Assembly: GCA_963815455.1 (NCBI GenBank)
Contig: CAWFGO010000001.1
Location: 160,001 to 224,000, forward strand
Reading direction: 5' to 3'
Origin: an uncultured Verrucomicrobiae bacterium
GTDB lineage: Bacteria > Verrucomicrobiota > Verrucomicrobiia > Chthoniobacterales > UBA10450
Length of the DNA stretch: 64,000 nt
Each line of letters starts with the position of its first letter. The stretch's first letter is position 1. The notes below the pieces were generated by a model that was not told the DNA's origin, ran no database searches, and saw nothing but the letters and a program-made list of their open reading frames with translations. Made by a program: the position numbers and the translations under genes. Shown here in pieces: positions 1 through 64,000 of the stretch.

Positions 1-811
1 TGGCGCCCGCTTCACCGTGGGCCTTGTTGGTTCCGGCCACTTCGGGAATCCCTTTGCCGATCAAGGTATGAGCGACAATAAACTGCGGGCGCCCATTATC
101 GCGGCGTTTTGCGACCTCGAAGGCATCGAGAAACGCCTGCATATCGTTTCCATCGATTTCCTGAACATCGAAGCCATAGGCCTTAAAACGCGCCGCGGTG
201 TCCTCGCTTTGCGTCATCTTGGCCATGGCGTCGAGCGTGACGGCGTTGGAATCGTAAATGAGGATCAAATTATCGAGTCCGAAATGACCAGCGAAAGCGC
301 TCGCTTCGGCGGCCACGCCTTCCTGCAGGCAACCGTCACCGGCGAGACAAACCACGTGTTGATCGAAAATTTTGTGCTCGTCGGTGTTAAAACGCGCGGC
401 GGCCATTTTCATCGCCACGGCGATGCCCACGGCATTGCCCACACCCTGCCCAAGCGGGCCGGTGGTGCATTCGACACCCGGGGTTTCACCAAACTCAGGA
501 TGTCCCGGCGTTTTCGAATGCAATTGCCGGAAACGCTTGATCTCCGACATCGGCAAATCGTAGCCGCTCAAGTGCAGCCAGGCGTAGAGAAACATGCTGC
601 CATGCCCGGCCGAGAGAACGAAGTAATCGCGCCCGATCCAGCGCGGCTTGTCCGGGTTGTGTCTTAGGGCGTAACCGTAAAGGACGGCGCCCATTTCGGC
701 ACAACCAAGGGGAAGCCCGAGGTGCCCGGATTGCGAAGCCTGCACTGCATCCATGCACAACCCGCGCGCCTGAGTCGCCGCCTTCGAAAGAATTTCGATG
801 TTCAAACTCAT
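1..811 (-). CDS. tkt: Transketolase, N-terminal part (runs off the window)
   Basis: Manual minus-strand translation from ATG at 811: [36 protein letters not shown]...[16 protein letters not shown]...[25 protein letters not shown]. These are diagnostic transketolase motifs. The ORF is absent from the track because its stop lies outside the window. Confidence 0.95.
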
Positions 812-921
812 GGATGATTCATACTCGGTTTCTCGTCGAATTGGAAACGTTGAAATGCGGCAAGCGTGCTTTTTGGCAAAATCGACGGTATGAATGACAT
901 TCGTGATTGGTCATTCCCGCC

Positions 922-2046
922 ATGAATCAACCGATGTTACTTCACATTGTTGAGCGCCTCGAAGGTTTCCTGGGGAAACTCCCCGAGACAATTCGCAAAC
1001 CGATCCTGAGCGAGTTGACTCCGCTCAAAGAACTGTTCCTGCAACAGCGTCCGCCGCGATTCCTCTTCCTCGGATCGAGCACCACGCCGATGCCGCAGCT
1101 TATCGACGGAATCTTTTCAATGAACGAAAAGGAGCAAGTAAGCGTCGCAGTAACACTGGTGCATCGCTGGACCGACTGGAACATTCCCGGTCGCGGCATG
1201 ATGTCGATCCTTGACGCCCGCAACGCAGGGCGAGCCGCCGAAGATCAGATCCGAGACGAGCTGAATCGCCAGCCTCCAGATATCATTTTCTTTCTTGGAA
1301 GCGAGAATTTGGAAGAATTGTCGATCACGAACGAGGCAAAGATTGTCGGGATATCAATCGGACAATCAGATCGCGCGAGCGAGATCAAAAAGGCCCTTAG
1401 CGCGCAACCAGCGGTCCGCGAGCGTTTGCTCACAGTCATTCAACTGACCGGAGAAAGATCGGGCGAGGCAAACCAGCTGATGTCGATCCTGGCTCGCGAG
1501 TTGCCCAACCAAGCCAAGATCGAGATGATCCGGATTTCGCGCGACCGCGAAGCGCAGGAGCACGTCGCGCAGGTACTGGTAAAATCGACAACCGCGATTT
1601 GCACCGCGATCGGCGCGCAGCCCATTCCATTGGCCGACCTGCCAATTCTCACCACGCTTCAACTGGTCATGGTCTCCGGCATCATGTACGTCAGCGGCCG
1701 CGAACGAAGCCTGCGGGCCGCCACGGAATTTGTCGGGGCGCTCGGGGCAAACGTCGGCGCGGGGATGCTGCTGCGGGAGGGAGCCCGCGCCGTCCTGAAG
1801 TTCTTTCCCGGCTGGGGTAACGTGGTCTGCGGCATGGTGGCGGGTGCCGGAACGTATGCCATTGGCCGCGCCGCGATCGCTTATTTCCTCGAAGGCGTTT
1901 CGTTAAAAGATGCCCGGCGGACCTATCTGGCGAGCCGGAAAAAGCGGGCCCGGCCGCGCCCTGGATGGGCCGAAAACGGCCAAAACGACTCGAACCAGGA
2001 AATAATAATCACATCGCCGGTTGATCGATCTCACCGGATTGAATAA
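922..2046 (+). CDS. DUF697/YcjF-like protein with a degenerate GTPase-like N-terminus
   Basis: C-terminal AIGAQPIPLADLPILTTLQLVMV...LKFFPGWG...VAGAGTYAIG helical region typical of DUF697. The P-loop looks degenerate (FLGSSTT). Confidence 0.7.
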   Translation: MNQPMLLHIVERLEGFLGKLPETIRKPILSELTPLKELFLQQRPPRFLFLGSSTTPMPQLIDGIFSMNEKEQVSVAVTLVHRWTDWNIPGRGMMSILDARNAGRAAEDQIRDELNRQPPDIIFFLGSENLEELSITNEAKIVGISIGQSDRASEIKKALSAQPAVRERLLTVIQLTGERSGEANQLMSILARELPNQAKIEMIRISRDREAQEHVAQVLVKSTTAICTAIGAQPIPLADLPILTTLQLVMVSGIMYVSGRERSLRAATEFVGALGANVGAGMLLREGARAVLKFFPGWGNVVCGMVAGAGTYAIGRAAIAYFLEGVSLKDARRTYLASRKKRARPRPGWAENGQNDSNQEIIITSPVDRSHRIE

Positions 2047-2146
2047 CTTGTGAATAAGGTGGTCGCTCCAGCGCGTTTTGTTCACACCATTTTGTGAACA
2101 AACGTGGCCGGTTGGCGGCCGCTAAAGGATGACTGTCCATCTTAGT

Positions 2147-3496
2147 ATGACGCTCACGCAAATTAGTAAGACACTCCGGGCAATTCAGGTGTCGCCGGTT
2201 AAATCGCTCGGCCAAAATTTCCTGCACGACCAAAATCTTGCGCGGTGGATTGTCGATCAGGCGGACATTACGCCAGACGATTTCGTTTTGGAAATCGGAC
2301 CCGGCCTGGGGGCGCTGACGGAATTGGTTCTGGAAAAAGGCGCGCAGGTTCTGGCCATCGAGAAGGACACGCGCCTGGCTAATTTCTTGCAGGAACGCCT
2401 CGGCAGTCCGCGCCTGGAAGTGCTCAACACGGATGCGCTCGATTTCGACGTGCTCACGCTATTGGCCAAGCCGCGAGTGAAACTGCTGGGCAATCTTCCT
2501 TACAAGATTTCGAGTCAACTTCTGTTGAAGTTTTTGGAATATCCGAGTCCTATTTATCTGTGGTTGTTTATGTTACAAAAGGAGATGGCGCAGCGTTTTT
2601 CTGCTTCGCCCTCGACCAAAGATTACGGCGCGCTCACCCTGCTGGTCCAATTGCACTACCGTGTCGAACTTCTGCGCGCAGTTCCAGCGACAGTTTTCCT
2701 ACCCGAGCCCGCGGTGGATTCCGCGGTGGTGCGAATCGTCAAGCGCGATCCCGGTGAGCTGCCTGCGCGCGACAACGACTTGTTTGGAAAACTGGTTCGC
2801 TCTGGTTTTTCTCATAGACGAAAGCAGTTACAGAAATTGCTGCGCCCACATGTTCCGCGGTGGCACGAAGCCGCTGAAAGTCTGGGTTTCAATCCGAAAG
2901 CTCGAGCCGAAGAGTTGTCCCTGCTCCAGTGGATTGGCCTGACCAATCTGGCGGCCCCGCCGACGGTGCCTGAGAGGCGTATGCTGCAGCAGGAGCGCTT
3001 CCCGGTGGTTGATGAATCGGACCGAATTCTGCGGTATGCCTACCGGTCGGAAGTGCATGGGAATAACTTGTGCCACCGGGCCGTGCACGTCCTGATTTTC
3101 GACCCGTCCGGCAGGGTTTACCTCCAAAAACGGTCCCGAGAAAAGGATCGATACCCGTTCCGGTGGGATTCGAGCACCGGCGGACACGTTACCGCGGGCG
3201 AAGGCTACGACGAGGCGGCGAAACGCGAGCTTCGGGAGGAGATTGGCATCGCCGTTCCGCTGGAAAAAATAGCCAAGCTCGCGGCCTCCCCGGAGACCGA
3301 CAACGAGTTCATTTGGCTGTACCGCGGTGAACTCCTCGACGAGCTTCATCCCAATCCAACAGAGATCGAGGCCGGCGGCTTTTTCCGGCCGGCAATCGTC
3401 GATGGCTGGATCGCGGCCCGAACGGACGACTTCACCCCTGCATTCCTGGAATGCTGGAAGGCGTACCGCGAGAGAAGCGCGATTAAGGCGGCGTAG
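2147..3496 (+). CDS. rsmA: 16S rRNA m6,2A dimethyltransferase RsmA/KsgA fused to a C-terminal Nudix hydrolase (IPP-isomerase-like)
   Basis: KSLGQNFL, VLEIGPGLG, NLPY and RRKQL motifs, followed by HRAVHVLIF and the Nudix box GGHVTAGEGYDEAAKRELREEIGI. Confidence 0.92.
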   Translation: MTLTQISKTLRAIQVSPVKSLGQNFLHDQNLARWIVDQADITPDDFVLEIGPGLGALTELVLEKGAQVLAIEKDTRLANFLQERLGSPRLEVLNTDALDFDVLTLLAKPRVKLLGNLPYKISSQLLLKFLEYPSPIYLWLFMLQKEMAQRFSASPSTKDYGALTLLVQLHYRVELLRAVPATVFLPEPAVDSAVVRIVKRDPGELPARDNDLFGKLVRSGFSHRRKQLQKLLRPHVPRWHEAAESLGFNPKARAEELSLLQWIGLTNLAAPPTVPERRMLQQERFPVVDESDRILRYAYRSEVHGNNLCHRAVHVLIFDPSGRVYLQKRSREKDRYPFRWDSSTGGHVTAGEGYDEAAKRELREEIGIAVPLEKIAKLAASPETDNEFIWLYRGELLDELHPNPTEIEAGGFFRPAIVDGWIAARTDDFTPAFLECWKAYRERSAIKAA

Positions 3497-3499
3497 CGG

Positions 3500-3739
3500 T
3501 TAACGAAAACCGCCGGAGCGTTTTTTCGGCAGCCTGCGCAAGACGCTCTTCTTAAACTTTCGCGCAGCGCGCCGGGCACCCTCTCTGCCGCCGTGCATGC
3601 TGTCGCTGAACATCTTGGTCACGACCTGCTTACCACGCAGGAAATGGACTTGAAAGCCGTGTGTTTGTTTCTTCGCCCGAGCTTTGGTGTCGATGCGACG
3701 AATATTTTCTTCTGAATCTGGATTAGGACGTTTTCGCAT
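3500..3739 (-). CDS. Small basic protein, AP2-like DNA-binding domain
   Basis: 79 aa, K/R-rich. IRRID...HGFQVHFLRG...KMFSDSMHGGREGARRAA resembles bacterial AP2-domain proteins. Confidence 0.55.
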   Translation of the reverse strand: MRKRPNPDSEENIRRIDTKARAKKQTHGFQVHFLRGKQVVTKMFSDSMHGGREGARRAARKFKKSVLRRLPKKRSGGFR

Positions 3740-3777
3740 GGAGAATAACTAGAAAGCTTCGCGAAGGATGCAAGCAA

Positions 3778-4542
3778 TCAATTTAAGTTACGGTCAGATA
3801 AAGACTTGACGGGCGGGGGCAGGTTCCAGGCCCGCCACTTGTTTTGATACTCAGCGGCAGGCAAGAGGGCGTAACAGGGACGCCTCGGCGCACGCAGCAA
3901 AGTGATCAATTTTACGAGATTTTCCTCAGCCATGGTGGTGCAACCCGTCGTCGGCCGATTCACCCCGCGCCGGATATGGAAGAAGATCGCGCTCCCTTCG
4001 CCGGGGACGGGCGGATCCGAATTATGCCGGATTTCGACCAGCCAGCGGTAGGCAAAATCGTTGTGCCTCATTTTCTGCTTTTCGAACCAGGGCGGCGGAT
4101 GCGCGGGATCGTCGATGGTGACAAAGCGGTTGTAATCGGGATTTTTTACGTCGTCGATCCAGGCATCGGCCGTTGTGACCTGATGAAAGGGAAAATCGGC
4201 GCCTTCGGGCAATTGCGCGTCGTAAGTGTAAATGGTCCCAATTCGGAAAACTCCCGCAGGCGCGCGGCCATCTCGCTCTTTCTTGTGAACGCCAGGCTCA
4301 TTCTGGCCGGCCAGACCGGCGCCCCAGGCGAGTCCTTTTCTGCCAAAAAGCGCCGGGAACGGTCCGGCCACGGGCTTCCAATTGCCGCCGCGCGGACGTT
4401 CGAACAATTGCACTTCGCCGCGCATCGAGTCCCAGGTGGGCGCGAGGCCGAGGATAAGTTGCGTGCAATCATCGGGCACCCCATCGGCACAGGCATTGCT
4501 CCCGAGCAGGGCCAGGCACCAGATCGTGGCAAGGCATTTCAT
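3778..4542 (-). CDS. Secreted L,D-transpeptidase (YkuD-like)
   Basis: Signal peptide, KKERDGRAPAGVF, and the HxxxC catalytic motif GSAIFFHI...PTTGCT. Confidence 0.85.
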   Translation of the reverse strand: MKCLATIWCLALLGSNACADGVPDDCTQLILGLAPTWDSMRGEVQLFERPRGGNWKPVAGPFPALFGRKGLAWGAGLAGQNEPGVHKKERDGRAPAGVFRIGTIYTYDAQLPEGADFPFHQVTTADAWIDDVKNPDYNRFVTIDDPAHPPPWFEKQKMRHNDFAYRWLVEIRHNSDPPVPGEGSAIFFHIRRGVNRPTTGCTTMAEENLVKLITLLRAPRRPCYALLPAAEYQNKWRAWNLPPPVKSLSDRNLN

Positions 4543-4575
4543 AAGTAAAATTCAAGCCATCTCATAAGCGAATCC

Positions 4576-4656
4576 GTCATTCCGAGAGAAATCGCAAAAG
4601 CCGTTGCAATCCTCCACGGCAATTTCGCGGGATCCTTCGACTTCGCTCAAGATGAC
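4576..4656. repeat. GTCAT...ATGAC palindromic element (CGTC-type REP-like), degenerate copy
   Basis: Starts GTCATTCCGAG and ends GGATCCTTCGACTTCGCTCAAGATGAC. Confidence 0.75.
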
Positions 4657-4693
4657 AATACCGTCTATTGATTCTGTCCACCTCATTTTCGCG

Positions 4694-6481
4694 ATGAAAA
4701 AATCTACCGCCATCTTGCTGCTCTTTGCGGTGGTGGCGTTCTGCTACGCGCCGGCCATGCGAAATGGTTTCGTCTGGGACGATACCGCGCTGGTCTTACG
4801 CGATCCGTTGATTCGAAGCTGGCGCCTCATACCGGAGGGATTCAACCATTTCCTGTTTACCGACGCCACTGCCTCGGATTTTTACCGCCCGATCCAACGC
4901 CTTGTCTACACGCTCGAATATGCCGCGTTCACTTTCTGGCCGGCACCGTATCATTTGACCAGCATCCTCTGCCACGCCGGAGCTGCATGTGCGCTCTTTG
5001 TCCTTGCTCAAGAACTTCTTCTGGTTTTCGGAATGGATCAGAAAAAACGCGAGCCTATCGCCTTCGTCGCCGCGCTGGTATGGGCGATTCACCCGGTTCA
5101 AAGCGCCGCTGTTATTTACATCTCTGGCCGGGCCGATCCATTGGCGGCCGCGTTCGGATTTCTTGGATTGTATCTGGTCGCCCGAAGTCTGCGAGCAAGC
5201 CGGAGTAAAAGTTGGACGTTGCTCGGCGGCGCAACGGCTGCGTTTCTTCTAAGCGCGCTCAGCAAGGAGACTGGTTTGATTTTTCCGCTGCTCGGCATCG
5301 CGTTCCTCGCCCTTAGGAAAAATTGGATCGACATGTTCAAGGCGGTTGGCGTCGCCGTTTTTGTCGGTGTTGTTTATTTGAGTTTACGCGCGCAACCCGA
5401 GCACGTCCCAATACCCGTCTTGAGCCCGCCACCGCCGCCGTTGGTTCGTCCGATCATCGTGGCCCGCGCGGTCGCGGAATACGCCGGGCTCATTTTGTTT
5501 CCGCTCAATTTACACATGGATCGTGACGTCGAAACGCATCCAAGCGGTTTCAGCGAAGCCAGCTTGAGCGGAGCGGCTTGGCGCGAATTGCAAACGCTCC
5601 TTGGAATCCTGGTCGCAGCGGCGTTCATTTATTGGATGATTCGCGCCCGCCGGCGCAACCCCACCGTATTCGCCTGCTTGATGCTTGCCGCGATCAGCTA
5701 CCTGCCGGTAAGCGGGATTGTAACCCTCAACGCTTCGGTCGCCGAGCATTGGATTTATCTTCCAACGGCGTTTCTGTTTCTGGCAGCAGCGATTCAGTTC
5801 GCCGACTTTTTCAAAACCAAAGAAAGAGCAGTCCGCCTTGCCTCAACGACGATTTTCGCGCTCTGGCTCGTTTTCCTCGGCGCCCGCACATTTCTTCGGA
5901 CGTTCGACTGGAAAGACCAGCGCACCTTTCTGGAGCGGACCATCGCGCATGGCGGAGATTCCGCGCGGATGCTGATCAATCTTGGCAGCCTGGAAATAAA
6001 CGAAGGCAAGCTCGATGACGCGGCTGTACATTTGCACGCTGCCCTGCAAAAAAAACCGGATCAACCATTAGCGGTGATCAACCTGGCCGCGATCGCCTTA
6101 AAGCAAAACGATTTCAAACTGGCGCGACAACTTCTTAACCGCGCAACCGAAATGCCGCCCGTGGCCGCATCGGCCCAGGAATCTCTCGCCGTCCTCGAGC
6201 ACAAGGAAAACGGAAAGGTCGATTTCTTGCGTCTCCATCTGGCGGCGCGAACGGGTCCGGCAAACTGGTCGATCGAGAAACGTTACATTAAGACGCTGGA
6301 CGAAACCGGCGCAACCGGGAAGGCGATTGATGAGTTAGAGCACTGTTTGCGAACCGAATGGTATCGCGCGGAAAGCTGGCAATTACTCAGCCAGTTACTC
6401 AGCAAGACCGGTCACGCCAAAGAAGCCGGCTGGGCTCTGGCGCACGCTAGAAATTACGATGTTCACTTGACCGAGCATTGA
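4694..6481 (+). CDS. TMTC-like GT-C membrane glycosyltransferase with C-terminal TPRs
   Basis: FVWDD, FYRPI, AIHPVQSAAVIYISGRAD, SKETG and AEHWIYLP motifs, multiple TM segments, TPR-like tail. Confidence 0.8.
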   Translation: MKKSTAILLLFAVVAFCYAPAMRNGFVWDDTALVLRDPLIRSWRLIPEGFNHFLFTDATASDFYRPIQRLVYTLEYAAFTFWPAPYHLTSILCHAGAACALFVLAQELLLVFGMDQKKREPIAFVAALVWAIHPVQSAAVIYISGRADPLAAAFGFLGLYLVARSLRASRSKSWTLLGGATAAFLLSALSKETGLIFPLLGIAFLALRKNWIDMFKAVGVAVFVGVVYLSLRAQPEHVPIPVLSPPPPPLVRPIIVARAVAEYAGLILFPLNLHMDRDVETHPSGFSEASLSGAAWRELQTLLGILVAAAFIYWMIRARRRNPTVFACLMLAAISYLPVSGIVTLNASVAEHWIYLPTAFLFLAAAIQFADFFKTKERAVRLASTTIFALWLVFLGARTFLRTFDWKDQRTFLERTIAHGGDSARMLINLGSLEINEGKLDDAAVHLHAALQKKPDQPLAVINLAAIALKQNDFKLARQLLNRATEMPPVAASAQESLAVLEHKENGKVDFLRLHLAARTGPANWSIEKRYIKTLDETGATGKAIDELEHCLRTEWYRAESWQLLSQLLSKTGHAKEAGWALAHARNYDVHLTEH

Positions 6482-6493
6482 GCCGGCAGGCAG

Positions 6494-7764
6494 TTAGATC
6501 GACAACCCCTCTTTGGCGGTGGCCGCTTCCACTGCGGCTGTGTCGGCGGCGAGATACTTCATTCCCACCAGCCACAGCAAACCCGCAACCAGCATCATTC
6601 CCGACACCACCAGAAAGGCGACCGTCATGTTCGTGTGCCCGCCAATGAAGCCAATGGCGGGGAACGCTGAAACATCGCCCAGTGCGTGAATTACGAGAAT
6701 GTTCAAAGCGAACGCAGTCGCGCGGACCGCGGGCAGCGACACATTGGCGATGGCAGTGTTTGATGGACCGATATTCAAGAAAGCGAAGAAGACGGAAACA
6801 AAAAGAAATATCCACGCTGCCGGAAACGGCACGTAGAGCATGGTGACAAAAAACGGAAACGCCAGGAGCATTCCGACCCCGGAAACCAGGAAGTAAGCTC
6901 CGCCAAAACGCGCCCGCAATCGATCCGCCAGCCAACCGCCGAGCAGGGTTGAGATCAGACCCGCGCTGGCGGCGATGAAGCCGAAGATTACCTTCCCGGA
7001 AGCGGGCGACTGGCCTCGGTAACGCAAGTATTCAGCCATCCAGAAAGCGAGGCCACCTACGGCAAAAGTCGTGGCCGTTTGAGCAAGCGTGTTGATGACA
7101 TAGGAGCGCGCCCGAAAGATCTCGCGGTAGTCGTGCCAGGTGGCGCGTTGTTTTTTGGCCGTTCAATCCCGCGACTCCGTGGATCTCGTTGCGTAAAGCA
7201 AAGCACGCCGAGCAAGAGACCGGGGGGCGTGACCATGTAAAACACCCATCTCCAACCCAAATGCGCGCTGATTGACCCCGCCAGAACGTAGCCGAGCGCA
7301 CTGCCGACCGGGATTGCCGCGCAAAACATTGCGATGATCCGACCGCGCGTGGCCAATGGAAAATGATCGGCCAGGATCGTGGGCGCTGCCGGCCCGTAAG
7401 CACCCTCGCCGATCCCGACAAGAATTCGCATGCCCACCAGGCACGAAAATGTGGCCGCCAAACCGGAGGCGCCGCTGGCCAGACTCCACAAAATCACGGC
7501 ACATCCTATTATCAGCCACCGCGAAAAACGATCGGCCAGCCAGCCAAGCGCGGGTGCCGCCAGCATGTAGGTAATAAGAAATGCGCTCCCCAAAGCGCCA
7601 GTCGTCGCCATGGCGTTGAGATCGGTCGGCAAGAAGAACGTGTCCCGAATCTCGGGCTCAAGAGCGGCCAGAACCTGCCGGTCGATGTAATTGAAAAGAT
7701 TGATCCCGAGCAAGAGCGCCAGGGCAGTCCACGCGCTGGATGTCGATCTTGGCGTGGATGTCAT
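6494..7764 (-). CDS. Spinster-family MFS transporter (frameshift near 7155, probably a sequencing indel)
   Basis: INLFNYIDRQ, LGWLADRFSR, RILVGIGEGAY and HALGD motifs. The two ORF halves join at a T6 run. Confidence 0.85.
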
Positions 7765-7814
7765 GGAATTGCTGATTGCAGATAGATGGCTGCACGCGAA
7801 TTGTAAACTCCAAA

Positions 7815-10082
7815 ATGCCTATCATGTCTGCCTCGGAGCGCGCGCTCCGCTTCATAGCTCTGGCCCTTGTTCGGCTTGTGTATCGCGTAACGGCGCATGG
7901 AATCGAAAACCTGCCGGCCGGCGGCTTTTTGCTCTTGCCTAACCATATCACGTGGGTGGACGCCGTTGTGCTGCAACTCGCGTGCCCGCGCCCGATTCGT
8001 TACATCGTCGACCAGCAGTATTATCATAAACCATTCCTGCGTCCGTTCTTAGGACTCGCGGGTTGCATTCCCATCGACACGCGCAATTCGCGCTCCGCGA
8101 TTCGCGCGGCAACGGAAAAGCTCGCCCAGGGCGAAATTGTTTGCCTGTTCCCCGAGGGCCAGCTGGAGCGGGCCGGGACCCTATTGCGTCTACGCCGCGG
8201 TTACGAATTGATCGCGCGGCACGCTGGGGCGGCGGTCGTGCCGGTTTGGCTGGATCAGCTTTGGGGCTCGATTTTCTCGTTCCAAGGCGGCCGGTTCTTC
8301 ACCAAGTTGCCCAAACGAATCCCCTATCGAGTCACGGTTGCCTTTGGAAAGCCGCTCGCGGCTGAGGTCGCGGACATCGCAACGGTGCGCGAAGAACTTC
8401 TTAAGCTCGGCGAATTTTGTTTTGGCGCGCGACCATCGTTGGATCGACATCTGGCCGAGGCCTGCGTCCGCGGCTTGAAAAAGCGACCTTTCGACACCGC
8501 CGTTGTCGATGGTCTCGATCACAGCGCGTTGAGCCGGTCGAAATTGCTCGGCGCTGCCGCGGCCTTGAGCCGCCATCTTCGAAAACAATTTCCCGATGAG
8601 AGAATCGCGATCGTCTTGCCGGCTGGAAAGGCATCGATGGTGGCCAACCTGGCTGTGACGCTGGCGGCGAAAATACCCGTCGATCTTAATTTCACGATGG
8701 GCCGCGCGGCCAATGAATCGTGTTGCAAGCGGGCCAGCTTGCGGGTCGCCATTTCGGCAACGCCATTCATCGAGCGCGTCAAAGATTTTCCGTGGCCGGA
8801 ACAGGTCGTGAAACTGGACGAGCTGCTACCTGGCTTAAAGCGCCAGATCGTTCTCTGGTGGGCGCTATCGATCCTCGTTCCCGCACGATTGCTGTTGCGG
8901 CTCCTGCAAATTCCGAAACGAGGCGGGCACGAGGAAGCAACGCTGCTTTTCACCAGCGGAACCACCGGCGAGCCAAAAGGAGTGGTCCTCAGCCACCGCA
9001 ACATTGTCGGAAACGTCTCGCAATTTTGTGAGCTCCTCGATCTAAAAAAAGGCGACGGCATTCTGGCGTCCCTTCCTTTTTTCCATAGCTTCGGATCGAC
9101 TGTCACGCTTTGGTACCCGCTGATCGAAGGCGTACCGATTGTCACTTACCCGAGTCCGCTCGAAGCAGCGAACAATGCGGCCTTGATCGAGCGCTACAAA
9201 TTGACTCTGCTGCTCGCAACGCCCACTTTCCTGCGGGGCTATTTGCGCAAAGCCGAACCCCACCAGCTCCGCAGCCTGAGGCTCGTCATTACCGGAGCGG
9301 AAAAGCTTCCTGTCGATCTTTCCAAAACTTTCGAGGAGCGCTTTCAGCAACGAGTCTTCGAAGGTTACGGTCTCACCGAAACCTCGCCGGTGGTGAGCGT
9401 CAATCTGCCCGAACCGGTGCCGACCCGGCCGGGAGAACAGGTGCAACCGTCGAGTCGATTGGGCTCGGTTGGAAGAATGGCGCCGGGGATCGCGGCCGAA
9501 ATTCGCGAGCCCGAAACCGGGCGCAAGCTCTCATTGCATGAGAGCGGGATGCTCTGGCTGCGCGGTCCGAATATTTTCGAAGGTTACCTGCACGACCCGG
9601 AACGGACCGCGGAAGTTTTGCACGACGGCTGGCTGAAAACCGGCGACATCGGTCGATTTGACGAAGACGGGTTCCTCTACATCGAAGGCCGGCTCTCGCG
9701 ATTCTCCAAGATCGGCGGCGAAATGGTGCCGCACGAAGCGATCGAACAAAAAGTTATCGATCTTCTCGGTTTGGCCGGACGAGATGAACGTCCATTCGCA
9801 ATCATGGGCCTGCCGGACGAAGCCAAGGGCGAAGCGCTCGTCCTGCTCAGCGCGGTCGATGTCGATCTTAACCAGTTGCGCGACAAACTTCGTGAAGCCG
9901 GCGTCCCGAACCTGTGGATTCCCAAGCAAGTTCAGCGCATCGAAGCGATCCCGGTTCTTGCCTCCGGCAAACTCGATCTCAAAAGATGCCAGGAATTAAT
10001 AGAACACGGTGGATCGAGCGCTCCGTGCCGCCAGTCCGGCTCGGACCTCGATGTTAAGAATGGCGGCGAAACCGCAAATTGA
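7815..10082 (+). CDS. aas: Aas-like lysophospholipid acyltransferase / acyl-ACP synthetase (no fused MFS domain)
   Basis: PlsC motifs NHITWVD and FPEG, then AMP-binding motifs FTSGTTGEPKG, EGYGLTE, TGDIG and RFSKIGGEMV. Confidence 0.88.
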   Translation: MPIMSASERALRFIALALVRLVYRVTAHGIENLPAGGFLLLPNHITWVDAVVLQLACPRPIRYIVDQQYYHKPFLRPFLGLAGCIPIDTRNSRSAIRAATEKLAQGEIVCLFPEGQLERAGTLLRLRRGYELIARHAGAAVVPVWLDQLWGSIFSFQGGRFFTKLPKRIPYRVTVAFGKPLAAEVADIATVREELLKLGEFCFGARPSLDRHLAEACVRGLKKRPFDTAVVDGLDHSALSRSKLLGAAAALSRHLRKQFPDERIAIVLPAGKASMVANLAVTLAAKIPVDLNFTMGRAANESCCKRASLRVAISATPFIERVKDFPWPEQVVKLDELLPGLKRQIVLWWALSILVPARLLLRLLQIPKRGGHEEATLLFTSGTTGEPKGVVLSHRNIVGNVSQFCELLDLKKGDGILASLPFFHSFGSTVTLWYPLIEGVPIVTYPSPLEAANNAALIERYKLTLLLATPTFLRGYLRKAEPHQLRSLRLVITGAEKLPVDLSKTFEERFQQRVFEGYGLTETSPVVSVNLPEPVPTRPGEQVQPSSRLGSVGRMAPGIAAEIREPETGRKLSLHESGMLWLRGPNIFEGYLHDPERTAEVLHDGWLKTGDIGRFDEDGFLYIEGRLSRFSKIGGEMVPHEAIEQKVIDLLGLAGRDERPFAIMGLPDEAKGEALVLLSAVDVDLNQLRDKLREAGVPNLWIPKQVQRIEAIPVLASGKLDLKRCQELIEHGGSSAPCRQSGSDLDVKNGGETAN

Positions 10083-10113
10083 TTACCATCGCCCGCGGAG
10101 CGGCCGATCCACC
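10008..10113. repeat. GGTGGATCG...CGATCCACC MITE-like element, copy 1
   Basis: Terminal inverted repeats. Homologous copies at 14387 and 51500. Confidence 0.8.
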
Positions 10114-10122
10114 ACTTCCCGA

Positions 10123-11970
10123 ATGCGCCAGTTTCACTTCATCGCCAACCGCACTGCGTGCTTGTCGGCGAAAGCTGTGTTCGCTTGCGTCGCGCGCGTC
10201 CACGTGTTGCGGCGGGAGAATGCGAACCGCGCTGGCGGATTTCTGCTGGCGGCAAATCATATCAGCCATTTCGATCCGGTTATTCTTTCGTCGGTCGTAC
10301 GCCGCAAAATTGATTGGATGGCCATGGCGGAATTTTTCCCGCATCCGGTCCTGGGACGCTTCTTGCGGGCAGTTGATGCGTTTCCGACCGACCGGCACCG
10401 GGCGGATCGCAACACGATCCGGACCGCGATTGAGCGGTTACACAGAGGACGCATCGTGGGCGTTTTCCCCGAAGGAGGCATTCGCGACGGAGCGCGCTCG
10501 CTCCTGGAAGGCGCGCCGCTTCGTCCGGGCGCGTCCACTCTGGCGCATATGGCCGGATCTCCGATCCTGCCGTGTGTCATTCTGGGCAGCGATCGGCTTT
10601 ACTCGAAGAAGAGTTGGTTGCCGCGCCGCCGAATGCCGATCTGGGTCGCATTCGGCGATCTGATCCCAATTTTTTCGGATTTGGATAAGACCGCCGCGCG
10701 CGAGCGCATCGAGGGCGAGCTCGCTGCCGCTTTCAAGAATCTTTATTCCGAGCTGCAACAAACATTTCAGCTCACGCCGGACGATTTGCCGCATTCGCCA
10801 CAAGAGCGCATGGGCCAGGCAAGTCGTCATCCCGAGCGGCAACGTGACGTTGCATCCAGTACTGCCGGTCATACCGGCACATATCAAGCCCGCCCTGAGC
10901 GAGCAGTCGCGAGTCGAATGGGAGGGATCCCGTTGCCAAACTCTCCGGTCACTCCCCGGGATTCTTCGACTCCGCTTCGCTCCGCTCAGAATGACAGATG
11001 GAACGGGCTGCGTCGGGCGAGCGCCACGATTGTCGATGGAGCAATGTGTGTCTCAATGAATCTGCTCCAGTCGCGTCATCGTTTGCATGCTGGCAGCCGC
11101 GATGAAATGGAACGCTACGTGACGCATTGCGAAACATTGACCGCTCAACAGTTCTACGCCGCGCCGCCCGATGGCAAAATCACCGGCCAGATCGACAGTC
11201 GGATTGCCAGAATCGCCTGGCGAAGCCCAATCGAAACGAAGTTTTCCGAAAATAATACTGTCCGCGTCGATTTGTTTCCCTGTTCGCTCGGCTGGGGCGC
11301 ACCGACCGTAATCATGTTACACTCACTCCTGTCGGCGAGCAGCATCGGTTATCGCCGATGCGCCGTCCGGTTCAATGAGTTCGGCTGGAACGCTTGCTTC
11401 GTCCATCTGCCCTATCACTATTCGCGGGTGCCACGCGGTTACTGGAATGGCGAACTGGCAATTACCGCCGATCTCATCCGCAGCGCCGAGGGCCTGCGAC
11501 AGGGTGTGACGGAAGTGCGGCAACTCATCGGCGCATTGCGCGAGCGAGGCTGCTCGGAGTTCGGAATCCTCGGTACCAGCTATGGCGGCTGGATCGGCGC
11601 GCTGCTGGCCATGGTTGAGCGTGACCTCCGCTTTGTGGCGTTAATGGCGCCGATAGTAAATGCCGAACATGCGATCTGGGAAAGCCCCGCATCGGCCCGA
11701 ATGAGGAAAGAGTTGGGCCGTGCAAACATCGATGCGCAACTCGTGGCGCGCCATTTTCGACTCTGTTCACCAGTGCATAATCAACCGTTGTGCAATGCCG
11801 AGCGCGTCCTGTTCGTTGCCGGCGAATTCGATTTGGTTGCGCGACAAGCGGATATTGAAACGATCCATCACAAATGGCGCGGCTCGGAGTTGCTGCGGGT
11901 GCCGCAGGGACATTTCGGCTATCGCATGATGCGCGAAACAGTCGGGCGCTTGAAAGAACGTGGCTTGTAG
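10123..11970 (+). CDS. PlsC-type acyltransferase fused to an alpha/beta hydrolase, with a repeat-derived linker
   Basis: NHISHFD and FPEGG in the N-terminal domain. GTSYGG nucleophile elbow, GEFD and GH in the C-terminal domain. Confidence 0.82.
   Translation: MRQFHFIANRTACLSAKAVFACVARVHVLRRENANRAGGFLLAANHISHFDPVILSSVVRRKIDWMAMAEFFPHPVLGRFLRAVDAFPTDRHRADRNTIRTAIERLHRGRIVGVFPEGGIRDGARSLLEGAPLRPGASTLAHMAGSPILPCVILGSDRLYSKKSWLPRRRMPIWVAFGDLIPIFSDLDKTAARERIEGELAAAFKNLYSELQQTFQLTPDDLPHSPQERMGQASRHPERQRDVASSTAGHTGTYQARPERAVASRMGGIPLPNSPVTPRDSSTPLRSAQNDRWNGLRRASATIVDGAMCVSMNLLQSRHRLHAGSRDEMERYVTHCETLTAQQFYAAPPDGKITGQIDSRIARIAWRSPIETKFSENNTVRVDLFPCSLGWGAPTVIMLHSLLSASSIGYRRCAVRFNEFGWNACFVHLPYHYSRVPRGYWNGELAITADLIRSAEGLRQGVTEVRQLIGALRERGCSEFGILGTSYGGWIGALLAMVERDLRFVALMAPIVNAEHAIWESPASARMRKELGRANIDAQLVARHFRLCSPVHNQPLCNAERVLFVAGEFDLVARQADIETIHHKWRGSELLRVPQGHFGYRMMRETVGRLKERGL
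10826..10995. repeat. GTCAT...ATGAC palindromic element inserted in frame in a CDS
   Basis: GTCATCCCGAGCG...GATTCTTCGACTCCGCTTCGCTCCGCTCAGAATGAC, read as RHPER...RDSSTPLRSAQND. Confidence 0.8.
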
Positions 11971-12001
11971 CCGCCGCCCGGCGGGTGGCGTGCAGAGGCT
12001 C

Positions 12002-12050
12002 GGAGGGACATGCTTCTGCATGTCCCGGACGCGCAGAAGCGCGTCCCTCC
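12002..12050. repeat. GGAG-tagged REP-like doublet between convergent genes
   Basis: GGAGGGACATGCTTCTGCATGTCC followed by its inverted partner GGACGCGCAGAAGCGCGTCCCTCC. Confidence 0.65.
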
Positions 12051-12098
12051 GATTCTTGGTGCAGTATCGATTTTTTTCTCGATCCAGAATGGATAGGC

Positions 12099-13622
12099 CT
12101 AATCCACCCAATCCATTGCCGCGAGCATGCTGCGAAAATCCGGGTCATCGGTCGAAAGCGGCGGAAGCCATTCGCCGATTAGCTCGCGTTTCCACCATGC
12201 TTTTTCGCCGGGCGGCGCAAACTGGTAACGATAGAGACGCGCCCGAATGTAATGCGGCGGTGCAGTTGGAAATGGATTGTTTGCGATCAGCGAAAGCGTG
12301 CCGGGATCGTTGTGCAGAAGTTTCCAGACAAAATGGAACGTCCAGGGATAATCGCCTGGCGAGGCCATGGCGGCGAACCAGATTTGCCAGTCGATCCGCG
12401 GTTGATATGGCGCCATGAATGGCGGCCGTCGGTTCGGATCGCCGGGTTTGGCTTTGAATTCGTACTCCTTCCACTCGGCGCCGGTGAGGAACAGGCTGTC
12501 GGTTCCTTCAAAAATGATCTCGTCGCGTTCGCGACCAACAGTTCCGAAGGCACCGTAGGTGTTGACCAGATCAAGCGGGTCGTAGGAGTAATTCATCAAT
12601 TGCCGGCCGGAAGCCAGGTTCAGCACGGGCGCGATGCTCAAATAGGCCACCAGGATCGCCAAAGTGATGGTGAGGCAATTCGTAATCGGCGACGGTTTAG
12701 ATTCCTGTGCAGCTCGCTCAGCGCGCTGAACGAGACCTTTCGGCAAAACGTGGCGTAGAAACGTGTCGTCGAAGCAGGCGAGGAAGGGAATGATCGTCAA
12801 ATAGTTCAGGAACGACAGATTGCCGCTGATGATGAGAAAGATCTGAAGCGTCACCAGCAGCACGCCCGCAACGTGGCGCGCCGTTCGCGGCCCGAATGAG
12901 AACCATGGCACTATTACTTCAACAAAATGGTTCCAAGCCGTTTCAAATTTGAGCAGCCAAAGCGGCGAAAAATGCAAATAGCGGCTGATCGGGTTCGGGA
13001 TCGGCTGGGTCTCGTAGTGATAGTAAAGACAAGTGAGATCGCGCCAGCAAGGATCGCCCCGCAATTTGATGAGCCCGGCCCCGATCATGATTCGAAAACC
13101 GAGCCACCGAAAAAGCCAGATCACAAGAATCGGCGGCCGGCACTTCGGAAACGGGCGGCCATCGAACAGCGGGCAAAGAAAGATCGACAAAAAACCGGTT
13201 TCGAGCAGTTGAATCTCCCAGCCGTAACCGTACCAGATTTGGCCGATGTGAACGATCGACATGTACATCGCCCACAACACCGTGAGAATGATGGCATTGG
13301 CATATCCGGCGAGGAGAACAACCGACAAAGCGAAGCCGATCCAGGAGAAGATCGACAGCGCGTTGTCAGAAATTCCGAACCAGAACAGCGTCGGCATCTG
13401 GAGCATCGCAGCGGACCCCGAACCGGAGTGGGCCTGGATTCGTTCAAGAAAATGATTCGCTGGAGTTAGCCCATGCTCACCAACGAGTGGCACCAGTTGA
13501 TTCGCCGCGACCAGGAAGGCAATCGCGTAAACGAAACCGAGCAGACGAAGAATGATGAATCGCGTCAGCCAGTAGGAATTTCCGAGCGCGAAGAACTTTG
13601 CCAGAATATTCTCGTCATTCAT
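12099..13622 (-). CDS. Lipase maturation factor (LMF1) family membrane protein
   Basis: GYGWEIQLLETGF, GAGLIKLRGD, YHYETQPIP, SGNLSFLNYLT and PYQPRIDWQIWFAAM motifs. Confidence 0.92.
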   Translation of the reverse strand: MNDENILAKFFALGNSYWLTRFIILRLLGFVYAIAFLVAANQLVPLVGEHGLTPANHFLERIQAHSGSGSAAMLQMPTLFWFGISDNALSIFSWIGFALSVVLLAGYANAIILTVLWAMYMSIVHIGQIWYGYGWEIQLLETGFLSIFLCPLFDGRPFPKCRPPILVIWLFRWLGFRIMIGAGLIKLRGDPCWRDLTCLYYHYETQPIPNPISRYLHFSPLWLLKFETAWNHFVEVIVPWFSFGPRTARHVAGVLLVTLQIFLIISGNLSFLNYLTIIPFLACFDDTFLRHVLPKGLVQRAERAAQESKPSPITNCLTITLAILVAYLSIAPVLNLASGRQLMNYSYDPLDLVNTYGAFGTVGRERDEIIFEGTDSLFLTGAEWKEYEFKAKPGDPNRRPPFMAPYQPRIDWQIWFAAMASPGDYPWTFHFVWKLLHNDPGTLSLIANNPFPTAPPHYIRARLYRYQFAPPGEKAWWKRELIGEWLPPLSTDDPDFRSMLAAMDWVD

Positions 13623-13692
13623 GAAACCACCACCGCGTGACTGAAACCTTCAACGCTCACCGCTCCAGGCCCAACACTCAACTCATTTGCCA

Positions 13693-13817
13693 GTCATCCC
13701 GAGGCGCGAAGACGCCGAGGGATCTCACAAGTTACGGAACAGCTGCGTAAATAATACGAGCACCGGTTCGAATTCCAATCCGTCCCTCGCGAGGTCCCTC
13801 GCTTCGCTCGGGATGAC
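13693..13817. repeat. GTCAT...ATGAC palindromic element
   Basis: GTCATCCCGAGG...GAGGGATCTC paired with GAGGTCCCTCGCTTCGCTCGGGATGAC. Confidence 0.8.
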
Positions 13818-13847
13818 AAACAAATGACGCCACGCTTCCAGGTCGCG

Positions 13848-13876
13848 TTGACACGCCCCGCGACGTGTTCAACTTT
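13848..13876 (+). promoter_or_regulatory. Putative sigma70 promoter of the tRNA locus
   Basis: TTGACA at 13848-13853 and a weak -10 (CAACTT/AACTTT) 16-17 bp downstream, about 12 nt before the first tRNA-like copy. Confidence 0.45.
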
Positions 13877-13887
13877 CTTTGCCTCGC

Positions 13888-13938
13888 GCCAGGGTAGCTC
13901 AGCGGTAGAGCAGCCCCGAAAGCTTTCGGGGTTGGTCG
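13888..13938 (+). pseudogene. 5' tRNA(CAT) fragment with the anticodon arm replaced by an 18-bp palindrome
   Basis: GCCAGGGTAGCTCAGCGGTAGAGCAG is identical to the tRNA 5' end. It is followed by CCCCGAAAGCTTTCGGGG and then TTGGTCG. No T-arm. Confidence 0.85.
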
Positions 13939-13973
13939 CATCCTGAGTTAGAATTGGCGCTACAAAATTTGCC

Positions 13974-14045
13974 GCCAGGGTAGCTCAGCGGTAGAGCAGG
14001 GGACTCATAAGCCCTTGGTCGGGAGTTCAATTCTCCCCCCTGGCA
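13974..14045 (+). tRNA. tRNA with CAT anticodon (elongator Met or Ile2, not initiator); CCA not encoded
   Basis: Cloverleaf: acceptor GCCAGGG/CCCTGGC, D-arm GCTC/GAGC, anticodon loop CTCATAA, T-arm GGGAG-TTCAATT-CTCCC, discriminator A. Confidence 0.93.
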
Positions 14046-14052
14046 CTCCCCT

Positions 14053-14295
14053 GTGCCGTGGATTTATATTTTGAAAGGTTCATCTGGCCGACATTACATC
14101 GGGTCGACAATTGATCTGGATGCACGACTGGCTCAGCATCGCCGCGGCCACACCCATACAACCAAAAGGCTTGGAAAAAATCTGGACGTGATAGCAAGTA
14201 AAGAAGTAGGGACGCTCGATGAAGCGCGTAAAATCGAGCGGGCATTGAAGGCAAAGAAAAATCCGCAACTCGCCATTCACGCGTTGCAACCCTAG
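14053..14295 (+). CDS. Stand-alone small GIY-YIG nuclease
   Basis: WIYIL...HYIGST.DL..RL.QH..G...TTK...[10 protein letters not shown] retains the GIY-YIG Tyr, Arg and Glu residues. Confidence 0.9.
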
Positions 14296-14348
14296 AGCAG
14301 CCCCGAAAGCTTTCGGGGTTGGTCGGGAGTTCAATTCTCCCCCCTGGC
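14293..14348 (+). pseudogene. 3' tRNA(CAT) fragment with the anticodon arm replaced by the 18-bp palindrome
   Basis: TAGAGCAG + CCCCGAAAGCTTTCGGGG + TTGGTCGGGAGTTCAATTCTCCCCCCTGGC. Both flanks are identical to the tRNA. Confidence 0.85.
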
Positions 14349-14386
14349 GCTCCTTCGCCGGAAGGCGATTTCACATCGGATGCAAA

Positions 14387-14477
14387 GGTGGATCGGCCGT
14401 TCCGCGGACGATGCTAACCAAGTGGCGGTCTCCGGCCGCGTAAGATTACCATCGAGCGACTGAGCGCTCGATCCACC
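14387..14477. repeat. GGTGGATCG...CGATCCACC MITE-like element, copy 2
   Basis: Terminal inverted repeats and a conserved CGATG/CATCG internal stem. Confidence 0.8.
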
Positions 14478-14481
14478 TCCC

Positions 14482-15256
14482 CTAGTCTTTCTCCTTGGCT
14501 ACGTATGGCCTCAGATCTTTTTCATGGCCACGCAGCGCGGCCATAAAGCAAACGCCGTTGCGTTCCTTTCACTACGCCGGCCCAGCCCTCCTGCTCGACA
14601 TAGCGCCAACCCGAAAATTCCCGCACGGCGCCGGTCTTGGGATCTTTCTCGGCCGGGAACAGAAACAACTGCATTTTTTTCTCCACGATCCAAATCTGGG
14701 CGACGCGATGGCCGTCCTCGTCGTCGAAAACGCGCCAGCCGATCGTGCGAAAATCGGCGAACTCGGGGGGGACATCGTAGCGCTCCAGGTGGTGCTTCAT
14801 AAAAAAGAGATCGCCTAACGTGCCGGCATCGGCCGAAACCGGCTCGAGCAGGACCGATCTCGTCGAACCGGCGGTAGCCAGCAATTTTCTGGCAGCGCTG
14901 ATTCCCGGGAAATCGTGCATGTGTTCGATAAACTGGAAAACGAACACGCCCGCGATCACCGCCAGAGCAAGACCGATTGCCAGCACGGCCGGATTTTGGG
15001 CCGTTTTCTTCCAGCTAAACTTGTGGCTGGGAGCAAGGTCTTCACTGGAAAACCATTCCGCCACGTCCCCCGGAATCGGAATGGTTTGAATCAGCGCGGC
15101 CACGGCGCGATCAAAGCTCTGCTGGTTGGCAAATTCCTCCGTCCCCCGCGCGCGAAAAACCGCCGCGCGCATGAATCGATCGTCTATGAGCTCCTCGTTG
15201 ATGGGAGCGAGATTCAGCAAGACCCGTTGCTGACGAGACAACTGAACCGGTTTCAT
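14482..15256 (-). CDS. Single-TM protein downstream of an ECF sigma factor, putative anti-sigma (probable indel near 14566)
   Basis: Overlaps the sigma gene stop (ATGA). One TM segment (VLAIGLALAVIAGVFVF). An alternative frame continues ERNGVCFMAALRGHEKDLRPYVAKEKD* to 14482. Confidence 0.55.
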
Positions 15257-15738
15257 ATCAGCTGCTCCCGCTCGGGAAGGGTCGCATTGAGCCAGGCTTG
15301 AAACTGACGCCGCCCCTGGGCAAGCAGCCGAGACAGATCGCCAATCTTGGTCTCGGTCACGTTGAGGATGTCCTCATAATCGAATTCGCTCAGGTAAAAA
15401 AGGGCCAGCGCGGTTCGTTGCGGCTCGGGCGCGGCCGAAACCCAGATGGCGAGCTGATTGGTATCAAGTTTTTTTAGCTGGTCGGGTGCGGCCGGGGAGA
15501 GATCGCTCTCTTCAAGATCGACATCTTCTGGTTGGAGTCCGTGTTCGCCCGCTTCGATGCAGCGGGAACGGGCATCGCGATAAAGCCAGAAGGGATCGTT
15601 GGGCGCATCGCCGTTGGACGAACGCAACGCGGCTTCGCGCAAGGTTGCATGAAAAACCTCCTGCGCCTTTCGCGCATCGCCTGTCATCAGGAAACAAAAG
15701 CGATAGAGCTGTGGCAGATTTTGTTTTCGATCCGGCAC
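15253..15738 (-). CDS. ECF-type RNA polymerase sigma factor-like protein
   Basis: LYRFCFLMTGD...AQEVFHAT...WLYRDAR (region 2-like) and PEPQRTALALFYL..FDYEDI (region 4-like). Confidence 0.7.
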   Translation of the reverse strand: MPDRKQNLPQLYRFCFLMTGDARKAQEVFHATLREAALRSSNGDAPNDPFWLYRDARSRCIEAGEHGLQPEDVDLEESDLSPAAPDQLKKLDTNQLAIWVSAAPEPQRTALALFYLSEFDYEDILNVTETKIGDLSRLLAQGRRQFQAWLNATLPEREQLI

Positions 15739-15808
15739 TCCGGCACCCTTTATAAAAATTCAGCGCACTCTACGCGTATCGCCCGGATCGACAAGGGCGA
15801 TTCGCCCT

Positions 15809-15882
15809 GTAGCCGCGGCGCTGTCTCGCCGTGGTCGTGACGACAACCGGCGCCTAGCGCCTCGACATAGCGAGGCGACTAC
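15809..15882. repeat. GTAG-type REP doublet (REPIN)
   Basis: GTAGCCGCGGCGCTGTCTCGCCG...GCCTCGACATAGCGAGGCGACTAC. It contains the dapL stop codon. Confidence 0.6.
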
Positions 15883-17111
15883 AGTTTTTCCAGTCTGCGC
15901 GCGACTTCTTCAGCGTTGGAGCGGCTGTTGAAGGCCGAGATGCGGAAGTAACCTTCGCCTTGAGCGCCGAACCCGCTGCCCGGGGTGACGACAACGCTCA
16001 GTTCCCTTAACATGCGGTCGAACAGTTCCCAACTGGTTAACCCATCCGGCGTTTTCACCCAGACGTAGGGCGCGTTTACCCCACCGAAGACCGCCAGGCC
16101 CGCATCAGCCGCCGCAGTGCGAAGAATCCTGGCGTTGCCCATGTAATGGTCGATCAGCGCGCGCACCTGTTTGCCGCCCTCAGGTGAATAGACCGCCTCG
16201 GCCCCGCGCTGCACGGGATAACTCACACTGTTGGCTTTTGTGCTCCATCGCCGGTGCCACAAGGCGTGCAGCGGCAAACGCCGGCCGCTCTCGGTGCTGG
16301 CCAACAACGATTTCGGCATCACGGTAAACCCGCACCGGATACCGGTGAATCCGCCGTTCTTGGAAAAACTGCGAAACTCGACCGCGCATTCCCGCGCGCC
16401 TGGAATTTCGAAAATGGAGTGCGGAACCGCAGGATCGGAAATGTAGGCTTCATAGGCCGCATCAAACAAAATTAGCGCTTCGTGCTTGCGAGCGTATTCC
16501 ACCCAGTCCGTCAGTTGCTCGCGCGACGCGACCGTTCCGGTCGGATTGTTCGGGAAACAGAGATACACAAGATCGACATGCTCTGTGGGCGGCTCGGGGA
16601 CGAAATTGTTCTTCGCCGTGCAGGGCAAGTAAACAAGGCCTTCGTAACTCCCGTCTTTTCTCACCAGGCCGGTGTGGCCCGCCATCACGTTCGTATCGAC
16701 ATAAACCGGGTAAACCGGATCGGTGATCGCGACTTTGTTTTGGTCGCCCAGGACGTCGAGGATGAAGCCGCAATCGGACTTTGAACCGTCGGAGACAAAT
16801 ATCTCATCGTCGGCGATGTCGATCTTCCGGTCGCGATAATCGTGCTGCGCGATTGTCGATCTTAGAAACTCGTAGCCTTGCTCGGGACCGTACCCGCGAA
16901 ACGTCTCGCGATGCCCAAGCTCTTCGACGGCGCGCTTCATCGCCTCGATGGCAGCTCGCGGTAACGGCTCGGTCACATCGCCGATCCCGCAACGAATCAA
17001 TCTCTTTGCCGCTTCCGGGTTCGCCGCGCAGAATTCGTTCACCCGCCGGGCAATCTCGGGAAAAAGATACCCGGCCTGCAGCTTGAGATAGTTTTCGTTT
17101 AGGTAGGCCAT
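15879..17111 (-). CDS. dapL: LL-diaminopimelate aminotransferase
   Basis: [45 protein letters not shown] and [13 protein letters not shown] motifs. Confidence 0.96.
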
Positions 17112-17116
17112 CACGT

Positions 17117-17184
17117 GTAGCGGCGGTCTCCGACCGTCGCATATTTCGGGAGAGAAGTTAGCGACGGTCAGAGACCGCCGCTAC
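17117..17184. repeat. GTAG-type REP doublet (REPIN)
   Basis: GTAGCGGCGGTCTCCGACCGTCGC...GCGACGGTCAGAGACCGCCGCTAC. Single arms recur at 45142 and 49749. Confidence 0.8.
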
Positions 17185-17206
17185 AGAAAGACGCTGAGAC
17201 TGCGCG

Positions 17207-17805
17207 CTAGTAGTTCTTCGCTACGGCGTCCCAATTCACCACGTTCCACCAAGCCTTGATGTAGTCGGGTCGGCGATTTTGGTAATTGAGATAGTAAGCG
17301 TGCTCCCAGACATCGAGGCCGAGGATCGGGGTGTTGCCGTCCATCAGCGGACTGTCCTGGTTCGGAGTGGAGACCATTTCAAGCTTGCCGATTTGTTTTT
17401 GATCAACCAGGCCCAGCCGCTGCCGAAACGGCCGGCACCCGCGGCGGCGAACTTCTCCTTAAACGCGTCAAAGCTGCCAAAGGTGGATTTGATGTCGTCG
17501 GCGAGTTTGCCTTTCGGTTCGCCGCCGGCTTTCGGGCCCATGATTTTCCAAAAGAAGGAATGGTTGGCGTGACCGCCGCCGTTGTTGCGGACAACAGTGC
17601 GAATGTCTTCCGGGACCGCGTTCAGATTGCTGATCAAATCCTCGACCGATTTGCTTTCCAGATCGGGTTTGCCTTTGATCGCGTTGTTCACGTTGGTGAC
17701 GTAAGCTTGGTGATGCTTGGTGTGATGGATTTCCATCGTGCGCGCATCGATGTGCGGCTCCAGAGCATCGTAGGGATAAGGTAATTTCGGTAATTCGTAA
17801 GCCAT
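17207..17805 (-). CDS. sodA: Superoxide dismutase, Mn/Fe family, Mn-type signature (frameshift near 17390)
   Basis: [24 protein letters not shown] and FGSGWAWL. The shifted frame gives [29 protein letters not shown]. Confidence 0.92.
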
Positions 17806-17923
17806 AATATGTACTGTTAGATCGCTTTAGCGACGATAACAGGTTTTATTTTTTCTCGCGCGACGGACCTGTGGCATCGGCGTCCTGCCAGATGTGACAT
17901 GGTGCTCGGAAGCCCATGCGCAC

Positions 17924-19912
17924 TTACGACGCAGCTGTAAAATCCGGGACGCGTGTTCAGGCCGTTCCTGTAATTCACGTAGGTCGCGAGCGCGAGGAGC
18001 GGGAAATTCTGCCGGTACATGTCGTATTTGAGATAGAACACCTTCGGAAATCCGGTGCCGGTGATTTGCGGCTCGTCCCATGAGCCGTCTGGCTTTTGCG
18101 AATTGAGCAGGAAACGCAAGTCCGCGCTGGATGCTCCGGCCGATCGAGATCGCCGCAGGCACAAATGCCCATCAGCGCCCAGGCCGTTTGCGACGCGGTG
18201 CTTTCGCCTTTGCCTTTCATCTGTGGATTGTCGTACGACGCGCAGGTTTCGCCCCAGCCGCCGTCATCGTTCTGACAACTCTCCAGCCAGTCGCGGCCGC
18301 GCAGAATCCAGTCTTGCGTCATGTCCTGGCCGATGGCGCGCAGGCCGCGCAGCACCTGCCATGTGCCATAAATATAATTGACGCCCCAACGCCCGTACCA
18401 GGAGCCGTCGTTTTCCTGCGTTTCGATCAGATATGCGAAGCGCGCGTTTCACCGCCGGATGCATTGCGGTCGAAACCGATGTAACCGAACAGCTCCAGCG
18501 TGCGCGCGGTCAGATCGCTGCAGGTCGGGTCGAGAATGGCGTTGTGGTCGGCGAATGGCATGTCTTCGAGCCAGGGCGTCGTGACGTCCTTGTCGAACGC
18601 TGCCCAGCCGCCGTCGCGGCATTGGAAACTGAGTTGCCACGGAAGGGCCCGCCCAAAAACCGCATCCAGCGACCGTTGCATCGTGCGGCCGGACGAGCCG
18701 CAGCGCCATGAGCACCATCGCGGTGTCGTCCGTGTCGGGATAGTAAACGTTGTTGTATTCGAAAGCCCAGCCGCTCGCTTCCGGATGCGAATTATTTTTC
18801 GCCCAGTCGCCGCGAATTCGGACCTCCTTTTCCAGCAGCCAATTCGCGGCCTTTTGCAGCGCCGGGTGCTCCGGCGGAAGGCCGGACTCGGCCAGCGCGA
18901 TCACGTTGATGGCAGTGTCCCAAACCGGCGACAGACAGGGCTGAATACGAAAATCTTCCGGATCATCGACAAATAGCCCGGCAAAATCCTTTCTCGCTTT
19001 TTCAAACAGCGGATGGTTCTTCGGCGTAACCGAGTGCGCGCAGGGCGATCAATCGAATTGAGCATCGCCGGAAAAACGGTGGCCAGCCCGTCGCTTCCCT
19101 CGCCGATCCGCTCGACCATCCAGCGTTCGGCTTCTTCCAGCGCGACCCGGCGCAGTGGGCATACCAGCAGACCGCCGATAAACTTGAGGACATCGTCGGC
19201 TCGCAGGAAAAAATTTCGCCAAGTAAAAAAGCGCGCATCGCGTGGCAGGGTGAAATCTTCGTGCTCGGTGCCGAGCGGATAAAGCTCGTGCAGATGCTTT
19301 GAGGCCAGGCAAATGCCGCGTCGGTTTGAAATGATTGATGATCGCCAGCGGCACGAGCATGGCCCGGCTCCAGGAGGACATCTTGTAAATGTGAAACGGC
19401 GCCCAGGTCGGGCAGCAGGATCATTTCCACCGGAATCGTCGGCAGATAGTTCCAGGGAAACTGGCCCAGCAACGCGAGATAAAGTTTACTGAACGTGTTC
19501 AGGCGCGGGATGCCGCCGAGGCGCAGAATATTCGCGCGCGCTTCCTGCATGAACGGCAAATCGGCGGAATAACCGGCCAGCTTGAGCGCGAAATAGCGCT
19601 TTGACCGATGCGTTAATCTCGCTCGGGCCGCCGTGATAAATGTTCCAGCCGCCGTCCGGCAGCTGGCGTTTCAAGATGTGGCGGACACAGCGCTGCTGCA
19701 TTTGCTCGTCCACTTCGCCGGCCCAATGCATGAACAACACGAAGTCGGAGCAAAGCGTGCTATCCACGATCAGCTCGCCGCACCAGTGGCCGTCGGGCCG
19801 CTGTTGACGCAAAAGATTTTCCTGCGCCCGCGCGATCGCCTGCAAAATCTCCTCGCGCCGTCAGCGGATGTACGGCGCGCTGCGGCGCGCGGGCAGGTTG
19901 CGCTGGAGTCAT
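17924..19912 (-). CDS. shc: Squalene-hopene cyclase (several frameshifts; ends approximate)
   Basis: Fragments carry QRPDGHWCGEL, QLPDGGWNIY, GWAFEYNNVYYPDTDDTA (DxDD motif), QCRDGGWAAFD, QNDDGGWGE and TGTGFPKVFYLKY. Confidence 0.92.
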
Positions 19913-19959
19913 GAGTCATATTACGGTTGCGTCAGCCGAGCTGGCGCCATGCGTCGATC

Positions 19960-21272
19960 TTACGATGCCTGCGCCGCATTCGTCGGCTCGGCGCGTTTGC
20001 CGGTAAGATGGCCGTTTCCGATGGTCACGCCGTTAAACGCGACCGTCTCGCTTCCTCTTCCGGTCGGTTTCGGTTTCGCCCCGAAATTGAATTTGATCGT
20101 TTTCCAGGTATCGCCGCGCTGGGCTTGCAGGCCGAGGCTGGCGGTCGGCTCGTAGCCGCAGTGCACCATGCAATTTTCGCAACGCGGATCGCGGGCCACG
20201 CCGTCCACGACGCCGTATTTGTCCCACTCCACTTTCTCGAGCAATTCTGCGTAGCTCGAATAATGGGCGTCGGTCATGAGATAGCAGGGGCCTTTCCAGC
20301 CGCGAATGTTGCGGGTCGGAATCGCCCAAGCGGAGCAGGTCAAATCGCGTTTGCCGGCGAGAAATTCGAAATAGATCGGCGTCCCGAGAAAGGTATACCG
20401 CTTCATCCAATCCTCGATCTTCCGGAACTTCTCGACCGTCATCTTGCGGGTGAGGAAGAAATTCTCCGGGCTGCAAATTGAGCCGCTTGATCATGTCCTT
20501 CTTGGCGGCGTCGTATTCGTAGCCGGGCGAGATGGTGTGGCCATCCACGCCGAGATCGGAGAGATAATCGAACATCTGCTCGACCTCCTGCATGTCGGTT
20601 TCCTTATAAATGGTCGTGTTCGTCGCGACTTGATAGCCGAGAATTTTCGCCATCTTGATGGCGAGAATGCATTCCTTGAACACGCCTTCACGCTCGACGA
20701 TGAGATCGTGGATCCGCTCCAAGCCCGTCGAGGTGCACGTTCCAATACATCCATTTGCTCGGCCCGATCGTTGCCTTCGCCGGATCTTTCGGTCCCTTGC
20801 GAATTTCGGCGGCGTCTTTTTCAGAAATCAGACCCTTGGCGAGCAGGATGTCGATCTTCTCCTGCCAAGCTTTCCCGATTCCCGTTTTGCGCGTTCGCCC
20901 AAGTTCCGCCGCCAGCCATTCCCGCATTTTCTTGCGCATGAACATGGCGTTCGTGCAGATGTAAACGATCCGGCCCTGGTCGAGCAGCCCGTCCACGAGC
21001 GCTTCGATGTGCGGATAAATCAGCGGTTCGCCGCCGCAAATGGAAACCATCGGCGCGTTGCACTCCTTTGCCGCGCCCAGACAATCTTCCAGGCTCATCA
21101 TGTCCTTGAGCGAAGTCGAGTATTCGCGGATCCGTCCGCAGCCGGTGCAGGTGAGGTTGCAGGTGTGCAGTGGCTCGAGCTGCAGCACGGTGGCGAACTT
21201 CTTCGTGCCGCGGAGTTTATGGCCGATCATGTAGGCGGCGATCTTCGTGGTCAATGGGAGGGGAAATCTCAT
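19960..21272 (-). CDS. hpnH: Hopanoid radical SAM adenosylhopane synthase HpnH (frameshifts near 20720 and 20470)
   Basis: LEPLHTCNLTCTGCGRI (CxxxCxxC), VSICGGEPL, ISPGYEY and CENCMVHCGYE. Directly upstream of shc. Confidence 0.9.
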
Positions 21273-21475
21273 AGAAGCGAGGATAGTAACAAGGCTCGCC
21301 AGTGTGTCAATAGAGGCGGATCGACGCCCAATTTGCAGGTACTTCGGCTGCGGCAACCGGTATGGATGCTTTCCATGTTTTTGGCGGCAAATTATCGTGC
21401 GCGACTGCGATTAGGTTTCATGGTTAAATAGGTCATAACCGAGGAAACCTCGGCAGACGAAACCAAGGACAAGAT

Positions 21476-21853
21476 ATGAAACAACTATTGGCATTACTAT
21501 TCGCCGGCGGCCTCATTGGCTGCGAAGAGCAGTCTCAACCGATCATGACCGGTGGGCCCAATTATCCCTATGCCGCTTATTCCACGCGGGCTGAGGTGAC
21601 CTATCCAACGAACACCGTTTACGCGAGCTGGAGCACTGCAGCTTTACAAAAAAAGCGTCTCGACCTCTACGCAATGCTGCCGCAAACCCAGACCCGAAAC
21701 CAGGTGCCGGTATACATCACGTCTGGACCGCAGCTGCCGCAGCAGGATGAGATCCGGAAGATCGAAGCCGAGCTGAACAAACGCTACAAAGCGGGCGACA
21801 AAACGGCGGAACTAAAAGAGTGGTGGCCAAGAAGCCGCCGGCACATTAGCTAG
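21476..21853 (+). CDS. Hypothetical lipoprotein
   Basis: Lipobox LIGC after a hydrophobic stretch. AAGGA RBS upstream. Confidence 0.7.
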   Translation: MKQLLALLFAGGLIGCEEQSQPIMTGGPNYPYAAYSTRAEVTYPTNTVYASWSTAALQKKRLDLYAMLPQTQTRNQVPVYITSGPQLPQQDEIRKIEAELNKRYKAGDKTAELKEWWPRSRRHIS

Positions 21854-21926
21854 CATCGACAGCCGTCGAGGAATTGGTCCTAGAGGACAATCCGCGGTGC
21901 CTGCCACGCCATTGTCAGACAGTGCC

Positions 21927-21966
21927 GCGGGATCCTTCGACTTCGCTTCGCTCTGCTCAGGATGAC
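21927..21966. repeat. Right arm of a GTCAT...ATGAC element
   Basis: GGATCCTTCGACTTCGCTTCGCTCTGCTCAGGATGAC. Confidence 0.7.
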
Positions 21967-21989
21967 AGCGCCCACTGGTGATTTGTGTT

Positions 21990-22562
21990 TCACGTGCCCT
22001 GCCAGCCGCGCCGGATCAGGCTGATGGCGATGGCGGCGAGCAGGAGCGCAATGATTTTCGACACGCCGCGCAGACCCTGCCGGCCCATCAAGCGCGAGAA
22101 CCGATCGGCATTGCAAAGGGCAACCGCGACCAGGGCGAGATTCACGATGAGCGATACCAGGGTGTAAACGAGCCCGACGCTGTCCACCAAAATCAATAAC
22201 GCCGTCAGCAGCGCCGGCCCGGCGATTAACGGCATCCCAAGCGGTACGACGCCGAATTCGTCGCTGCCCCCGCGATCCTGCGGCCCGATCCCGACCAGCT
22301 CGCGCACGGCCAGAAGAAGCAGAATCAAACCGCCCGCCACTTGAAAATCGGCCACGGTAATTCCCAGTGCGGCGAAAATAATTTTGCCGAGAAAAATAAA
22401 ACCGACCGCGACGCACAGGGCGGTCAAAATCCCGAGAAATGCCTGGTGTTTGCGATGTTCGCGGGAAGCGTCGGTGCCCAGGCCCATGAAAATGGCCACC
22501 AAGCCGATTGGATCGACCGCGACAAAAATCGGAATGAAAGCGAGGAAAAACTTGTCGATCAT
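21990..22562 (-). CDS. MarC family membrane protein
   Basis: FIPIFVAVDPIG, DFQVAGGLIL and VVPLGMPLIAGP motifs. Confidence 0.9.
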   Translation of the reverse strand: MIDKFFLAFIPIFVAVDPIGLVAIFMGLGTDASREHRKHQAFLGILTALCVAVGFIFLGKIIFAALGITVADFQVAGGLILLLLAVRELVGIGPQDRGGSDEFGVVPLGMPLIAGPALLTALLILVDSVGLVYTLVSLIVNLALVAVALCNADRFSRLMGRQGLRGVSKIIALLLAAIAISLIRRGWQGT

Positions 22563-22627
22563 GTCGGCTCCAGCTTGTTGATCGCGCCAGCCTGAGTCGA
22601 GACATCTCTGCGTTTTCAACATTCGTC

Positions 22628-22728
22628 GGCTCGACAGAGTCTCGCCCTACCAGCCGTCATGTCGAGCGGAGTCGAGACATCCCGTCGCCAGTTCTTCAGC
22701 GGGATTCCTCGACTTCCCTCGGAATGAC
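22628..22728. repeat. REP arm (GGCTCGACAGAGTCTCGCCCTACC) followed by a GTCAT...ATGAC element
   Basis: The arm recurs at 24837-24860. The element spans 22656-22728. Confidence 0.7.
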
Positions 22729-22747
22729 GTAAATTCACGCGCTTCGC

Positions 22748-24866
22748 ATGAAGAATCTCGCACTCTTTCTCGGTTCTCTGCTTTTCGTTGTCGATGTTCT
22801 GGGCGCGGAACTGAGGAAGATCGACGACTTCCAATCTGCTGCGGCAAAAGCCGATCGCGCCTTGGCGATTCCAGATTGGGAACAAACGCCGGAGGCAATC
22901 ACGAATGCCATGAAAGACGCGATCGCGAAGGCGAATGCCGCCTTGGATCGAATCGGAAAACAAGATCCGGCCAAACTCACATTCGAAAACACGGTCGGCG
23001 CGCTGGAAGAGTTGCGGGCGGAAACAGCCGCGGTAACCAATCGCGCGGGACTGATCAGCCAAACAAATCCCGACGAAGCGATGCGTGCCGCCGCTGAAAG
23101 CGCGATGCAATCGTTTCAGGAATGGAATGTCGGCATTGATTATCGCGACGACGTTTACAACGCGATCAAAGCGGTCGCGGCAGAAAAGCCGAGGCTCATC
23201 GGTGAAGATGAAAAACTAATGCGCGAGACATTGCGGGATTATCACCGGGCCGGAATGGATCTGGCACCGGATCAGAGAAAAGAAATTCAGAGCTGGCGAA
23301 GAGAGCTTTCAAAACTCGCGACTGAATTCGGCAGCAATCTTTTTGCGGCAAAAGCGCCCGTAATTTTGACCAAGGCGGAATTTGACGGTCTTCCCAACGA
23401 TTTCTTTTCATCGCCGGGAATCAAGATCGACAACGATCGTTACCAGGTGATGGCAAACGCGATGTGGCAATACAATTCCGTCGAAGACAATGCGCGCGAC
23501 GAGAACACGCGCAAAAAGCTCTACGTTGCTCACGACTCGCTGGCGAAGGAAAAGAACGTTCCGGTGATCAATCGAATGCTGACGCTGCGCAACAAGATTG
23601 CGTTGCGTCTCGGTTACAAGTCGTGGGCGGATTACCAGGCCGAAGTGCGAATGGCAAAAACCGCCGATACTGCCCGGCATTACATCGACAATCTTGCGAG
23701 CGGAATCGACCCGAAATTTCAAAAGGAGCTGCACGAATTGCAGCGGTTGAAAGCAGCCGATACGCACAATCCCGCCGCGAAGATCGACATCTGGGATTGG
23801 CGTTATTACACAAACCAGCTCAACAAGGAAAAATTCAATGTCGATAAGGAATCGCTCCGCATTTTTTTCCCGTTTCAGCAAACCCTGGATGGCATGTTCG
23901 CAATTTTCGCGCGCGTTTTCGGAATTCGGTTCGATCAAATCGATGCCCCCCGGAACTGGACCGACGATCTCCGGCTCTACGTCGTTTCCGATCAGGCCAC
24001 CAATGCGCCGCTTGGCCTTCTCTATCTCGATCTTTTTCCACGCGACGGAAAAACGGCTGGTGGCGGCGAATCTGAAATTGTTAACGGGAGACGTTTGCCG
24101 GATGGAAAATATCAGGCGCCGGTCGCCGCGATCGTGCTCAGTTTTCCGCCCGCGCATGATGGCAAGCCCTCTTTACTCAGCCATTCGGAAGCCGAAATTT
24201 TGTTTCATGAGCTCGGCCACGCGCTGCACTGCATTTTAACTCGGGCGAAATACAGCCGATTCGCCGGGACGAATGTGCCTGTCGATTTTGTGGAAGCGCC
24301 CTCGCAGATGCTCCAGAACTGGATTTGGGATAAGAAAGTTCTCGATACGTTTGCGGCCGATTATCGCGATTCATCGAAGAAGATCCCGGCAGAAACAATC
24401 GAGAAGCTTAATGACGCGAAGCTGGCCACGGCGGGCATTTTTTATCGCCGTCAATTTGCCTTCGCTTTGATGGATCTTGCCTCTGCACGGGCCGCATCCG
24501 CCGGATGAACCGTACGATTGCCTCGCAATTTCAAATCCAGTGCTTGCGCGCGTTTTTCTGCCGATCGATCCACAAACAAGTTTCATCACCAGCTTTCGCG
24601 GTTTCGACGGCTATGACGCCGGTTATTATGGATACGCCTGGTCGGACGCGATCGCCGCGGACATGGCGACCGTTTTTGAAAAGTCGCCCGGCGGTTATAT
24701 CGACAGTGAGGCCGGCGCGAGATTACGTCATGAGATCTACGAACAAGGAAGCTCACGCGACGTTTCGCTGTCGATCGAGAAGTTTCTCGGCCGCAAACAA
24801 TCCGTCGAGCCGTTCCTGAAAAAGATCGGCATCGACGGCTCGACCGAGTCTCGCCCCACCAATTAA
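22748..24866 (+). CDS. Secreted M3A metallopeptidase (thimet oligopeptidase-like), paralog A (frameshift near 24480)
   Basis: Signal peptide, LFHELGH (HExxH), DFVEAPSQMLQNW and GYDAGYYGYAWS. Confidence 0.9.
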
Positions 24867-24878
24867 TTCGGCTTTATC

Positions 24879-24920
24879 ATGAAGAATTTGCTGGATGTTT
24901 TCGGCGCTTTGTCCTACATC
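24879..24920 (+). promoter_or_regulatory. Duplicated 42-bp upstream element, copy 1
   Basis: 38/42 identical to 30650-30691. Confidence 0.6.
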
Positions 24921-24949
24921 GGCCGAAGACGGTGCACTAGCGCTCGCGT

Positions 24950-27338
24950 ATGACTGAAGACGGCGGTCGCGATTCTTACCTGGAGATCGCGCATGTCCTG
25001 TTCATCGACATCGTCGGTTACTCCAAGCTGTTGACCAACGAGCAACGCGAACGGCAGCAGGAGCTGAATCGGATCGTGCGCGAGACGGAGCATTTTCGAG
25101 CCGCCGAGGCGGCTGGCAAGCTGGTTCGCATTCCGACAGGCGACGGCATGGTGCTGGCGTTTTTCACCAGCCCGGATGCGCCAGTCCGCTGCGCGGTGGC
25201 GGTTAGCCGGGCGCTGCGTGGCAAGACGCACTTGCCTTTGCGTATGGGAATCCATAGCGGACCGGTCGACCTGGTTGAGGATGTCAACGACAAGCAAAAC
25301 CTGGCGGGGGCGGGCGTAAACATTGCCCAACGGGTGATGAACTGCGGCGACGCCGGGCATATTCTTCTCTCGGCGCGCGCCGCCGATGACCTCGCGCAAT
25401 ACGCGGAGTGGAAGGCGCAATTGCACGATATCGGCGAAGCAGAGGTGAAACACGGCGCCAAGGTGCGTGTGTTCAGCCTCTACCATGACGGTGTCGGCAA
25501 TCGCCGGCTGCCGCAGAAGCTACACCGCCAGCGACTCGTTAGGCAACGACGCATTTACCTGGCCACGGCATCGGGGGCGATCCTGCTGGTGATCCTCTCC
25601 GTGGGAACCTGGGGTTGGCAACGCCACGCCAGATCCGTTGAGAAGGCAAAGGTGGAAGCAGCGGCCAGGCGCGAAAAAAGTGTTGCCGTTCTTCCCTTTG
25701 AGAGCCTGAGCAAGGACGAGCAGAACACCGTTTTTGCCGAAGGCGTGCACCGCGAAGTGCTTTCGAATCTGGCCAAGGTGGCGGATCTCAAAGTGATCAG
25801 CCGGACCAGCGTGATGCATTACAAGCCGGGAACGGATCGTAACCTAAAGCAGATCGCGGACGAATTAAGCGTTAACTATGTGGTTGAAGGCAGCGTCCAA
25901 CGTGAAGCAAATCACATTCACGTCACGGTGGAACTGATCGACGCCAGGACGGACACGCAGGCCTGGGCGGAGAATTATGACGGCAATCTCTCGGAGGTGC
26001 TTTCGTTTCAAAGCGAAATCGCCCAGCGCATCAGTAATCAGTTAGGTGCCAAGCTCTCGCCGCGGGAAAGTACCGAGCTGGCCAGCCGGCCGACGCAGGA
26101 CCTCGCTGCGTTCGAGAGTTACATCCAGGCGCGCACTTTGATGGAAACTCCGGATCTAGAGGACGACAACCAGAAGTTCGTCGAGGACAACACCCGGGCG
26201 GTCCAGCTGCTGGAGCAGGCGGCGGCGCGGGATCCGAAGTTTGCCGGCGCGTATTGGGCCCTGACGGAGGCGAACATTCAGCTTTACCGCTCGACCGGAG
26301 CGGCGAATCCCGAATATCGCGCCCGCGCCGAAGCGCGCTTTGAAAGAAGCGCAACGTCTTGCCCCGGAAGCCGGTGAAACCTACCATGCTCAATCGCGTG
26401 TAACCTACTATGGTTACCACGATTTTACGCGCGCCCTGGCCAGCCTGGAGCAGGCCGCGAAGTCTTTGCCTAACAATGCCGACGTCACTTTGACGCGCGC
26501 ACTTCTCTATCGGCGCTTCGGCCGCTGGCAAGAAGCGTACGCGCTATTCGTTCGAGTCAGCGAACTCAATCCACGGGATCTTAGCGCCTACATCATGGCC
26601 GGCCACGCCGCCTTTTCCCTGCGCTGGTGGAGCGAGCTAGATCAAAACGTCGAGCGTTTGATAAAACACTTTCCGCGCCGGAGTCGGATCGCCCGAATTG
26701 AGCACGCGGCCACGCTGAGGATGCGAGGAGATGTGGCCGCGGGTAATAAGCAACTGGAAAGCCTGAACCTGCAAATGCCATCGGAGTTCACCCCCTCGTT
26801 TTATATTAACTTTTGGAAACGCGATTACGAAGAATGCCGCAGGCTGCTGGATCAACTGGCTAAATTTCCCGAGTTCGAGGACGAGCGATGGGACAAGGAG
26901 GTTCAGCTTGTCTTCGTTACCAAGGCTCCATTTGACGAGCAGGCTGCCCGCGTCGCGGAGAAGAAACTGGAGGAGCGCCTTCGACAGCCCATCAACCGCG
27001 AGGTAGAAGGGGACCTGAAGATCACGCTAAGCAACGTGAAAATGATCCTTGGAAAAAAAGACGAAGCAGTCCGGATTTCCGAGGAGTCGGTGAAACAGCA
27101 TCCGATATCCGAAGATGCGCTGGCCAATACTGAGCGCCTGCACCGCCTGGCCTATATGTATGTCTACGCGGGCGAACGTGAGCGCGCCTTGCAAACCTTT
27201 GCCCAACTCGTGCAAATCCCGGGGACAGGGGAGAACTACGGGACCCTGAAGTACAACCCAGTCCTGGACGAGCTGCGTAGGGATCCACGCTTCGACGAAA
27301 TCCTGAAGCAGTCGCAAAAGCCGTTTCCGCGATTGTAG
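24950..27338 (+). CDS. Class III nucleotidyl cyclase + TM + TolB-like + TPR protein (frameshift near 26340)
   Basis: HVLFIDIVGYS, TGDG, RMGIHSG, GVNIAQRV, then KSVAVLPF...KVISRTS and TPR-like repeats. Confidence 0.88.
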
Positions 27339-27451
27339 GTGTTCGCCGCCGGCAACTTATTTTGTTTGATAGGGCGAGAGTAACCTGTCATCTGTTCTTG
27401 CAGTAAACCGAACGGATCGATATTAGCCAAAGCGAAACCCGGCAATCGTGG

Positions 27452-30337
27452 GTGGGCGCGGCAAGGGGGGCCGCGCTAGGAATTGCGCTCCTCTTTCAAG
27501 CCGACGCACTGGCTCAGGAACCAGCGTTGCCGCCAAGCCTGGCCGAATCAAGCGCCTTGCCTGAGGCTGAAGTCGGCCGCGTGATCGTCACCGGCTCGAA
27601 TATTCCGACTGCGGAAGAGGTTGGCCCAAACCCGGTCGATACGTATCGGCCAGAAGACATCCAGAAACTCGGTGTCCGCACCGCCACAGATCTAACTCAG
27701 AAATTGCCGGCGGTGACCGGATTTGCCACTAACGAAAATATCGGCAACCCTGGCGACGGTCGGACGGAAGTCAACCTCCGCGGGCTTTTTCCGAAAGAGA
27801 CCCTGGTTCTGGTTGACGGGAGGCGCGTGGCCCCGGTCGGCTTGGCCATGGGCGCCTCGGTGGACATAAATCTGATTCCATTCCCGCTTGTCGATCATAT
27901 CGACATTTTGAAAGATGGCGCCTCGGCCATTTATGGATCGGACGCTGTCGGCGGGGTAGTTAATTTTATTCTGAACCATAAATTCCGCGGACTCGAAATC
28001 GAAGCTAGCTACGGGAACACCAATCTCGGCGCCTCCAACGACGCGGGCGAGCGGGAAGGTTATCTTTTAGCCGGCACCGGCGATGACAAAATGGACATCG
28101 TTGTGTTTGCGCAGGTCTATGATCGGGCCGCCATCTTCAGCCGCGACCGCGACATTTCCAGCACGGCAGATTATTCAAGATTTGGAGGAGGTGATAATCG
28201 CAGCCCCTTCTACCCCGGTCGTGTTGCTTTCCCTCCCTTCGGCCGCTTTGTCCTTCGACCCGGCTTAGACACGCCGACTCCGCATTCGGCGCCGAATCCG
28301 GCGGCATCATCTGAATACATCCCGGTGGGGTCCGCTCCATACGACTTCCAGGCATTCGACTATGCCGCGCTTACGTCGGCGATTTCCGAAGCGGATCGCC
28401 AGTACTATTACGGTTCAATCTCGCGCGATCTCTGCGACAAGTACCTGACCGTATTCGCCGACTTCAAAGTTGTTCGTTCATTTTTTAGCTCGGTACTGGC
28501 GCCAGTGCCCTTCCAGCCGGACCCATTCAAGCAGGCTGACGGTGTCACTGCGGTAAGTCCCTTTGGCATCAGTGTGCCGCTGAGCAATCCGTTTAATCCA
28601 TTCACAACGCCCACTGGCACTCTGCCCGACGGCACGCCGGTGTTTTCGTTCGTTGGTTACCGTGAACTCGGCGTCGGCGCGCGCACTTTTAAGCAAACGA
28701 CCAAGGATTATCTGTTTGACGGCGGGCTGCGCGGCAACCTGGGCGAGTTTGGGGATTACTTCAAAACGTGGAATTACGAACTTAGTTTCCGTTATAATGC
28801 AAACGATCGCCTCGTCGCTCGGCAGTGGCATCGCGAGTAAATCGGCGCTACGTGAGGCGCTGCTCGATACCAATCCGGCAACCGCATTTAATCCGTTTGG
28901 CCGCGACGCTAACACACAGGCGGCAATCAACAGAGTGCTTGTTACCCTTCAACACTCGGCGTCGCGACGCTGAGCGATGAACTGGGCTCGTTTTATGGAG
29001 ATCTGATAAAACTGCCGGCGGGCCCGCTTTCCTTCGCCTTAGGGTCGGAGCATCGGAAAGAGACCGTCAGTGATTTTCCAGACTCGCTTAACACCACCTT
29101 CAGTACGATAGGGGCGACCGATCTTGAAGCTACCCGGGCGAGCCGAGACGCCTGGTCTTGCTTTGGAGAGCTGCGCATTCCGGTCACCAGCCCGAGCTGG
29201 AATCTCCCTGGCCTTTACAGTCTCGAATTTCAAGTGGCACAGCGGATCGAGTTTTTTAGCGACTTCGGCATTACCGAAAGACCGAAGTTCTCGGTCCGTT
29301 ACCAACCATTCGACTCAAGCCTGACTCTTCGGGGAGACTATACCGAGGCCTTTCACGCTCCGAATCTGTCGGATATATCGCCCTCCGCCGCAGAGAGTTT
29401 CTTCGATGTAATCGATCCGAAATTCGGCGAGGAAGCGTTCGGGCGCGAGCTTCTTGGCGGGCAGCCTAACCTGAGGCCGGAGGTAGCCTACGGCTGGAGC
29501 TATGGCGCCGTCTGGAGTCCAAAGTTTGTGAAAGGGCTGACGCTGAGCGCGGATTTTTATCACATTGATCTCAGAGATCGTACCAATTTCATTCAGGAGC
29601 AATTTATCGTGGACAAGAATTTTGAGAGCAACGGGAGAAGATTCCCCGGCCAGGTGGTGCGCGACCCGGTCACCGGTCAAATCATCTTGATTAGAGATTT
29701 GACGCAAAACATCTCCCGGACAATCACGGAAGGAATCGATTACGAGGCAATCTACGCGCTCGACACAAACATCTTTGGCGGAACTGGTTTTGGCACTTTC
29801 ACCTTCACATTGAATGGAACTTATCTGTCGCGTTATGTTGCCGCCATCAATGTTGGTGACAAAGAGCTTGAATACTCAAACGAGCAGACCGGGTTTGCCG
29901 GATATCTGCCTCATCATCGAATCTATGCCAGCCTCTTTTATGATATCGGTGGGCTGGACGCCGGGGCCACAGTGCATTATGTCGGCCAGGGCAGTGAAGA
30001 ATTTCGCAAGGTCCGGGAGTGGACAACGGTGGACGCCATTGTCTCCTACACCTTCAAGCTCGCTGCGCCGGTAGCAGAAAACCAGATAGCAGGTGCAGCC
30101 AAGGATGGCGGCAAAACCGGTGGTGGCGACAAGAAAGTGATTCCTGTTTCGACTGCGGAATATGAGCCATGCGGCTGGAGAACCTGGTTGAACGGCACAA
30201 CGATCACCGCCGGGATGATTAATATTTTCGATCTCGACCCACCGTTCACCTCCGGCACGCTCGAAAACGGCCACGACGAGTCCAGCTTCAACATCAAAGG
30301 ACGATTCTGGTACCTGTCGCTGAAAAAGCGCTTCTAA
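27452..30337 (+). CDS. TonB-dependent receptor (frameshifts near 28805 and 28960)
   Basis: VIVTGSNI, plug NLRGL...LVLVDGRR...DGASAIYGSDAVGGVVN, beta-barrel pattern and terminal Phe (LKKRF). Confidence 0.9.
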
Positions 30338-30649
30338 TGCGCCACTTCCAAGCGCCGATGTGGTGCTTGCGCCAATTCGCTCACTCAGCGAGCGTCGGAC
30401 ACGATCGCGAGCGAGCGGAAAGAAAAACGTTTGCGTGCGGAGGTGGGATCGATGCCTGGCATACGATTCCATCGCGACGGCGTCGCTCGTTAGGTCGGCT
30501 TACTCCCATGCGCTCCGGCAGCCGCAGTTGGACTCGCCCCGGCGCTGAACACCTCGCGCAATTGCTTTGGCTCCAAACTCATCCCGCCGATTGGACCCAC
30601 CGGTGGCGCTAAGCGGCTTTAGCTAAACCAAAATAAATGCGGGGATGAA

Positions 30650-30691
30650 ATGAAGAATTTGCTGGATGTTTTGCCCGGTTTGTCCTACATC
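30650..30691 (+). promoter_or_regulatory. Duplicated 42-bp upstream element, copy 2
   Basis: 38/42 identical to 24879-24920. Confidence 0.6.
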
Positions 30692-30701
30692 CGTATCCGC
30701 A

Positions 30702-32618
30702 TTGAGCCACTTTTCCGCCGCTAAGAAAACGTTGTCGATCCTGCTGATCCTGCTCTGCGGCTCATTAATCGCTTCCGGCCAGAGCGCGGGTCGGAAGCAG
30801 GTCCCGACCGAACCGATGGAAAAATACGATCAACCGGCTGTTCCATTTTATCTTTTGCGCACTGGAGTTTCGCCGCGGATGATTTCGCAATACGGGCCGT
30901 TCACCAGTTACCAGGTGAATGTGAATGCCAATAACCAGAACATTGCCGGAGACGCGGCGAACGAGCCGAGCATTTGCGTGGACCCGAACAATCCGAACAA
31001 CAAATCGATCGGCTGGAGGCAGTTCAACAGCGTATCGTCGAATTTCCGGCAAGCCGGTTGGGCATATACCACCAACGGAGGCACGATGTGGACGTTCCCC
31101 GGCGTTCTCGAAAACAATGTTTTCCGCAGCGACCCGGTTTTGTACGCCGATGATACCGGACGCTTTTACTACCTCAGCCTTCTCCAGTCCTTTTTCGATA
31201 ACATGTGGCGTTCGCTTAATGGCGGGCAAACCTGGACGAACATCGCCCCCGCGACGGGAGGAGATAAGCAATGGTTCACCATAGATAACACCAACAGCAC
31301 AGGACATGGTTTCCAATACCAATCATGGAGCACCGCCGGTAACAATTACGGGGGCAGGCAATTCACCCGTTCCACGGACGGCGGGTTCACCTGGCTGAAT
31401 CCGATCTTTATTCCCAACTCGCCCCAGTGGGGAACGCTCGACGTGGATACGACCGGCAACCTTTTTATCGGCGGGATCAATACCAGTACGAACCAGTTTT
31501 GGTGCATTCGTTCCTCGAACGCCAAGAATGGCGCGGTAACGCCGACTTTCGACCAAAGCACCGCGTTCAGCCTGGGCGGCACGATCAATTTCTCCGGTTC
31601 GATCAATCCGGAGGGATTAGCCGGGCAACTCTTCGTGGCGGTGGACCGTTCGGGCACCAGCACGAACAACAATATTTATATGCTGGCGAGCGTGCGGCCT
31701 ACCGGCGCCTCGAATGGAACCGACGTGATGTTCGTTCGCAGCACCAACGGCGGATCGACATTCAGCTCTCCCAAGCGGGTCAATGACGACGCCGTTAACC
31801 AAAACAAATGGCACTGGTTCGGCACGCTCGCAGTCGCCCCCAATGGCCGGATCGATTGCGTCTGGTTCGACAGTCGCAACGCCGCGAACAATACCGATTC
31901 GCAGCTTTTCTATTCTTATAGCGTGGACGCCGGGGTTACCTGGAAGCAAAACGTCGCGGTCAGCAATTCGTTCAACCCGTTCCTCGGTTATCCGCAACAG
32001 AACAAGCTGGGCGATTACATCACCATGGTTTCGGATAATACCGGAGGCGATGTGGCCTATGCCGCCACGTTCAATGGCGAACAAGATGTTTACTTCATTC
32101 GCGTCGCTCCCGCATTCCCGATGGCGCAAACCGCGTTTTCCCGAAAGACCCATGGCGGCACGGGCGTTTTTGACCTGCCGCTCCCAATTAGCGGTACCGT
32201 TGGGATCGAGTGCCGCAGCGGCCCGGATTATCAGGTGATTATTAACTTCGCCGGCCCAGTCACCGTCCAGAGCGCATCGGTGGCCGCCGGTATCGGGAGC
32301 GTGAATAATTTTAGCGTGAGCGGGTCGCAGGTCACGGTCAATCTCACCGGCGTGGCGAACGCCCAGCGCGTCACCGTTACACTTGGAAACGTGAACGATG
32401 GCACAAATATCGGCGACGTTGCCGTTTCCATGGACGTGCTGCTGGGAGACACCAACGCGAACGGCGTCGTCAACGCCACCGACGTGAGTCAGGTAAAATC
32501 ATATATCGGCCAGCCGATTGACGGGACGAATTTCCGGACGGACGTGAATGCCAGCGGCGTTATCAACGCCTCCGACACGGCGATCGCCAAAGCAAACATC
32601 GGCACGTCGCTGCCATAA
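30702..32618 (+). CDS. Secreted BNR/Asp-box beta-propeller (sialidase-like) with a C-terminal SRKTHG-dockerin module
   Basis: Repeated SxxGGxTW Asp-boxes and GDTNANGVVNATD...DVNASGVINASD dockerin repeats. Start codon uncertain (TTG 30702). Confidence 0.82.
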   Translation: MSHFSAAKKTLSILLILLCGSLIASGQSAGRKQVPTEPMEKYDQPAVPFYLLRTGVSPRMISQYGPFTSYQVNVNANNQNIAGDAANEPSICVDPNNPNNKSIGWRQFNSVSSNFRQAGWAYTTNGGTMWTFPGVLENNVFRSDPVLYADDTGRFYYLSLLQSFFDNMWRSLNGGQTWTNIAPATGGDKQWFTIDNTNSTGHGFQYQSWSTAGNNYGGRQFTRSTDGGFTWLNPIFIPNSPQWGTLDVDTTGNLFIGGINTSTNQFWCIRSSNAKNGAVTPTFDQSTAFSLGGTINFSGSINPEGLAGQLFVAVDRSGTSTNNNIYMLASVRPTGASNGTDVMFVRSTNGGSTFSSPKRVNDDAVNQNKWHWFGTLAVAPNGRIDCVWFDSRNAANNTDSQLFYSYSVDAGVTWKQNVAVSNSFNPFLGYPQQNKLGDYITMVSDNTGGDVAYAATFNGEQDVYFIRVAPAFPMAQTAFSRKTHGGTGVFDLPLPISGTVGIECRSGPDYQVIINFAGPVTVQSASVAAGIGSVNNFSVSGSQVTVNLTGVANAQRVTVTLGNVNDGTNIGDVAVSMDVLLGDTNANGVVNATDVSQVKSYIGQPIDGTNFRTDVNASGVINASDTAIAKANIGTSLP

Positions 32619-32717
32619 CGAACGACCGCCGAGACCCTGTTCAGCCACGGAAATTGGATTGACATTCGATTGTCGATCTAACTACGCTCCGGTCTGTAGT
32701 GAAAGGACCCTAACCAT

Positions 32718-34323
32718 ATGAAAACTCCTGTTTCCGTTTTGTCGCAAATTCGTCTTTTTTCGGGCATCGCTCTCGTCGTTTTGGGTGCGGCTGTCGCGGT
32801 CTGCGACCTGAGCGGGCAATCTACAAAATCCACATCGGCCGGGCCGACCGGTCTCGGTGTCGGCGCCGATGGGATTTCGTCTATAGACAGCTGGTCCAAT
32901 GGCGCCAACCTGCCGACCAATCTCGTTCGCGCCGTTGGCATTTATTTCCCGGCCAACGGTCTCTTCTACGCCATGGGCGGACGCACCAGCGATACCGCTG
33001 GCAGCGACTCCATTCACCCGCTCGAATACAATCCCGGCGGCAAACACCTGGACGACTAAGGCCGCAACTTTTCCCGATAACCAAATGAATAACATGGCCT
33101 GCGGCGTTCTCACCGTGGGCGGCGTCCCGCAGATTTACTGCGTCGGCGGCTCGGCGGCCGGCGCCGCCGTTGCCACTGCCCGTGTGTTTAGCTACAACCC
33201 GGTGACCGATACAATCACGACCCTGACGGCGCCCGATAACTGGCCGGGCAACGCTGGCGGCGCCATCCTCCCGGGCGGATTCGCGGTGGTCGCGAACAAG
33301 CTCTACATCATGGGCGGGTTCAATATTAACGTAGGAATGACTTCGGAAACGTGGCAGTTCGATCCAACCCTCGCGATTGGATCGCGCTGGCTTCAGCGCA
33401 TGAACTATCCCGCCCAACGCGGTTACATCCCCGCGGCCGCCATTGGCGGGTTCATTTATACCGGAGGCGGCTCCCTCTGGGACGGCACGACCATTGTAGA
33501 CAGCGCCGATTCTTTCAGGTACGACCCCGTCGCCAATGTCTGGAGCGCCATCGCCAGCATAACGAGAGCGACAGGCGAAACGCGGGCCGTCGTGGTTAAT
33601 AACCAAATGTGGATTTTGGGCGGCGGGAGAACCGCGCCCAATCCATCCAATGAAGTCGACATCTATACTCCCGGCACCGGCATGTGGAGCCACGGGACAG
33701 ATTTCGTTACTGTTCGACGAAATTTCCCGGCCGATAGCGATGGCACCCGGGTCTGGCTGGCCGGCGGCTACGACAGCACCGGCACCGGGTTCGTGATGTC
33801 GACGGAAAGATTCACGGTCCCCACGGCCCTGACCGCCGTGTCGCGTAAGACGCATGGTGGAGCCGGCACGTTCGACATCAATCTTCCACTCTTCGGCAAC
33901 GTAGGAATTGAATGCCGCAACAGCGCAGGCGCACACACAATCGTGGTTACGTTCGCCACTTCGGTCACCGTCGGCGGTGCGACGGTAACTTCTGGTACCG
34001 GAGTCGCGGGCAGCCCTTCGGTGAGCGGGTCGCAGGTCACCGTCAATCTCACGGGCGTGACCAACGCTCAGAGACTCACGCTCACGCTGAACAACGTGAA
34101 CGACGGCACGAGCTCCGGCGATGTTCCAATTTCCATGGGCGTGCTGGCCGGCGATACCAATGGGAATAGTTCGGTCAACGCATCCGACGTGAGCCAGACC
34201 AAAGGCCAACTCGGCAACGGGGTCTCGGCCGCGAATTTCCGGAATGACGTAAACGTGAACGGCACACTCAACGCTTCGGATACGGCAATCGTAAAAGCGA
34301 ATCTGGGCACGGCGCTCCCGTAA
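32718..34323 (+). CDS. Secreted Kelch-repeat protein with a C-terminal SRKTHG-dockerin module (frameshift near 33045)
   Basis: YAMGG, YCVGG, YIMGG, YTGGG and WILGG repeats with YDP...W, plus dockerin repeats. Confidence 0.85.
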
Positions 34324-34462
34324 TAATCCAGATTGAGACAGCTGCGTCCGGGTTGGAACCGCCGGTGCAGGCGGCATCTGCTTCGGTAGGGCAAATGCGA
34401 GGACACGTTCCGGCTGCACTTGCCTTTCCTTTCATGCGACAGATGTTGCCGCTCCTAATCAT

Positions 34463-36598
34463 ATGAAATCCTTACTCCTCTGCCTGCTACTGGTTCTTGT
34501 CGCCCTAAGCACAAACCTTTCCGCTTCCGACCTGAAAACGATCGATGATTTCCGCGACGCCGCAGCCAAAGCGAATGCCGTTCTGACCATTCCCGACTGG
34601 GAACAAACGCCGGAAGCGGTTGAGAAATCCGTAAACGACGCAATCGCGAAGGCAAATAAAGCGCTGGATGCGATCGGCGCGCAGGATCCCAAGAAGGTCA
34701 CGTTCGAGAGCACCGTCGTCGCGTTGGACGATTTGGGCTACGAGGCCGGAAATGCGGCCAACAAAGCGGTCGTGATCAAGGAATCGAACACCAACGAGGC
34801 GATGCGGACCGCGGGCGAAAACGCGGTCAAGGTTTTCCAGGATTGGGCCGTCGGAGTCGATTATCGCGAGGACGTTTACAAAGCGGTCAAGGCGTTCGCC
34901 GATACCAAGCCGAAACTCTCCGGTGAAGACAAGAAATTGCTCGATGAAACATTGCGCGACTACCGCCGGGCCGGCCTGGCTTTGCCGCCGGAGAAACGCA
35001 AAGAGGTCGAAGATTTGCGCAAACAACTGGCCAAACTGGGCACCGACTTCGACACCAACATCGTCAATGCGAAAACGCCGATGGTGTTCACAAAGGCGGA
35101 GCTCGATGGGTTGCCGGAAAGCTTTCTTGCCGCGCCCGGAATCAAGACCGGCGACGACGCCTACACGGTAATGGCCAATGTAACCTGGCAATATCGCACC
35201 GTTGAGGAAAACGCGAAAAACGAAGCGACCCGCAAAAAACTCAACGTCGCCCGTTACACTCTGGCCAAGGACACCAACGTCTCCGTTCTCAATCAAATGC
35301 TGGCGCTACGAAACAAGATCGCGCTCCGGCTCGATTACAAGTCGTGGGACGATTATCAGACCGAGATCAAAATGGCGAAGACCGGCGCCAACGCCAAGAA
35401 ATACATCAATGATTTGATTGCCGGCATTCAGCCGAAGTTCGCCGCCGAAATCTCCGATCTGCAAAAAATGAAAGCCGCCGATACAAACGATCCCAAAGTC
35501 AAGATCGACCACTGGGACTGGCGGTACTATGACAACCAGCTGGTTAAGCAGAAGTTCAACGTCGATAAGGAAGAGCTCCGCAATTTTTTCCCGCTCGACA
35601 AAGTTCTTCAGGGGATGTTCGACATTTATCAGAACATTTTCGGGCTAAAATTCTATCAGATCGCTGCGCCCTACAAATGGATCGACGATCTTCAACTATA
35701 CGTCGTGACAGACTCCGCCACCGGCGAGCCGCTCGGGTTGTTTTACCTCGACATGTTCCCGCGCGAAGGAAAATTCAATCACTTCGCTGAGTTCGAGATC
35801 GTCGGCGGCAAACAGCTTTCCGGCGGAAAGTATCAGCGGCCAACCGTGACGCTGCTCTGCAATTTTCCGCCAGCGAGCGGGGATAAACCGTCACTCATGA
35901 CCCACACCGATGTGGAGACGCTCTTCCATGAGTTCGGTCACGTGCTGCATACCATCACCACACGCGCAAAGTATGGCCGGTTCGCCGGAACACATGTGCC
36001 GGGCGATTTCGTGGAAGCGCCTTCGCAAATGTTACAGAACTGGGTCTGGGACAAACAAGTGCTCGACACTTTTGCCGCCGATTATCGCGATCCGTCGAAG
36101 AAAATTCCGGCCGAAATGATCCAGAAAATGAACGACGCGAAACTGGCGACTGCGGGCGTGTTTTACCGGCGACAGTTCGCCTTCGCCTCGATCGACATGA
36201 CCCTGCATGACGTTCATCCCGAGAACGCGCCCTACGATTGCGTGGCCATGTCGAACCCGGTCCTGCAGAGAGTTTTTCTGCCGATCGATCCCGACACGAC
36301 CTTCGTTACTTACTTTGGGCATTTGAATGGATATGACGCCGGCTACTACGGTTACGCCTGGGCCGATGCGATCGCCGCGGACATGGCCACCGTCTTCGAA
36401 AAAGCGAAAGGCAAATATCTCGATCGCGATGCCGGTCTGCGCTTGCGCCACGAAATCTACGAGCAGGGCGCCGGGCGCGACGTATCGTTGTCGATCGAAA
36501 AATTCCTCGGACGCAAACAATCGGTCCAGCCGTTCCTGAAACGGCTCGGCATCGGCGCGGAAGAGAAAAAGAAGACGCCGGAAAATCCAAAGAAATAG
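34463..36598 (+). CDS. Secreted M3A metallopeptidase, paralog B
   Basis: LFHEFGH, DFVEAPSQMLQNW and FGHLNGYDAGYYGYAW. Collinear with the gene at 22748. Confidence 0.93.
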   Translation: MKSLLLCLLLVLVALSTNLSASDLKTIDDFRDAAAKANAVLTIPDWEQTPEAVEKSVNDAIAKANKALDAIGAQDPKKVTFESTVVALDDLGYEAGNAANKAVVIKESNTNEAMRTAGENAVKVFQDWAVGVDYREDVYKAVKAFADTKPKLSGEDKKLLDETLRDYRRAGLALPPEKRKEVEDLRKQLAKLGTDFDTNIVNAKTPMVFTKAELDGLPESFLAAPGIKTGDDAYTVMANVTWQYRTVEENAKNEATRKKLNVARYTLAKDTNVSVLNQMLALRNKIALRLDYKSWDDYQTEIKMAKTGANAKKYINDLIAGIQPKFAAEISDLQKMKAADTNDPKVKIDHWDWRYYDNQLVKQKFNVDKEELRNFFPLDKVLQGMFDIYQNIFGLKFYQIAAPYKWIDDLQLYVVTDSATGEPLGLFYLDMFPREGKFNHFAEFEIVGGKQLSGGKYQRPTVTLLCNFPPASGDKPSLMTHTDVETLFHEFGHVLHTITTRAKYGRFAGTHVPGDFVEAPSQMLQNWVWDKQVLDTFAADYRDPSKKIPAEMIQKMNDAKLATAGVFYRRQFAFASIDMTLHDVHPENAPYDCVAMSNPVLQRVFLPIDPDTTFVTYFGHLNGYDAGYYGYAWADAIAADMATVFEKAKGKYLDRDAGLRLRHEIYEQGAGRDVSLSIEKFLGRKQSVQPFLKRLGIGAEEKKKTPENPKK

Positions 36599-36987
36599 AT
36601 TTCCATTAATCCAGTGAAGATCCGTCGCTCCCACCCAAGCCGGATTAGACCCAAAACTGAGACATTTCTCTTGAAAGACCCAATTTTTGGACCGAATTCT
36701 CGTTAGGCGCGAGATCACGCATTGTGAATGAAAAAACGGACCTCCATATTATTGCTGGTCGAAGAGCCGCTCCATCCCGCCAGTGGAGCGTAAGGTTATG
36801 TTCGATGGAGCCATTCGCCTAACCCCTATGAAGGGTGTCAACGGTGAATAGTAGAAAGTTGAGGGCAAACCAGAGTTCGTTTCTTCAGTGGAAGGCTCGT
36901 AGTAAGAGTGGTGACTGATCTCGTTCGCGGCACGCCACTGGAACGGCTATCGTTCCGACGACATCAGCGCAATAAAGGAAAATACCC

Positions 36988-37302
36988 ATGAAATACATGC
37001 TCACTTGGTCGGAACGTCCGCAAGGCTCACCGATCGAATACGAGAATGCCCAGAAACGGATCCTGGAGGTTTTCACGCAATGGAAAGCTCCGGCCAATTT
37101 CAAGATCGAGCTGTTCGTGATCCGGGTCGGTGATTGGGGTGGGTATATGATGCTGGATTGCGATGATCCCGCTGCGGTCCACAAGTTTTGCTCGATGTTG
37201 CCGGCGTTTGTTTTTGAGGCGCGCCCGGTGATTCCAATCGAAGATGCTGTCCGAGTCGAATTGGAATCCATCGCCTTTCGTGATGGACTTAAAAGCAAGT
37301 AA
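36988..37302 (+). CDS. DUF3303-like small protein
   Basis: MKYMLTW...ILEVFTQW...GGYMMLDCDD...FEARPVIPIEDA. AAGGA RBS. Confidence 0.7.
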   Translation: MKYMLTWSERPQGSPIEYENAQKRILEVFTQWKAPANFKIELFVIRVGDWGGYMMLDCDDPAAVHKFCSMLPAFVFEARPVIPIEDAVRVELESIAFRDGLKSK

Positions 37303-37632
37303 CGTGGGAAAACGATCCCGTCGCATTCACGTAGCAGAATCGGCGACGCTTCCTCAGGCTTCCGTTCGCGGCCGGGCTACGGCGCGCGTTGTCACCTCTA
37401 CCAGTTGACCAGCTCGTAGCGGCTTCTCAATAAAAAGAAAACTCTCCACCGGTATTCACAGGGAACCGCCAGACCCAAATCTTTGACAAACGCCTTGGTG
37501 AATCCGTTCACTCGAAGAATTGCAGTGGGAGCAGACGCCCTTTCCAGCTCTTGACTGGCTTGAGAAAATCGAACTTGCTGTTAGTTGATTGCGCCCTTCG
37601 AGTCGTAAATCCATTGGCGGGCTTTTTTCTGC

Positions 37633-38793
37633 ATGTCAGTTGGCCATTCCATTCCAATCCCGCACGGAATCGCGAAAATCGTTTCGCTGGCCGAGCTTCA
37701 GGACTGCGAAGCCTGGCCGCGCGCGTTTCAGGACAAAGCGAAAGATCATCGCTACTACGAGATCGTCGAACGCACTTTGCGCGATGGGTTCGAGCATCAT
37801 TACGTCGTTCTCGAAGATGGCTCCCGTCGCATCCGCGGCGTTCAACCGGTTTTCTTTGTCCGGCAGAATCTTGTCGAAGGGGTGCCGGCGCTCCGGGCGA
37901 TTGTCGATCTTATCCGCAAAATATTTCCGCGGTTCCTCACGATGCGCGTGTTGATGGTCGGCTGTGCGGCCGGCGCGGGCGAATTGGGAACCGCCGAACC
38001 GGCGAACGACGAATGGGTGGCCGGCGCGCTGCCGGCTGCCCTGTTGCCCTTCGCCCGGCAAAATAAAGCATCGCTGATCGTGCTAAAGGATTTCCCGGCC
38101 AGATATCGTTCGAGCCTGGAGATCTTGCGCCAAGACGGTTACGCCCGAATCCCGAGCATGCCGATGACGCGGCTTTCGCTCAATCACGCCAGCTTCGCCG
38201 ATTACCTGGCCACGATCGGTTACGTGACCCGGAAAAGTTTGCGCCGAAAATTTCGGAAAGCCGAGCGCGCGGCGAAGATCGACATGGAAGTCGTCACCGA
38301 CGTCACGCCGCAGATCGATGAGATTTATCCGCTCTATCTTCAGGTGCACGAGCGGTCGCAATTGAAGTTCGAGACGTTGACCAAAGATTATTTTCGACAG
38401 ATCGGCCAGCGAATGCCGGACCGGGCGCGGTTTTTCATTTGGCAACAGAATGGGAAGATTATCGCGTTCACGCTTTGCCTCGTTCATGGCGACACCATTT
38501 ACGACGAATGCCTCGGGCTCGATTACAGCGTGGCGCTTGATTTGCATCTCTACTTTTATACGCTGCGCGACGTGATCAGTTGGGCGATCACAAACGGGCT
38601 GCGTCAATATCTCAGCGGCCCGCTCAATTACGATCCGAAGCTGCATCTCCGTCACGAACTCGCGCCGCTCGATCTTTATGTGATGCACACGCGGCCGATG
38701 TTGGACGCAATTTTCCGGCGTGTGGTAAAATACCTCGAACCGACCCGGCACGATCCGGTGCTGAAGCAATTTCCGAATGCGGATCAGATGTGA
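37633..38793 (+). CDS. GNAT/FemAB-like acyltransferase
   Basis: FADYLATI...RKSLRRKFRK, GLDY...LYF and GPLNYDPKLHL, a duplicated GNAT fold pattern. Confidence 0.78.
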   Translation: MSVGHSIPIPHGIAKIVSLAELQDCEAWPRAFQDKAKDHRYYEIVERTLRDGFEHHYVVLEDGSRRIRGVQPVFFVRQNLVEGVPALRAIVDLIRKIFPRFLTMRVLMVGCAAGAGELGTAEPANDEWVAGALPAALLPFARQNKASLIVLKDFPARYRSSLEILRQDGYARIPSMPMTRLSLNHASFADYLATIGYVTRKSLRRKFRKAERAAKIDMEVVTDVTPQIDEIYPLYLQVHERSQLKFETLTKDYFRQIGQRMPDRARFFIWQQNGKIIAFTLCLVHGDTIYDECLGLDYSVALDLHLYFYTLRDVISWAITNGLRQYLSGPLNYDPKLHLRHELAPLDLYVMHTRPMLDAIFRRVVKYLEPTRHDPVLKQFPNADQM

Positions 38794-38821
38794 TCGTTAT
38801 TTTGTGAACACGTAGCCGTTT

Positions 38822-39252
38822 GTCATCTGAGCGAAGCGAAGGCAGACAATACTCACAAGCAACCATGCGACCCGGATTTTGTGTTGCTCGGCTTTTCAAA
38901 TTCGACCGTGAGGTCCCTCGCTGCGCTCGGGATGACAGAAGGGGTTGTGCGCGTGGTTATCGTCCTAGCGTGCGAGCAACGGAAACCCGGCGTCACATGC
39001 TTGTCATCCTGAGGCCGCCATTGCGGCCGAAGGACCCCGCGAGTAGAGATTACGCTCGCGAACCGCAATGCGATCATGCTTCCAGTATGGCTCGGCTTTC
39101 TACGTGCGACCGTGAGGTCCCTCGCTTCGCTCGGGATGACTGAATGTTTCGCTTGTGCGTTGGGCCTTCGCTTGTGAATTGTGAAAAATGAGAGATTCTT
39201 CCCAGCCTTCGCATGACGCTACGGCGCGGCAGGCGACTGCGCCTGGGATGAC
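38822..39252. repeat. Tandem cluster of GTCAT...ATGAC elements (38822-38936, 39003-39140, partial 39190-39252)
   Basis: The first two end CGACCGTGAGGTCCCTCGCT(G/T)CGCTCGGGATGAC; the third ends GGGATGAC. Confidence 0.8.
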
Positions 39253-39652
39253 AGGAAAACCTTCCGGATTTCGCAATCCCTGGCTGCATCTCGCGCTTAG
39301 TGTTCTTTGCGTATTTTTCTCCGAGCTACTCTTGAAGCGTGGCGCCTCCGACGTGGCGGCCCCCGATAGCGCGCTTTCCTGGACCGGGATCAACGGTCTT
39401 CTTTCACCGCTGGTTTGGTGGGCGATCCTGCTGATCCTGGCCAGCTTCGTGACCTGGCTTTACGTATTGAAATACATTCCGCTCTCGATCGCTTTTCCAT
39501 TGTCCCGAGTTGTCGATGTTCTCGTTCCCGTGGGCTGCTGGATTTTTCTGGGCGAAATGGTTTCGGTCTGGCGCTGGTGCGGCATCGCTCTGGTCGTGAT
39601 CGGACTTGCCATCATCGCCAAGCCGGTGGCGCGACTAGGTCAACGTTTATGA
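39248..39652 (+). CDS. EamA/SMR (ArnF-like) 4-TM transporter subunit
   Basis: SELLLKRG, WLYVLKYIPLSIAFP and FLGEMVS.WRW.GI motifs. Confidence 0.8.
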   Translation: MTGKPSGFRNPWLHLALSVLCVFFSELLLKRGASDVAAPDSALSWTGINGLLSPLVWWAILLILASFVTWLYVLKYIPLSIAFPLSRVVDVLVPVGCWIFLGEMVSVWRWCGIALVVIGLAIIAKPVARLGQRL

Positions 39653-39990
39653 GTTTTCTCGCGCTGACTCTCATTCTCATCGCCTTGGTGGCATTCGTGG
39701 GAGGACAGATTCTCCTGAAACACGCAATGGCGCCGGCCTCCCCCGGCCTAACCAGGCCCCGATTCATTGCCCTTTTGGCCGCGGGAATTTTCCTGATGAC
39801 CATCTCGTTCTTTCTCACCCTCGGATTGCTCCAGCGATTCGATCTCAGCTATCTCTATCCGTTCCAGGGACTCAGCACGATCATCATCAGCTTGATGGCG
39901 GCCGTTCTGCTGAAGGAAAAACTCACGCTTCGATTGACCATTGGGGCGCTATTGATCAGCGCCGGGGTAATCCTGGTTTCACTGAGCTAA
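39649..39990 (+). CDS. EamA/SMR (ArnE-like) 4-TM transporter subunit
   Basis: GQILLKHA, DLSYLYPF and LKEKLT...G..LI.AGV. ATGA overlap with the previous gene. Confidence 0.8.
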   Translation: MSFLALTLILIALVAFVGGQILLKHAMAPASPGLTRPRFIALLAAGIFLMTISFFLTLGLLQRFDLSYLYPFQGLSTIIISLMAAVLLKEKLTLRLTIGALLISAGVILVSLS

Positions 39991-40827
39991 CGCCGGCCAA
40001 AGTTTCTCGAGCGTAGCGAAATTGATTCTGCGAATTTCATCCGGACTCCGCTCCGGCAATTTCGGATGATCGAATTCGGAAGCGAACCGTTGTTTCCAGC
40101 GCGCATAGCTGGGCCGGGAAAACGCGCCGCAAATATCGCCGCCCACAATCCGGCAGCGTTTTCTTAATTCCGTCAGCGCCCAGATAAGATCGACAACTTC
40201 AAAACGGCCGTTTTCCCAATTGGTCACGGCTTCCTCGGCCCGAAGGCAATCCAAATCGATGGTGACATAGACATTCGCGCTCTCAAGATTCCGGGCGAAT
40301 TCCTCGAAATGCTCCCGCCAATTTTCTCGCAACATCGCGCCACGCCGTTGTCGATCCTTCACCGGACGATCGTCGGCCCAGGGATGAACTTCCAGCTTGC
40401 CCGCGCGTTCGGCGCGGCGGTTCCCGAAAAGCTGATGCGGCCACCAACACTCGAAATTTCCGCAACCCCAGACACTGATCTTCTGCACGCGCGGAATTTC
40501 CAGCGCGCGATTCACCCAGCCGCCACAGCCCCATTTGGGCGGACGAATATCCCAGTCGGGATGATTGTCGAACGAGACCAGAACGATCGGCTGCGTGGCG
40601 CGGCGGGCCCAGAGCGCGGTCAGGTAATGAAAATCGCCGGAACCAAAAAGTAAAAACGGCGCGAGCCGCGACTCGTTTCCCTGGTAGAAATTCTCGACCA
40701 AATGAGGCGGCGCGGAGAACCGCAGCTGCGGTCCCCATTCGCGCAAATCCAGTGTCGGCAAGCCGAGCGGCTCGCCCAGCCATGCGTTATCCAGGTTGAG
40801 ATGTAGAGCGATGGAAGAAATGTCCAT
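39979..40827 (-). CDS. Arginase/deacetylase-fold metallohydrolase
   Basis: GSGDFHY, FDNHPD, VYVTIDLDCL and GGDICG metal-ligand motifs. Confidence 0.78.
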   Translation of the reverse strand: MDISSIALHLNLDNAWLGEPLGLPTLDLREWGPQLRFSAPPHLVENFYQGNESRLAPFLLFGSGDFHYLTALWARRATQPIVLVSFDNHPDWDIRPPKWGCGGWVNRALEIPRVQKISVWGCGNFECWWPHQLFGNRRAERAGKLEVHPWADDRPVKDRQRRGAMLRENWREHFEEFARNLESANVYVTIDLDCLRAEEAVTNWENGRFEVVDLIWALTELRKRCRIVGGDICGAFSRPSYARWKQRFASEFDHPKLPERSPDEIRRINFATLEKLWPALAQ

Positions 40828-40990
40828 GGTGGGACCGCGGATTATCCGCCTTCGCCAAAGCTACGGCGCGACCGGGCACGGATAGTGCGGATTTGAAGAG
40901 AAATCCAGACTTCGTTCGATCCATTAATCCCTACAGAATCGACATCTTTCATGCGCGCACCGTCGCGACTGGGCGCGAAATGTAGGTGAA

Positions 40991-41458
40991 ATGACGAAAA
41001 ACGATCGGTCGAAAAAGCCCGAGGAGCAGACAACCTTCTTTTGCACGGTCCAGGAGGCCTTTCGGGTCTTCGCCCGTCAGTCGTCAATTGTTCTGGGCAC
41101 GGCCTGGACCTTCACGGTCGCCGTGCTCATCATCGCCGTGTGGGCGGTGACCGGACCCACGTTTCACTTTTCCGATACCTGGCAGCTCGTTATCAACACC
41201 GGCACGACCATCGTGACATTTCTGATGGTGTTCATCATTCAAAACACCCAGAACCGCGACGCCAAGGCCATTCACTTGAAACTCGATGAATTGATCCGCG
41301 CGCTCAAAGGTGCACGGAATAAATTGGTCGACTTGGAGGAACTCTCCGATGAGGAGCTAAAAACGCTCGAGGAAGAATTTCAGCGCCTTCATAAAAAAGC
41401 CAACGGATCGGCGCATAGGAACGCCAAGCCGGCTCCAAAACAACCGGTTCAGCGTTAG
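40991..41458 (+). CDS. Low-affinity iron permease (Fet4-like) family protein
   Basis: FSDTWQLVINTGTTIVTFLMVFIIQNTQNRD..AIHLKLDELI. Confidence 0.9.
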   Translation: MTKNDRSKKPEEQTTFFCTVQEAFRVFARQSSIVLGTAWTFTVAVLIIAVWAVTGPTFHFSDTWQLVINTGTTIVTFLMVFIIQNTQNRDAKAIHLKLDELIRALKGARNKLVDLEELSDEELKTLEEEFQRLHKKANGSAHRNAKPAPKQPVQR

Positions 41459-42114
41459 CTGGCGCTTTCGCCCGATCGCAGGAAACGTTTACCGCTCGGG
41501 CAAAGCCGAAAAACTTCGCATTGGCTGCAATCGGGCTTCCGCGCATAGCAGCGACGCCGGCCATGCCAGATCAACCAGTGACTCCAAATCGCCCAATGCT
41601 CGCGCGGAACGAGTTTCATCAAGTCGCGCTCGATCTTTTCCGGGTCTTTATGTTTCGTGAGGCCAAGCCGCTGCGACAGCCGGATCACGTGGGTATCGAC
41701 GACAATTCCCTCATTTTTTCCAAACGCGTTGCCCAGGACGACGTTTGCTGTCTTGCGTCCGACGCCGGGTAATTCGCGAAGCTCTTCCATTGTCGATGGA
41801 ACTTTGCCACCGAATTTTTTTGCGATTGTCGATGTTGCCGCGCGGATGCTCTTGGTCTTGTTCCGATAAAACCCGGTGGATTTGATTGCCTTCTCCAGTT
41901 CGGATTGCGGCGCGCTCGCGTAATCCTTCGCGGTTCGATATTTCTTGAATAGCGCCGGCGTAACCATGTTGACCCGTTTATCGGTGCACTGAGCCGAGAG
42001 AATGGTCGCAATCAGCAACTCCAGCGGATTCTTGAAATCCAGTTCAGTATGCGCGTCCGGGTAAACCCGGGGCCAAATCTTAATCAGTTTGGCAACGCGT
42101 TCGCGAGCAGTCAC
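41455..42114 (-). CDS. nth: Endonuclease III
   Basis: LLIATILSAQCTD, HhH LPGVGRKTANVVL, VDTHV and the FeS motif C-x6-C-x2-C-x5-C. Probable GTG start at 42114. Confidence 0.95.
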   Translation of the reverse strand: MTARERVAKLIKIWPRVYPDAHTELDFKNPLELLIATILSAQCTDKRVNMVTPALFKKYRTAKDYASAPQSELEKAIKSTGFYRNKTKSIRAATSTIAKKFGGKVPSTMEELRELPGVGRKTANVVLGNAFGKNEGIVVDTHVIRLSQRLGLTKHKDPEKIERDLMKLVPREHWAIWSHWLIWHGRRRCYARKPDCSQCEVFRLCPSGKRFLRSGESAS

Positions 42115-42150
42115 TCGCGCATTATTCCCGCCGATGCCGATCTTGCAACT

Positions 42151-42222
42151 GTAGCCGCGGGCGCCGACCGCGGCCCTCGTGGCATCGCATTCTGAATGGC
42201 CGAGGTCAGCGCCCTCGGCTAC
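42151..42222. repeat. GTAG REPIN upstream of RAYT
   Basis: GTAGCCGCGGGCGCCGACCGCGGCC...GGCCGAGGTCAGCGCCCTCGGCTAC. Confidence 0.88.
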
Positions 42223-42230
42223 AACGAGGC

Positions 42231-42803
42231 ATGCACAAGCATTTTCGCCGTTTGGAGCGCAACTGGATTGAAGCTCCAATTTACTTCATCACCACGTGCA
42301 CACAGAATCGTTGCGCAATTCTCGCGCGCGACGAGGCCGCAGCGATCCTGACTGATGAATGGCGGAGTGCACACGCGCGGCACGGCTGGATTATCGGGCG
42401 CTATGTGATCATGCCCGATCATGTGCATTTTTTCTGTGCGCCTGAGCATGATGCAAAAAATCTGTCTGATTTTGTCGGCTTTTGGAAAAGCTACAGGAGC
42501 CGGAGAGTCAATGCGCTGGGTCGGCCGCGGTCAGCGCCCGCGGCTACAACCGGGCGTCAGCAAGGGTCCGTAGGCCCTGCGCAGTCATGTCCTCGGTCAG
42601 CGCCCGCGGCTACAACGGGACGTCACCGAGCGGCTCCAGCCCCAACGCTTTGGCAACGCGAATTTTTCGATCATCTTCTTCGCTCTAGCGAGAGCTATGA
42701 CCAAAAATGGAATTACGTTCGTGACAATCCCGTTCGCGCGGGGTTGGTATCGGATGCCGAGCATTGGAAACACGCCGGCGAAATCGCGGACCTGATGTTG
42801 TAG
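42231..42803 (+). mobile_element. rayT: REP-associated tyrosine transposase (RAYT, Y1 HUH)
   Basis: YFITTCT..R, YVIMPDHVH (HUH) and LWQREFFDHLLR...YVRDNPVRAGL. Flanked by REP doublets. Confidence 0.92.
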
Positions 42804-42876
42804 CCGCGGGCGCCGACCGCGGCCGACACTGGAAATAGTCATCTCTCGGATTGGCGAGATCGCGGCCCCTGGCTAC
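42800..42876. repeat. GTAG REPIN downstream of RAYT
   Basis: GTAGCCGCGGGCGCCGACCGCGGCC (identical to 42151) and a degenerate partner ending GGCTAC. Confidence 0.82.
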
Positions 42877-44141
42877 AACGCGAAGCGTTCCAGTTTTTGC
42901 GCGAGCTCGGGCGGGACGTGGGCGACAACGAGGGTGTCGTTGTCTTCGTAACTCAATTCGAGCACGTGCCCGACACGATGGATCTCGGCGATAAGCGCGC
43001 TTTCGTTTGCCGGAATGCGGAAACGAGAACGCAATCGCCAGGAACCGAGCGCGCTTTCGAGAGCATGGACGAGATCGACGAGTCCCTCCCCGGTACGGGC
43101 GGAGATGGCGACGCTGCCTGGAAATCGCTTTAGATAGGTCTCGACCGGCTCACTGTCCTCCACCTTGTCGATTTTGTTAAAGACGATGAGCGTTTGCTTG
43201 CCGAACGCGTCAAGTTCCTTGATCACGCTGTCCACGGCTTCCATCTGCTCGTCCACGCGAGGATGGCTAAGATCGACAACGTGAATGAGCAGATCGGCTT
43301 CGCTCACCTCTTCGAGCGTCGCCTTGAACGATTCGATCAATGTGTGCGGCAATTTTCGCAAAAATCCCACCGTGTCCGTGAGCAAAACTCGCTGTTTGTT
43401 GGGCAAAACGAAACTGCGCGTGGTCGGATCGAGCGTAGCGAAAAGTCTGTTCTCGGCCACGACGTCCGAGCCGGTGAGCAGGTTCAGGAGCGTCGATTTG
43501 CCGGCGTTGGTGTAACCGACCACCGCGGCGACGGGCCATTGATGCCGTTTCCGGCCCTGTCGTTGCACGGCGCGCGTTTTGCGGACTTCTCCGAGCTCGC
43601 GCTCGAGACGCGCGATGCGTTCCTGCACACGACGGCGATCGACTTCCAACTGGGTTTCGCCCGGCCCGCGGGTGCCGATCCCGCCAGTTTGGCGGGAAAG
43701 GTGGTCCCACATGCGAGTGAGGCGCGGGAGCAAATATTGCAATTGGGCCAGCTCGATTTGCAAGCGGCCTTCCCGGCTGCGAGCCCGTTGCGCGAAAATA
43801 TCGAGAATCAGTTGGGTGCGATCGAGCACTTTTCGGGAAAGAAGAATTTCCAGGTTGCGCCCCTGGGCAGGAGAAAGTTCGTCGTCGAAGATGACCGAGG
43901 TCACTTGTCGATCTTGCATGGACTGCTTGATCCATTCCGCTTTGCCTTTGCCGATGTAATAAGGCGCGGTCGGCTTCTGAAGCTTTTGGGTAATGGTATC
44001 GACCACTTCAGCACCGGCGGAATTGGCCAGCTCGGCAAGTTCTTCCAGCGAATCGCGCAGGTCCCACTTCGAGACGCCGTCGTGTTCCAGGCCGATCAGG
44101 AGCGCGCGTTCGTGTGTTTTTTGCGGGCGAGTCTCAAACAT
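42873..44141 (-). CDS. hflX: Ribosome rescue GTPase HflX
   Basis: LILDIFAQRA, GPGETQLE, GYTNAGKST, LFATLDPT, DTVGF and NKID motifs. Confidence 0.97.
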   Translation of the reverse strand: MFETRPQKTHERALLIGLEHDGVSKWDLRDSLEELAELANSAGAEVVDTITQKLQKPTAPYYIGKGKAEWIKQSMQDRQVTSVIFDDELSPAQGRNLEILLSRKVLDRTQLILDIFAQRARSREGRLQIELAQLQYLLPRLTRMWDHLSRQTGGIGTRGPGETQLEVDRRRVQERIARLERELGEVRKTRAVQRQGRKRHQWPVAAVVGYTNAGKSTLLNLLTGSDVVAENRLFATLDPTTRSFVLPNKQRVLLTDTVGFLRKLPHTLIESFKATLEEVSEADLLIHVVDLSHPRVDEQMEAVDSVIKELDAFGKQTLIVFNKIDKVEDSEPVETYLKRFPGSVAISARTGEGLVDLVHALESALGSWRLRSRFRIPANESALIAEIHRVGHVLELSYEDNDTLVVAHVPPELAQKLERFAL

Positions 44142-45072
44142 TCCCTTGCGCTGAGGCCAGACGCGCCTTCAGCGAAATCCTTGCTTCGTTGTGAGTGAGA
44201 AGCGATAAATTCAGCGGCTCAAAATTAGTTTGGCGCCGGAACCAGGTCAACTGTCTTTTGGCGTAACGCCGCGTCGCTTGCTGAATCGCGGCCATGCATT
44301 GTTGGATCGACATTTTTCCGTCAAGCATTTCCCCGATTTCGCGTAAGCCGATCATCTGCGCAGCAGTCCCGCTCATCGCGCCGGCTGCGCGCACTTCTTC
44401 GATCACTCCTTTTTCGAACATGATCTCGACTCTGCGATTGATTCGCTGATAAAGGTCATCGCGATCGCGAAAGACGAAGACGCCGGTTGTAGCCGCGGGC
44501 GTTGACCGCGGCCGGCCGAGGTCGGTGCCCTCGGCTACAGCCCATTGGCCGCGCTGCTCGGACGCAGGCTGGCCGGTGGCGAGGCAAATCTCTAGGGCGC
44601 GTACAACTCGTCGACGGTTTTTCATGTCGATCTTGCGGACGGCTTCGGGATCAAGATTGCCCAGTTTGGAGCGCAACTCGTCAACGCTCAAGGCGTTCAA
44701 TCGCGCGCGCAGTTTTGGATCGACATCCGGCAGGGTCGCCAGGCCGTGGGTCAGCGCCTTGATATAGAGCCCGGTTCCGCCGACAACGATTGCTGATTTT
44801 CCACGCGAATGAATATCGGCAATCGCGTGCAGGGCAGCAGTGCGAAACTTTTCCGCGTTCATCTCTTCGAGGATCGACACCGTGCCGATTAGATGATGCG
44901 GCACTTTCGACAGCGTCACGGCGTCCGGTTTCGCCGTAAGCAAATCGAGGCCGCGATAGATTTGGAATGCATCCGCGCCGACAATTTCCGCGTTGAGCTC
45001 TGATGCAACATCGGCGGCCAGCTGGGATTTTCCGGTCGCAGTCGGGCCAACGATGTAGAAGGTGCGCCGCAT
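44134..45072 (-). CDS. miaA: tRNA dimethylallyltransferase, with an in-frame REPIN
   Basis: GPTATGKS, DAFQIYRG, VGGTGLY, RRVVRALEI and TRRYAKRQLTWF motifs. Confidence 0.95.
   Translation of the reverse strand: MRRTFYIVGPTATGKSQLAADVASELNAEIVGADAFQIYRGLDLLTAKPDAVTLSKVPHHLIGTVSILEEMNAEKFRTAALHAIADIHSRGKSAIVVGGTGLYIKALTHGLATLPDVDPKLRARLNALSVDELRSKLGNLDPEAVRKIDMKNRRRVVRALEICLATGQPASEQRGQWAVAEGTDLGRPRSTPAATTGVFVFRDRDDLYQRINRRVEIMFEKGVIEEVRAAGAMSGTAAQMIGLREIGEMLDGKMSIQQCMAAIQQATRRYAKRQLTWFRRQTNFEPLNLSLLTHNEARISLKARLASAQGNV
44489..44538. repeat. GTAG REPIN inside miaA
   Basis: GTAGCCGCGGGCGTTGACCGCGGCC-GGCCGAGGTCGGTGCCCTCGGCTAC. Confidence 0.88.
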
Positions 45073-45081
45073 TCATTAATT

Positions 45082-45164
45082 GTAGGGCGTTTCTGTGAAC
45101 CCCGAAAGCATTCGGGGCTGGCACAGAAACGCCCTACAAATCGACGGTCGGAGACCGCCGCTAC
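45082..45164. repeat. GTAG REP hairpin containing the 18-bp palindrome, plus a second REP arm
   Basis: GTAGGGCGTTTCTGTG..CCCCGAAAGCATTCGGGG..CACAGAAACGCCCTAC, then CGACGGTCGGAGACCGCCGCTAC. Confidence 0.8.
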
Positions 45165-45165
45165 A

Positions 45166-45211
45166 GAAACAAATCGGGAGACGCGCGCTTCGAAGCGCAA
45201 CGTCTCCCGAT
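45166..45211 (-). terminator. Putative intrinsic terminator of the RRM gene
   Basis: Stem ATCGGGAGACG/CGTCTCCCGAT followed on the minus strand by TTGTTTC. Confidence 0.5.
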
Positions 45212-45229
45212 CGAAATTGCCAGGCTCGG

Positions 45230-45727
45230 TTATTCCGAGTGATGTTCGCTCGACTTGGCGCCGCTCACCACCAGCTTGCGGCCGAGAAACTCCTTGTCGT
45301 GCAATTCTTCAACCGCCCGCTTCGCTTCCTCGACGGTCTGCATCTGGACAAAGGCGAAACCTTTCGAACGTTGATTGTGGCGATAACTCACCACCTCGGC
45401 GTTTTGCACATGGCCCACGCCGTTGAACAATTCGAAGAGATCGCTCTCGGTGGCGTCGAAGGACAAATTGCCGACGTAAAGACGCGGCGAACGAACTTCA
45501 ACCGATTCAGGCTTGCGCGGCGACCGCGACGGTTGCGAGCCGTTGCGCGCCACGACGGCGTGTTTCTTCGCGCTTTTTTCGTTTCCAAAAAATGCCGCGA
45601 CCCGCTGCCAGAATGTTTTCTTGGGCGCTGTTGGGCGTGCGTCTTGATAACGCCCCCGCCCCTCGCCCCTGCGTCGAGATCCGCCCCGCGGCCTGCGCGA
45701 GCGTCTCCCTGATGAATGAGAGTTCAT
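45230..45727 (-). CDS. RRM (RNP-1) RNA-binding protein with an Arg/Gly-rich N-terminal extension
   Basis: RNP2 LYVGNL and RNP1 KGFAFVQM. GAGG RBS. Confidence 0.92.
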   Translation of the reverse strand: MNSHSSGRRSRRPRGGSRRRGEGRGRYQDARPTAPKKTFWQRVAAFFGNEKSAKKHAVVARNGSQPSRSPRKPESVEVRSPRLYVGNLSFDATESDLFELFNGVGHVQNAEVVSYRHNQRSKGFAFVQMQTVEEAKRAVEELHDKEFLGRKLVVSGAKSSEHHSE

Positions 45728-45749
45728 AATGATCCTCAATATTTACCCA

Positions 45750-46016
45750 ATGATGTGATGGACGGAGCGCATCGGAAGATGCACGGTCCGCGGCGCGTCG
45801 CCCCCGAAGGGTCGATTCAAGCAAACTGCCAGCCCCACCATCTCGGGGCCGCGCCATTGGAAACTCCGTCTCGTTCTGTCGGGAACGAATTCGTCTCGAG
45901 CCGTAAAGCGCCAGAGTGAGCGAACGAAGCAGCGAAGATGCAAAATCCCGCATCATAATATTCAAAGCCTGGTATCGTCGTTAAGAGCGAACGGAATCGA
46001 TAACGATTCCCGACAG
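45750..46016 (-). ncRNA. Candidate structured leader or ncRNA upstream of the RRM gene
   Basis: 10-bp closing helix CTGTCGGGAA/TTCCCGACAG, several hairpins including a cUUCGg loop, and a promoter-like sequence just upstream. Confidence 0.45.
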
Positions 46017-46024
46017 TGGCGCAC

Positions 46025-46052
46025 ATTATCCGCGAAGCGCATGCGATTGCAA
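46025..46052 (-). promoter_or_regulatory. Putative sigma70 promoter
   Basis: TTGCAA-16 bp-GATAAT on the minus strand. Confidence 0.5.
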
Positions 46053-46100
46053 GCAAAAGAAGCCGGCTAGGCACAGTCAGTCCTTCAGCTCGCTTTCCTG

Positions 46101-46231
46101 GTCATCCTGAGCGAAGCGAAGGATCCCGCGAGGGCGGGCAACGCGCGCGAGCAACTTCTGCGACCCGGCCTTCAGTGTGGCTTGAATGTCCGCAATACGT
46201 AGGCGAGTTCCCTCGCTTCACTCGGGATGGC
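46101..46231. repeat. GTCAT...ATG(A/G)C palindromic element
   Basis: GTCATCCTGAGCGAAGCGAAGGATCCCGC...GCGAGTTCCCTCGCTTCACTCGGGATGGC. Confidence 0.8.
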
Positions 46232-46237
46232 AGCCTC

Positions 46238-47247
46238 TCATCGAGTAAACCGGTCTCGCAGGGAGTAGAATCGCGATTTCAAATACTGCCGCGGTCGTTC
46301 ATGCCGGATCGGTTTCATAAAATGTCTCAAGGCTCGCTCGCTCAACTGCGGCTCGTAACCGAATGCCGGCATCAGATCGCGGCAATGCCATTCCACCCAG
46401 CCGATTTCATCCTCCGATAAGTCACCCTGCCATCGCGTAAGCGGCTCGGCACTGATCTGGGTAAAGCGCGCCTCGGTGGCGGAATTACCCGCCCAGAATT
46501 TTCCAGCCTTGGTCGGGGTCAACACAATCTCCGGATCGTAGTCGATCTCGAGAAAGGCGCAGACTTTTTTCATCCAATCGGCTGTTTCGAGGACGAGCTT
46601 TTCATAGGGCACGACCAGCGTCGAGGAATCGCCTCCGTTCATCGCCGGCAAAGCGACTCTGGCGATTTCCCGCCAATGACTGATGCAGTAATAAGTGGAA
46701 AAGGTTCCCAGCCTTCTCGTTTTTTCCAAGGCGATCTGGGCCGCCAGAATGGCGCGGGGATCGCGGAGGGTGAGCAGGATCCTGGCATGCGGGAAACGGG
46801 AGCGAATGGCGGGAATACACCTGCGATTGGCCGGCGTCTTTTCGACCCAGCGCGCCACCGAATCGAGCGATCTTCCGAGCACAGCCGCGTAGGCCTGCAT
46901 CAGGATGACCAGCAAATCTTTTTCGGAGTTCGCTGGATCGAATGCCATCTGCTCGAAAGTCTGCAAAGACGCGCAGTTGGAAAATAGGAGTAATCGCGCT
47001 TCCCCCATTTGCAGGGACCACCAAAGAGAACATTCGAGAGCGATTGGGTGGTAATATAATCAAACTGGGCCCGCCGCCCTCGCGAGCCGTATTTGGTGAG
47101 AACCGTCGGGAAATAGGCGGTCTCTTCCGGAAGGACGAGCAGTTCCGGATGATTGTCGAGCAAGGCAACCAGCAGGGTCGTCCCCGACTTTGCCTGGCCG
47201 GCTATGAAACAAGCGCGCTGATCGAACGGCAAGTGGCTGGAATCCAT
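46238..47247 (-). CDS. PAPS-dependent sulfotransferase family protein (frameshift near 46970)
   Basis: FIAGQAKSGTTLL..LLDNHP, WVEKTP, LRDPRA and YEKLV motifs. Confidence 0.88.
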
Positions 47248-47418
47248 TGACCTGGAAAAGTAGCACAGCCGAGCCGTTTGCGGGTGTTTTGTCGGAACGC
47301 GCGCAGGTCCGGCTAGAACGGAAGAACCATCAAATAAGCGTAGCTATTTATTGGTCGATAAACTAACATCGGCATCCCTAATTTCCTCTCCGGAACGGAA
47401 CAAAAGCTAATTACTCGA

Positions 47419-49692
47419 ATGAAAAAGAAATCCCTGTCGCAATCCGCCTTCTTTAGTCGCAGAACCTTGATCGGTTTTGCCATTTGCCTTGCTGGCGTAA
47501 CCCTTGCCTTCCTTGGATTCGCCGCAAATCCGACAAAGTCTCCCATCGCACCGAAAGCACGACCGGACGATTCGCGCCGGCCGCAACCGGACGTGGTGCG
47601 AATGGTTGGTCCCGTCTCGCTCGATCGCGATCTTCGCACGCTTCCCTACATTCCTCAGGGTGGAGAAAATGACGAGGACATTCGGCTGACCCGGCATCCC
47701 CGTCTTAAGAGCGGCGCGCCGGAAAAGTTCGATCCGGTAATGGCGGTGCGGAAGCTGATGGCACCGATGGCCATGCCGACGCCGATTGCAACCTATGCGG
47801 GCATCGGTCGCCCGAATAATGGATGTAACTGCGTGCCGCCCGACACCAACGGCGATGTCGGCCCGAACCACTATATTCAGACCGTAAACTCGACGTTTAC
47901 GGTCCTCGACAAGTCCGGCAACGTCCTGGTCGCACCCACGACGTTTAACTCCCTTTTCGTTGCGATGGGTGCCACTCCCTGCGGCTTGAACCAAAACCAG
48001 GGCGACCCGGTGGCCTTTTACGATCACGTGGCCGATCGGTGGGTGATCAGCGATTTTGCTTTCCCCTCGTTTCCTGGTGTCTCGTTTTACCAGTGCTTCG
48101 CCGTCTCGAAGACAAGCGATCCGGTGGCGGGCGGCTGGTGGCTCTATTCGCTCCAGGTCGATCCGACGAATCCGAACTATTTGGGTGACTATCCGAAGTT
48201 CGGTCTTTGGCCCGATGCTTACTACATGACGGTTAACATGTTTGCGAACACCACCACATTTAATGGCGTGCGAGTTTACGCCCTTCCCCGCAACGACATG
48301 ATCAACGGCATCGGGGCGCCAAATCCTAATGCCGTCGCTTTTAGTATCGCGGCCGCCGACATTGGGGACACTTACAGTCTTGTTCCGGCCGGGTTTCGCA
48401 CGGGCAGCCCGCCCCCGGTTGGGACGCCGGAATACCTACTTTCCGTCGACAGCCCGGCTACGGGTGGCGTGACGCTGACTCAAGTGCACGCGTGGCGGTT
48501 TCATGTCGATTTTACCACCCCAGCCAACTCCACTTTTGGCGTCGGTGCCGGCCACACTCAGAATGCCGAGATTACCGTGGACGGTTTCGTGGACGCGTTT
48601 ACCGATTCGTCAAGCAGTCTGGTGCCGCAGCTGGGAACGACCCGGCTGCTCGACACGCTCGGGGACAAGATCATGTACCCGCTCGTCTATCAGAACCGAG
48701 GCGGCGTGGAATCTCTGTGGGCTGCGCAGACCGTAAACAACAATCAGGGCGGGACCGGCCCCATGGCGATTCGCTGGTATCAGTTCGATGTCACCGGCAG
48801 CACCATTCCCGCTGCACCGGTGCAGCAGCAAACGTTTAATAATGCGGCCGACGGGTTGTTCCGCTGGATGCCGAGCATCGCTGTGGACGCACAAGGTAAC
48901 ATGGTCATCGGTTATTCGACATCGAGTTCCACTGTCTCTCCTTCTATCCGTTATGCCGGCCGGTTGGCCAGCGACCCACCCAATTCTCTCGCCCAAGGCG
49001 AAGCAACCATGATCACGGGCGGGAGTCAGACTGGTGCCAGCCGCTGGGGTGATTACAGCATGTTGAGTATCGACCCGGCGGACAATTCCACCTTCTGGCA
49101 GACGCACGAATACTACGTCGCCACCAGCTCCTCGACCTGGGCCACGCGCATCGGCAAGTTCCGATTCCCGCCGGCGGCGCTCGCGATGGCATCGTCCGTT
49201 TCCCGTAAAGCCCACGGCGGCGCGGGCAGCTTCGACATCGCCCTGCCCGGCGTCGAATGTCGCAGTGGCGGCGTGGGCGGCGATTACACGTTTGTCTTTA
49301 CCTTCAATAACAACGTGACCAGCGGCACGGCCACGGTCGACACCGGTGTTGGCAGCGTCTCGGGTTCGCCCGTGTTTTCCGGCAACACAATGACCGTGAA
49401 TCTCACCGGGGTCGGCAACGCCCAAGTCCTGACTGTAAAACTGGCCGGCGTAACCGACGTTTTCGCCCAAGTGCTGCCGGATACACTGGTGAACGCCACC
49501 ATGTTGATCGGCGACACGAACGGCAATCATCTGGTCAACGGAACGGACGTCTCCCAAACCAAAGCGCAGCTTGGCCAACCTGTAACCGGCAGCAATTTCC
49601 GGACGGACGTAAATGCCAACGGCTCTGTCAATGGCACCGATGTATCCCAGGTGAAAGCGCACATCGGCGAAGGGGCTGGACCGGCGGAATAG
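47419..49692 (+). CDS. Secreted beta-rich protein with a C-terminal SRKAHG-dockerin module
   Basis: Signal-like N-terminus, PPDTNGDVGPNHY, DYPKFG, RWGDYS and dockerin repeats GDTNGNHLVNGTD/DVNANGSVNGTD. Confidence 0.82.
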   Translation: MKKKSLSQSAFFSRRTLIGFAICLAGVTLAFLGFAANPTKSPIAPKARPDDSRRPQPDVVRMVGPVSLDRDLRTLPYIPQGGENDEDIRLTRHPRLKSGAPEKFDPVMAVRKLMAPMAMPTPIATYAGIGRPNNGCNCVPPDTNGDVGPNHYIQTVNSTFTVLDKSGNVLVAPTTFNSLFVAMGATPCGLNQNQGDPVAFYDHVADRWVISDFAFPSFPGVSFYQCFAVSKTSDPVAGGWWLYSLQVDPTNPNYLGDYPKFGLWPDAYYMTVNMFANTTTFNGVRVYALPRNDMINGIGAPNPNAVAFSIAAADIGDTYSLVPAGFRTGSPPPVGTPEYLLSVDSPATGGVTLTQVHAWRFHVDFTTPANSTFGVGAGHTQNAEITVDGFVDAFTDSSSSLVPQLGTTRLLDTLGDKIMYPLVYQNRGGVESLWAAQTVNNNQGGTGPMAIRWYQFDVTGSTIPAAPVQQQTFNNAADGLFRWMPSIAVDAQGNMVIGYSTSSSTVSPSIRYAGRLASDPPNSLAQGEATMITGGSQTGASRWGDYSMLSIDPADNSTFWQTHEYYVATSSSTWATRIGKFRFPPAALAMASSVSRKAHGGAGSFDIALPGVECRSGGVGGDYTFVFTFNNNVTSGTATVDTGVGSVSGSPVFSGNTMTVNLTGVGNAQVLTVKLAGVTDVFAQVLPDTLVNATMLIGDTNGNHLVNGTDVSQTKAQLGQPVTGSNFRTDVNANGSVNGTDVSQVKAHIGEGAGPAE

Positions 49693-49765
49693 ACAGCTAA
49701 TGCCGGCCCTTCCGTCGCGACGCTCTCTGAGCGTCGGACGAAGAATGCGACGGTCGGCGACCGCG

Positions 49766-50731
49766 CTACAGCACAGGTTTGCCAGCGCTCTGCGTCTTCC
49801 GATACCATTCGACAAAGCGCGGCAGCCCGACGCTCAGTCGAGTGGTCGGCTTGTAGCCGAGCAGCCGTTTCGCTTTCGAAATGTCGGCGCAAGTTAGCGG
49901 GACATCGCCCGGTTGTTCCGGTAAGCGATTGATCTTCGCCTTTGCCCCAAGCGCGTTCTCGATCGCGGCGATTAAATCCTTGAGCTGAATCGTTTCACTC
50001 TCCCCGAGATTGAAGATATCGAACAACGGGCCGTCATAATCGATCGCCGCCATGGTACCCTGAATAATATCGTCGATGTAAGTATAATCCCGGCGCGTGG
50101 TGCCGTCGCCGAACTGGTCGATCGGCTGGCCTGCCTGAATTTTTCTGGTGAATTGATGGATCGCCAGATCGGGCCGTTGCCGCGGGCCGTAAACGGTAAA
50201 ATAACGAAGCGCGACCACCCGCATCTGGTAAAGATGCGAGAAGGTCGAGCAAAGAAATTCACCCGCGATTTTGGTCGCCGCGTAGGGACTGATGGTCTGG
50301 GTGAGGTGTTGATCTTCTGAAAACGGCACCGTTTTCGAGACTCCGTAAACCGATGAGCTCGACGCAAAGACGAATCGTTCCACGCCGGTCAAGCGGGCCG
50401 CTTCGAGCAGATGCAATGTGCCGTTCACATTCGTGTCGTAATAGAGCTGGGGATCCTGGATCGACGGGCGAACACCCGCGCGCGCGGCCAAATGCACAAT
50501 CACTTCAAATTTCTCGCCTTGGAACACCCCGCGCACCGCGCCGCTATCGCGAAGATCGACATGGTGAATGGCGACATCTTTCGCCACCGCGGCGATATTC
50601 TCCCGCTTGATTCGCGGATCGTAATAATCGTTGAAGTCGTCGAGGATGGAGACTTGATGCCCATCGCCGAGAAGTTTCTCGACAAGATGCGAGCCAATGA
50701 AACCCGCTCCGCCTGTGACCAGAATTTTCAT
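49766..50731 (-). CDS. NAD-dependent epimerase (UDP-glucuronate 4-epimerase-like)
   Basis: VTGGAGFIGSH, HLAARAGVRPS, ASSSSVYG, YAATK and RPDLA motifs. Confidence 0.9.
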   Translation of the reverse strand: MKILVTGGAGFIGSHLVEKLLGDGHQVSILDDFNDYYDPRIKRENIAAVAKDVAIHHVDLRDSGAVRGVFQGEKFEVIVHLAARAGVRPSIQDPQLYYDTNVNGTLHLLEAARLTGVERFVFASSSSVYGVSKTVPFSEDQHLTQTISPYAATKIAGEFLCSTFSHLYQMRVVALRYFTVYGPRQRPDLAIHQFTRKIQAGQPIDQFGDGTTRRDYTYIDDIIQGTMAAIDYDGPLFDIFNLGESETIQLKDLIAAIENALGAKAKINRLPEQPGDVPLTCADISKAKRLLGYKPTTRLSVGLPRFVEWYRKTQSAGKPVL

Positions 50732-50745
50732 CCAGCCAAGAGTTG

Positions 50746-50845
50746 AACCACGAAGGCCGCGAAGTGCACGAAGAAAATTTCGGATTTCTGCCCTGGTTGT
50801 CTTTTTCCATGCAGACTTCGTGTTCTTCGTGATCTTCGTGGTGAA
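50746..50845. repeat. Inverted pair of 9-bp tandem repeats (CACGAAGNN x3 / CTTCGTGNN x3)
   Basis: ACCACGAAGGCCGCGAAGTGCACGAAG ... CTTCGTGTTCTTCGTGATCTTCGTGGT. Confidence 0.8.
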
Positions 50846-50848
50846 ACA

Positions 50849-51499
50849 ATGAAAAAAGTCATCGCGCTCAGCGCTGCCGCGTTTCTCCTGGGATTCGTTG
50901 CCACGCTTTGGTTTCGGCTTTGGCCGGAATTAACGCGCCCGGCCCATGTCGATCCGGCGTTTCGGCTCCCCTCGCCTCTCGATCTGGCTTCATTGCCAAC
51001 CGCGACGCGATTCGATTTTCCGCTCGGCAGCGAAAACGGCGCGATGAGCTATAACGCGCAGCCATTTACCGAGAACCGTCATCTCGGCGACGATCTCAAC
51101 GGCATCGGCGGCGAAAACAGCGACTTGGGCGATCCGATCTTCGCCGTGGCCGATGGCCGCGTTTTATTGACCCGCGACGGCGGCCCGGGCTGGGGTAACG
51201 TGATCATCGTGCTGCATGCTTACATCGAAAATGGCGCGCGAAAATTTGTGCAGTCGTACTATGGGCATGTGCAGGAAATGCTCGTCCGGGCCGGCGACGA
51301 TGTTCGGCGTGGCCAGCAAATCGCGACCGTCGGCACCGCTAATGGCCGTTATCTGGCGCATCTACATTTCGAGATGCGCGAATTCACTATGCCGTTTATC
51401 GGTCCGGGTTATCGCGACGATACCAGCGGCTGGGTCGATCCCGCAGCCTTTATTCAATCACACCGTGGCGCCGCCGAGGACGACATAGGGAAACCGTAA
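50849..51499 (+). CDS. M23 family metallopeptidase
   Basis: HLGDD (HxxxD), YYGH and AHLHFEMR (HxH) motifs, with an N-terminal TM. Confidence 0.9.
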   Translation: MKKVIALSAAAFLLGFVATLWFRLWPELTRPAHVDPAFRLPSPLDLASLPTATRFDFPLGSENGAMSYNAQPFTENRHLGDDLNGIGGENSDLGDPIFAVADGRVLLTRDGGPGWGNVIIVLHAYIENGARKFVQSYYGHVQEMLVRAGDDVRRGQQIATVGTANGRYLAHLHFEMREFTMPFIGPGYRDDTSGWVDPAAFIQSHRGAAEDDIGKP

Positions 51500-51585
51500 G
51501 GTGGATCGACCGCTCCGCGGGCGATGCTAGACAAATGCGGCTTCGCCGCCTGATTTAACATCGCGCTCGGAGATCGCGATCCACC
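51500..51585. repeat. GGTGGATCG...CGATCCACC MITE-like element, copy 3
   Basis: Fills the space between two convergent stop codons. Confidence 0.8.
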
Positions 51586-52007
51586 TAGTATGTGCGCCAA
51601 TGCGCAAGTAGATACACCCAGTTCAGCGCCAGGACTGCGATCACGATAAAGCGGGCGTATTTCTTTTCCGCGCGGCTCCGGAATTCGATGCGCAGGCGCG
51701 GGGCGCGCATCACCAGGACAATTAATGCGTAAGCATTGAAGATCGACAATCCGCACAACGCGGAAAATACCAGCGGATTCCAGCGCAGAGAGAACAGAAA
51801 GTGTCCATGAAAAAATTGAATGGCGGAACGAGTCATGCCGCATGTCATGCACGGCAGGCCGGTCAGATCGTGAAAAGCGCAACGCGGCCACGGCAAGCCG
51901 AGCACGAACCAGCCCGCCGCCAGACCCAGCGAGGCGAGCGACGCGCTCAGCCAGATCAATTCATGATCGATTTCGTTCCTAGCCAGTCTGCGCGCCGCAA
52001 TCTGCAC
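51585..52007 (-). CDS. DUF2752 membrane protein
   Basis: C.FH.LTGLPC.TCGMTRS...G.....WNPL motif. Confidence 0.88.
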   Translation of the reverse strand: MQIAARRLARNEIDHELIWLSASLASLGLAAGWFVLGLPWPRCAFHDLTGLPCMTCGMTRSAIQFFHGHFLFSLRWNPLVFSALCGLSIFNAYALIVLVMRAPRLRIEFRSRAEKKYARFIVIAVLALNWVYLLAHWRTY

Positions 52008-52010
52008 AAC

Positions 52011-52898
52011 TCACTGATTCCAGTTGTGCTGCAAGGCTGCCATTCCACCAAACATGAACACCAGCAGCAAACCACCACCGCAACAAACAATGATCGGTAG
52101 GAAGACAGCCAGCGTGGCACGCCCGGTGTCGATCTCCTGGGCGCGGGCGAGCCCGATACAGTTTGCCACCAGAAACCAGACCAGCGCGATCAACCCGCCG
52201 CAACAGGGCACAAGTTGAAGCGGCGCCGTCGAACCTTGCGAAAATGCGATAACCCGAAACGTGGTCTCGAATGTCTTGTTAGCGCTCCCGATAAGCAGGA
52301 GCGACAAATGAACCAAGCCGGCAAAAATGAACGGCGCGACGGCTACCATCACCAGCCGCCACACGAATACCATGGAACTCACCGTCATCCCGAGCATGGG
52401 ACCAAACCTCCCTTCACGGGGAGTCAGAAGCCCAAGCGAATTAAACCCGAGCGAGAAAATGAACCAAACGATCACGCCGATCGCGCCGCCGATGACGGCG
52501 TAAATCAGCGGCTCACCAAGACCGCCCTCGGTCCGCATCACGGAGAAGGCCGTGCCGGGTTTAGTCAGGACCATCGTGAGCGTTTCAATGAACGCGTTGA
52601 AAAATCCGCGCTCGTGGCGGTGCTCCCAGGGCAGACCACTGCGCGGCGCGGGAGTTTCCGATGTCGATCCTCCGGCGGATGGAGTGGCCGTCGATGCTGC
52701 GGCAACTTGAGCGGGTGGCGCGGCCGGAGTTTCGCTGCCAAACTCGGGAAACTGCGAGAGTGGTTTCCAACTTGCCATCCCTTCCCGCCAGCCAAGATCG
52801 CTGGGAACAAAACGACCCGCCCGCAAACCTTCGCGAACGTCTTCCTCGGAAAATGCGCCCAGACTCGTTGCGCCCCGATTAACGTGGATCATTGCCAT
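52011..52898 (-). CDS. GYF_2 (DUF4339) + Yip1 domain membrane protein
   Basis: N-terminal G.F....V....G.....DL.WREGM..W.PL, an Ala/Pro linker, then LPWE and a 5-TM Yip1-like region. Confidence 0.82.
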   Translation of the reverse strand: MAMIHVNRGATSLGAFSEEDVREGLRAGRFVPSDLGWREGMASWKPLSQFPEFGSETPAAPPAQVAAASTATPSAGGSTSETPAPRSGLPWEHRHERGFFNAFIETLTMVLTKPGTAFSVMRTEGGLGEPLIYAVIGGAIGVIVWFIFSLGFNSLGLLTPREGRFGPMLGMTVSSMVFVWRLVMVAVAPFIFAGLVHLSLLLIGSANKTFETTFRVIAFSQGSTAPLQLVPCCGGLIALVWFLVANCIGLARAQEIDTGRATLAVFLPIIVCCGGGLLLVFMFGGMAALQHNWNQ

Positions 52899-52962
52899 AA
52901 TGCTTCGCTTCTAATAAGATGCGGCTGCAAAGTCAATCCGCGTCTCGCTGGCGCGTGCCCAT

Positions 52963-53598
52963 TTAATCAAACCGATTTGCCTTCTCAGGCTTATCCAAGG
53001 CCCGCCAGAAATACCATGCCGCCACCGAGCGATACGGCCGCCATTTTTCGCCGAGCTTTTCCAGTTGCTTCGGCGTGGGCAGTTTTCGTTTCCCAAAGGT
53101 CTTGGCGAATCCTTTTTGCACCCCGTAATCCGCCACCGGCCATACATCGGGACGCCCGAGATCGAAAAGCAAAAGCATCTCCGCCGTCCACCGGCCAATG
53201 CCGCGCACGGCTACTAGACGCTCGATGATTTCCTCATCGGACATTTTCTCCAACGCACGCGCCGAAGGCACCGTTCCGTCGATCGTTTTCGCCGCCAGAT
53301 CTTTGAGCGCGGCAACTTTGCTGCGGGATAAACCACAGGCGCGCAGTTTTTTGTCCGGGGTGCCGAGCACGAGCTTTGGATCGAGATTTTTCTTCTTCGG
53401 ATAAAGCGCGCGGACACGACCCCAGATCGTAGCCGCCGCTTTGCCGCTCAATTGTTGATAAGCAATGGATTCGGCCAGCGCGTCAAAAGGACGCAGGGAA
53501 AGCGATGGCGAGAGGTTAAACCGAACGGATCGCGCGATCAGCTCCGCCATTCGCGGATGACTGGCCGAGATGTGCCGGTGCGCTTTCTTGTGATCCAC
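52963..53598 (-). CDS. alkA: DNA-3-methyladenine glycosylase II (AlkA family)
   Basis: SIAYQQLSGKAA, GLSRSK, VRGIGRWTAEM, D.GVQ and WRPYRSVAAWYFW motifs. Confidence 0.9.
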   Translation of the reverse strand: MDHKKAHRHISASHPRMAELIARSVRFNLSPSLSLRPFDALAESIAYQQLSGKAAATIWGRVRALYPKKKNLDPKLVLGTPDKKLRACGLSRSKVAALKDLAAKTIDGTVPSARALEKMSDEEIIERLVAVRGIGRWTAEMLLLFDLGRPDVWPVADYGVQKGFAKTFGKRKLPTPKQLEKLGEKWRPYRSVAAWYFWRALDKPEKANRFD

Positions 53599-53638
53599 GC
53601 GACATAGTTAAAATGACGAATACCGAATGTCGAATGCA

Positions 53639-53752
53639 GTCATCCTGAGCGGAGTCGCCTGCCACGCCATAGCTGATGCGAAGGCGGGAGGAAGCCCGTA
53701 GCGTTAGCTTCAAGTTAACTCCACGGGATCCTTCGACTTCGCTCAGGATGAC
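53639..53752. repeat. GTCAT...ATGAC element with a nested 30-bp CCTGCCACGCCATAGC..GCGAAGGCGG unit
   Basis: GTCATCCTGAGCGGAGTCG[CCTGCCACGCCATAGCTGATGCGAAGGCGG]...GGATCCTTCGACTTCGCTCAGGATGAC. Confidence 0.8.
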
Positions 53753-53757
53753 CGCCC

Positions 53758-55491
53758 TCAGCCCCCTTCGCCTAAAGGAAACGAGGGAGATAACTGATCT
53801 CCTGGAGACAAATGCGCCGTGGCAAGAGGCGAGGCTGCGAATACTTTCTCCGGCTCGAGGCCAATTCTGCGGAGGATCGACAAAAATCTTTCGTCGGATC
53901 GCAGCGCCGCGAACTCGGGAGCGATGCCAGTAAGGTGCAACGATGACGAATGCTCCTCGCAGGCGCGTTCCAACTCGCGAATCGCGTCGTCGTGATCGTT
54001 CAGGGCGACGTGCACATGGGCAATGGCGTCGCCCGGCGTGTATCCTCGATTTGCCACCGCTGCTTCCAGCGTTTCCTGCGATTCCTTGCGCCGATTCATG
54101 CGGGCGTAGGTGATGGCCAGACCAAATCCGGTCCGGCCGCGCAAGCTCTCCGCCTTTTTGTAGAGGGCGATCGCTTCATCGAATCGGCCCATCTCGCGAT
54201 AAACCGCGGCCAGCAATGGTTCGCCATAAAGAAAGGTCGAATCGAGTTGCAAAGCGTGTTCGCCGGCGGCAATCGCTTCGTCGTTCAAGCCAAAATAACG
54301 ATAAAGTTCGCATGCGAAATTACTCACCCAAAGCGAGGCGGGATCGAACTTCGTGGTCCGCCCCAGATAGGTCAGCGCTTTTTCTCGGTCGCCGCGCGCG
54401 GCGTAAAATGCGGCGATGAAATAATTCGACGGCGTCGAATTTGGGTCGATGACAAAAGCACGTTTGTATTCGGCTTCCGCGCCATCGAGGTCCCAATCGA
54501 GAATCCGCTTCGCTTCCGCGAGATAGACGTGCGCTTCGGCCTCGTCGTTGTCGATCTTGATCGCGTTGAGCGCGGCTTCGCGCACTTTCGAATAAGCCTC
54601 TCGCGGCGGCATGTAGGCGTCGGCCAGCCAGAGCCACGCCTTGGCCGTTCCCGTCCAGGCCGGGGCGAATTGCGGATCTTTTTCGAGCGCCTGTTGGAAA
54701 AACTCCAGACTCTTTCGCAACGATTCCTCGGTGCTTTTGTCGGAATAAAAAAGGCCGTGCAAATAAATATCGTAAGCCTCAGTGCTGGGCACCAGCCGTG
54801 AGGCCGGCTGGGCCGCGATATCGAGTTTCAGTTTCAAGGCATCGACAATCGCGCGCGTGATTTCATCTTCGAGCGCGAAAATCCCCTGGAACTGGCGCTC
54901 GAATGTTTCCGACCAAAGAGTGAAGCCGTTGCAACAATCCGTTAACTCGGCCGTGATTCGCACGCGATTTCCGTCCCGGCGCACACTGCCTTCAAGCACG
55001 TGCTCGACGTTCAGCGCGTCGGCAATTTCCCTCACCGTCGCTTTCTTGTCCTTGAACCAGAACGAAGACCGCCTAGCCGCGACGCGCAAACCATCGATCT
55101 TGGCCAGCGCGCTCAGAATTTCCTCCGCGATGCCGTCTCCGAAATAATCCCGTTGTTCTCCCGAGGTGACGTCGCTAAAGGGCAGGACCGCGATCGATTT
55201 CTCGAACAGGTCCGCGGTTTCCGCACTGTCGATTCTCGGCTCCGGCGTCGCGTCCAGTGTGCGCACAACTCCATATCTCGTGAGATCGAAAAACCAGGAG
55301 AGAATCAGTGCGACCGGAAAACCGAGCACGATCAGGATCACGATGAGGCGAACGACCCAAATCGGAATATCGAACACCGGCAAGACCTGGGCGATCCCCT
55401 GGGCCAGGGCCCAGCCGGCGACCACGTAGGCGATCGCGACCGTGTAAACTCTTCTGCGCTTCAGCTCAGCGAAGAATTTCTTCGGGTTCAC
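53758..55491 (-). CDS. Membrane-anchored TolB-like + TPR protein
   Basis: FFAELKRRRVY with two TM segments, KSIAVLPF...VLEGSVRR and TPRs. Confidence 0.85.
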   Translation of the reverse strand: MNPKKFFAELKRRRVYTVAIAYVVAGWALAQGIAQVLPVFDIPIWVVRLIVILIVLGFPVALILSWFFDLTRYGVVRTLDATPEPRIDSAETADLFEKSIAVLPFSDVTSGEQRDYFGDGIAEEILSALAKIDGLRVAARRSSFWFKDKKATVREIADALNVEHVLEGSVRRDGNRVRITAELTDCCNGFTLWSETFERQFQGIFALEDEITRAIVDALKLKLDIAAQPASRLVPSTEAYDIYLHGLFYSDKSTEESLRKSLEFFQQALEKDPQFAPAWTGTAKAWLWLADAYMPPREAYSKVREAALNAIKIDNDEAEAHVYLAEAKRILDWDLDGAEAEYKRAFVIDPNSTPSNYFIAAFYAARGDREKALTYLGRTTKFDPASLWVSNFACELYRYFGLNDEAIAAGEHALQLDSTFLYGEPLLAAVYREMGRFDEAIALYKKAESLRGRTGFGLAITYARMNRRKESQETLEAAVANRGYTPGDAIAHVHVALNDHDDAIRELERACEEHSSSLHLTGIAPEFAALRSDERFLSILRRIGLEPEKVFAASPLATAHLSPGDQLSPSFPLGEGG

Positions 55492-55504
55492 GACTTACAG
55501 GCGG

Positions 55505-57553
55505 CTAATAAACCGTTTCTCGCTCCGGACCGGCGGCGAGTTTCTGGAACCGGGCATTTTTTCGCAGCGGATCCCATTGCCAGCGCAATTGCAGATCGTG
55601 CAGGGTCACGCTGGCGTCGGAGAAACCGACCGCCGCCGGCGTGGTAATAAGACGCTCGAGCAATTCCGTAGCCTGATCGGTATCGCCGGTCAGCGTGTAA
55701 ATCAAAGCCCGGACCGCGGCAAATTGCGCGCCGAGCAACGCGTCCTTACTCTCCGGCTTCAATTCAAGCGCGCGACGACCTTCGCGAATGGCGTCGTCCT
55801 TGCGACCAAGAAATGCGTAGGTCAATCCAAGCGCTGAATGCCGGCTGGCATCCTCGGGGCTCTCACGGACATATTTTTCCAAATCCCCGGCCGCCTGCTG
55901 GAACGGTCCTCGACTGCCGGGAATATCGCCGCGGGCGAACGCGATGCAGCCTTCCAGATACGACCTGGGGATAGGCGGCCCGCTCGGCACTGGAAATTCC
56001 CGCGAAGTAAGACCAGCCAGGAGTTGCGCGGCCCGGTCGAAATCGCGCCGCAACATGGCGAATTCCCATCTCACCAGCGCATTGCCGCCGTCGGGACCGT
56101 CGCCCGCGGGCAGCCTCTCCAGGATCGCCTCAGCCGCAGCGATATCGCCCGTCTCGAAAAATTCTACATATGCGCGCATCATCGTCGCAGTGGGAGAGGA
56201 AGGTGCGAGGCCCAGGAGACGATCGACCGTCGCTTTGCTTGCCGGCCAGTCGCGCAACATGAGATAGGTAAAGACCGTTTCCTGCATGATACCGCCGTTG
56301 CGTGGATCGACAGTTTGGGCGCGATTAAACTCGGTCAATGCATCGCGCCAGCGCCCTTGTCTCCTACGAATTGCCGCAGTTGTCATCGGCACGTCGGAGC
56401 TGTTCGGCAAAGTTCTGGCTGCAACGGCAAGCTCCTGCAATGCGGTCTCGTAATCGCCTTCGATCCAATAATACCAATGGGCCAGAGCAACATGCGCCTC
56501 TCCCAGATCGGGATCGAGGCGCAAGGCGGCCTCGGCCTCCACCCGGGCCCGTCGCTTGCGATCCTCGGTCGGCTCGAATTCATGATAAACGTTCGCGATC
56601 GCGGAGGAGAGCCTGGCCCTGGCCAGGGCGAACTTTGGATCGAGGGCCACGGCTTTGACGTACGATTCTTCGATTTCCTTGAATAAACCGGGCGAAACAT
56701 CCGGACTCATCTCGAGCTCAAGCCCCTTTAAATAAAGAGTGTACGCGTCCGGGCTGGTCGTTGGCTTCGTTTCCACTCGCGCCTTTTCCTGCGGGCTCAG
56801 AGTTGCGCGAAGAGCGGACGCGATCTCGGTGGCAAGCTGGCCTTGCAGCGAGATCACATCTTCCATGGTCCGATCGTATCGATCGGCCCAGATATGACGA
56901 TCGTTGAGCGCATCGATCAATTGCACGTTTACCAGGACGCGATTACTCACCCGGCGCACGCTTCCCTCCAAAACATTGGTCACGCCCAGCGAACGCGCGA
57001 TGTCGCGCAGATTGCGCGCTTCGCCGCCGCGATACCCCATGACCGATGTGCGACTGATGACTTTCAAATCCCGGATCTTCGCCAGGCTCGTAAGAATGTC
57101 ATCCTGAATACCGTTGGCAAAGAACGTGTCCGCCTTGTCGTCGCTGTAGTTTTCAAATGGCAGAACCGCGATCGATTTTTCCGCTGCCACACTGCCATCC
57201 GAACCCGGAGCGGTGTAACGTCCGAGAAAGAACAGCCCGATCGAAAGCGCCGCGCCCACCAGAACGATGTAGATCCAGGCGCCGCCGCGGGTGTGTTTTT
57301 GTCCAGGATCGACATCCTCCGCGCGCTTAAATCCTTCCGGCGTTATTTCGAAGGCCCAGGCGATGACCAACGCGATCGGAAATCCGACGACGATCAGCAA
57401 GACCACCAGCCGCACTGCCCAATTCGGAATTTCGAAAAATGGGAAAACCTGCGTTGCGACCTGAATAATCAGCCAGCCAATAATTGCATAGGCCGCGGCG
57501 ACTTTGTAAACGTTGCGCCGTTTCAGCTCGACCAAGAATTGCTTCGGATTCAC
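55505..57553 (-). CDS. Membrane-anchored TolB-like + TPR protein
   Basis: FLVELKRRNVYK with three TM segments, KSIAVLPFEN...KVISRTS, TPRs and WDPLR..ARFQ. Confidence 0.85.
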   Translation of the reverse strand: MNPKQFLVELKRRNVYKVAAAYAIIGWLIIQVATQVFPFFEIPNWAVRLVVLLIVVGFPIALVIAWAFEITPEGFKRAEDVDPGQKHTRGGAWIYIVLVGAALSIGLFFLGRYTAPGSDGSVAAEKSIAVLPFENYSDDKADTFFANGIQDDILTSLAKIRDLKVISRTSVMGYRGGEARNLRDIARSLGVTNVLEGSVRRVSNRVLVNVQLIDALNDRHIWADRYDRTMEDVISLQGQLATEIASALRATLSPQEKARVETKPTTSPDAYTLYLKGLELEMSPDVSPGLFKEIEESYVKAVALDPKFALARARLSSAIANVYHEFEPTEDRKRRARVEAEAALRLDPDLGEAHVALAHWYYWIEGDYETALQELAVAARTLPNSSDVPMTTAAIRRRQGRWRDALTEFNRAQTVDPRNGGIMQETVFTYLMLRDWPASKATVDRLLGLAPSSPTATMMRAYVEFFETGDIAAAEAILERLPAGDGPDGGNALVRWEFAMLRRDFDRAAQLLAGLTSREFPVPSGPPIPRSYLEGCIAFARGDIPGSRGPFQQAAGDLEKYVRESPEDASRHSALGLTYAFLGRKDDAIREGRRALELKPESKDALLGAQFAAVRALIYTLTGDTDQATELLERLITTPAAVGFSDASVTLHDLQLRWQWDPLRKNARFQKLAAGPERETVY

Positions 57554-59937
57554 GGATTCTTCCCCGCGATTAGTTTTTGAAATTCAGGATCTTTACGCAG
57601 CGGGTCCCATTCCCAGCGCAATTTTAAATCGCTCAAAGTGATGCTGTAGTTTGCGGTATCCACCGCTCCGGGAACGGCCAGGAGATGTCGAAGCAATTCG
57701 ATCGCGCGACCGTTTTCGCCGACACGCGCGTAAATCAAAGCCAGCACCGCGTTCAAGATGGTGCCATCGAGCGCATCCTGCCATTCGGGCCGTAGCTCGA
57801 CCGCGCGGTTGCCTTCCTGGATCGCGCGCTGTTTTTCTCCCAGCAAAGCACAGGTCAACCCGAGGAACGCGTGGCGCTCGGGCACATCCGGGGCTTCTTG
57901 TAGCGCTGCGGCGAAAAAGTCGCGGGCTTTCGCCAGCTCCGCGCGGGCCGTAGGGTGATCGCCCCGCATCAATGCGATCTCCCCGACAAAGAAACTCCGA
58001 GGTGTATCAACGCTGTTGTAGTAGGAAAATGTGTCCAGCGGCGAACTCTGCAAAATACGCTCGGCCGCAGCCGGATCGCGATCGATCAGGCTCGCGTCGA
58101 TTCGGAACGCGGTCACCGCGCCATCCGGGTCTTTGCCGGCGGAAACACTGGCCATTTCGCTCTTCAGGCGCGCCGTAGCGCCTTTCGCCCAAAACTCGAC
58201 GTAGCCCATTTGGGCCTTGGCGTTTACCGAGTTCGGCGTCAAGGCCAGAAGGCGGCTCGCGATTTCTTCAGTCTTCGGCCAGTCGCGCATGGCGCAGTAA
58301 ACGTAAAGGAGATCGCGCAGGATGTTCGCATTCTGCGGATCGAGCAGAAGAATCTGGTGATAATCGGCGGCCACTTCCTGCCACCGGCCCTGGCGGCGTT
58401 TGATGGCGGCAATGTGCCAGGCAATTTCGCTATCGTTAGGCAGGATCGATTGAGCGATGGCAAACTCCCGCAACGCGCCTTCGTAATCGCGTTCAAACCA
58501 ATAATGGCAAAGTCCGAGAGCGTGATGCCCTTCTCCGAGACCCGGCTCAAGTTGCAGAGATGTCTCCGCTTCGTCACGGGCCCGTTTCTCCCACACCTCG
58601 GTCGGCTCGTAGAAGTGATAGATGCGGGCACAAGTCGTGGCCAGTCCCGCGTGAGCCAGCGCGAATTCTGGATCGAGGGTGATGGCTTGCATGTAAAGCT
58701 GCTCCGCCGTGCGATAATCCTGGAGAAAGTTGTCGGGCTTAAATTCGTACTGCCGAGCCTGGAGATAAAGCTCGTAAGCCTGGGAATTGTTCGTCGGCTT
58801 CCGCTCGAACCGCGCCTTTTCTTCAGGAGTTAGCGTGGCCTGAAGCGCATCGGCGATTTCCCGGGCCAGGCGACCCTGGAGTCCCAGCGAGTTGTTAATC
58901 GTCTCGTCGTAGCGATTGGCCCAGAGATGTCGATCCTGTTCCGCATCGATCAGCTGCGCGTTGACCACTACCCGGTTCCCTTCCCGGCGCACGCTTCCTT
59001 CCAGCACGTTGGCCACTCCCAGCTCCTTGGCGATCTCACGCAGATTGCTTCCCTTGTAACGGCCGCGATACTTCTCCACCGACGTCCGGCTGATCACTCG
59101 CAGATCGTGGATCTTGGCCAGACCGGTCAGGATGTCGTCCTGAATTCCCTCGGCGAAAAATCCCGTCTCCTTATCGTCGCTGAAATTCTCGAAGGGAAGA
59201 ACCGCGATCGACTTGTCCGGCGTCCCGCCGAGCCAGCTGATCGAATGACTCCTCCAAAGCCAGCCAGCCACGTTGAGGATAACGACAACCACGAGAGCCA
59301 TCGCGGCGCGCCAGCCAAAGCGGACCCAGCGCGCTTTCTTCGCAGTAGTTGTCGCCGTCATAAGTTTTGCCGGCAATTCCGGGTTTCCGAAGTCCGGGCC
59401 ATGCAAGTTGAACAAGTGGACTTTGACGTCGTGCTTTACAGAGCACTCGCCGATGTCGTGCACGTGGGGCTGCCACTCGCGAAATTGCCCGATGTCCTCC
59501 GCCACGCGATGCGAGAGAAGGATGTGTCCGGCGTCGCCACAATCCATCACTCGTTGGGCCAGGTTGATTCCCGCCCCGGCCACATTCGTTCCTGCATCGA
59601 CATCCTCGACGTGCGTGACCGGTCCACTGTGAATTCCCATTCGTATGGGAAGATCCGGATCGAGCGCGCGAAGGGCGCGAGTGATTTCCAGCGCGCATCG
59701 AACAGGCGCTTCCGGGGTTGTGAAAAAAATGAGGGCCACGCCATCACCCGTCTGCAATCGCACTAGCTTCCCAACGGCTTCAGCTGCTTTTACTTCGTTG
59801 CTGGCGCGCACAACGGCGTTCAATGCCCGCACCGCCGCCTGTTGATCGTCGATGAGTAATTTCGAATAACCGACAACGTCGATGAGCAGGACGTGCGCGA
59901 TCTCCAGCTTTGCTGCTGGTGAGTTCCGGTCGGTCAT
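57550..59937 (-). CDS. Class III nucleotidyl cyclase + TM + TolB-like + TPR protein
   Basis: HVLLIDVVGYS, TGDG, RMGIHSG, GINLAQRV, KSIAVLPF and TPRs. Paralog of the gene at 24950. Confidence 0.88.
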   Translation of the reverse strand: MTDRNSPAAKLEIAHVLLIDVVGYSKLLIDDQQAAVRALNAVVRASNEVKAAEAVGKLVRLQTGDGVALIFFTTPEAPVRCALEITRALRALDPDLPIRMGIHSGPVTHVEDVDAGTNVAGAGINLAQRVMDCGDAGHILLSHRVAEDIGQFREWQPHVHDIGECSVKHDVKVHLFNLHGPDFGNPELPAKLMTATTTAKKARWVRFGWRAAMALVVVVILNVAGWLWRSHSISWLGGTPDKSIAVLPFENFSDDKETGFFAEGIQDDILTGLAKIHDLRVISRTSVEKYRGRYKGSNLREIAKELGVANVLEGSVRREGNRVVVNAQLIDAEQDRHLWANRYDETINNSLGLQGRLAREIADALQATLTPEEKARFERKPTNNSQAYELYLQARQYEFKPDNFLQDYRTAEQLYMQAITLDPEFALAHAGLATTCARIYHFYEPTEVWEKRARDEAETSLQLEPGLGEGHHALGLCHYWFERDYEGALREFAIAQSILPNDSEIAWHIAAIKRRQGRWQEVAADYHQILLLDPQNANILRDLLYVYCAMRDWPKTEEIASRLLALTPNSVNAKAQMGYVEFWAKGATARLKSEMASVSAGKDPDGAVTAFRIDASLIDRDPAAAERILQSSPLDTFSYYNSVDTPRSFFVGEIALMRGDHPTARAELAKARDFFAAALQEAPDVPERHAFLGLTCALLGEKQRAIQEGNRAVELRPEWQDALDGTILNAVLALIYARVGENGRAIELLRHLLAVPGAVDTANYSITLSDLKLRWEWDPLRKDPEFQKLIAGKNP

Positions 59938-60022
59938 CTGGGGTTAGACTTCAGCAACGCTACTTAAGACAGCGACTCACCCTTTCACAAGCGGAAGCTG
60001 GCCGGTGATGCTATTTTGGCCG

Positions 60023-62251
60023 ATGCCGTTTCAGCTCGAGTCGAACTACCAGCCACGTGGCGACCAGGGCCAGGCCATAGCCAAGCTGATCAAGTCCGTC
60101 CAAGCCGGTAACCGGCATCAGACGCTGCTTGGCGTGACCGGATCGGGGAAGACGTTCACGATCGCGAATGTCATCCGTGAGGTCGATCGGCCGACCCTGG
60201 TGATTTCGCACAACAAGACGCTGGCCGCGCAGCTTTACTCCGAGTTCAAACAATTTTTCCCGAAAAACGCGGTCGAATATTTCGTCAGCTACTTCGATTA
60301 TTACCAGCCGGAAGCGTACATCCCGCGCTCGGACACCTACATCGAGAAGGATTCGTCAATCAATGAGGAGATCGAGCGGCTCCGGCTTTCGACAGCGAGC
60401 TCCTTGCTTTCACGACGCGATGTGATCGTAGTGGCCAGCGTTTCGTGCATCTATGGCGTGACTTCTCCGGAGGATTACGAACGGATGCTGCTCACGGTGA
60501 AGCGGGGCCAACAAGTCAGTCGAGAGGCGGTGCTCGGTCGTTTGATCGACATGTTATACGAGCGCAACGACGTCAGTTTTTCCCGGGGCAGGTTTCGCGT
60601 GCGCGGCGACGTGGTCGAGGTGTATCCGGCCACCGCCGACGAAGAAGGGATTCGCCTCGAGTTTTTCGGCGACGAGCTCGATGCCATTACCCGGTTCGAT
60701 CCTCTCACCGGTCATGCTCATGAATCGCTCGGCATGATCACATTTTTCCCGGCCAAACAATTCGTGACGCCGGCGGACAAACTGAATCGCGCTCTGGGCA
60801 CGATCCGAACCGAGCTTGAGCAACGAATCATCGAACTCGAGTCGCATGACAAATTACTCGAAGCCCAACGGCTTCGGATGCGTACCGAATACGACTTGGA
60901 GATGTTGCAGGAAATGGGTTTTTGCAATGGCATCGAGAATTACTCGCGCCATTTGTCGGGACGCCCGCCCGGATCGAAGCCGTACACGATCATCGATTTC
61001 TTTCCGAAGGATTTTCTCGTCGTGGTGGACGAATCGCACGCCACGATCCCGCAAATCGGCGGAATGTACGAAGGCGACCGCTCGCGTAAGACGGTGTTGG
61101 TCAATTACGGTTTTCGTCTGCCCAGCGCGCTCGACAATCGCCCCCTGAATTTCGACGAGTTCATGAAGACCACCAACCAGCTCATTTATGCCAGCGCGAC
61201 CCCGGCTGAGTTTGAGATTCAAAACAGCATCGCGGGAAACGACAAATATTTTCCGCACAAACGGCAGCGAATTGGCCAGGACGAACCAGTCCCGTTTGTG
61301 TTGCCCGGAGAGAAACGCCCAACGCTCAACGCCCAACGCTCAACGCTCAATGAAGGCGTGCAAATTTCGCGCACCGACGAGCCGGTGGAGAAATTCGATG
61401 TTCACACGCCGGGCGCCCAGCTCGTGGTTGAACAGATCATTCGGCCGACTGGTCTTCTCGATCCAAAAATCACCATCAAACCGCTCAAACAGCAGATTGA
61501 CGACACGATCGAGCTTTGCCGGCAGCGGGTTGAAAAAGGCGAGCGCGTTCTCATCACGACTTTGACGAAACGCACGGCCGAAGATCTGGCCGATTATTTG
61601 CGCGATGTCGGATTGAAAGTGCGCTACTTGCACAGCGACATCGACACGATCGAGCGGGTGGAAATCTTGCGCGGGCTGCGGGCCGCCGATTTCGACATTC
61701 TTGTCGGAATTAATCTGCTTCGCGAAGGTCTCGATCTTCCCGAGGTGTCGCTGGTCTGCATCCTCGACGCCGACAAGGAAGGTTTTCTGCGCAGCCAAAC
61801 TTCGCTTATCCAGACCGCCGGGCGCGCTGCGCGACACGTGAATGGCGAGGTGGTTCTCTTTGCCGATCAAATGACACGCAGCATGGAAGCGCTCATCTCG
61901 ATCTCCGAATACCGGCGGGCCAAGCAAATGGAATACAACGAAAAGCACGGGATCACGCCGCAAACGGTGCGTCGCGCGGTCCAGGAAAGCCTGCACACAA
62001 TCCTGCGCGGTCGCGAAATCGCTGCCTCGGTGATTCAGGAAGCCGGCGGCGATTTCAATATCACCGAATTGCTCCGCGAACTCGAAGACGAAATGCAACA
62101 GGCTTCGGCCAATCTCGAATTCGAACGCGCCGCGCTTCTGCGGGACCAGATCATGGAAGTCAAAAGCGGCGCCGGCATCGCAAAAATCGAACCCAAGCGC
62201 CGCCCGGTTAAGTACACGCGTAACGCCGGACGGCGTGGTTCGCGCGTTTAA
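60023..62251 (+). CDS. uvrB: Excinuclease ABC subunit B, with a ~60-aa internal insertion
   Basis: LLGVTGSGKTFT, YYQPEAY, DESH, GFRLPSALDNRPL, INLLREGLD, QTAGRAAR and the C-terminal FERAALLRD. Confidence 0.97.
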   Translation: MPFQLESNYQPRGDQGQAIAKLIKSVQAGNRHQTLLGVTGSGKTFTIANVIREVDRPTLVISHNKTLAAQLYSEFKQFFPKNAVEYFVSYFDYYQPEAYIPRSDTYIEKDSSINEEIERLRLSTASSLLSRRDVIVVASVSCIYGVTSPEDYERMLLTVKRGQQVSREAVLGRLIDMLYERNDVSFSRGRFRVRGDVVEVYPATADEEGIRLEFFGDELDAITRFDPLTGHAHESLGMITFFPAKQFVTPADKLNRALGTIRTELEQRIIELESHDKLLEAQRLRMRTEYDLEMLQEMGFCNGIENYSRHLSGRPPGSKPYTIIDFFPKDFLVVVDESHATIPQIGGMYEGDRSRKTVLVNYGFRLPSALDNRPLNFDEFMKTTNQLIYASATPAEFEIQNSIAGNDKYFPHKRQRIGQDEPVPFVLPGEKRPTLNAQRSTLNEGVQISRTDEPVEKFDVHTPGAQLVVEQIIRPTGLLDPKITIKPLKQQIDDTIELCRQRVEKGERVLITTLTKRTAEDLADYLRDVGLKVRYLHSDIDTIERVEILRGLRAADFDILVGINLLREGLDLPEVSLVCILDADKEGFLRSQTSLIQTAGRAARHVNGEVVLFADQMTRSMEALISISEYRRAKQMEYNEKHGITPQTVRRAVQESLHTILRGREIAASVIQEAGGDFNITELLRELEDEMQQASANLEFERAALLRDQIMEVKSGAGIAKIEPKRRPVKYTRNAGRRGSRV
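61314..61348 (+). repeat. Five tandem AACGC(C/T)C heptamers inside uvrB
   Basis: AACGCCC AACGCTC AACGCCC AACGCTC AACGCTC. Confidence 0.85.
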
Positions 62252-62286
62252 AATGTTGTAGCCGGGATCGATGATCCCGGCCGCTT

Positions 62287-63684
62287 TCAGAACACTGCCC
62301 CGCCCATGATGAGCAAAGCAATACTGAAATAAATGATTAGCCCGGTAACATCGACAAGCGTAGCCACGAACGGCGCGGAGGACGTCGCGGGGTCGGCACC
62401 AATCCGGCGCAAGAGAAACGGTAGCATCGATCCGGAAAGGGAGCCCCACAAGACCACTCCCACCAGAGCAATGCCCACGGTGAGAGCGACCAACGGCCAG
62501 TGTTCGCCGTATGGTTGACGATGGAAATAATTTTCACCGATCATGGCCCAGGCGCTCACGCGAATAACACCGATCAGCCCCAGAATTCCCCCGAGAGCGA
62601 GACCGGCCTGAATTTCGCGGCCCATTACCCGCCACCAATCGCGCAAGTGCACCTCGCCCAGCGCCATGGCCCGGATCATCAACGTTGATGCCTGCGAGCC
62701 GGAGTTGCCGCCGCTGGAGATGATTAACGGCAGGAACAACGCCAGGACCAGCGCTTTGGCGAGCTCGTCCTGATATGCCGCCATCGCCGTCGCGGTCAAC
62801 ATTTCACCCAGGAACAACACCACCAGCCAAACCGCCCGCTTTCGCACCATCTGATAAAAGGAAAGACGCATGTATGGTTCATCCAAGGCTTCCACGCCGC
62901 CGAATTTCTGAATGTCCTCAGTCGCTTCTTCCTCGGCCACGTCGAGCATGTCGTCGATGGTGACGATGCCCACCAGCACGCCGCTCGAATCGACCACCGG
63001 AAGCGCGGTGCGATCGTACTTGCGAAAAACATTCAGCGCGTCCTGCTGAGAATCGGTCACGTTTAACGCCACGAAAGTTTTTTGCATCAAGTCGCGGACC
63101 GAATGAGCCAGAGGTTTGAGCAAAAACTCGCGCATCCGGATGTCGTCGATGAGTTTGCCGCGAGCATCGACAACGTAGATGACGTTGAGGGTTTCGCTGT
63201 CCTGACCGTGTTCGCGGATGTAATCGAGCACTTCCTGCACGGTCCAGTTTTCGTCCACGGCAATAAAATCCGGCGTCATCAACCGGCCGACGCTGCCTTC
63301 CGGATAGCCCAGCAACGCTTGCGCGATTCGCCGTTCCTCAGGCGTGAGTAATTTGATCAACTGCCGCGACGCCGCGCTCGGCATTTCCTCCAGCAGCGCC
63401 GTGCGATCGTCCGGCGACATTTCATTCAGAATGGCCACGACCTGTTCGTGCGCCATCGCCCGCAGCAATGTCTGTTGCGCCTCCAGATCGAGATACTCGA
63501 AAACGTCCGCCGCCAGGGCCGAGGGCAAGACGCGGAAGATGATCACTCGATCGTTTTCATCCATGTCGAGGATCACCTCCGCGACGTCGGCCGGCGGCCA
63601 TTCCCGGAACATCTCCCGCAACGCGCCGAAGCTGCGCGCCTCGATCAGGCTCTTGATTTCGGGAAGTAAGAGTTTGCCGACCAT
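62287..63684 (-). CDS. mgtE: Magnesium transporter MgtE
   Basis: N-domain, CBS pair (GRLMTPD...GIVTIDD), [10 protein letters not shown] and [15 protein letters not shown]. Confidence 0.96.
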
Positions 63685-63829
63685 AACGGAGCGTAGGAAG
63701 CGCCGCCGAGTTTTAACACCGGGCTCGAACAAGCGCAATCGTTCAACGGTTCTGGAAACGCCCCGACAGACCGGGACGGCTACACGTCTGCGCTTGGAAT
63801 TAATCGGAAACCGTCCAAAATAACAGCCA

Positions 63830-64000
63830 ATGCCAGCAACACTCACCGGCTCAATGATCCAACGCGAAATCGGGAACGATCACATTTGCGTGCTCACATT
63901 TGATCGCCCCGAATCGGGCGCGAACATTTTCGACGCGCCGACGCTGAGCGATCTCAGTAAACATGTCGATGTTATTGAGAAGGATCAGTCGCTGCGCGGT
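63830..64000 (+). CDS. N-terminus of an enoyl-CoA hydratase / fatty-acid oxidation complex alpha subunit (FadB/FadJ-like), partial
   Basis: Manual translation: [57 protein letters not shown]. Confidence 0.7.

Follow-up and report, generated by a model that had tools for sequence, protein, structure and literature searches.

How does an intact tRNA gene come to stand between two damaged copies of itself, each with a palindrome in place of the anticodon arm, and to share its locus with the gene of a very small nuclease? This arrangement was found in a 64,000-nucleotide stretch of DNA from an uncultured Verrucomicrobiae bacterium (contig CAWFGO010000001.1, positions 160,001 to 224,000), hereafter called the window. 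Soil bacteria related to it have the same design at many of their tRNA genes, and it has the appearance of a minimal selfish DNA element. In the reading preferred here, to which we give about an even chance of being correct, the locus holds one member of a widespread family of mini-cassettes that reside at tRNA genes; these would be selfish, spread by recombination and encode a nuclease recognising its own hairpin.

The features of the locus are collected in Table 1. The order and coordinates of tRNA fragments, tRNA, GIY-YIG gene and palindromes in the initial annotation proved right to the base when compared with the sequence and with the results of ARAGORN, Rfam and BLAST. The same holds for its observations that the nuclease stop codon is the TAG of the tRNA D-arm and that the copies match the tRNA outside the palindrome. 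Just past the downstream copy, the discriminator position (14349) is G instead of A.

Table 1. Features of the tRNA-Met locus (positions are those of the window)
Feature	Position	Strand	Remarks
Inverted pair of REP-like units, GTCATCCCGAG..CTCGGGATGAC	13686..13818		Just 5' of the cassette
TTGACA box, putative -35 element	13848..13853	+	34 nt 5' of the upstream pseudo-tRNA
Upstream pseudo-tRNA, 5' part (tRNA positions 1-26)	13888..13913	+	26/26 identical (BLAST)
Hairpin (palindrome) copy 1, CCCCGAAAGCTTTCGGGG	13914..13931	+	In place of the 15-nt anticodon stem-loop
Rest of the upstream pseudo-tRNA	13932..13973	+	TTGGTCG (13932-13938), decayed T arm, TTGGCGC (13954-13960) and short spacer (alignment)
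Intact tRNA-Met(CAT)	13974..14045	+	Rfam, 67 bits; 13974-14046 by ARAGORN
GIY-YIG nuclease ORF, 80 aa	14053..14295	+	GTG start, TAG stop; 7 nt past 14045
8-nt tRNA stub, TAGAGCAG	14293..14300	+	D-arm 3' strand and bases preceding the anticodon stem; TAG shared with the ORF stop codon
Hairpin (palindrome) copy 2	14301..14318	+	Identical to copy 1
Downstream tRNA 3' part	14319..14348	+	Variable loop, T arm and acceptor 3' strand; 30/30 bases shared with the intact tRNA (BLAST)

The upstream copy had been described as a 5' tRNA fragment (13888-13938). These coordinates stand, but a full-length pseudo-copy with a decayed T arm is the likelier interpretation, because the similarity runs on to TTGGCGC and reaches position 53 or 59 in relatives. 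A symmetric target-site duplication was also considered, in which staggered cuts 7-8 nt either side of the palindrome would yield a 33-bp direct repeat (TAGAGCAG, hairpin and TTGGTCG). It was rejected on account of the upstream copy, a full-length pseudo-tRNA in decay whose tRNA-like part ends at position 49, 53 or 59 depending on the lineage.

When up to three mismatches are allowed, the window contains 3 matches to the palindrome where 0.05 are expected, a number that none of 100 shuffles reached; its copies are therefore not a matter of chance. Folded as single-stranded DNA, the hairpin with its flanks has an energy of -11.4 kcal/mol, compared with -5.9 for the natural anticodon arm. The insert measures about 0.3-0.4 kb. 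The four ORFs nearest the cassette encode an LMF1-like protein, two proteins without an assigned family and an aminotransferase, and none of these four is an integrase (tyrosine or serine) or a transposase. A search of positions 13500-14800 with Rfam at E values up to 1 returned the intact tRNA and no ribozyme core. Judging by sequence, two further CAT tRNAs of the genome appear initiator-like and tRNA-Ile2-like, which probably leaves this one as the sole gene for an elongator tRNA-Met. The REP-like pair upstream, which may or may not belong to the cassette, represents a family with 369 copies genome-wide (4-13 in five shuffles).

One proposal in the initial annotation placed the function of the copies at the RNA level, where co-transcribed, anticodon-less tRNA mimics would guide the nuclease or act as decoys for anticodon nucleases. 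It draws on the probable transcription of the copies in one unit with the tRNA and on the length of the hairpin, which is close to that of the anticodon arm (18 and 15 nt). However, ARAGORN and Rfam recognise the intact tRNA and neither of the copies. The downstream copy is partial, lacking the 5' acceptor strand and the 5' half of the D arm, and the alignment shows the T arm of the upstream copy to be ruined. In some other lineages, the hairpin lies beside the anticodon arm instead of replacing it. SsnA of Neisseria meningitidis, a hairpin-specific nuclease to which the cassette protein is compared below, is reported not to bind RNA (PMC11893778). A role of this kind is very improbable.

The encoded protein matches the GIY-YIG family PF01541 over residues 1-71 of 80 (49.5 bits against a cut-off of 22.6, E 5.4e-13). 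Pfam detects only this catalytic domain and no DNA-binding domain in the 80 residues, in contrast to I-TevI and SegB. Residues Y5, Y15, R25 and E62 are invariant in an alignment of nine sequences, and catalytic roles can be assigned to them by analogy. The best solved relatives found by profile search are the UPF0213 proteins 1zg2 (E 7.7e-10) and 1ywl. At E 1e-3, the protein has no match in 50,697 phage records and none in the plasmid collection. In comparisons of the ORF with its relatives, dS is saturated, and dN/dS is 0.08-0.15 where computable; the ORF is under long-term purifying selection.

No separate promoter-like site for the nuclease ORF was found on the plus strand, so it is probably co-transcribed with the tRNA. 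A TTGACA box lies 31-40 nt before the first tRNA-like 5' end at seven loci (L025, L030, L033-L035, L038 and L039), and its distance from the pseudo-tRNA about equals its distance from the intact tRNA in empty loci. The promoter role of the box is regarded as putative because a consensus promoter scan did not call the one at 13848.

The cassette is not confined to one tRNA gene. Each of the three close homologues in this genome immediately follows a tRNA of its own strand (Met, Pro-CGG or Pro-GGG). Downstream of the Pro-CGG homologue there is, in addition, a tRNA 3' copy in which a different hairpin replaces the anticodon arm. The tRNA-Met locus was compared in this genome and 19 relatives. Some genomes of relatives (G003, G008 and G015) are unpublished. 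An ORF with a hairpin-bearing 3' copy occupies 9 of these 20 loci, two of them as tandem doublets; only relics are left in 4, and 7 carry the bare tRNA. Presence differs even between congeners: the Met locus of G001 is empty and its Lys locus occupied, and the present genome shows the reverse. Pseudogenes, internal deletions and gene-less relics are frequent, and tandem arrays also occur. The proposal of a minimal, integrase-free nuclease cassette associated with tRNA genes is borne out by this presence and absence at the same tRNA, by the arrays and by the decayed relics. Anticodon-to-hairpin swaps, for which the initial annotation had suggested a search, recur at other tRNA species, and empty versions of the locus exist.

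An assembly artefact, created from a repeated tRNA region in a metagenome-assembled genome, would be a trivial explanation. The genome is a 7-contig assembly, 90% complete, and many homologues lie at contig ends. Among the public sequencing runs searched, none holds the stretch; the best word share was 0.09, probably owing to the tRNA alone. Yet the same ordered architecture appears with diverged sequence in dozens of independent assemblies, including single-contig genomes, which leaves an artefact with a negligible probability.

The patchy distribution can be read in more than one way. At the level of identity to relatives, the cassette (72-79%) and its flank (73-79%) have diverged about equally, and long vertical descent accompanied by losses is therefore as good an explanation of the patchiness as repeated invasion. 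Within single genomes, near-identical copies at different tRNAs, which would point to recent jumps, were not seen. An alternative is that the cassette is a vertically inherited, domesticated host function. It might control recombination with incoming DNA in the manner of Ssn nucleases, or its tRNA 3' ends might be decoys that divert integrative elements. Integrases that target tRNA genes commonly use the T arm and acceptor strand, and these parts are preserved in the downstream copy. The low dN/dS of the ORF and its flank-like divergence would suit such a function, and SsnA is reported to modulate transformation in Neisseria (PMC11893778). Against this stand the absence of the nuclease clade discussed below from 24 of 41 related genomes, the differences between congeners, the frequency of broken and gene-less copies, and tandem amplification. 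Domestication is judged distinctly unlikely.

In a sample of the phylum, 122 of 301 genomes contain a homologue. At the 89 loci examined from this sample, the ORF was re-detected in 87. A tRNA or tmRNA on the same strand lies within 400 nt upstream of 54 of these 87 homologues, and within 150 nt in 44 cases. The others comprise 4 with a tRNA just downstream only, 9 with too little upstream sequence and 20 with no tRNA nearby. The hosts belong to 23 tRNA or tmRNA species. Partial tRNA copies occur in 39 of 59 tRNA-bearing loci, with a hairpin adjacent in 32 of the 39; one nuclease clade of 22 members has few tRNA fragments. The typical layout begins with a TTGACA box and a decayed, full-length hairpin pseudo-tRNA. 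There follow the intact tRNA, a single-domain GIY-YIG ORF, a stub of 6-11 nt, the hairpin and the tRNA 3' part. Of 46 downstream copies that abut a GC hairpin, 37 have a stub of this length, a geometry common to the Met, Lys, Arg, fMet-type, Asn and Pro lineages.

Hairpin and nuclease co-vary. One clade of 22 proteins (support 97%), hosted by Met, Lys and Arg-CCT tRNAs, is accompanied by a CCCCGA..TCGGGG hairpin in 22 of 22 cases; in another of 14 proteins (support 99%), 12 members have a hairpin of the TCCCGC type. The tree shows 12 changes of hairpin class and 26 of tRNA host, and the type of hairpin goes with the clade of the nuclease and not with the tRNA. In a set of 45 hairpins (22 loci), 629 of the 630 stem cells show no variation, whereas the majority base at the four loop positions is present in 39, 36, 40 and 23 of the 45. 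The stem is under purifying selection, and its conservation spans genera and three tRNA species despite the saturated synonymous sites of the ORF. Across 41 related genomes, the hairpin is found in all 17 that carry the nuclease clade (2-52 copies) and in 3 of the 24 that lack it. The earlier idea that the palindrome is a recognition mark gains indirect support from its tracking of the nuclease clade, from the contrast between invariant stem and drifting loop, and from this co-occurrence.

The flanks of the hairpin are regular, too. In 22 of 22 cassettes of the CCCCGA..TCGGGG clade, it is preceded by AGAGCAG and, at Met and Lys hosts, followed by TTGGT, in upstream and downstream copies alike. 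The pattern TAGAGCAG-N13-19-TTGGT is found in only 3 of the 49 tRNA genes of this genome, and two of these three species (Met and Lys-TTT) are exactly the hosts of that clade in the family.

Two unrelated phenomena could in principle be superimposed at the locus: tRNA duplications around an inserted nuclease gene, and independent genome-wide hairpin repeats that later colonised the dead copies. The hairpin is indeed a genome-wide repeat, with 39 copies in this genome, of which 14 lie in REP-like units, 23 elsewhere and only 2 in the cassette. The three hairpin-bearing genomes without the nuclease clade, which hold 5-6 copies each, point in the same direction. An independent origin is nevertheless difficult to reconcile with the constant placement of the hairpin between the same tRNA-derived flanks in all clade cassettes, in both copies and at three tRNA species. 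Moreover, in G034, the sole genome outside the family with the nuclease, both hairpins lie within the cassette (2/2). The 21 nuclease-free genomes without hairpins and the 17 nuclease-bearing genomes with them also fit linkage. Coincidence of two unrelated processes is quite improbable.

Two further patterns were considered and dropped. A position of the hairpin at the tip of larger hairpins was judged by the outer pairs, of which 29 of 39 copies have at least 5; this statistic does not discriminate, as 52% of random-flank controls also have at least 5 outer pairs. A search of 151 family genomes for an uninterrupted hairpin-tRNA (D arm, hairpin and T arm), as an excision footprint or target, gave 4 matches in 2 of them. 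Each match is the upstream pseudo-copy of an occupied locus and not a stand-alone gene, for which reason the interpretation was abandoned.

A classical free-standing homing endonuclease would account for much of the same evidence. It would cut the double-stranded, empty tRNA gene in or near the anticodon arm, repair would proceed from the occupied allele, and the swapped copies would be immune remnants. Such a cycle matches the presence/absence polymorphism at the same tRNA gene and the location of every hairpin substitution in or beside the anticodon arm, and the broken and deleted copies suit the alternation of invasion and decay known from homing genes. T4 SegB, itself a GIY-YIG enzyme, is described as recognising a T-arm motif and driving the inheritance of itself and neighbouring tRNA genes (PMC2330249). 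However, every cassette keeps an intact, presumably cleavable copy of the supposed target, and simple immunity conferred by the palindrome is disfavoured for the same reason. The protein consists of a catalytic domain alone, without the DNA-binding domain that such targeting would lead one to expect. Immunity would also need only a disrupted site, yet the stem is nearly invariant and tracks the nuclease clade. Homing in this form is unlikely.

In the preferred reading, that of a selfish, hairpin-recognising cassette, persistence and spread would proceed through recombination, with neither an integrase nor a transposase. We infer each enzymatic and recombinational step as follows. The nuclease would bind its own hairpin together with the short 5' tRNA stub in single-stranded DNA, much as Ssn enzymes do with NTS hairpins, and would break the strand at the cassette boundary. 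The break could trigger recombination between the tRNA-derived repeats. After DNA exchange, empty copies of this highly conserved tRNA gene would receive the cassette by recombination, which would also make arrays grow or shrink and keep the pseudo-copies from diverging from the working tRNA. Retention of an intact tRNA would render the insertion harmless. Because GIY-YIG enzymes hydrolyse DNA and cannot join it, spread would have to rely on host recombination. Points against this reading are the flank-like divergence of the cassette, the lack of signs of recent jumps, the 20 of 87 homologues with no tRNA nearby, the clade with few tRNA fragments, and the unmatched SRM pattern and marginal similarity to Ssn-like proteins described below; nor does it account for the first replacement of the anticodon arm by the hairpin.

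More tentatively, and with a probability clearly short of even, the cassettes may be taken for a separate class of mobile elements, minimal in size at about 0.3 kb. Their hairpin-guided, single-stranded-DNA nuclease would use near-universal tRNA gene sequence as portable homology arms and would put its own recognition hairpin where sacrificed tRNA copies had their anticodon arm. Expression would depend on a short-leader mRNA freed by tRNA processing. A few bases around the anticodon arm (TAGAGCAG..TTGGT for the CCCCGA..TCGGGG clade) would set the host range, and the same hairpin would spread to the tips of other genomic hairpins.

If the preferred reading holds, tRNA genes across much of the phylum harbour, beyond integrase-borne islands and introns, a far smaller kind of selfish DNA made of a tiny nuclease and a hairpin, and the expression of this nuclease is tied to tRNA transcription. 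Hairpin-specific nucleases of single-stranded DNA, described only recently, would also gain a natural setting beyond Neisseria and a possible rationale for mobility. Many enzyme/hairpin pairs with readable specificities would become available, as stub and hairpin adjoin each gene. The cassette would further account for fragments of pseudo-tRNAs, for tandem arrays and for broken contigs at the tRNA genes of metagenome-assembled genomes. In the freely accessible literature, no description was found of a GIY-YIG cassette that is linked to a tRNA gene on a bacterial chromosome and accompanied by tRNA copies with a swapped-in hairpin; the matches were the Ssn paper, the SegB papers and fungal mitochondrial genomes.

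Several known systems share part of this design. Integrative elements that target tRNA genes use tyrosine integrases, preserve the intact tRNA and leave a duplicated tRNA 3' end that marks their far side. The cassette likewise combines a duplicated 3' end with a preserved tRNA, but it has no integrase in the four nearest ORFs, its insert measures only about 0.3-0.4 kb, and the anticodon arm of its duplicated copy is replaced. In the IS200/IS605 and REP/RAYT systems, HUH tyrosine transposases cut and rejoin DNA, whereas the sole ORF of the cassette is a hydrolytic GIY-YIG domain. Common to them and the cassette are the small size of the element and genome-wide palindromic repeats, and their enzymes recognise hairpins in single-stranded DNA, as is proposed for the cassette nuclease (PMC11893778).

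Group I introns with homing endonuclease genes occur in anticodon loops of bacterial tRNA genes (PMC3984707). They resemble the cassette in using the anticodon loop or arm as the insertion site, and a GIY-YIG ORF would be a possible passenger. They differ in that Rfam detects no ribozyme here and in that the working tRNA is uninterrupted, separate dead copies carrying the insert. SegB of phage T4 makes a double-stranded cut at a 27-bp site that includes the T-arm motif (PMC2330249) and is reported to drive segmental amplification (PMC13096335), which recalls the tandem arrays seen here. Like the cassette gene, it is a GIY-YIG gene among tRNA genes, and its product recognises tRNA gene sequence. 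It is, however, a phage enzyme and not a chromosomal one, and hairpin-swapped pseudo-tRNAs are not described for it.

The closest comparison is with the Ssn, site-specific single-stranded-DNA nucleases exemplified by SsnA of N. meningitidis and its NTS/SRM hairpins (Chenal et al. 2025, PMC11893778). Membership is assigned there by CDD cd10448 or by a BLAST E value below 1e-10 to this SsnA (PMC11893778). Some features separate the cassette from this group. Its hairpins are embedded in tRNA gene copies, where they replace the anticodon arm, and the word "tRNA" is absent from the main text of the Ssn paper (PMC11893778). The SRM pattern published there has 20 matches in this genome against 18-27 in five shuffles, none of them in the cassette or in the four small GIY-YIG loci examined. 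Two small, REP-flanked GIY-YIG proteins of the same genome look the most Ssn-like, and the cassette protein is only marginally similar to them (E 0.004-0.1).

Other features are shared, and the cassette nuclease can be regarded as an Ssn-like protein and an unproven candidate member of the group. Both are small single-domain GIY-YIG proteins (94 aa for SsnA, 80 aa here), and both genes lie between GC-rich hairpins, as in NTS-ssnA-NTS. Further hairpin copies are scattered over the genome in both systems, and hairpin and gene co-occur across genomes. Mutation of Y6, Y17 or E64 is reported to abolish cutting by SsnA (PMC11893778), and Tyr5, Tyr15 and Glu62 of the cassette protein lie near these residues by number alone, the two proteins being unaligned. 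The 28-nt hairpin motif of SsnA is oriented, with a short 5' flank preceding a palindrome, and the enzyme's cut falls "a few nucleotides upstream" of it (PMC11893778); the cassette junction likewise lies 6-11 nt upstream of the hairpin.

The arrangement found in the window, in which a GIY-YIG gene follows a tRNA gene and is bracketed by tRNA copies carrying a hairpin in place of the anticodon arm, is almost certainly a recurrent cassette. In the window itself, the initial annotation of this cassette holds at every base, including the lack of an adjacent integrase or transposase, neither of which occurs among the four nearest ORFs. The ORF is almost wholly a GIY-YIG catalytic domain (PF01541, E 5.4e-13). 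When the tRNA was compared with the locus by BLAST, the two partial copies were identical to it at 26/26 and 30/30 positions. The upstream copy had been called a 5' fragment; it does match the first 26 tRNA positions, but it is not a clean fragment, as the alignment reveals a decayed remainder running to the acceptor-end TTGGCGC. Both copies have a G at the discriminator position (13959 upstream, 14349 downstream), where the intact tRNA has an A. The palindrome occurs three times in the window at up to three mismatches, against 0.05 expected. Folded as single-stranded DNA, the sense hairpin reaches -11.4 kcal/mol, the antisense hairpin -7.5 and the natural anticodon arm -5.9; the sense fold is the strongest because flanking tRNA bases lengthen its stem. 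In the ARAGORN register, the anticodon stem of the intact tRNA ends in an A-G mismatch next to the loop and begins with a G-T pair at its base. The tRNA sequence is 96-100% conserved in relatives, and the stem is therefore presumably functional.

Features of the cassette, related small GIY-YIG genes and associated repeats (bare coordinates refer to the window; G000 is its source genome)
Feature	Position	Strand	Remarks
Upstream tRNA-like stretch	13888-13938	+	Positions 1-26 of the neighbouring tRNA, then palindrome, then TTGGTCG
Palindrome copy 1, perfect, CCCCGAAAGCTTTCGGGG	13914-13931	+	In the upstream tRNA-like stretch
Intact tRNA-Met(CAT)	13974-14045/6	+	ARAGORN; Rfam 67 bits
GIY-YIG ORF, GTG start, 80 codons	14053-14295	+	Starts 7 bases past the tRNA
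tRNA stub TAGAGCAG	14293-14300	+	Its TAG is the ORF stop codon
Palindrome copy 2, same as copy 1	14301-14318	+	Directly after the stub
tRNA 3' part	14319-14348	+	Directly after palindrome copy 2
Inverted pair of REP-like units, GTCATCCCGAG..CTCGGGATGAC	13686-13722 and 13782-13818		Just upstream of the cassette
One-mismatch hairpin copy CCCCGAAAGCATTCGGGG	45100-45117		Tip of long inverted repeat GTAGGGCGTTTCTGTG..CACAGAAACGCCCTAC
Small GIY-YIG gene, L074	G000:C5:75712-75921		135 nt behind the tmRNA gene
Small GIY-YIG gene, different subfamily, L070	G000:C2:522238-522456		REP-like units on both flanks
Small GIY-YIG gene, different subfamily, L071	G000:C3:443690-443911		REP-like units on both flanks

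The same tRNA-Met locus was inspected in the source genome and in 19 of the 40 relatives searched. Nine of these 20 loci are occupied by an ORF and a hairpin-bearing 3' copy, with 62-78% protein identity to the window; two of them hold tandem doublets of ORF and copy with a period of 305 nt, and one ORF is frameshifted. Four are relics, retaining either an upstream pseudo-copy but no ORF, or a degenerate copy beside an ORF stub with an internal deletion, and seven have a bare tRNA. Unpublished genomes contribute one occupied locus (L020, genome G015) and one relic (L028, genome G008). In the congener G001, tRNA-Met is bare and tRNA-Lys(TTT) occupied, the reverse of the source genome. A conserved TTGACA box, probably a promoter element and not called by a simple promoter scan, lies 31-40 nt ahead of the intact tRNA in bare loci and ahead of the pseudo-copy in occupied loci having one. 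The pseudo-copy thus sits at the place of the ancestral gene, behind the probable promoter. Among relatives, the tRNA-Met segment occurs in both orientations between the same neighbours, a 244-aa ORF and an LMF1-like gene, whether the cassette is present or not (window 12099-15256 versus L020-L041), which implies inversion of a small intergenic segment.

Protein matches were also present on 26 public contigs (Candidatus Udaeobacter, Chthoniobacterales, other Verrucomicrobiota assemblies and one labelled Terriglobales), which probably overlap the inspected genomes and are not independent of them: 21 have a tRNA at most 150 nt upstream. The hairpin follows the ORF in 18, and a copy of it precedes the tRNA in 14; one contig has four upstream copies in tandem. 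Tandem hairpin-bearing pseudo-tRNAs precede a single intact tRNA in two loci, three in L085 (1161-1420) and four in L179 (268-530), with a period of about 81-88 nt. On the contig labelled Terriglobales (L181), a nuclease gene 56% identical to that of the window occurs along with the same hairpin, set in tRNA-like sequence, owing either to inter-phylum transfer or to a binning error.

A profile built from nine cassette proteins matched 122 of 301 sampled genomes of the phylum and, in a library of 1.84 billion proteins, 7,348 cluster representatives at E 1e-3 and 400 at 1e-10. All surveyed genomes are metagenome-assembled or representatives, and relatives are not independent samples. Of 89 loci examined (29 returned by the phylum search, the window's own left out, and 60 regions chosen from its match list), 87 yielded the ORF again. 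Hosts span twenty-three tRNA/tmRNA species. A same-strand tRNA or tmRNA lies within 400 nt upstream in 54/87 and within 150 nt in 44/87; four loci have one just downstream only, nine have less than 400 nt of upstream sequence and 20 have none. In fragment and hairpin calls by custom scripts with fixed thresholds, 39 of the 59 loci that have a tRNA within range contain partial copies of it, 32 of these 39 with an adjoining hairpin. Arrays of two or three tandem units occur in 7/87. Downstream copies always run from a short tRNA stub through a GC hairpin to the remaining tRNA up to its 3' end. Among 46 whose hairpin directly adjoins the 3' block, the stub, counted over exactly matching bases, measures 6-11 nt in 37, at most 5 nt in eight (several owing to single mismatches) and 14 nt in one. 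This geometry holds in six tRNA/hairpin lineages, every hairpin substitution or insertion lies in or beside the anticodon arm, and the 3' block nearly always matches the working tRNA at every position (100%), including where that tRNA varies between genomes. Beside such recurrence, the reading of the cassette as a misassembly carries practically no weight.

The proposed swap of anticodon for hairpin thus recurs at other tRNA species, and the hairpin differs between lineages: CCCCGA..TCGGGG with Met, Lys and Arg-CCT, (A)TCCCGC..GCGGGA(T) directly after CTCATAA with fMet-type hosts, ATCCGCC..GGCGGAT with Asn and TCCCGA..TCGGGA with Pro. In a FastTree phylogeny of 100 cassette proteins (about 87 columns, many forks unresolved), a clade of 22 with Met, Lys-TTT and Arg-CCT hosts (support 97) has the CCCCGA type in 22/22. 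A clade of 14 with fMet-type hosts (support 99) has the TCCCGC type in 12/14, the others being one TCCGGC and one truncated locus. Hairpin class changes 12 times on the tree and tRNA host 26 times. CCCCGAA-N4-TTCGGGG occurs in all 17 of the related genomes that encode a close homologue (E at most 1e-6; 2-52 copies each) and in 3 of 24 that do not (5-6 copies each), 41 genomes in total. Minus unpublished genomes, the counts are 16/16 versus 2/22, and within the family alone, whose members are not independent, 16/16 versus 3/9; in the sole nuclease-bearing genome outside the family, the hairpin is confined to its cassette. On these comparisons, the hairpin appears to belong to the nuclease rather than to the tRNA.

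Both partners are also constrained. In 45 CCCCGA-type hairpins from 22 loci, selected by a filter fixing just the two outermost bases per end, the stem, with its 14 positions, is invariant in 629/630 cells; at the four positions of the loop, the majority base is present in 39, 36, 40 and 23 hairpins. Synonymous sites of the ORF are saturated between the same loci, and dN/dS is 0.08-0.15 in the 4/15 computable pairs, so that selection constrains stem and protein alike. As an explanation of the cassette, a domesticated host function is rather improbable.

The flanks of the anticodon arm may be a further part of the system's requirement, judging from sequence. TAGAGCAG, followed after 13-19 nt by TTGGT, is present in 3/49 tRNA genes of the source genome (tRNA-Met, tRNA-Lys(TTT) and a second CAT tRNA), and the hosts of the window's nuclease clade in the family are exactly Met and Lys(TTT). 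The flank TAGAGCA recurs in Arg-CCT hosts elsewhere.

Three homologues of the window protein are encoded in the 3.6-Mb assembly, each directly behind a same-strand tRNA (Met, Pro-CGG, Pro-GGG). Behind the Pro-CGG homologue lies a 5'-truncated copy of its tRNA, with the anticodon stem-loop swapped for another GC hairpin, gtcgccg-ccg-cggcgac, after which comes a run of T. The Pro-GGG homologue is a pseudogene broken by TGA, and no tRNA fragment is visible at this locus. A Pfam-wide search gave nine GIY-YIG matches in the genome, among them the small tmRNA-linked gene L074 and the REP-flanked L070 and L071. In a different genome, another such gene lies 302 nt behind tmRNA (L145); no tmRNA fragment was seen downstream. 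The proteins of the two REP-flanked genes are barely similar to the window protein. REP-like units (GTCAT[CT]C[CT]GAG) number 369 in the genome, against 4-13 in shuffles. Of 39 genome copies of the hairpin, 14 lie in REP-like units, two in the cassette and 23 elsewhere. Unrelated hairpin repeats might have colonised dead tRNA copies at a later time; given the association of hairpin with nuclease, this is improbable. A further repeat family, CTGTAGCGGCGGTCT..GCCGCTACA, lies upstream of several tRNA loci (G000:C3:490950-491000 region; L084 and L088 around 1220-1290).

A hairpin-binding nuclease acting together with recombination among tRNA repeats is a plausible, still tentative, mechanism. The tRNA promoter would drive expression of the cassette, and processing of the tRNA 3' end would release an mRNA whose leader is 7-11 nt long. 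The nuclease would bind the stub and hairpin of the sense strand while it is single-stranded, which may happen during replication, under heavy transcription of the tRNA gene or in incoming DNA, and would nick the junction of ORF and stub. Repair of the break would proceed by recombination, either within the set of tRNA-derived repeats or against an empty tRNA gene carried by exchanged DNA, with 26-32 nt of near-invariant tRNA sequence serving as homology on each side. Such recombination would produce arrays, clean losses, relics and a 3' block that stays identical to the working tRNA, as well as occupation of the same tRNA in genomes with rearranged flanks. The mechanism does not explain how the hairpin came to replace the anticodon arm.

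No description of this architecture on a bacterial chromosome was found in the full-text literature, subscription journals lying outside its coverage. Phage T4 SegB, a close functional relative, is described in PMC2330249 as a GIY-YIG homing endonuclease within a tRNA gene cluster that recognises a T-arm motif and promotes inheritance of its own gene plus adjacent tRNA genes. Classical double-strand homing, with the hairpin copies immune, is an unlikely alternative for the cassette. The other close relative is the site-specific single-stranded-DNA nuclease family Ssn, whose Neisseria meningitidis member SsnA is described in the main text of Chenal et al. 2025 (PMC11893778) as a GIY-YIG protein of 94 aa and a single domain. 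SsnA binds the 28-nt hairpin motif NTS solely as single-stranded DNA, cuts a few nucleotides upstream and is inactive on double-stranded DNA and RNA; an RNA-level mimic is a very remote explanation for the cassette. That main text does not mention tRNA, and its degenerate SRM pattern was neither enriched in the source genome nor present at the cassette in a pattern scan. The REP-like units resemble the NTS/SRM hairpins in design, but the published SRM pattern misses them. The ssnA gene is typically flanked by NTS, with hundreds more dispersed in the genome (PMC11893778), and the both-sided REP-like flanking of L070 and L071 repeats this layout of ssnA plus hairpins. The cassette follows the same logic; the window protein is no more than a candidate member of the Ssn family.
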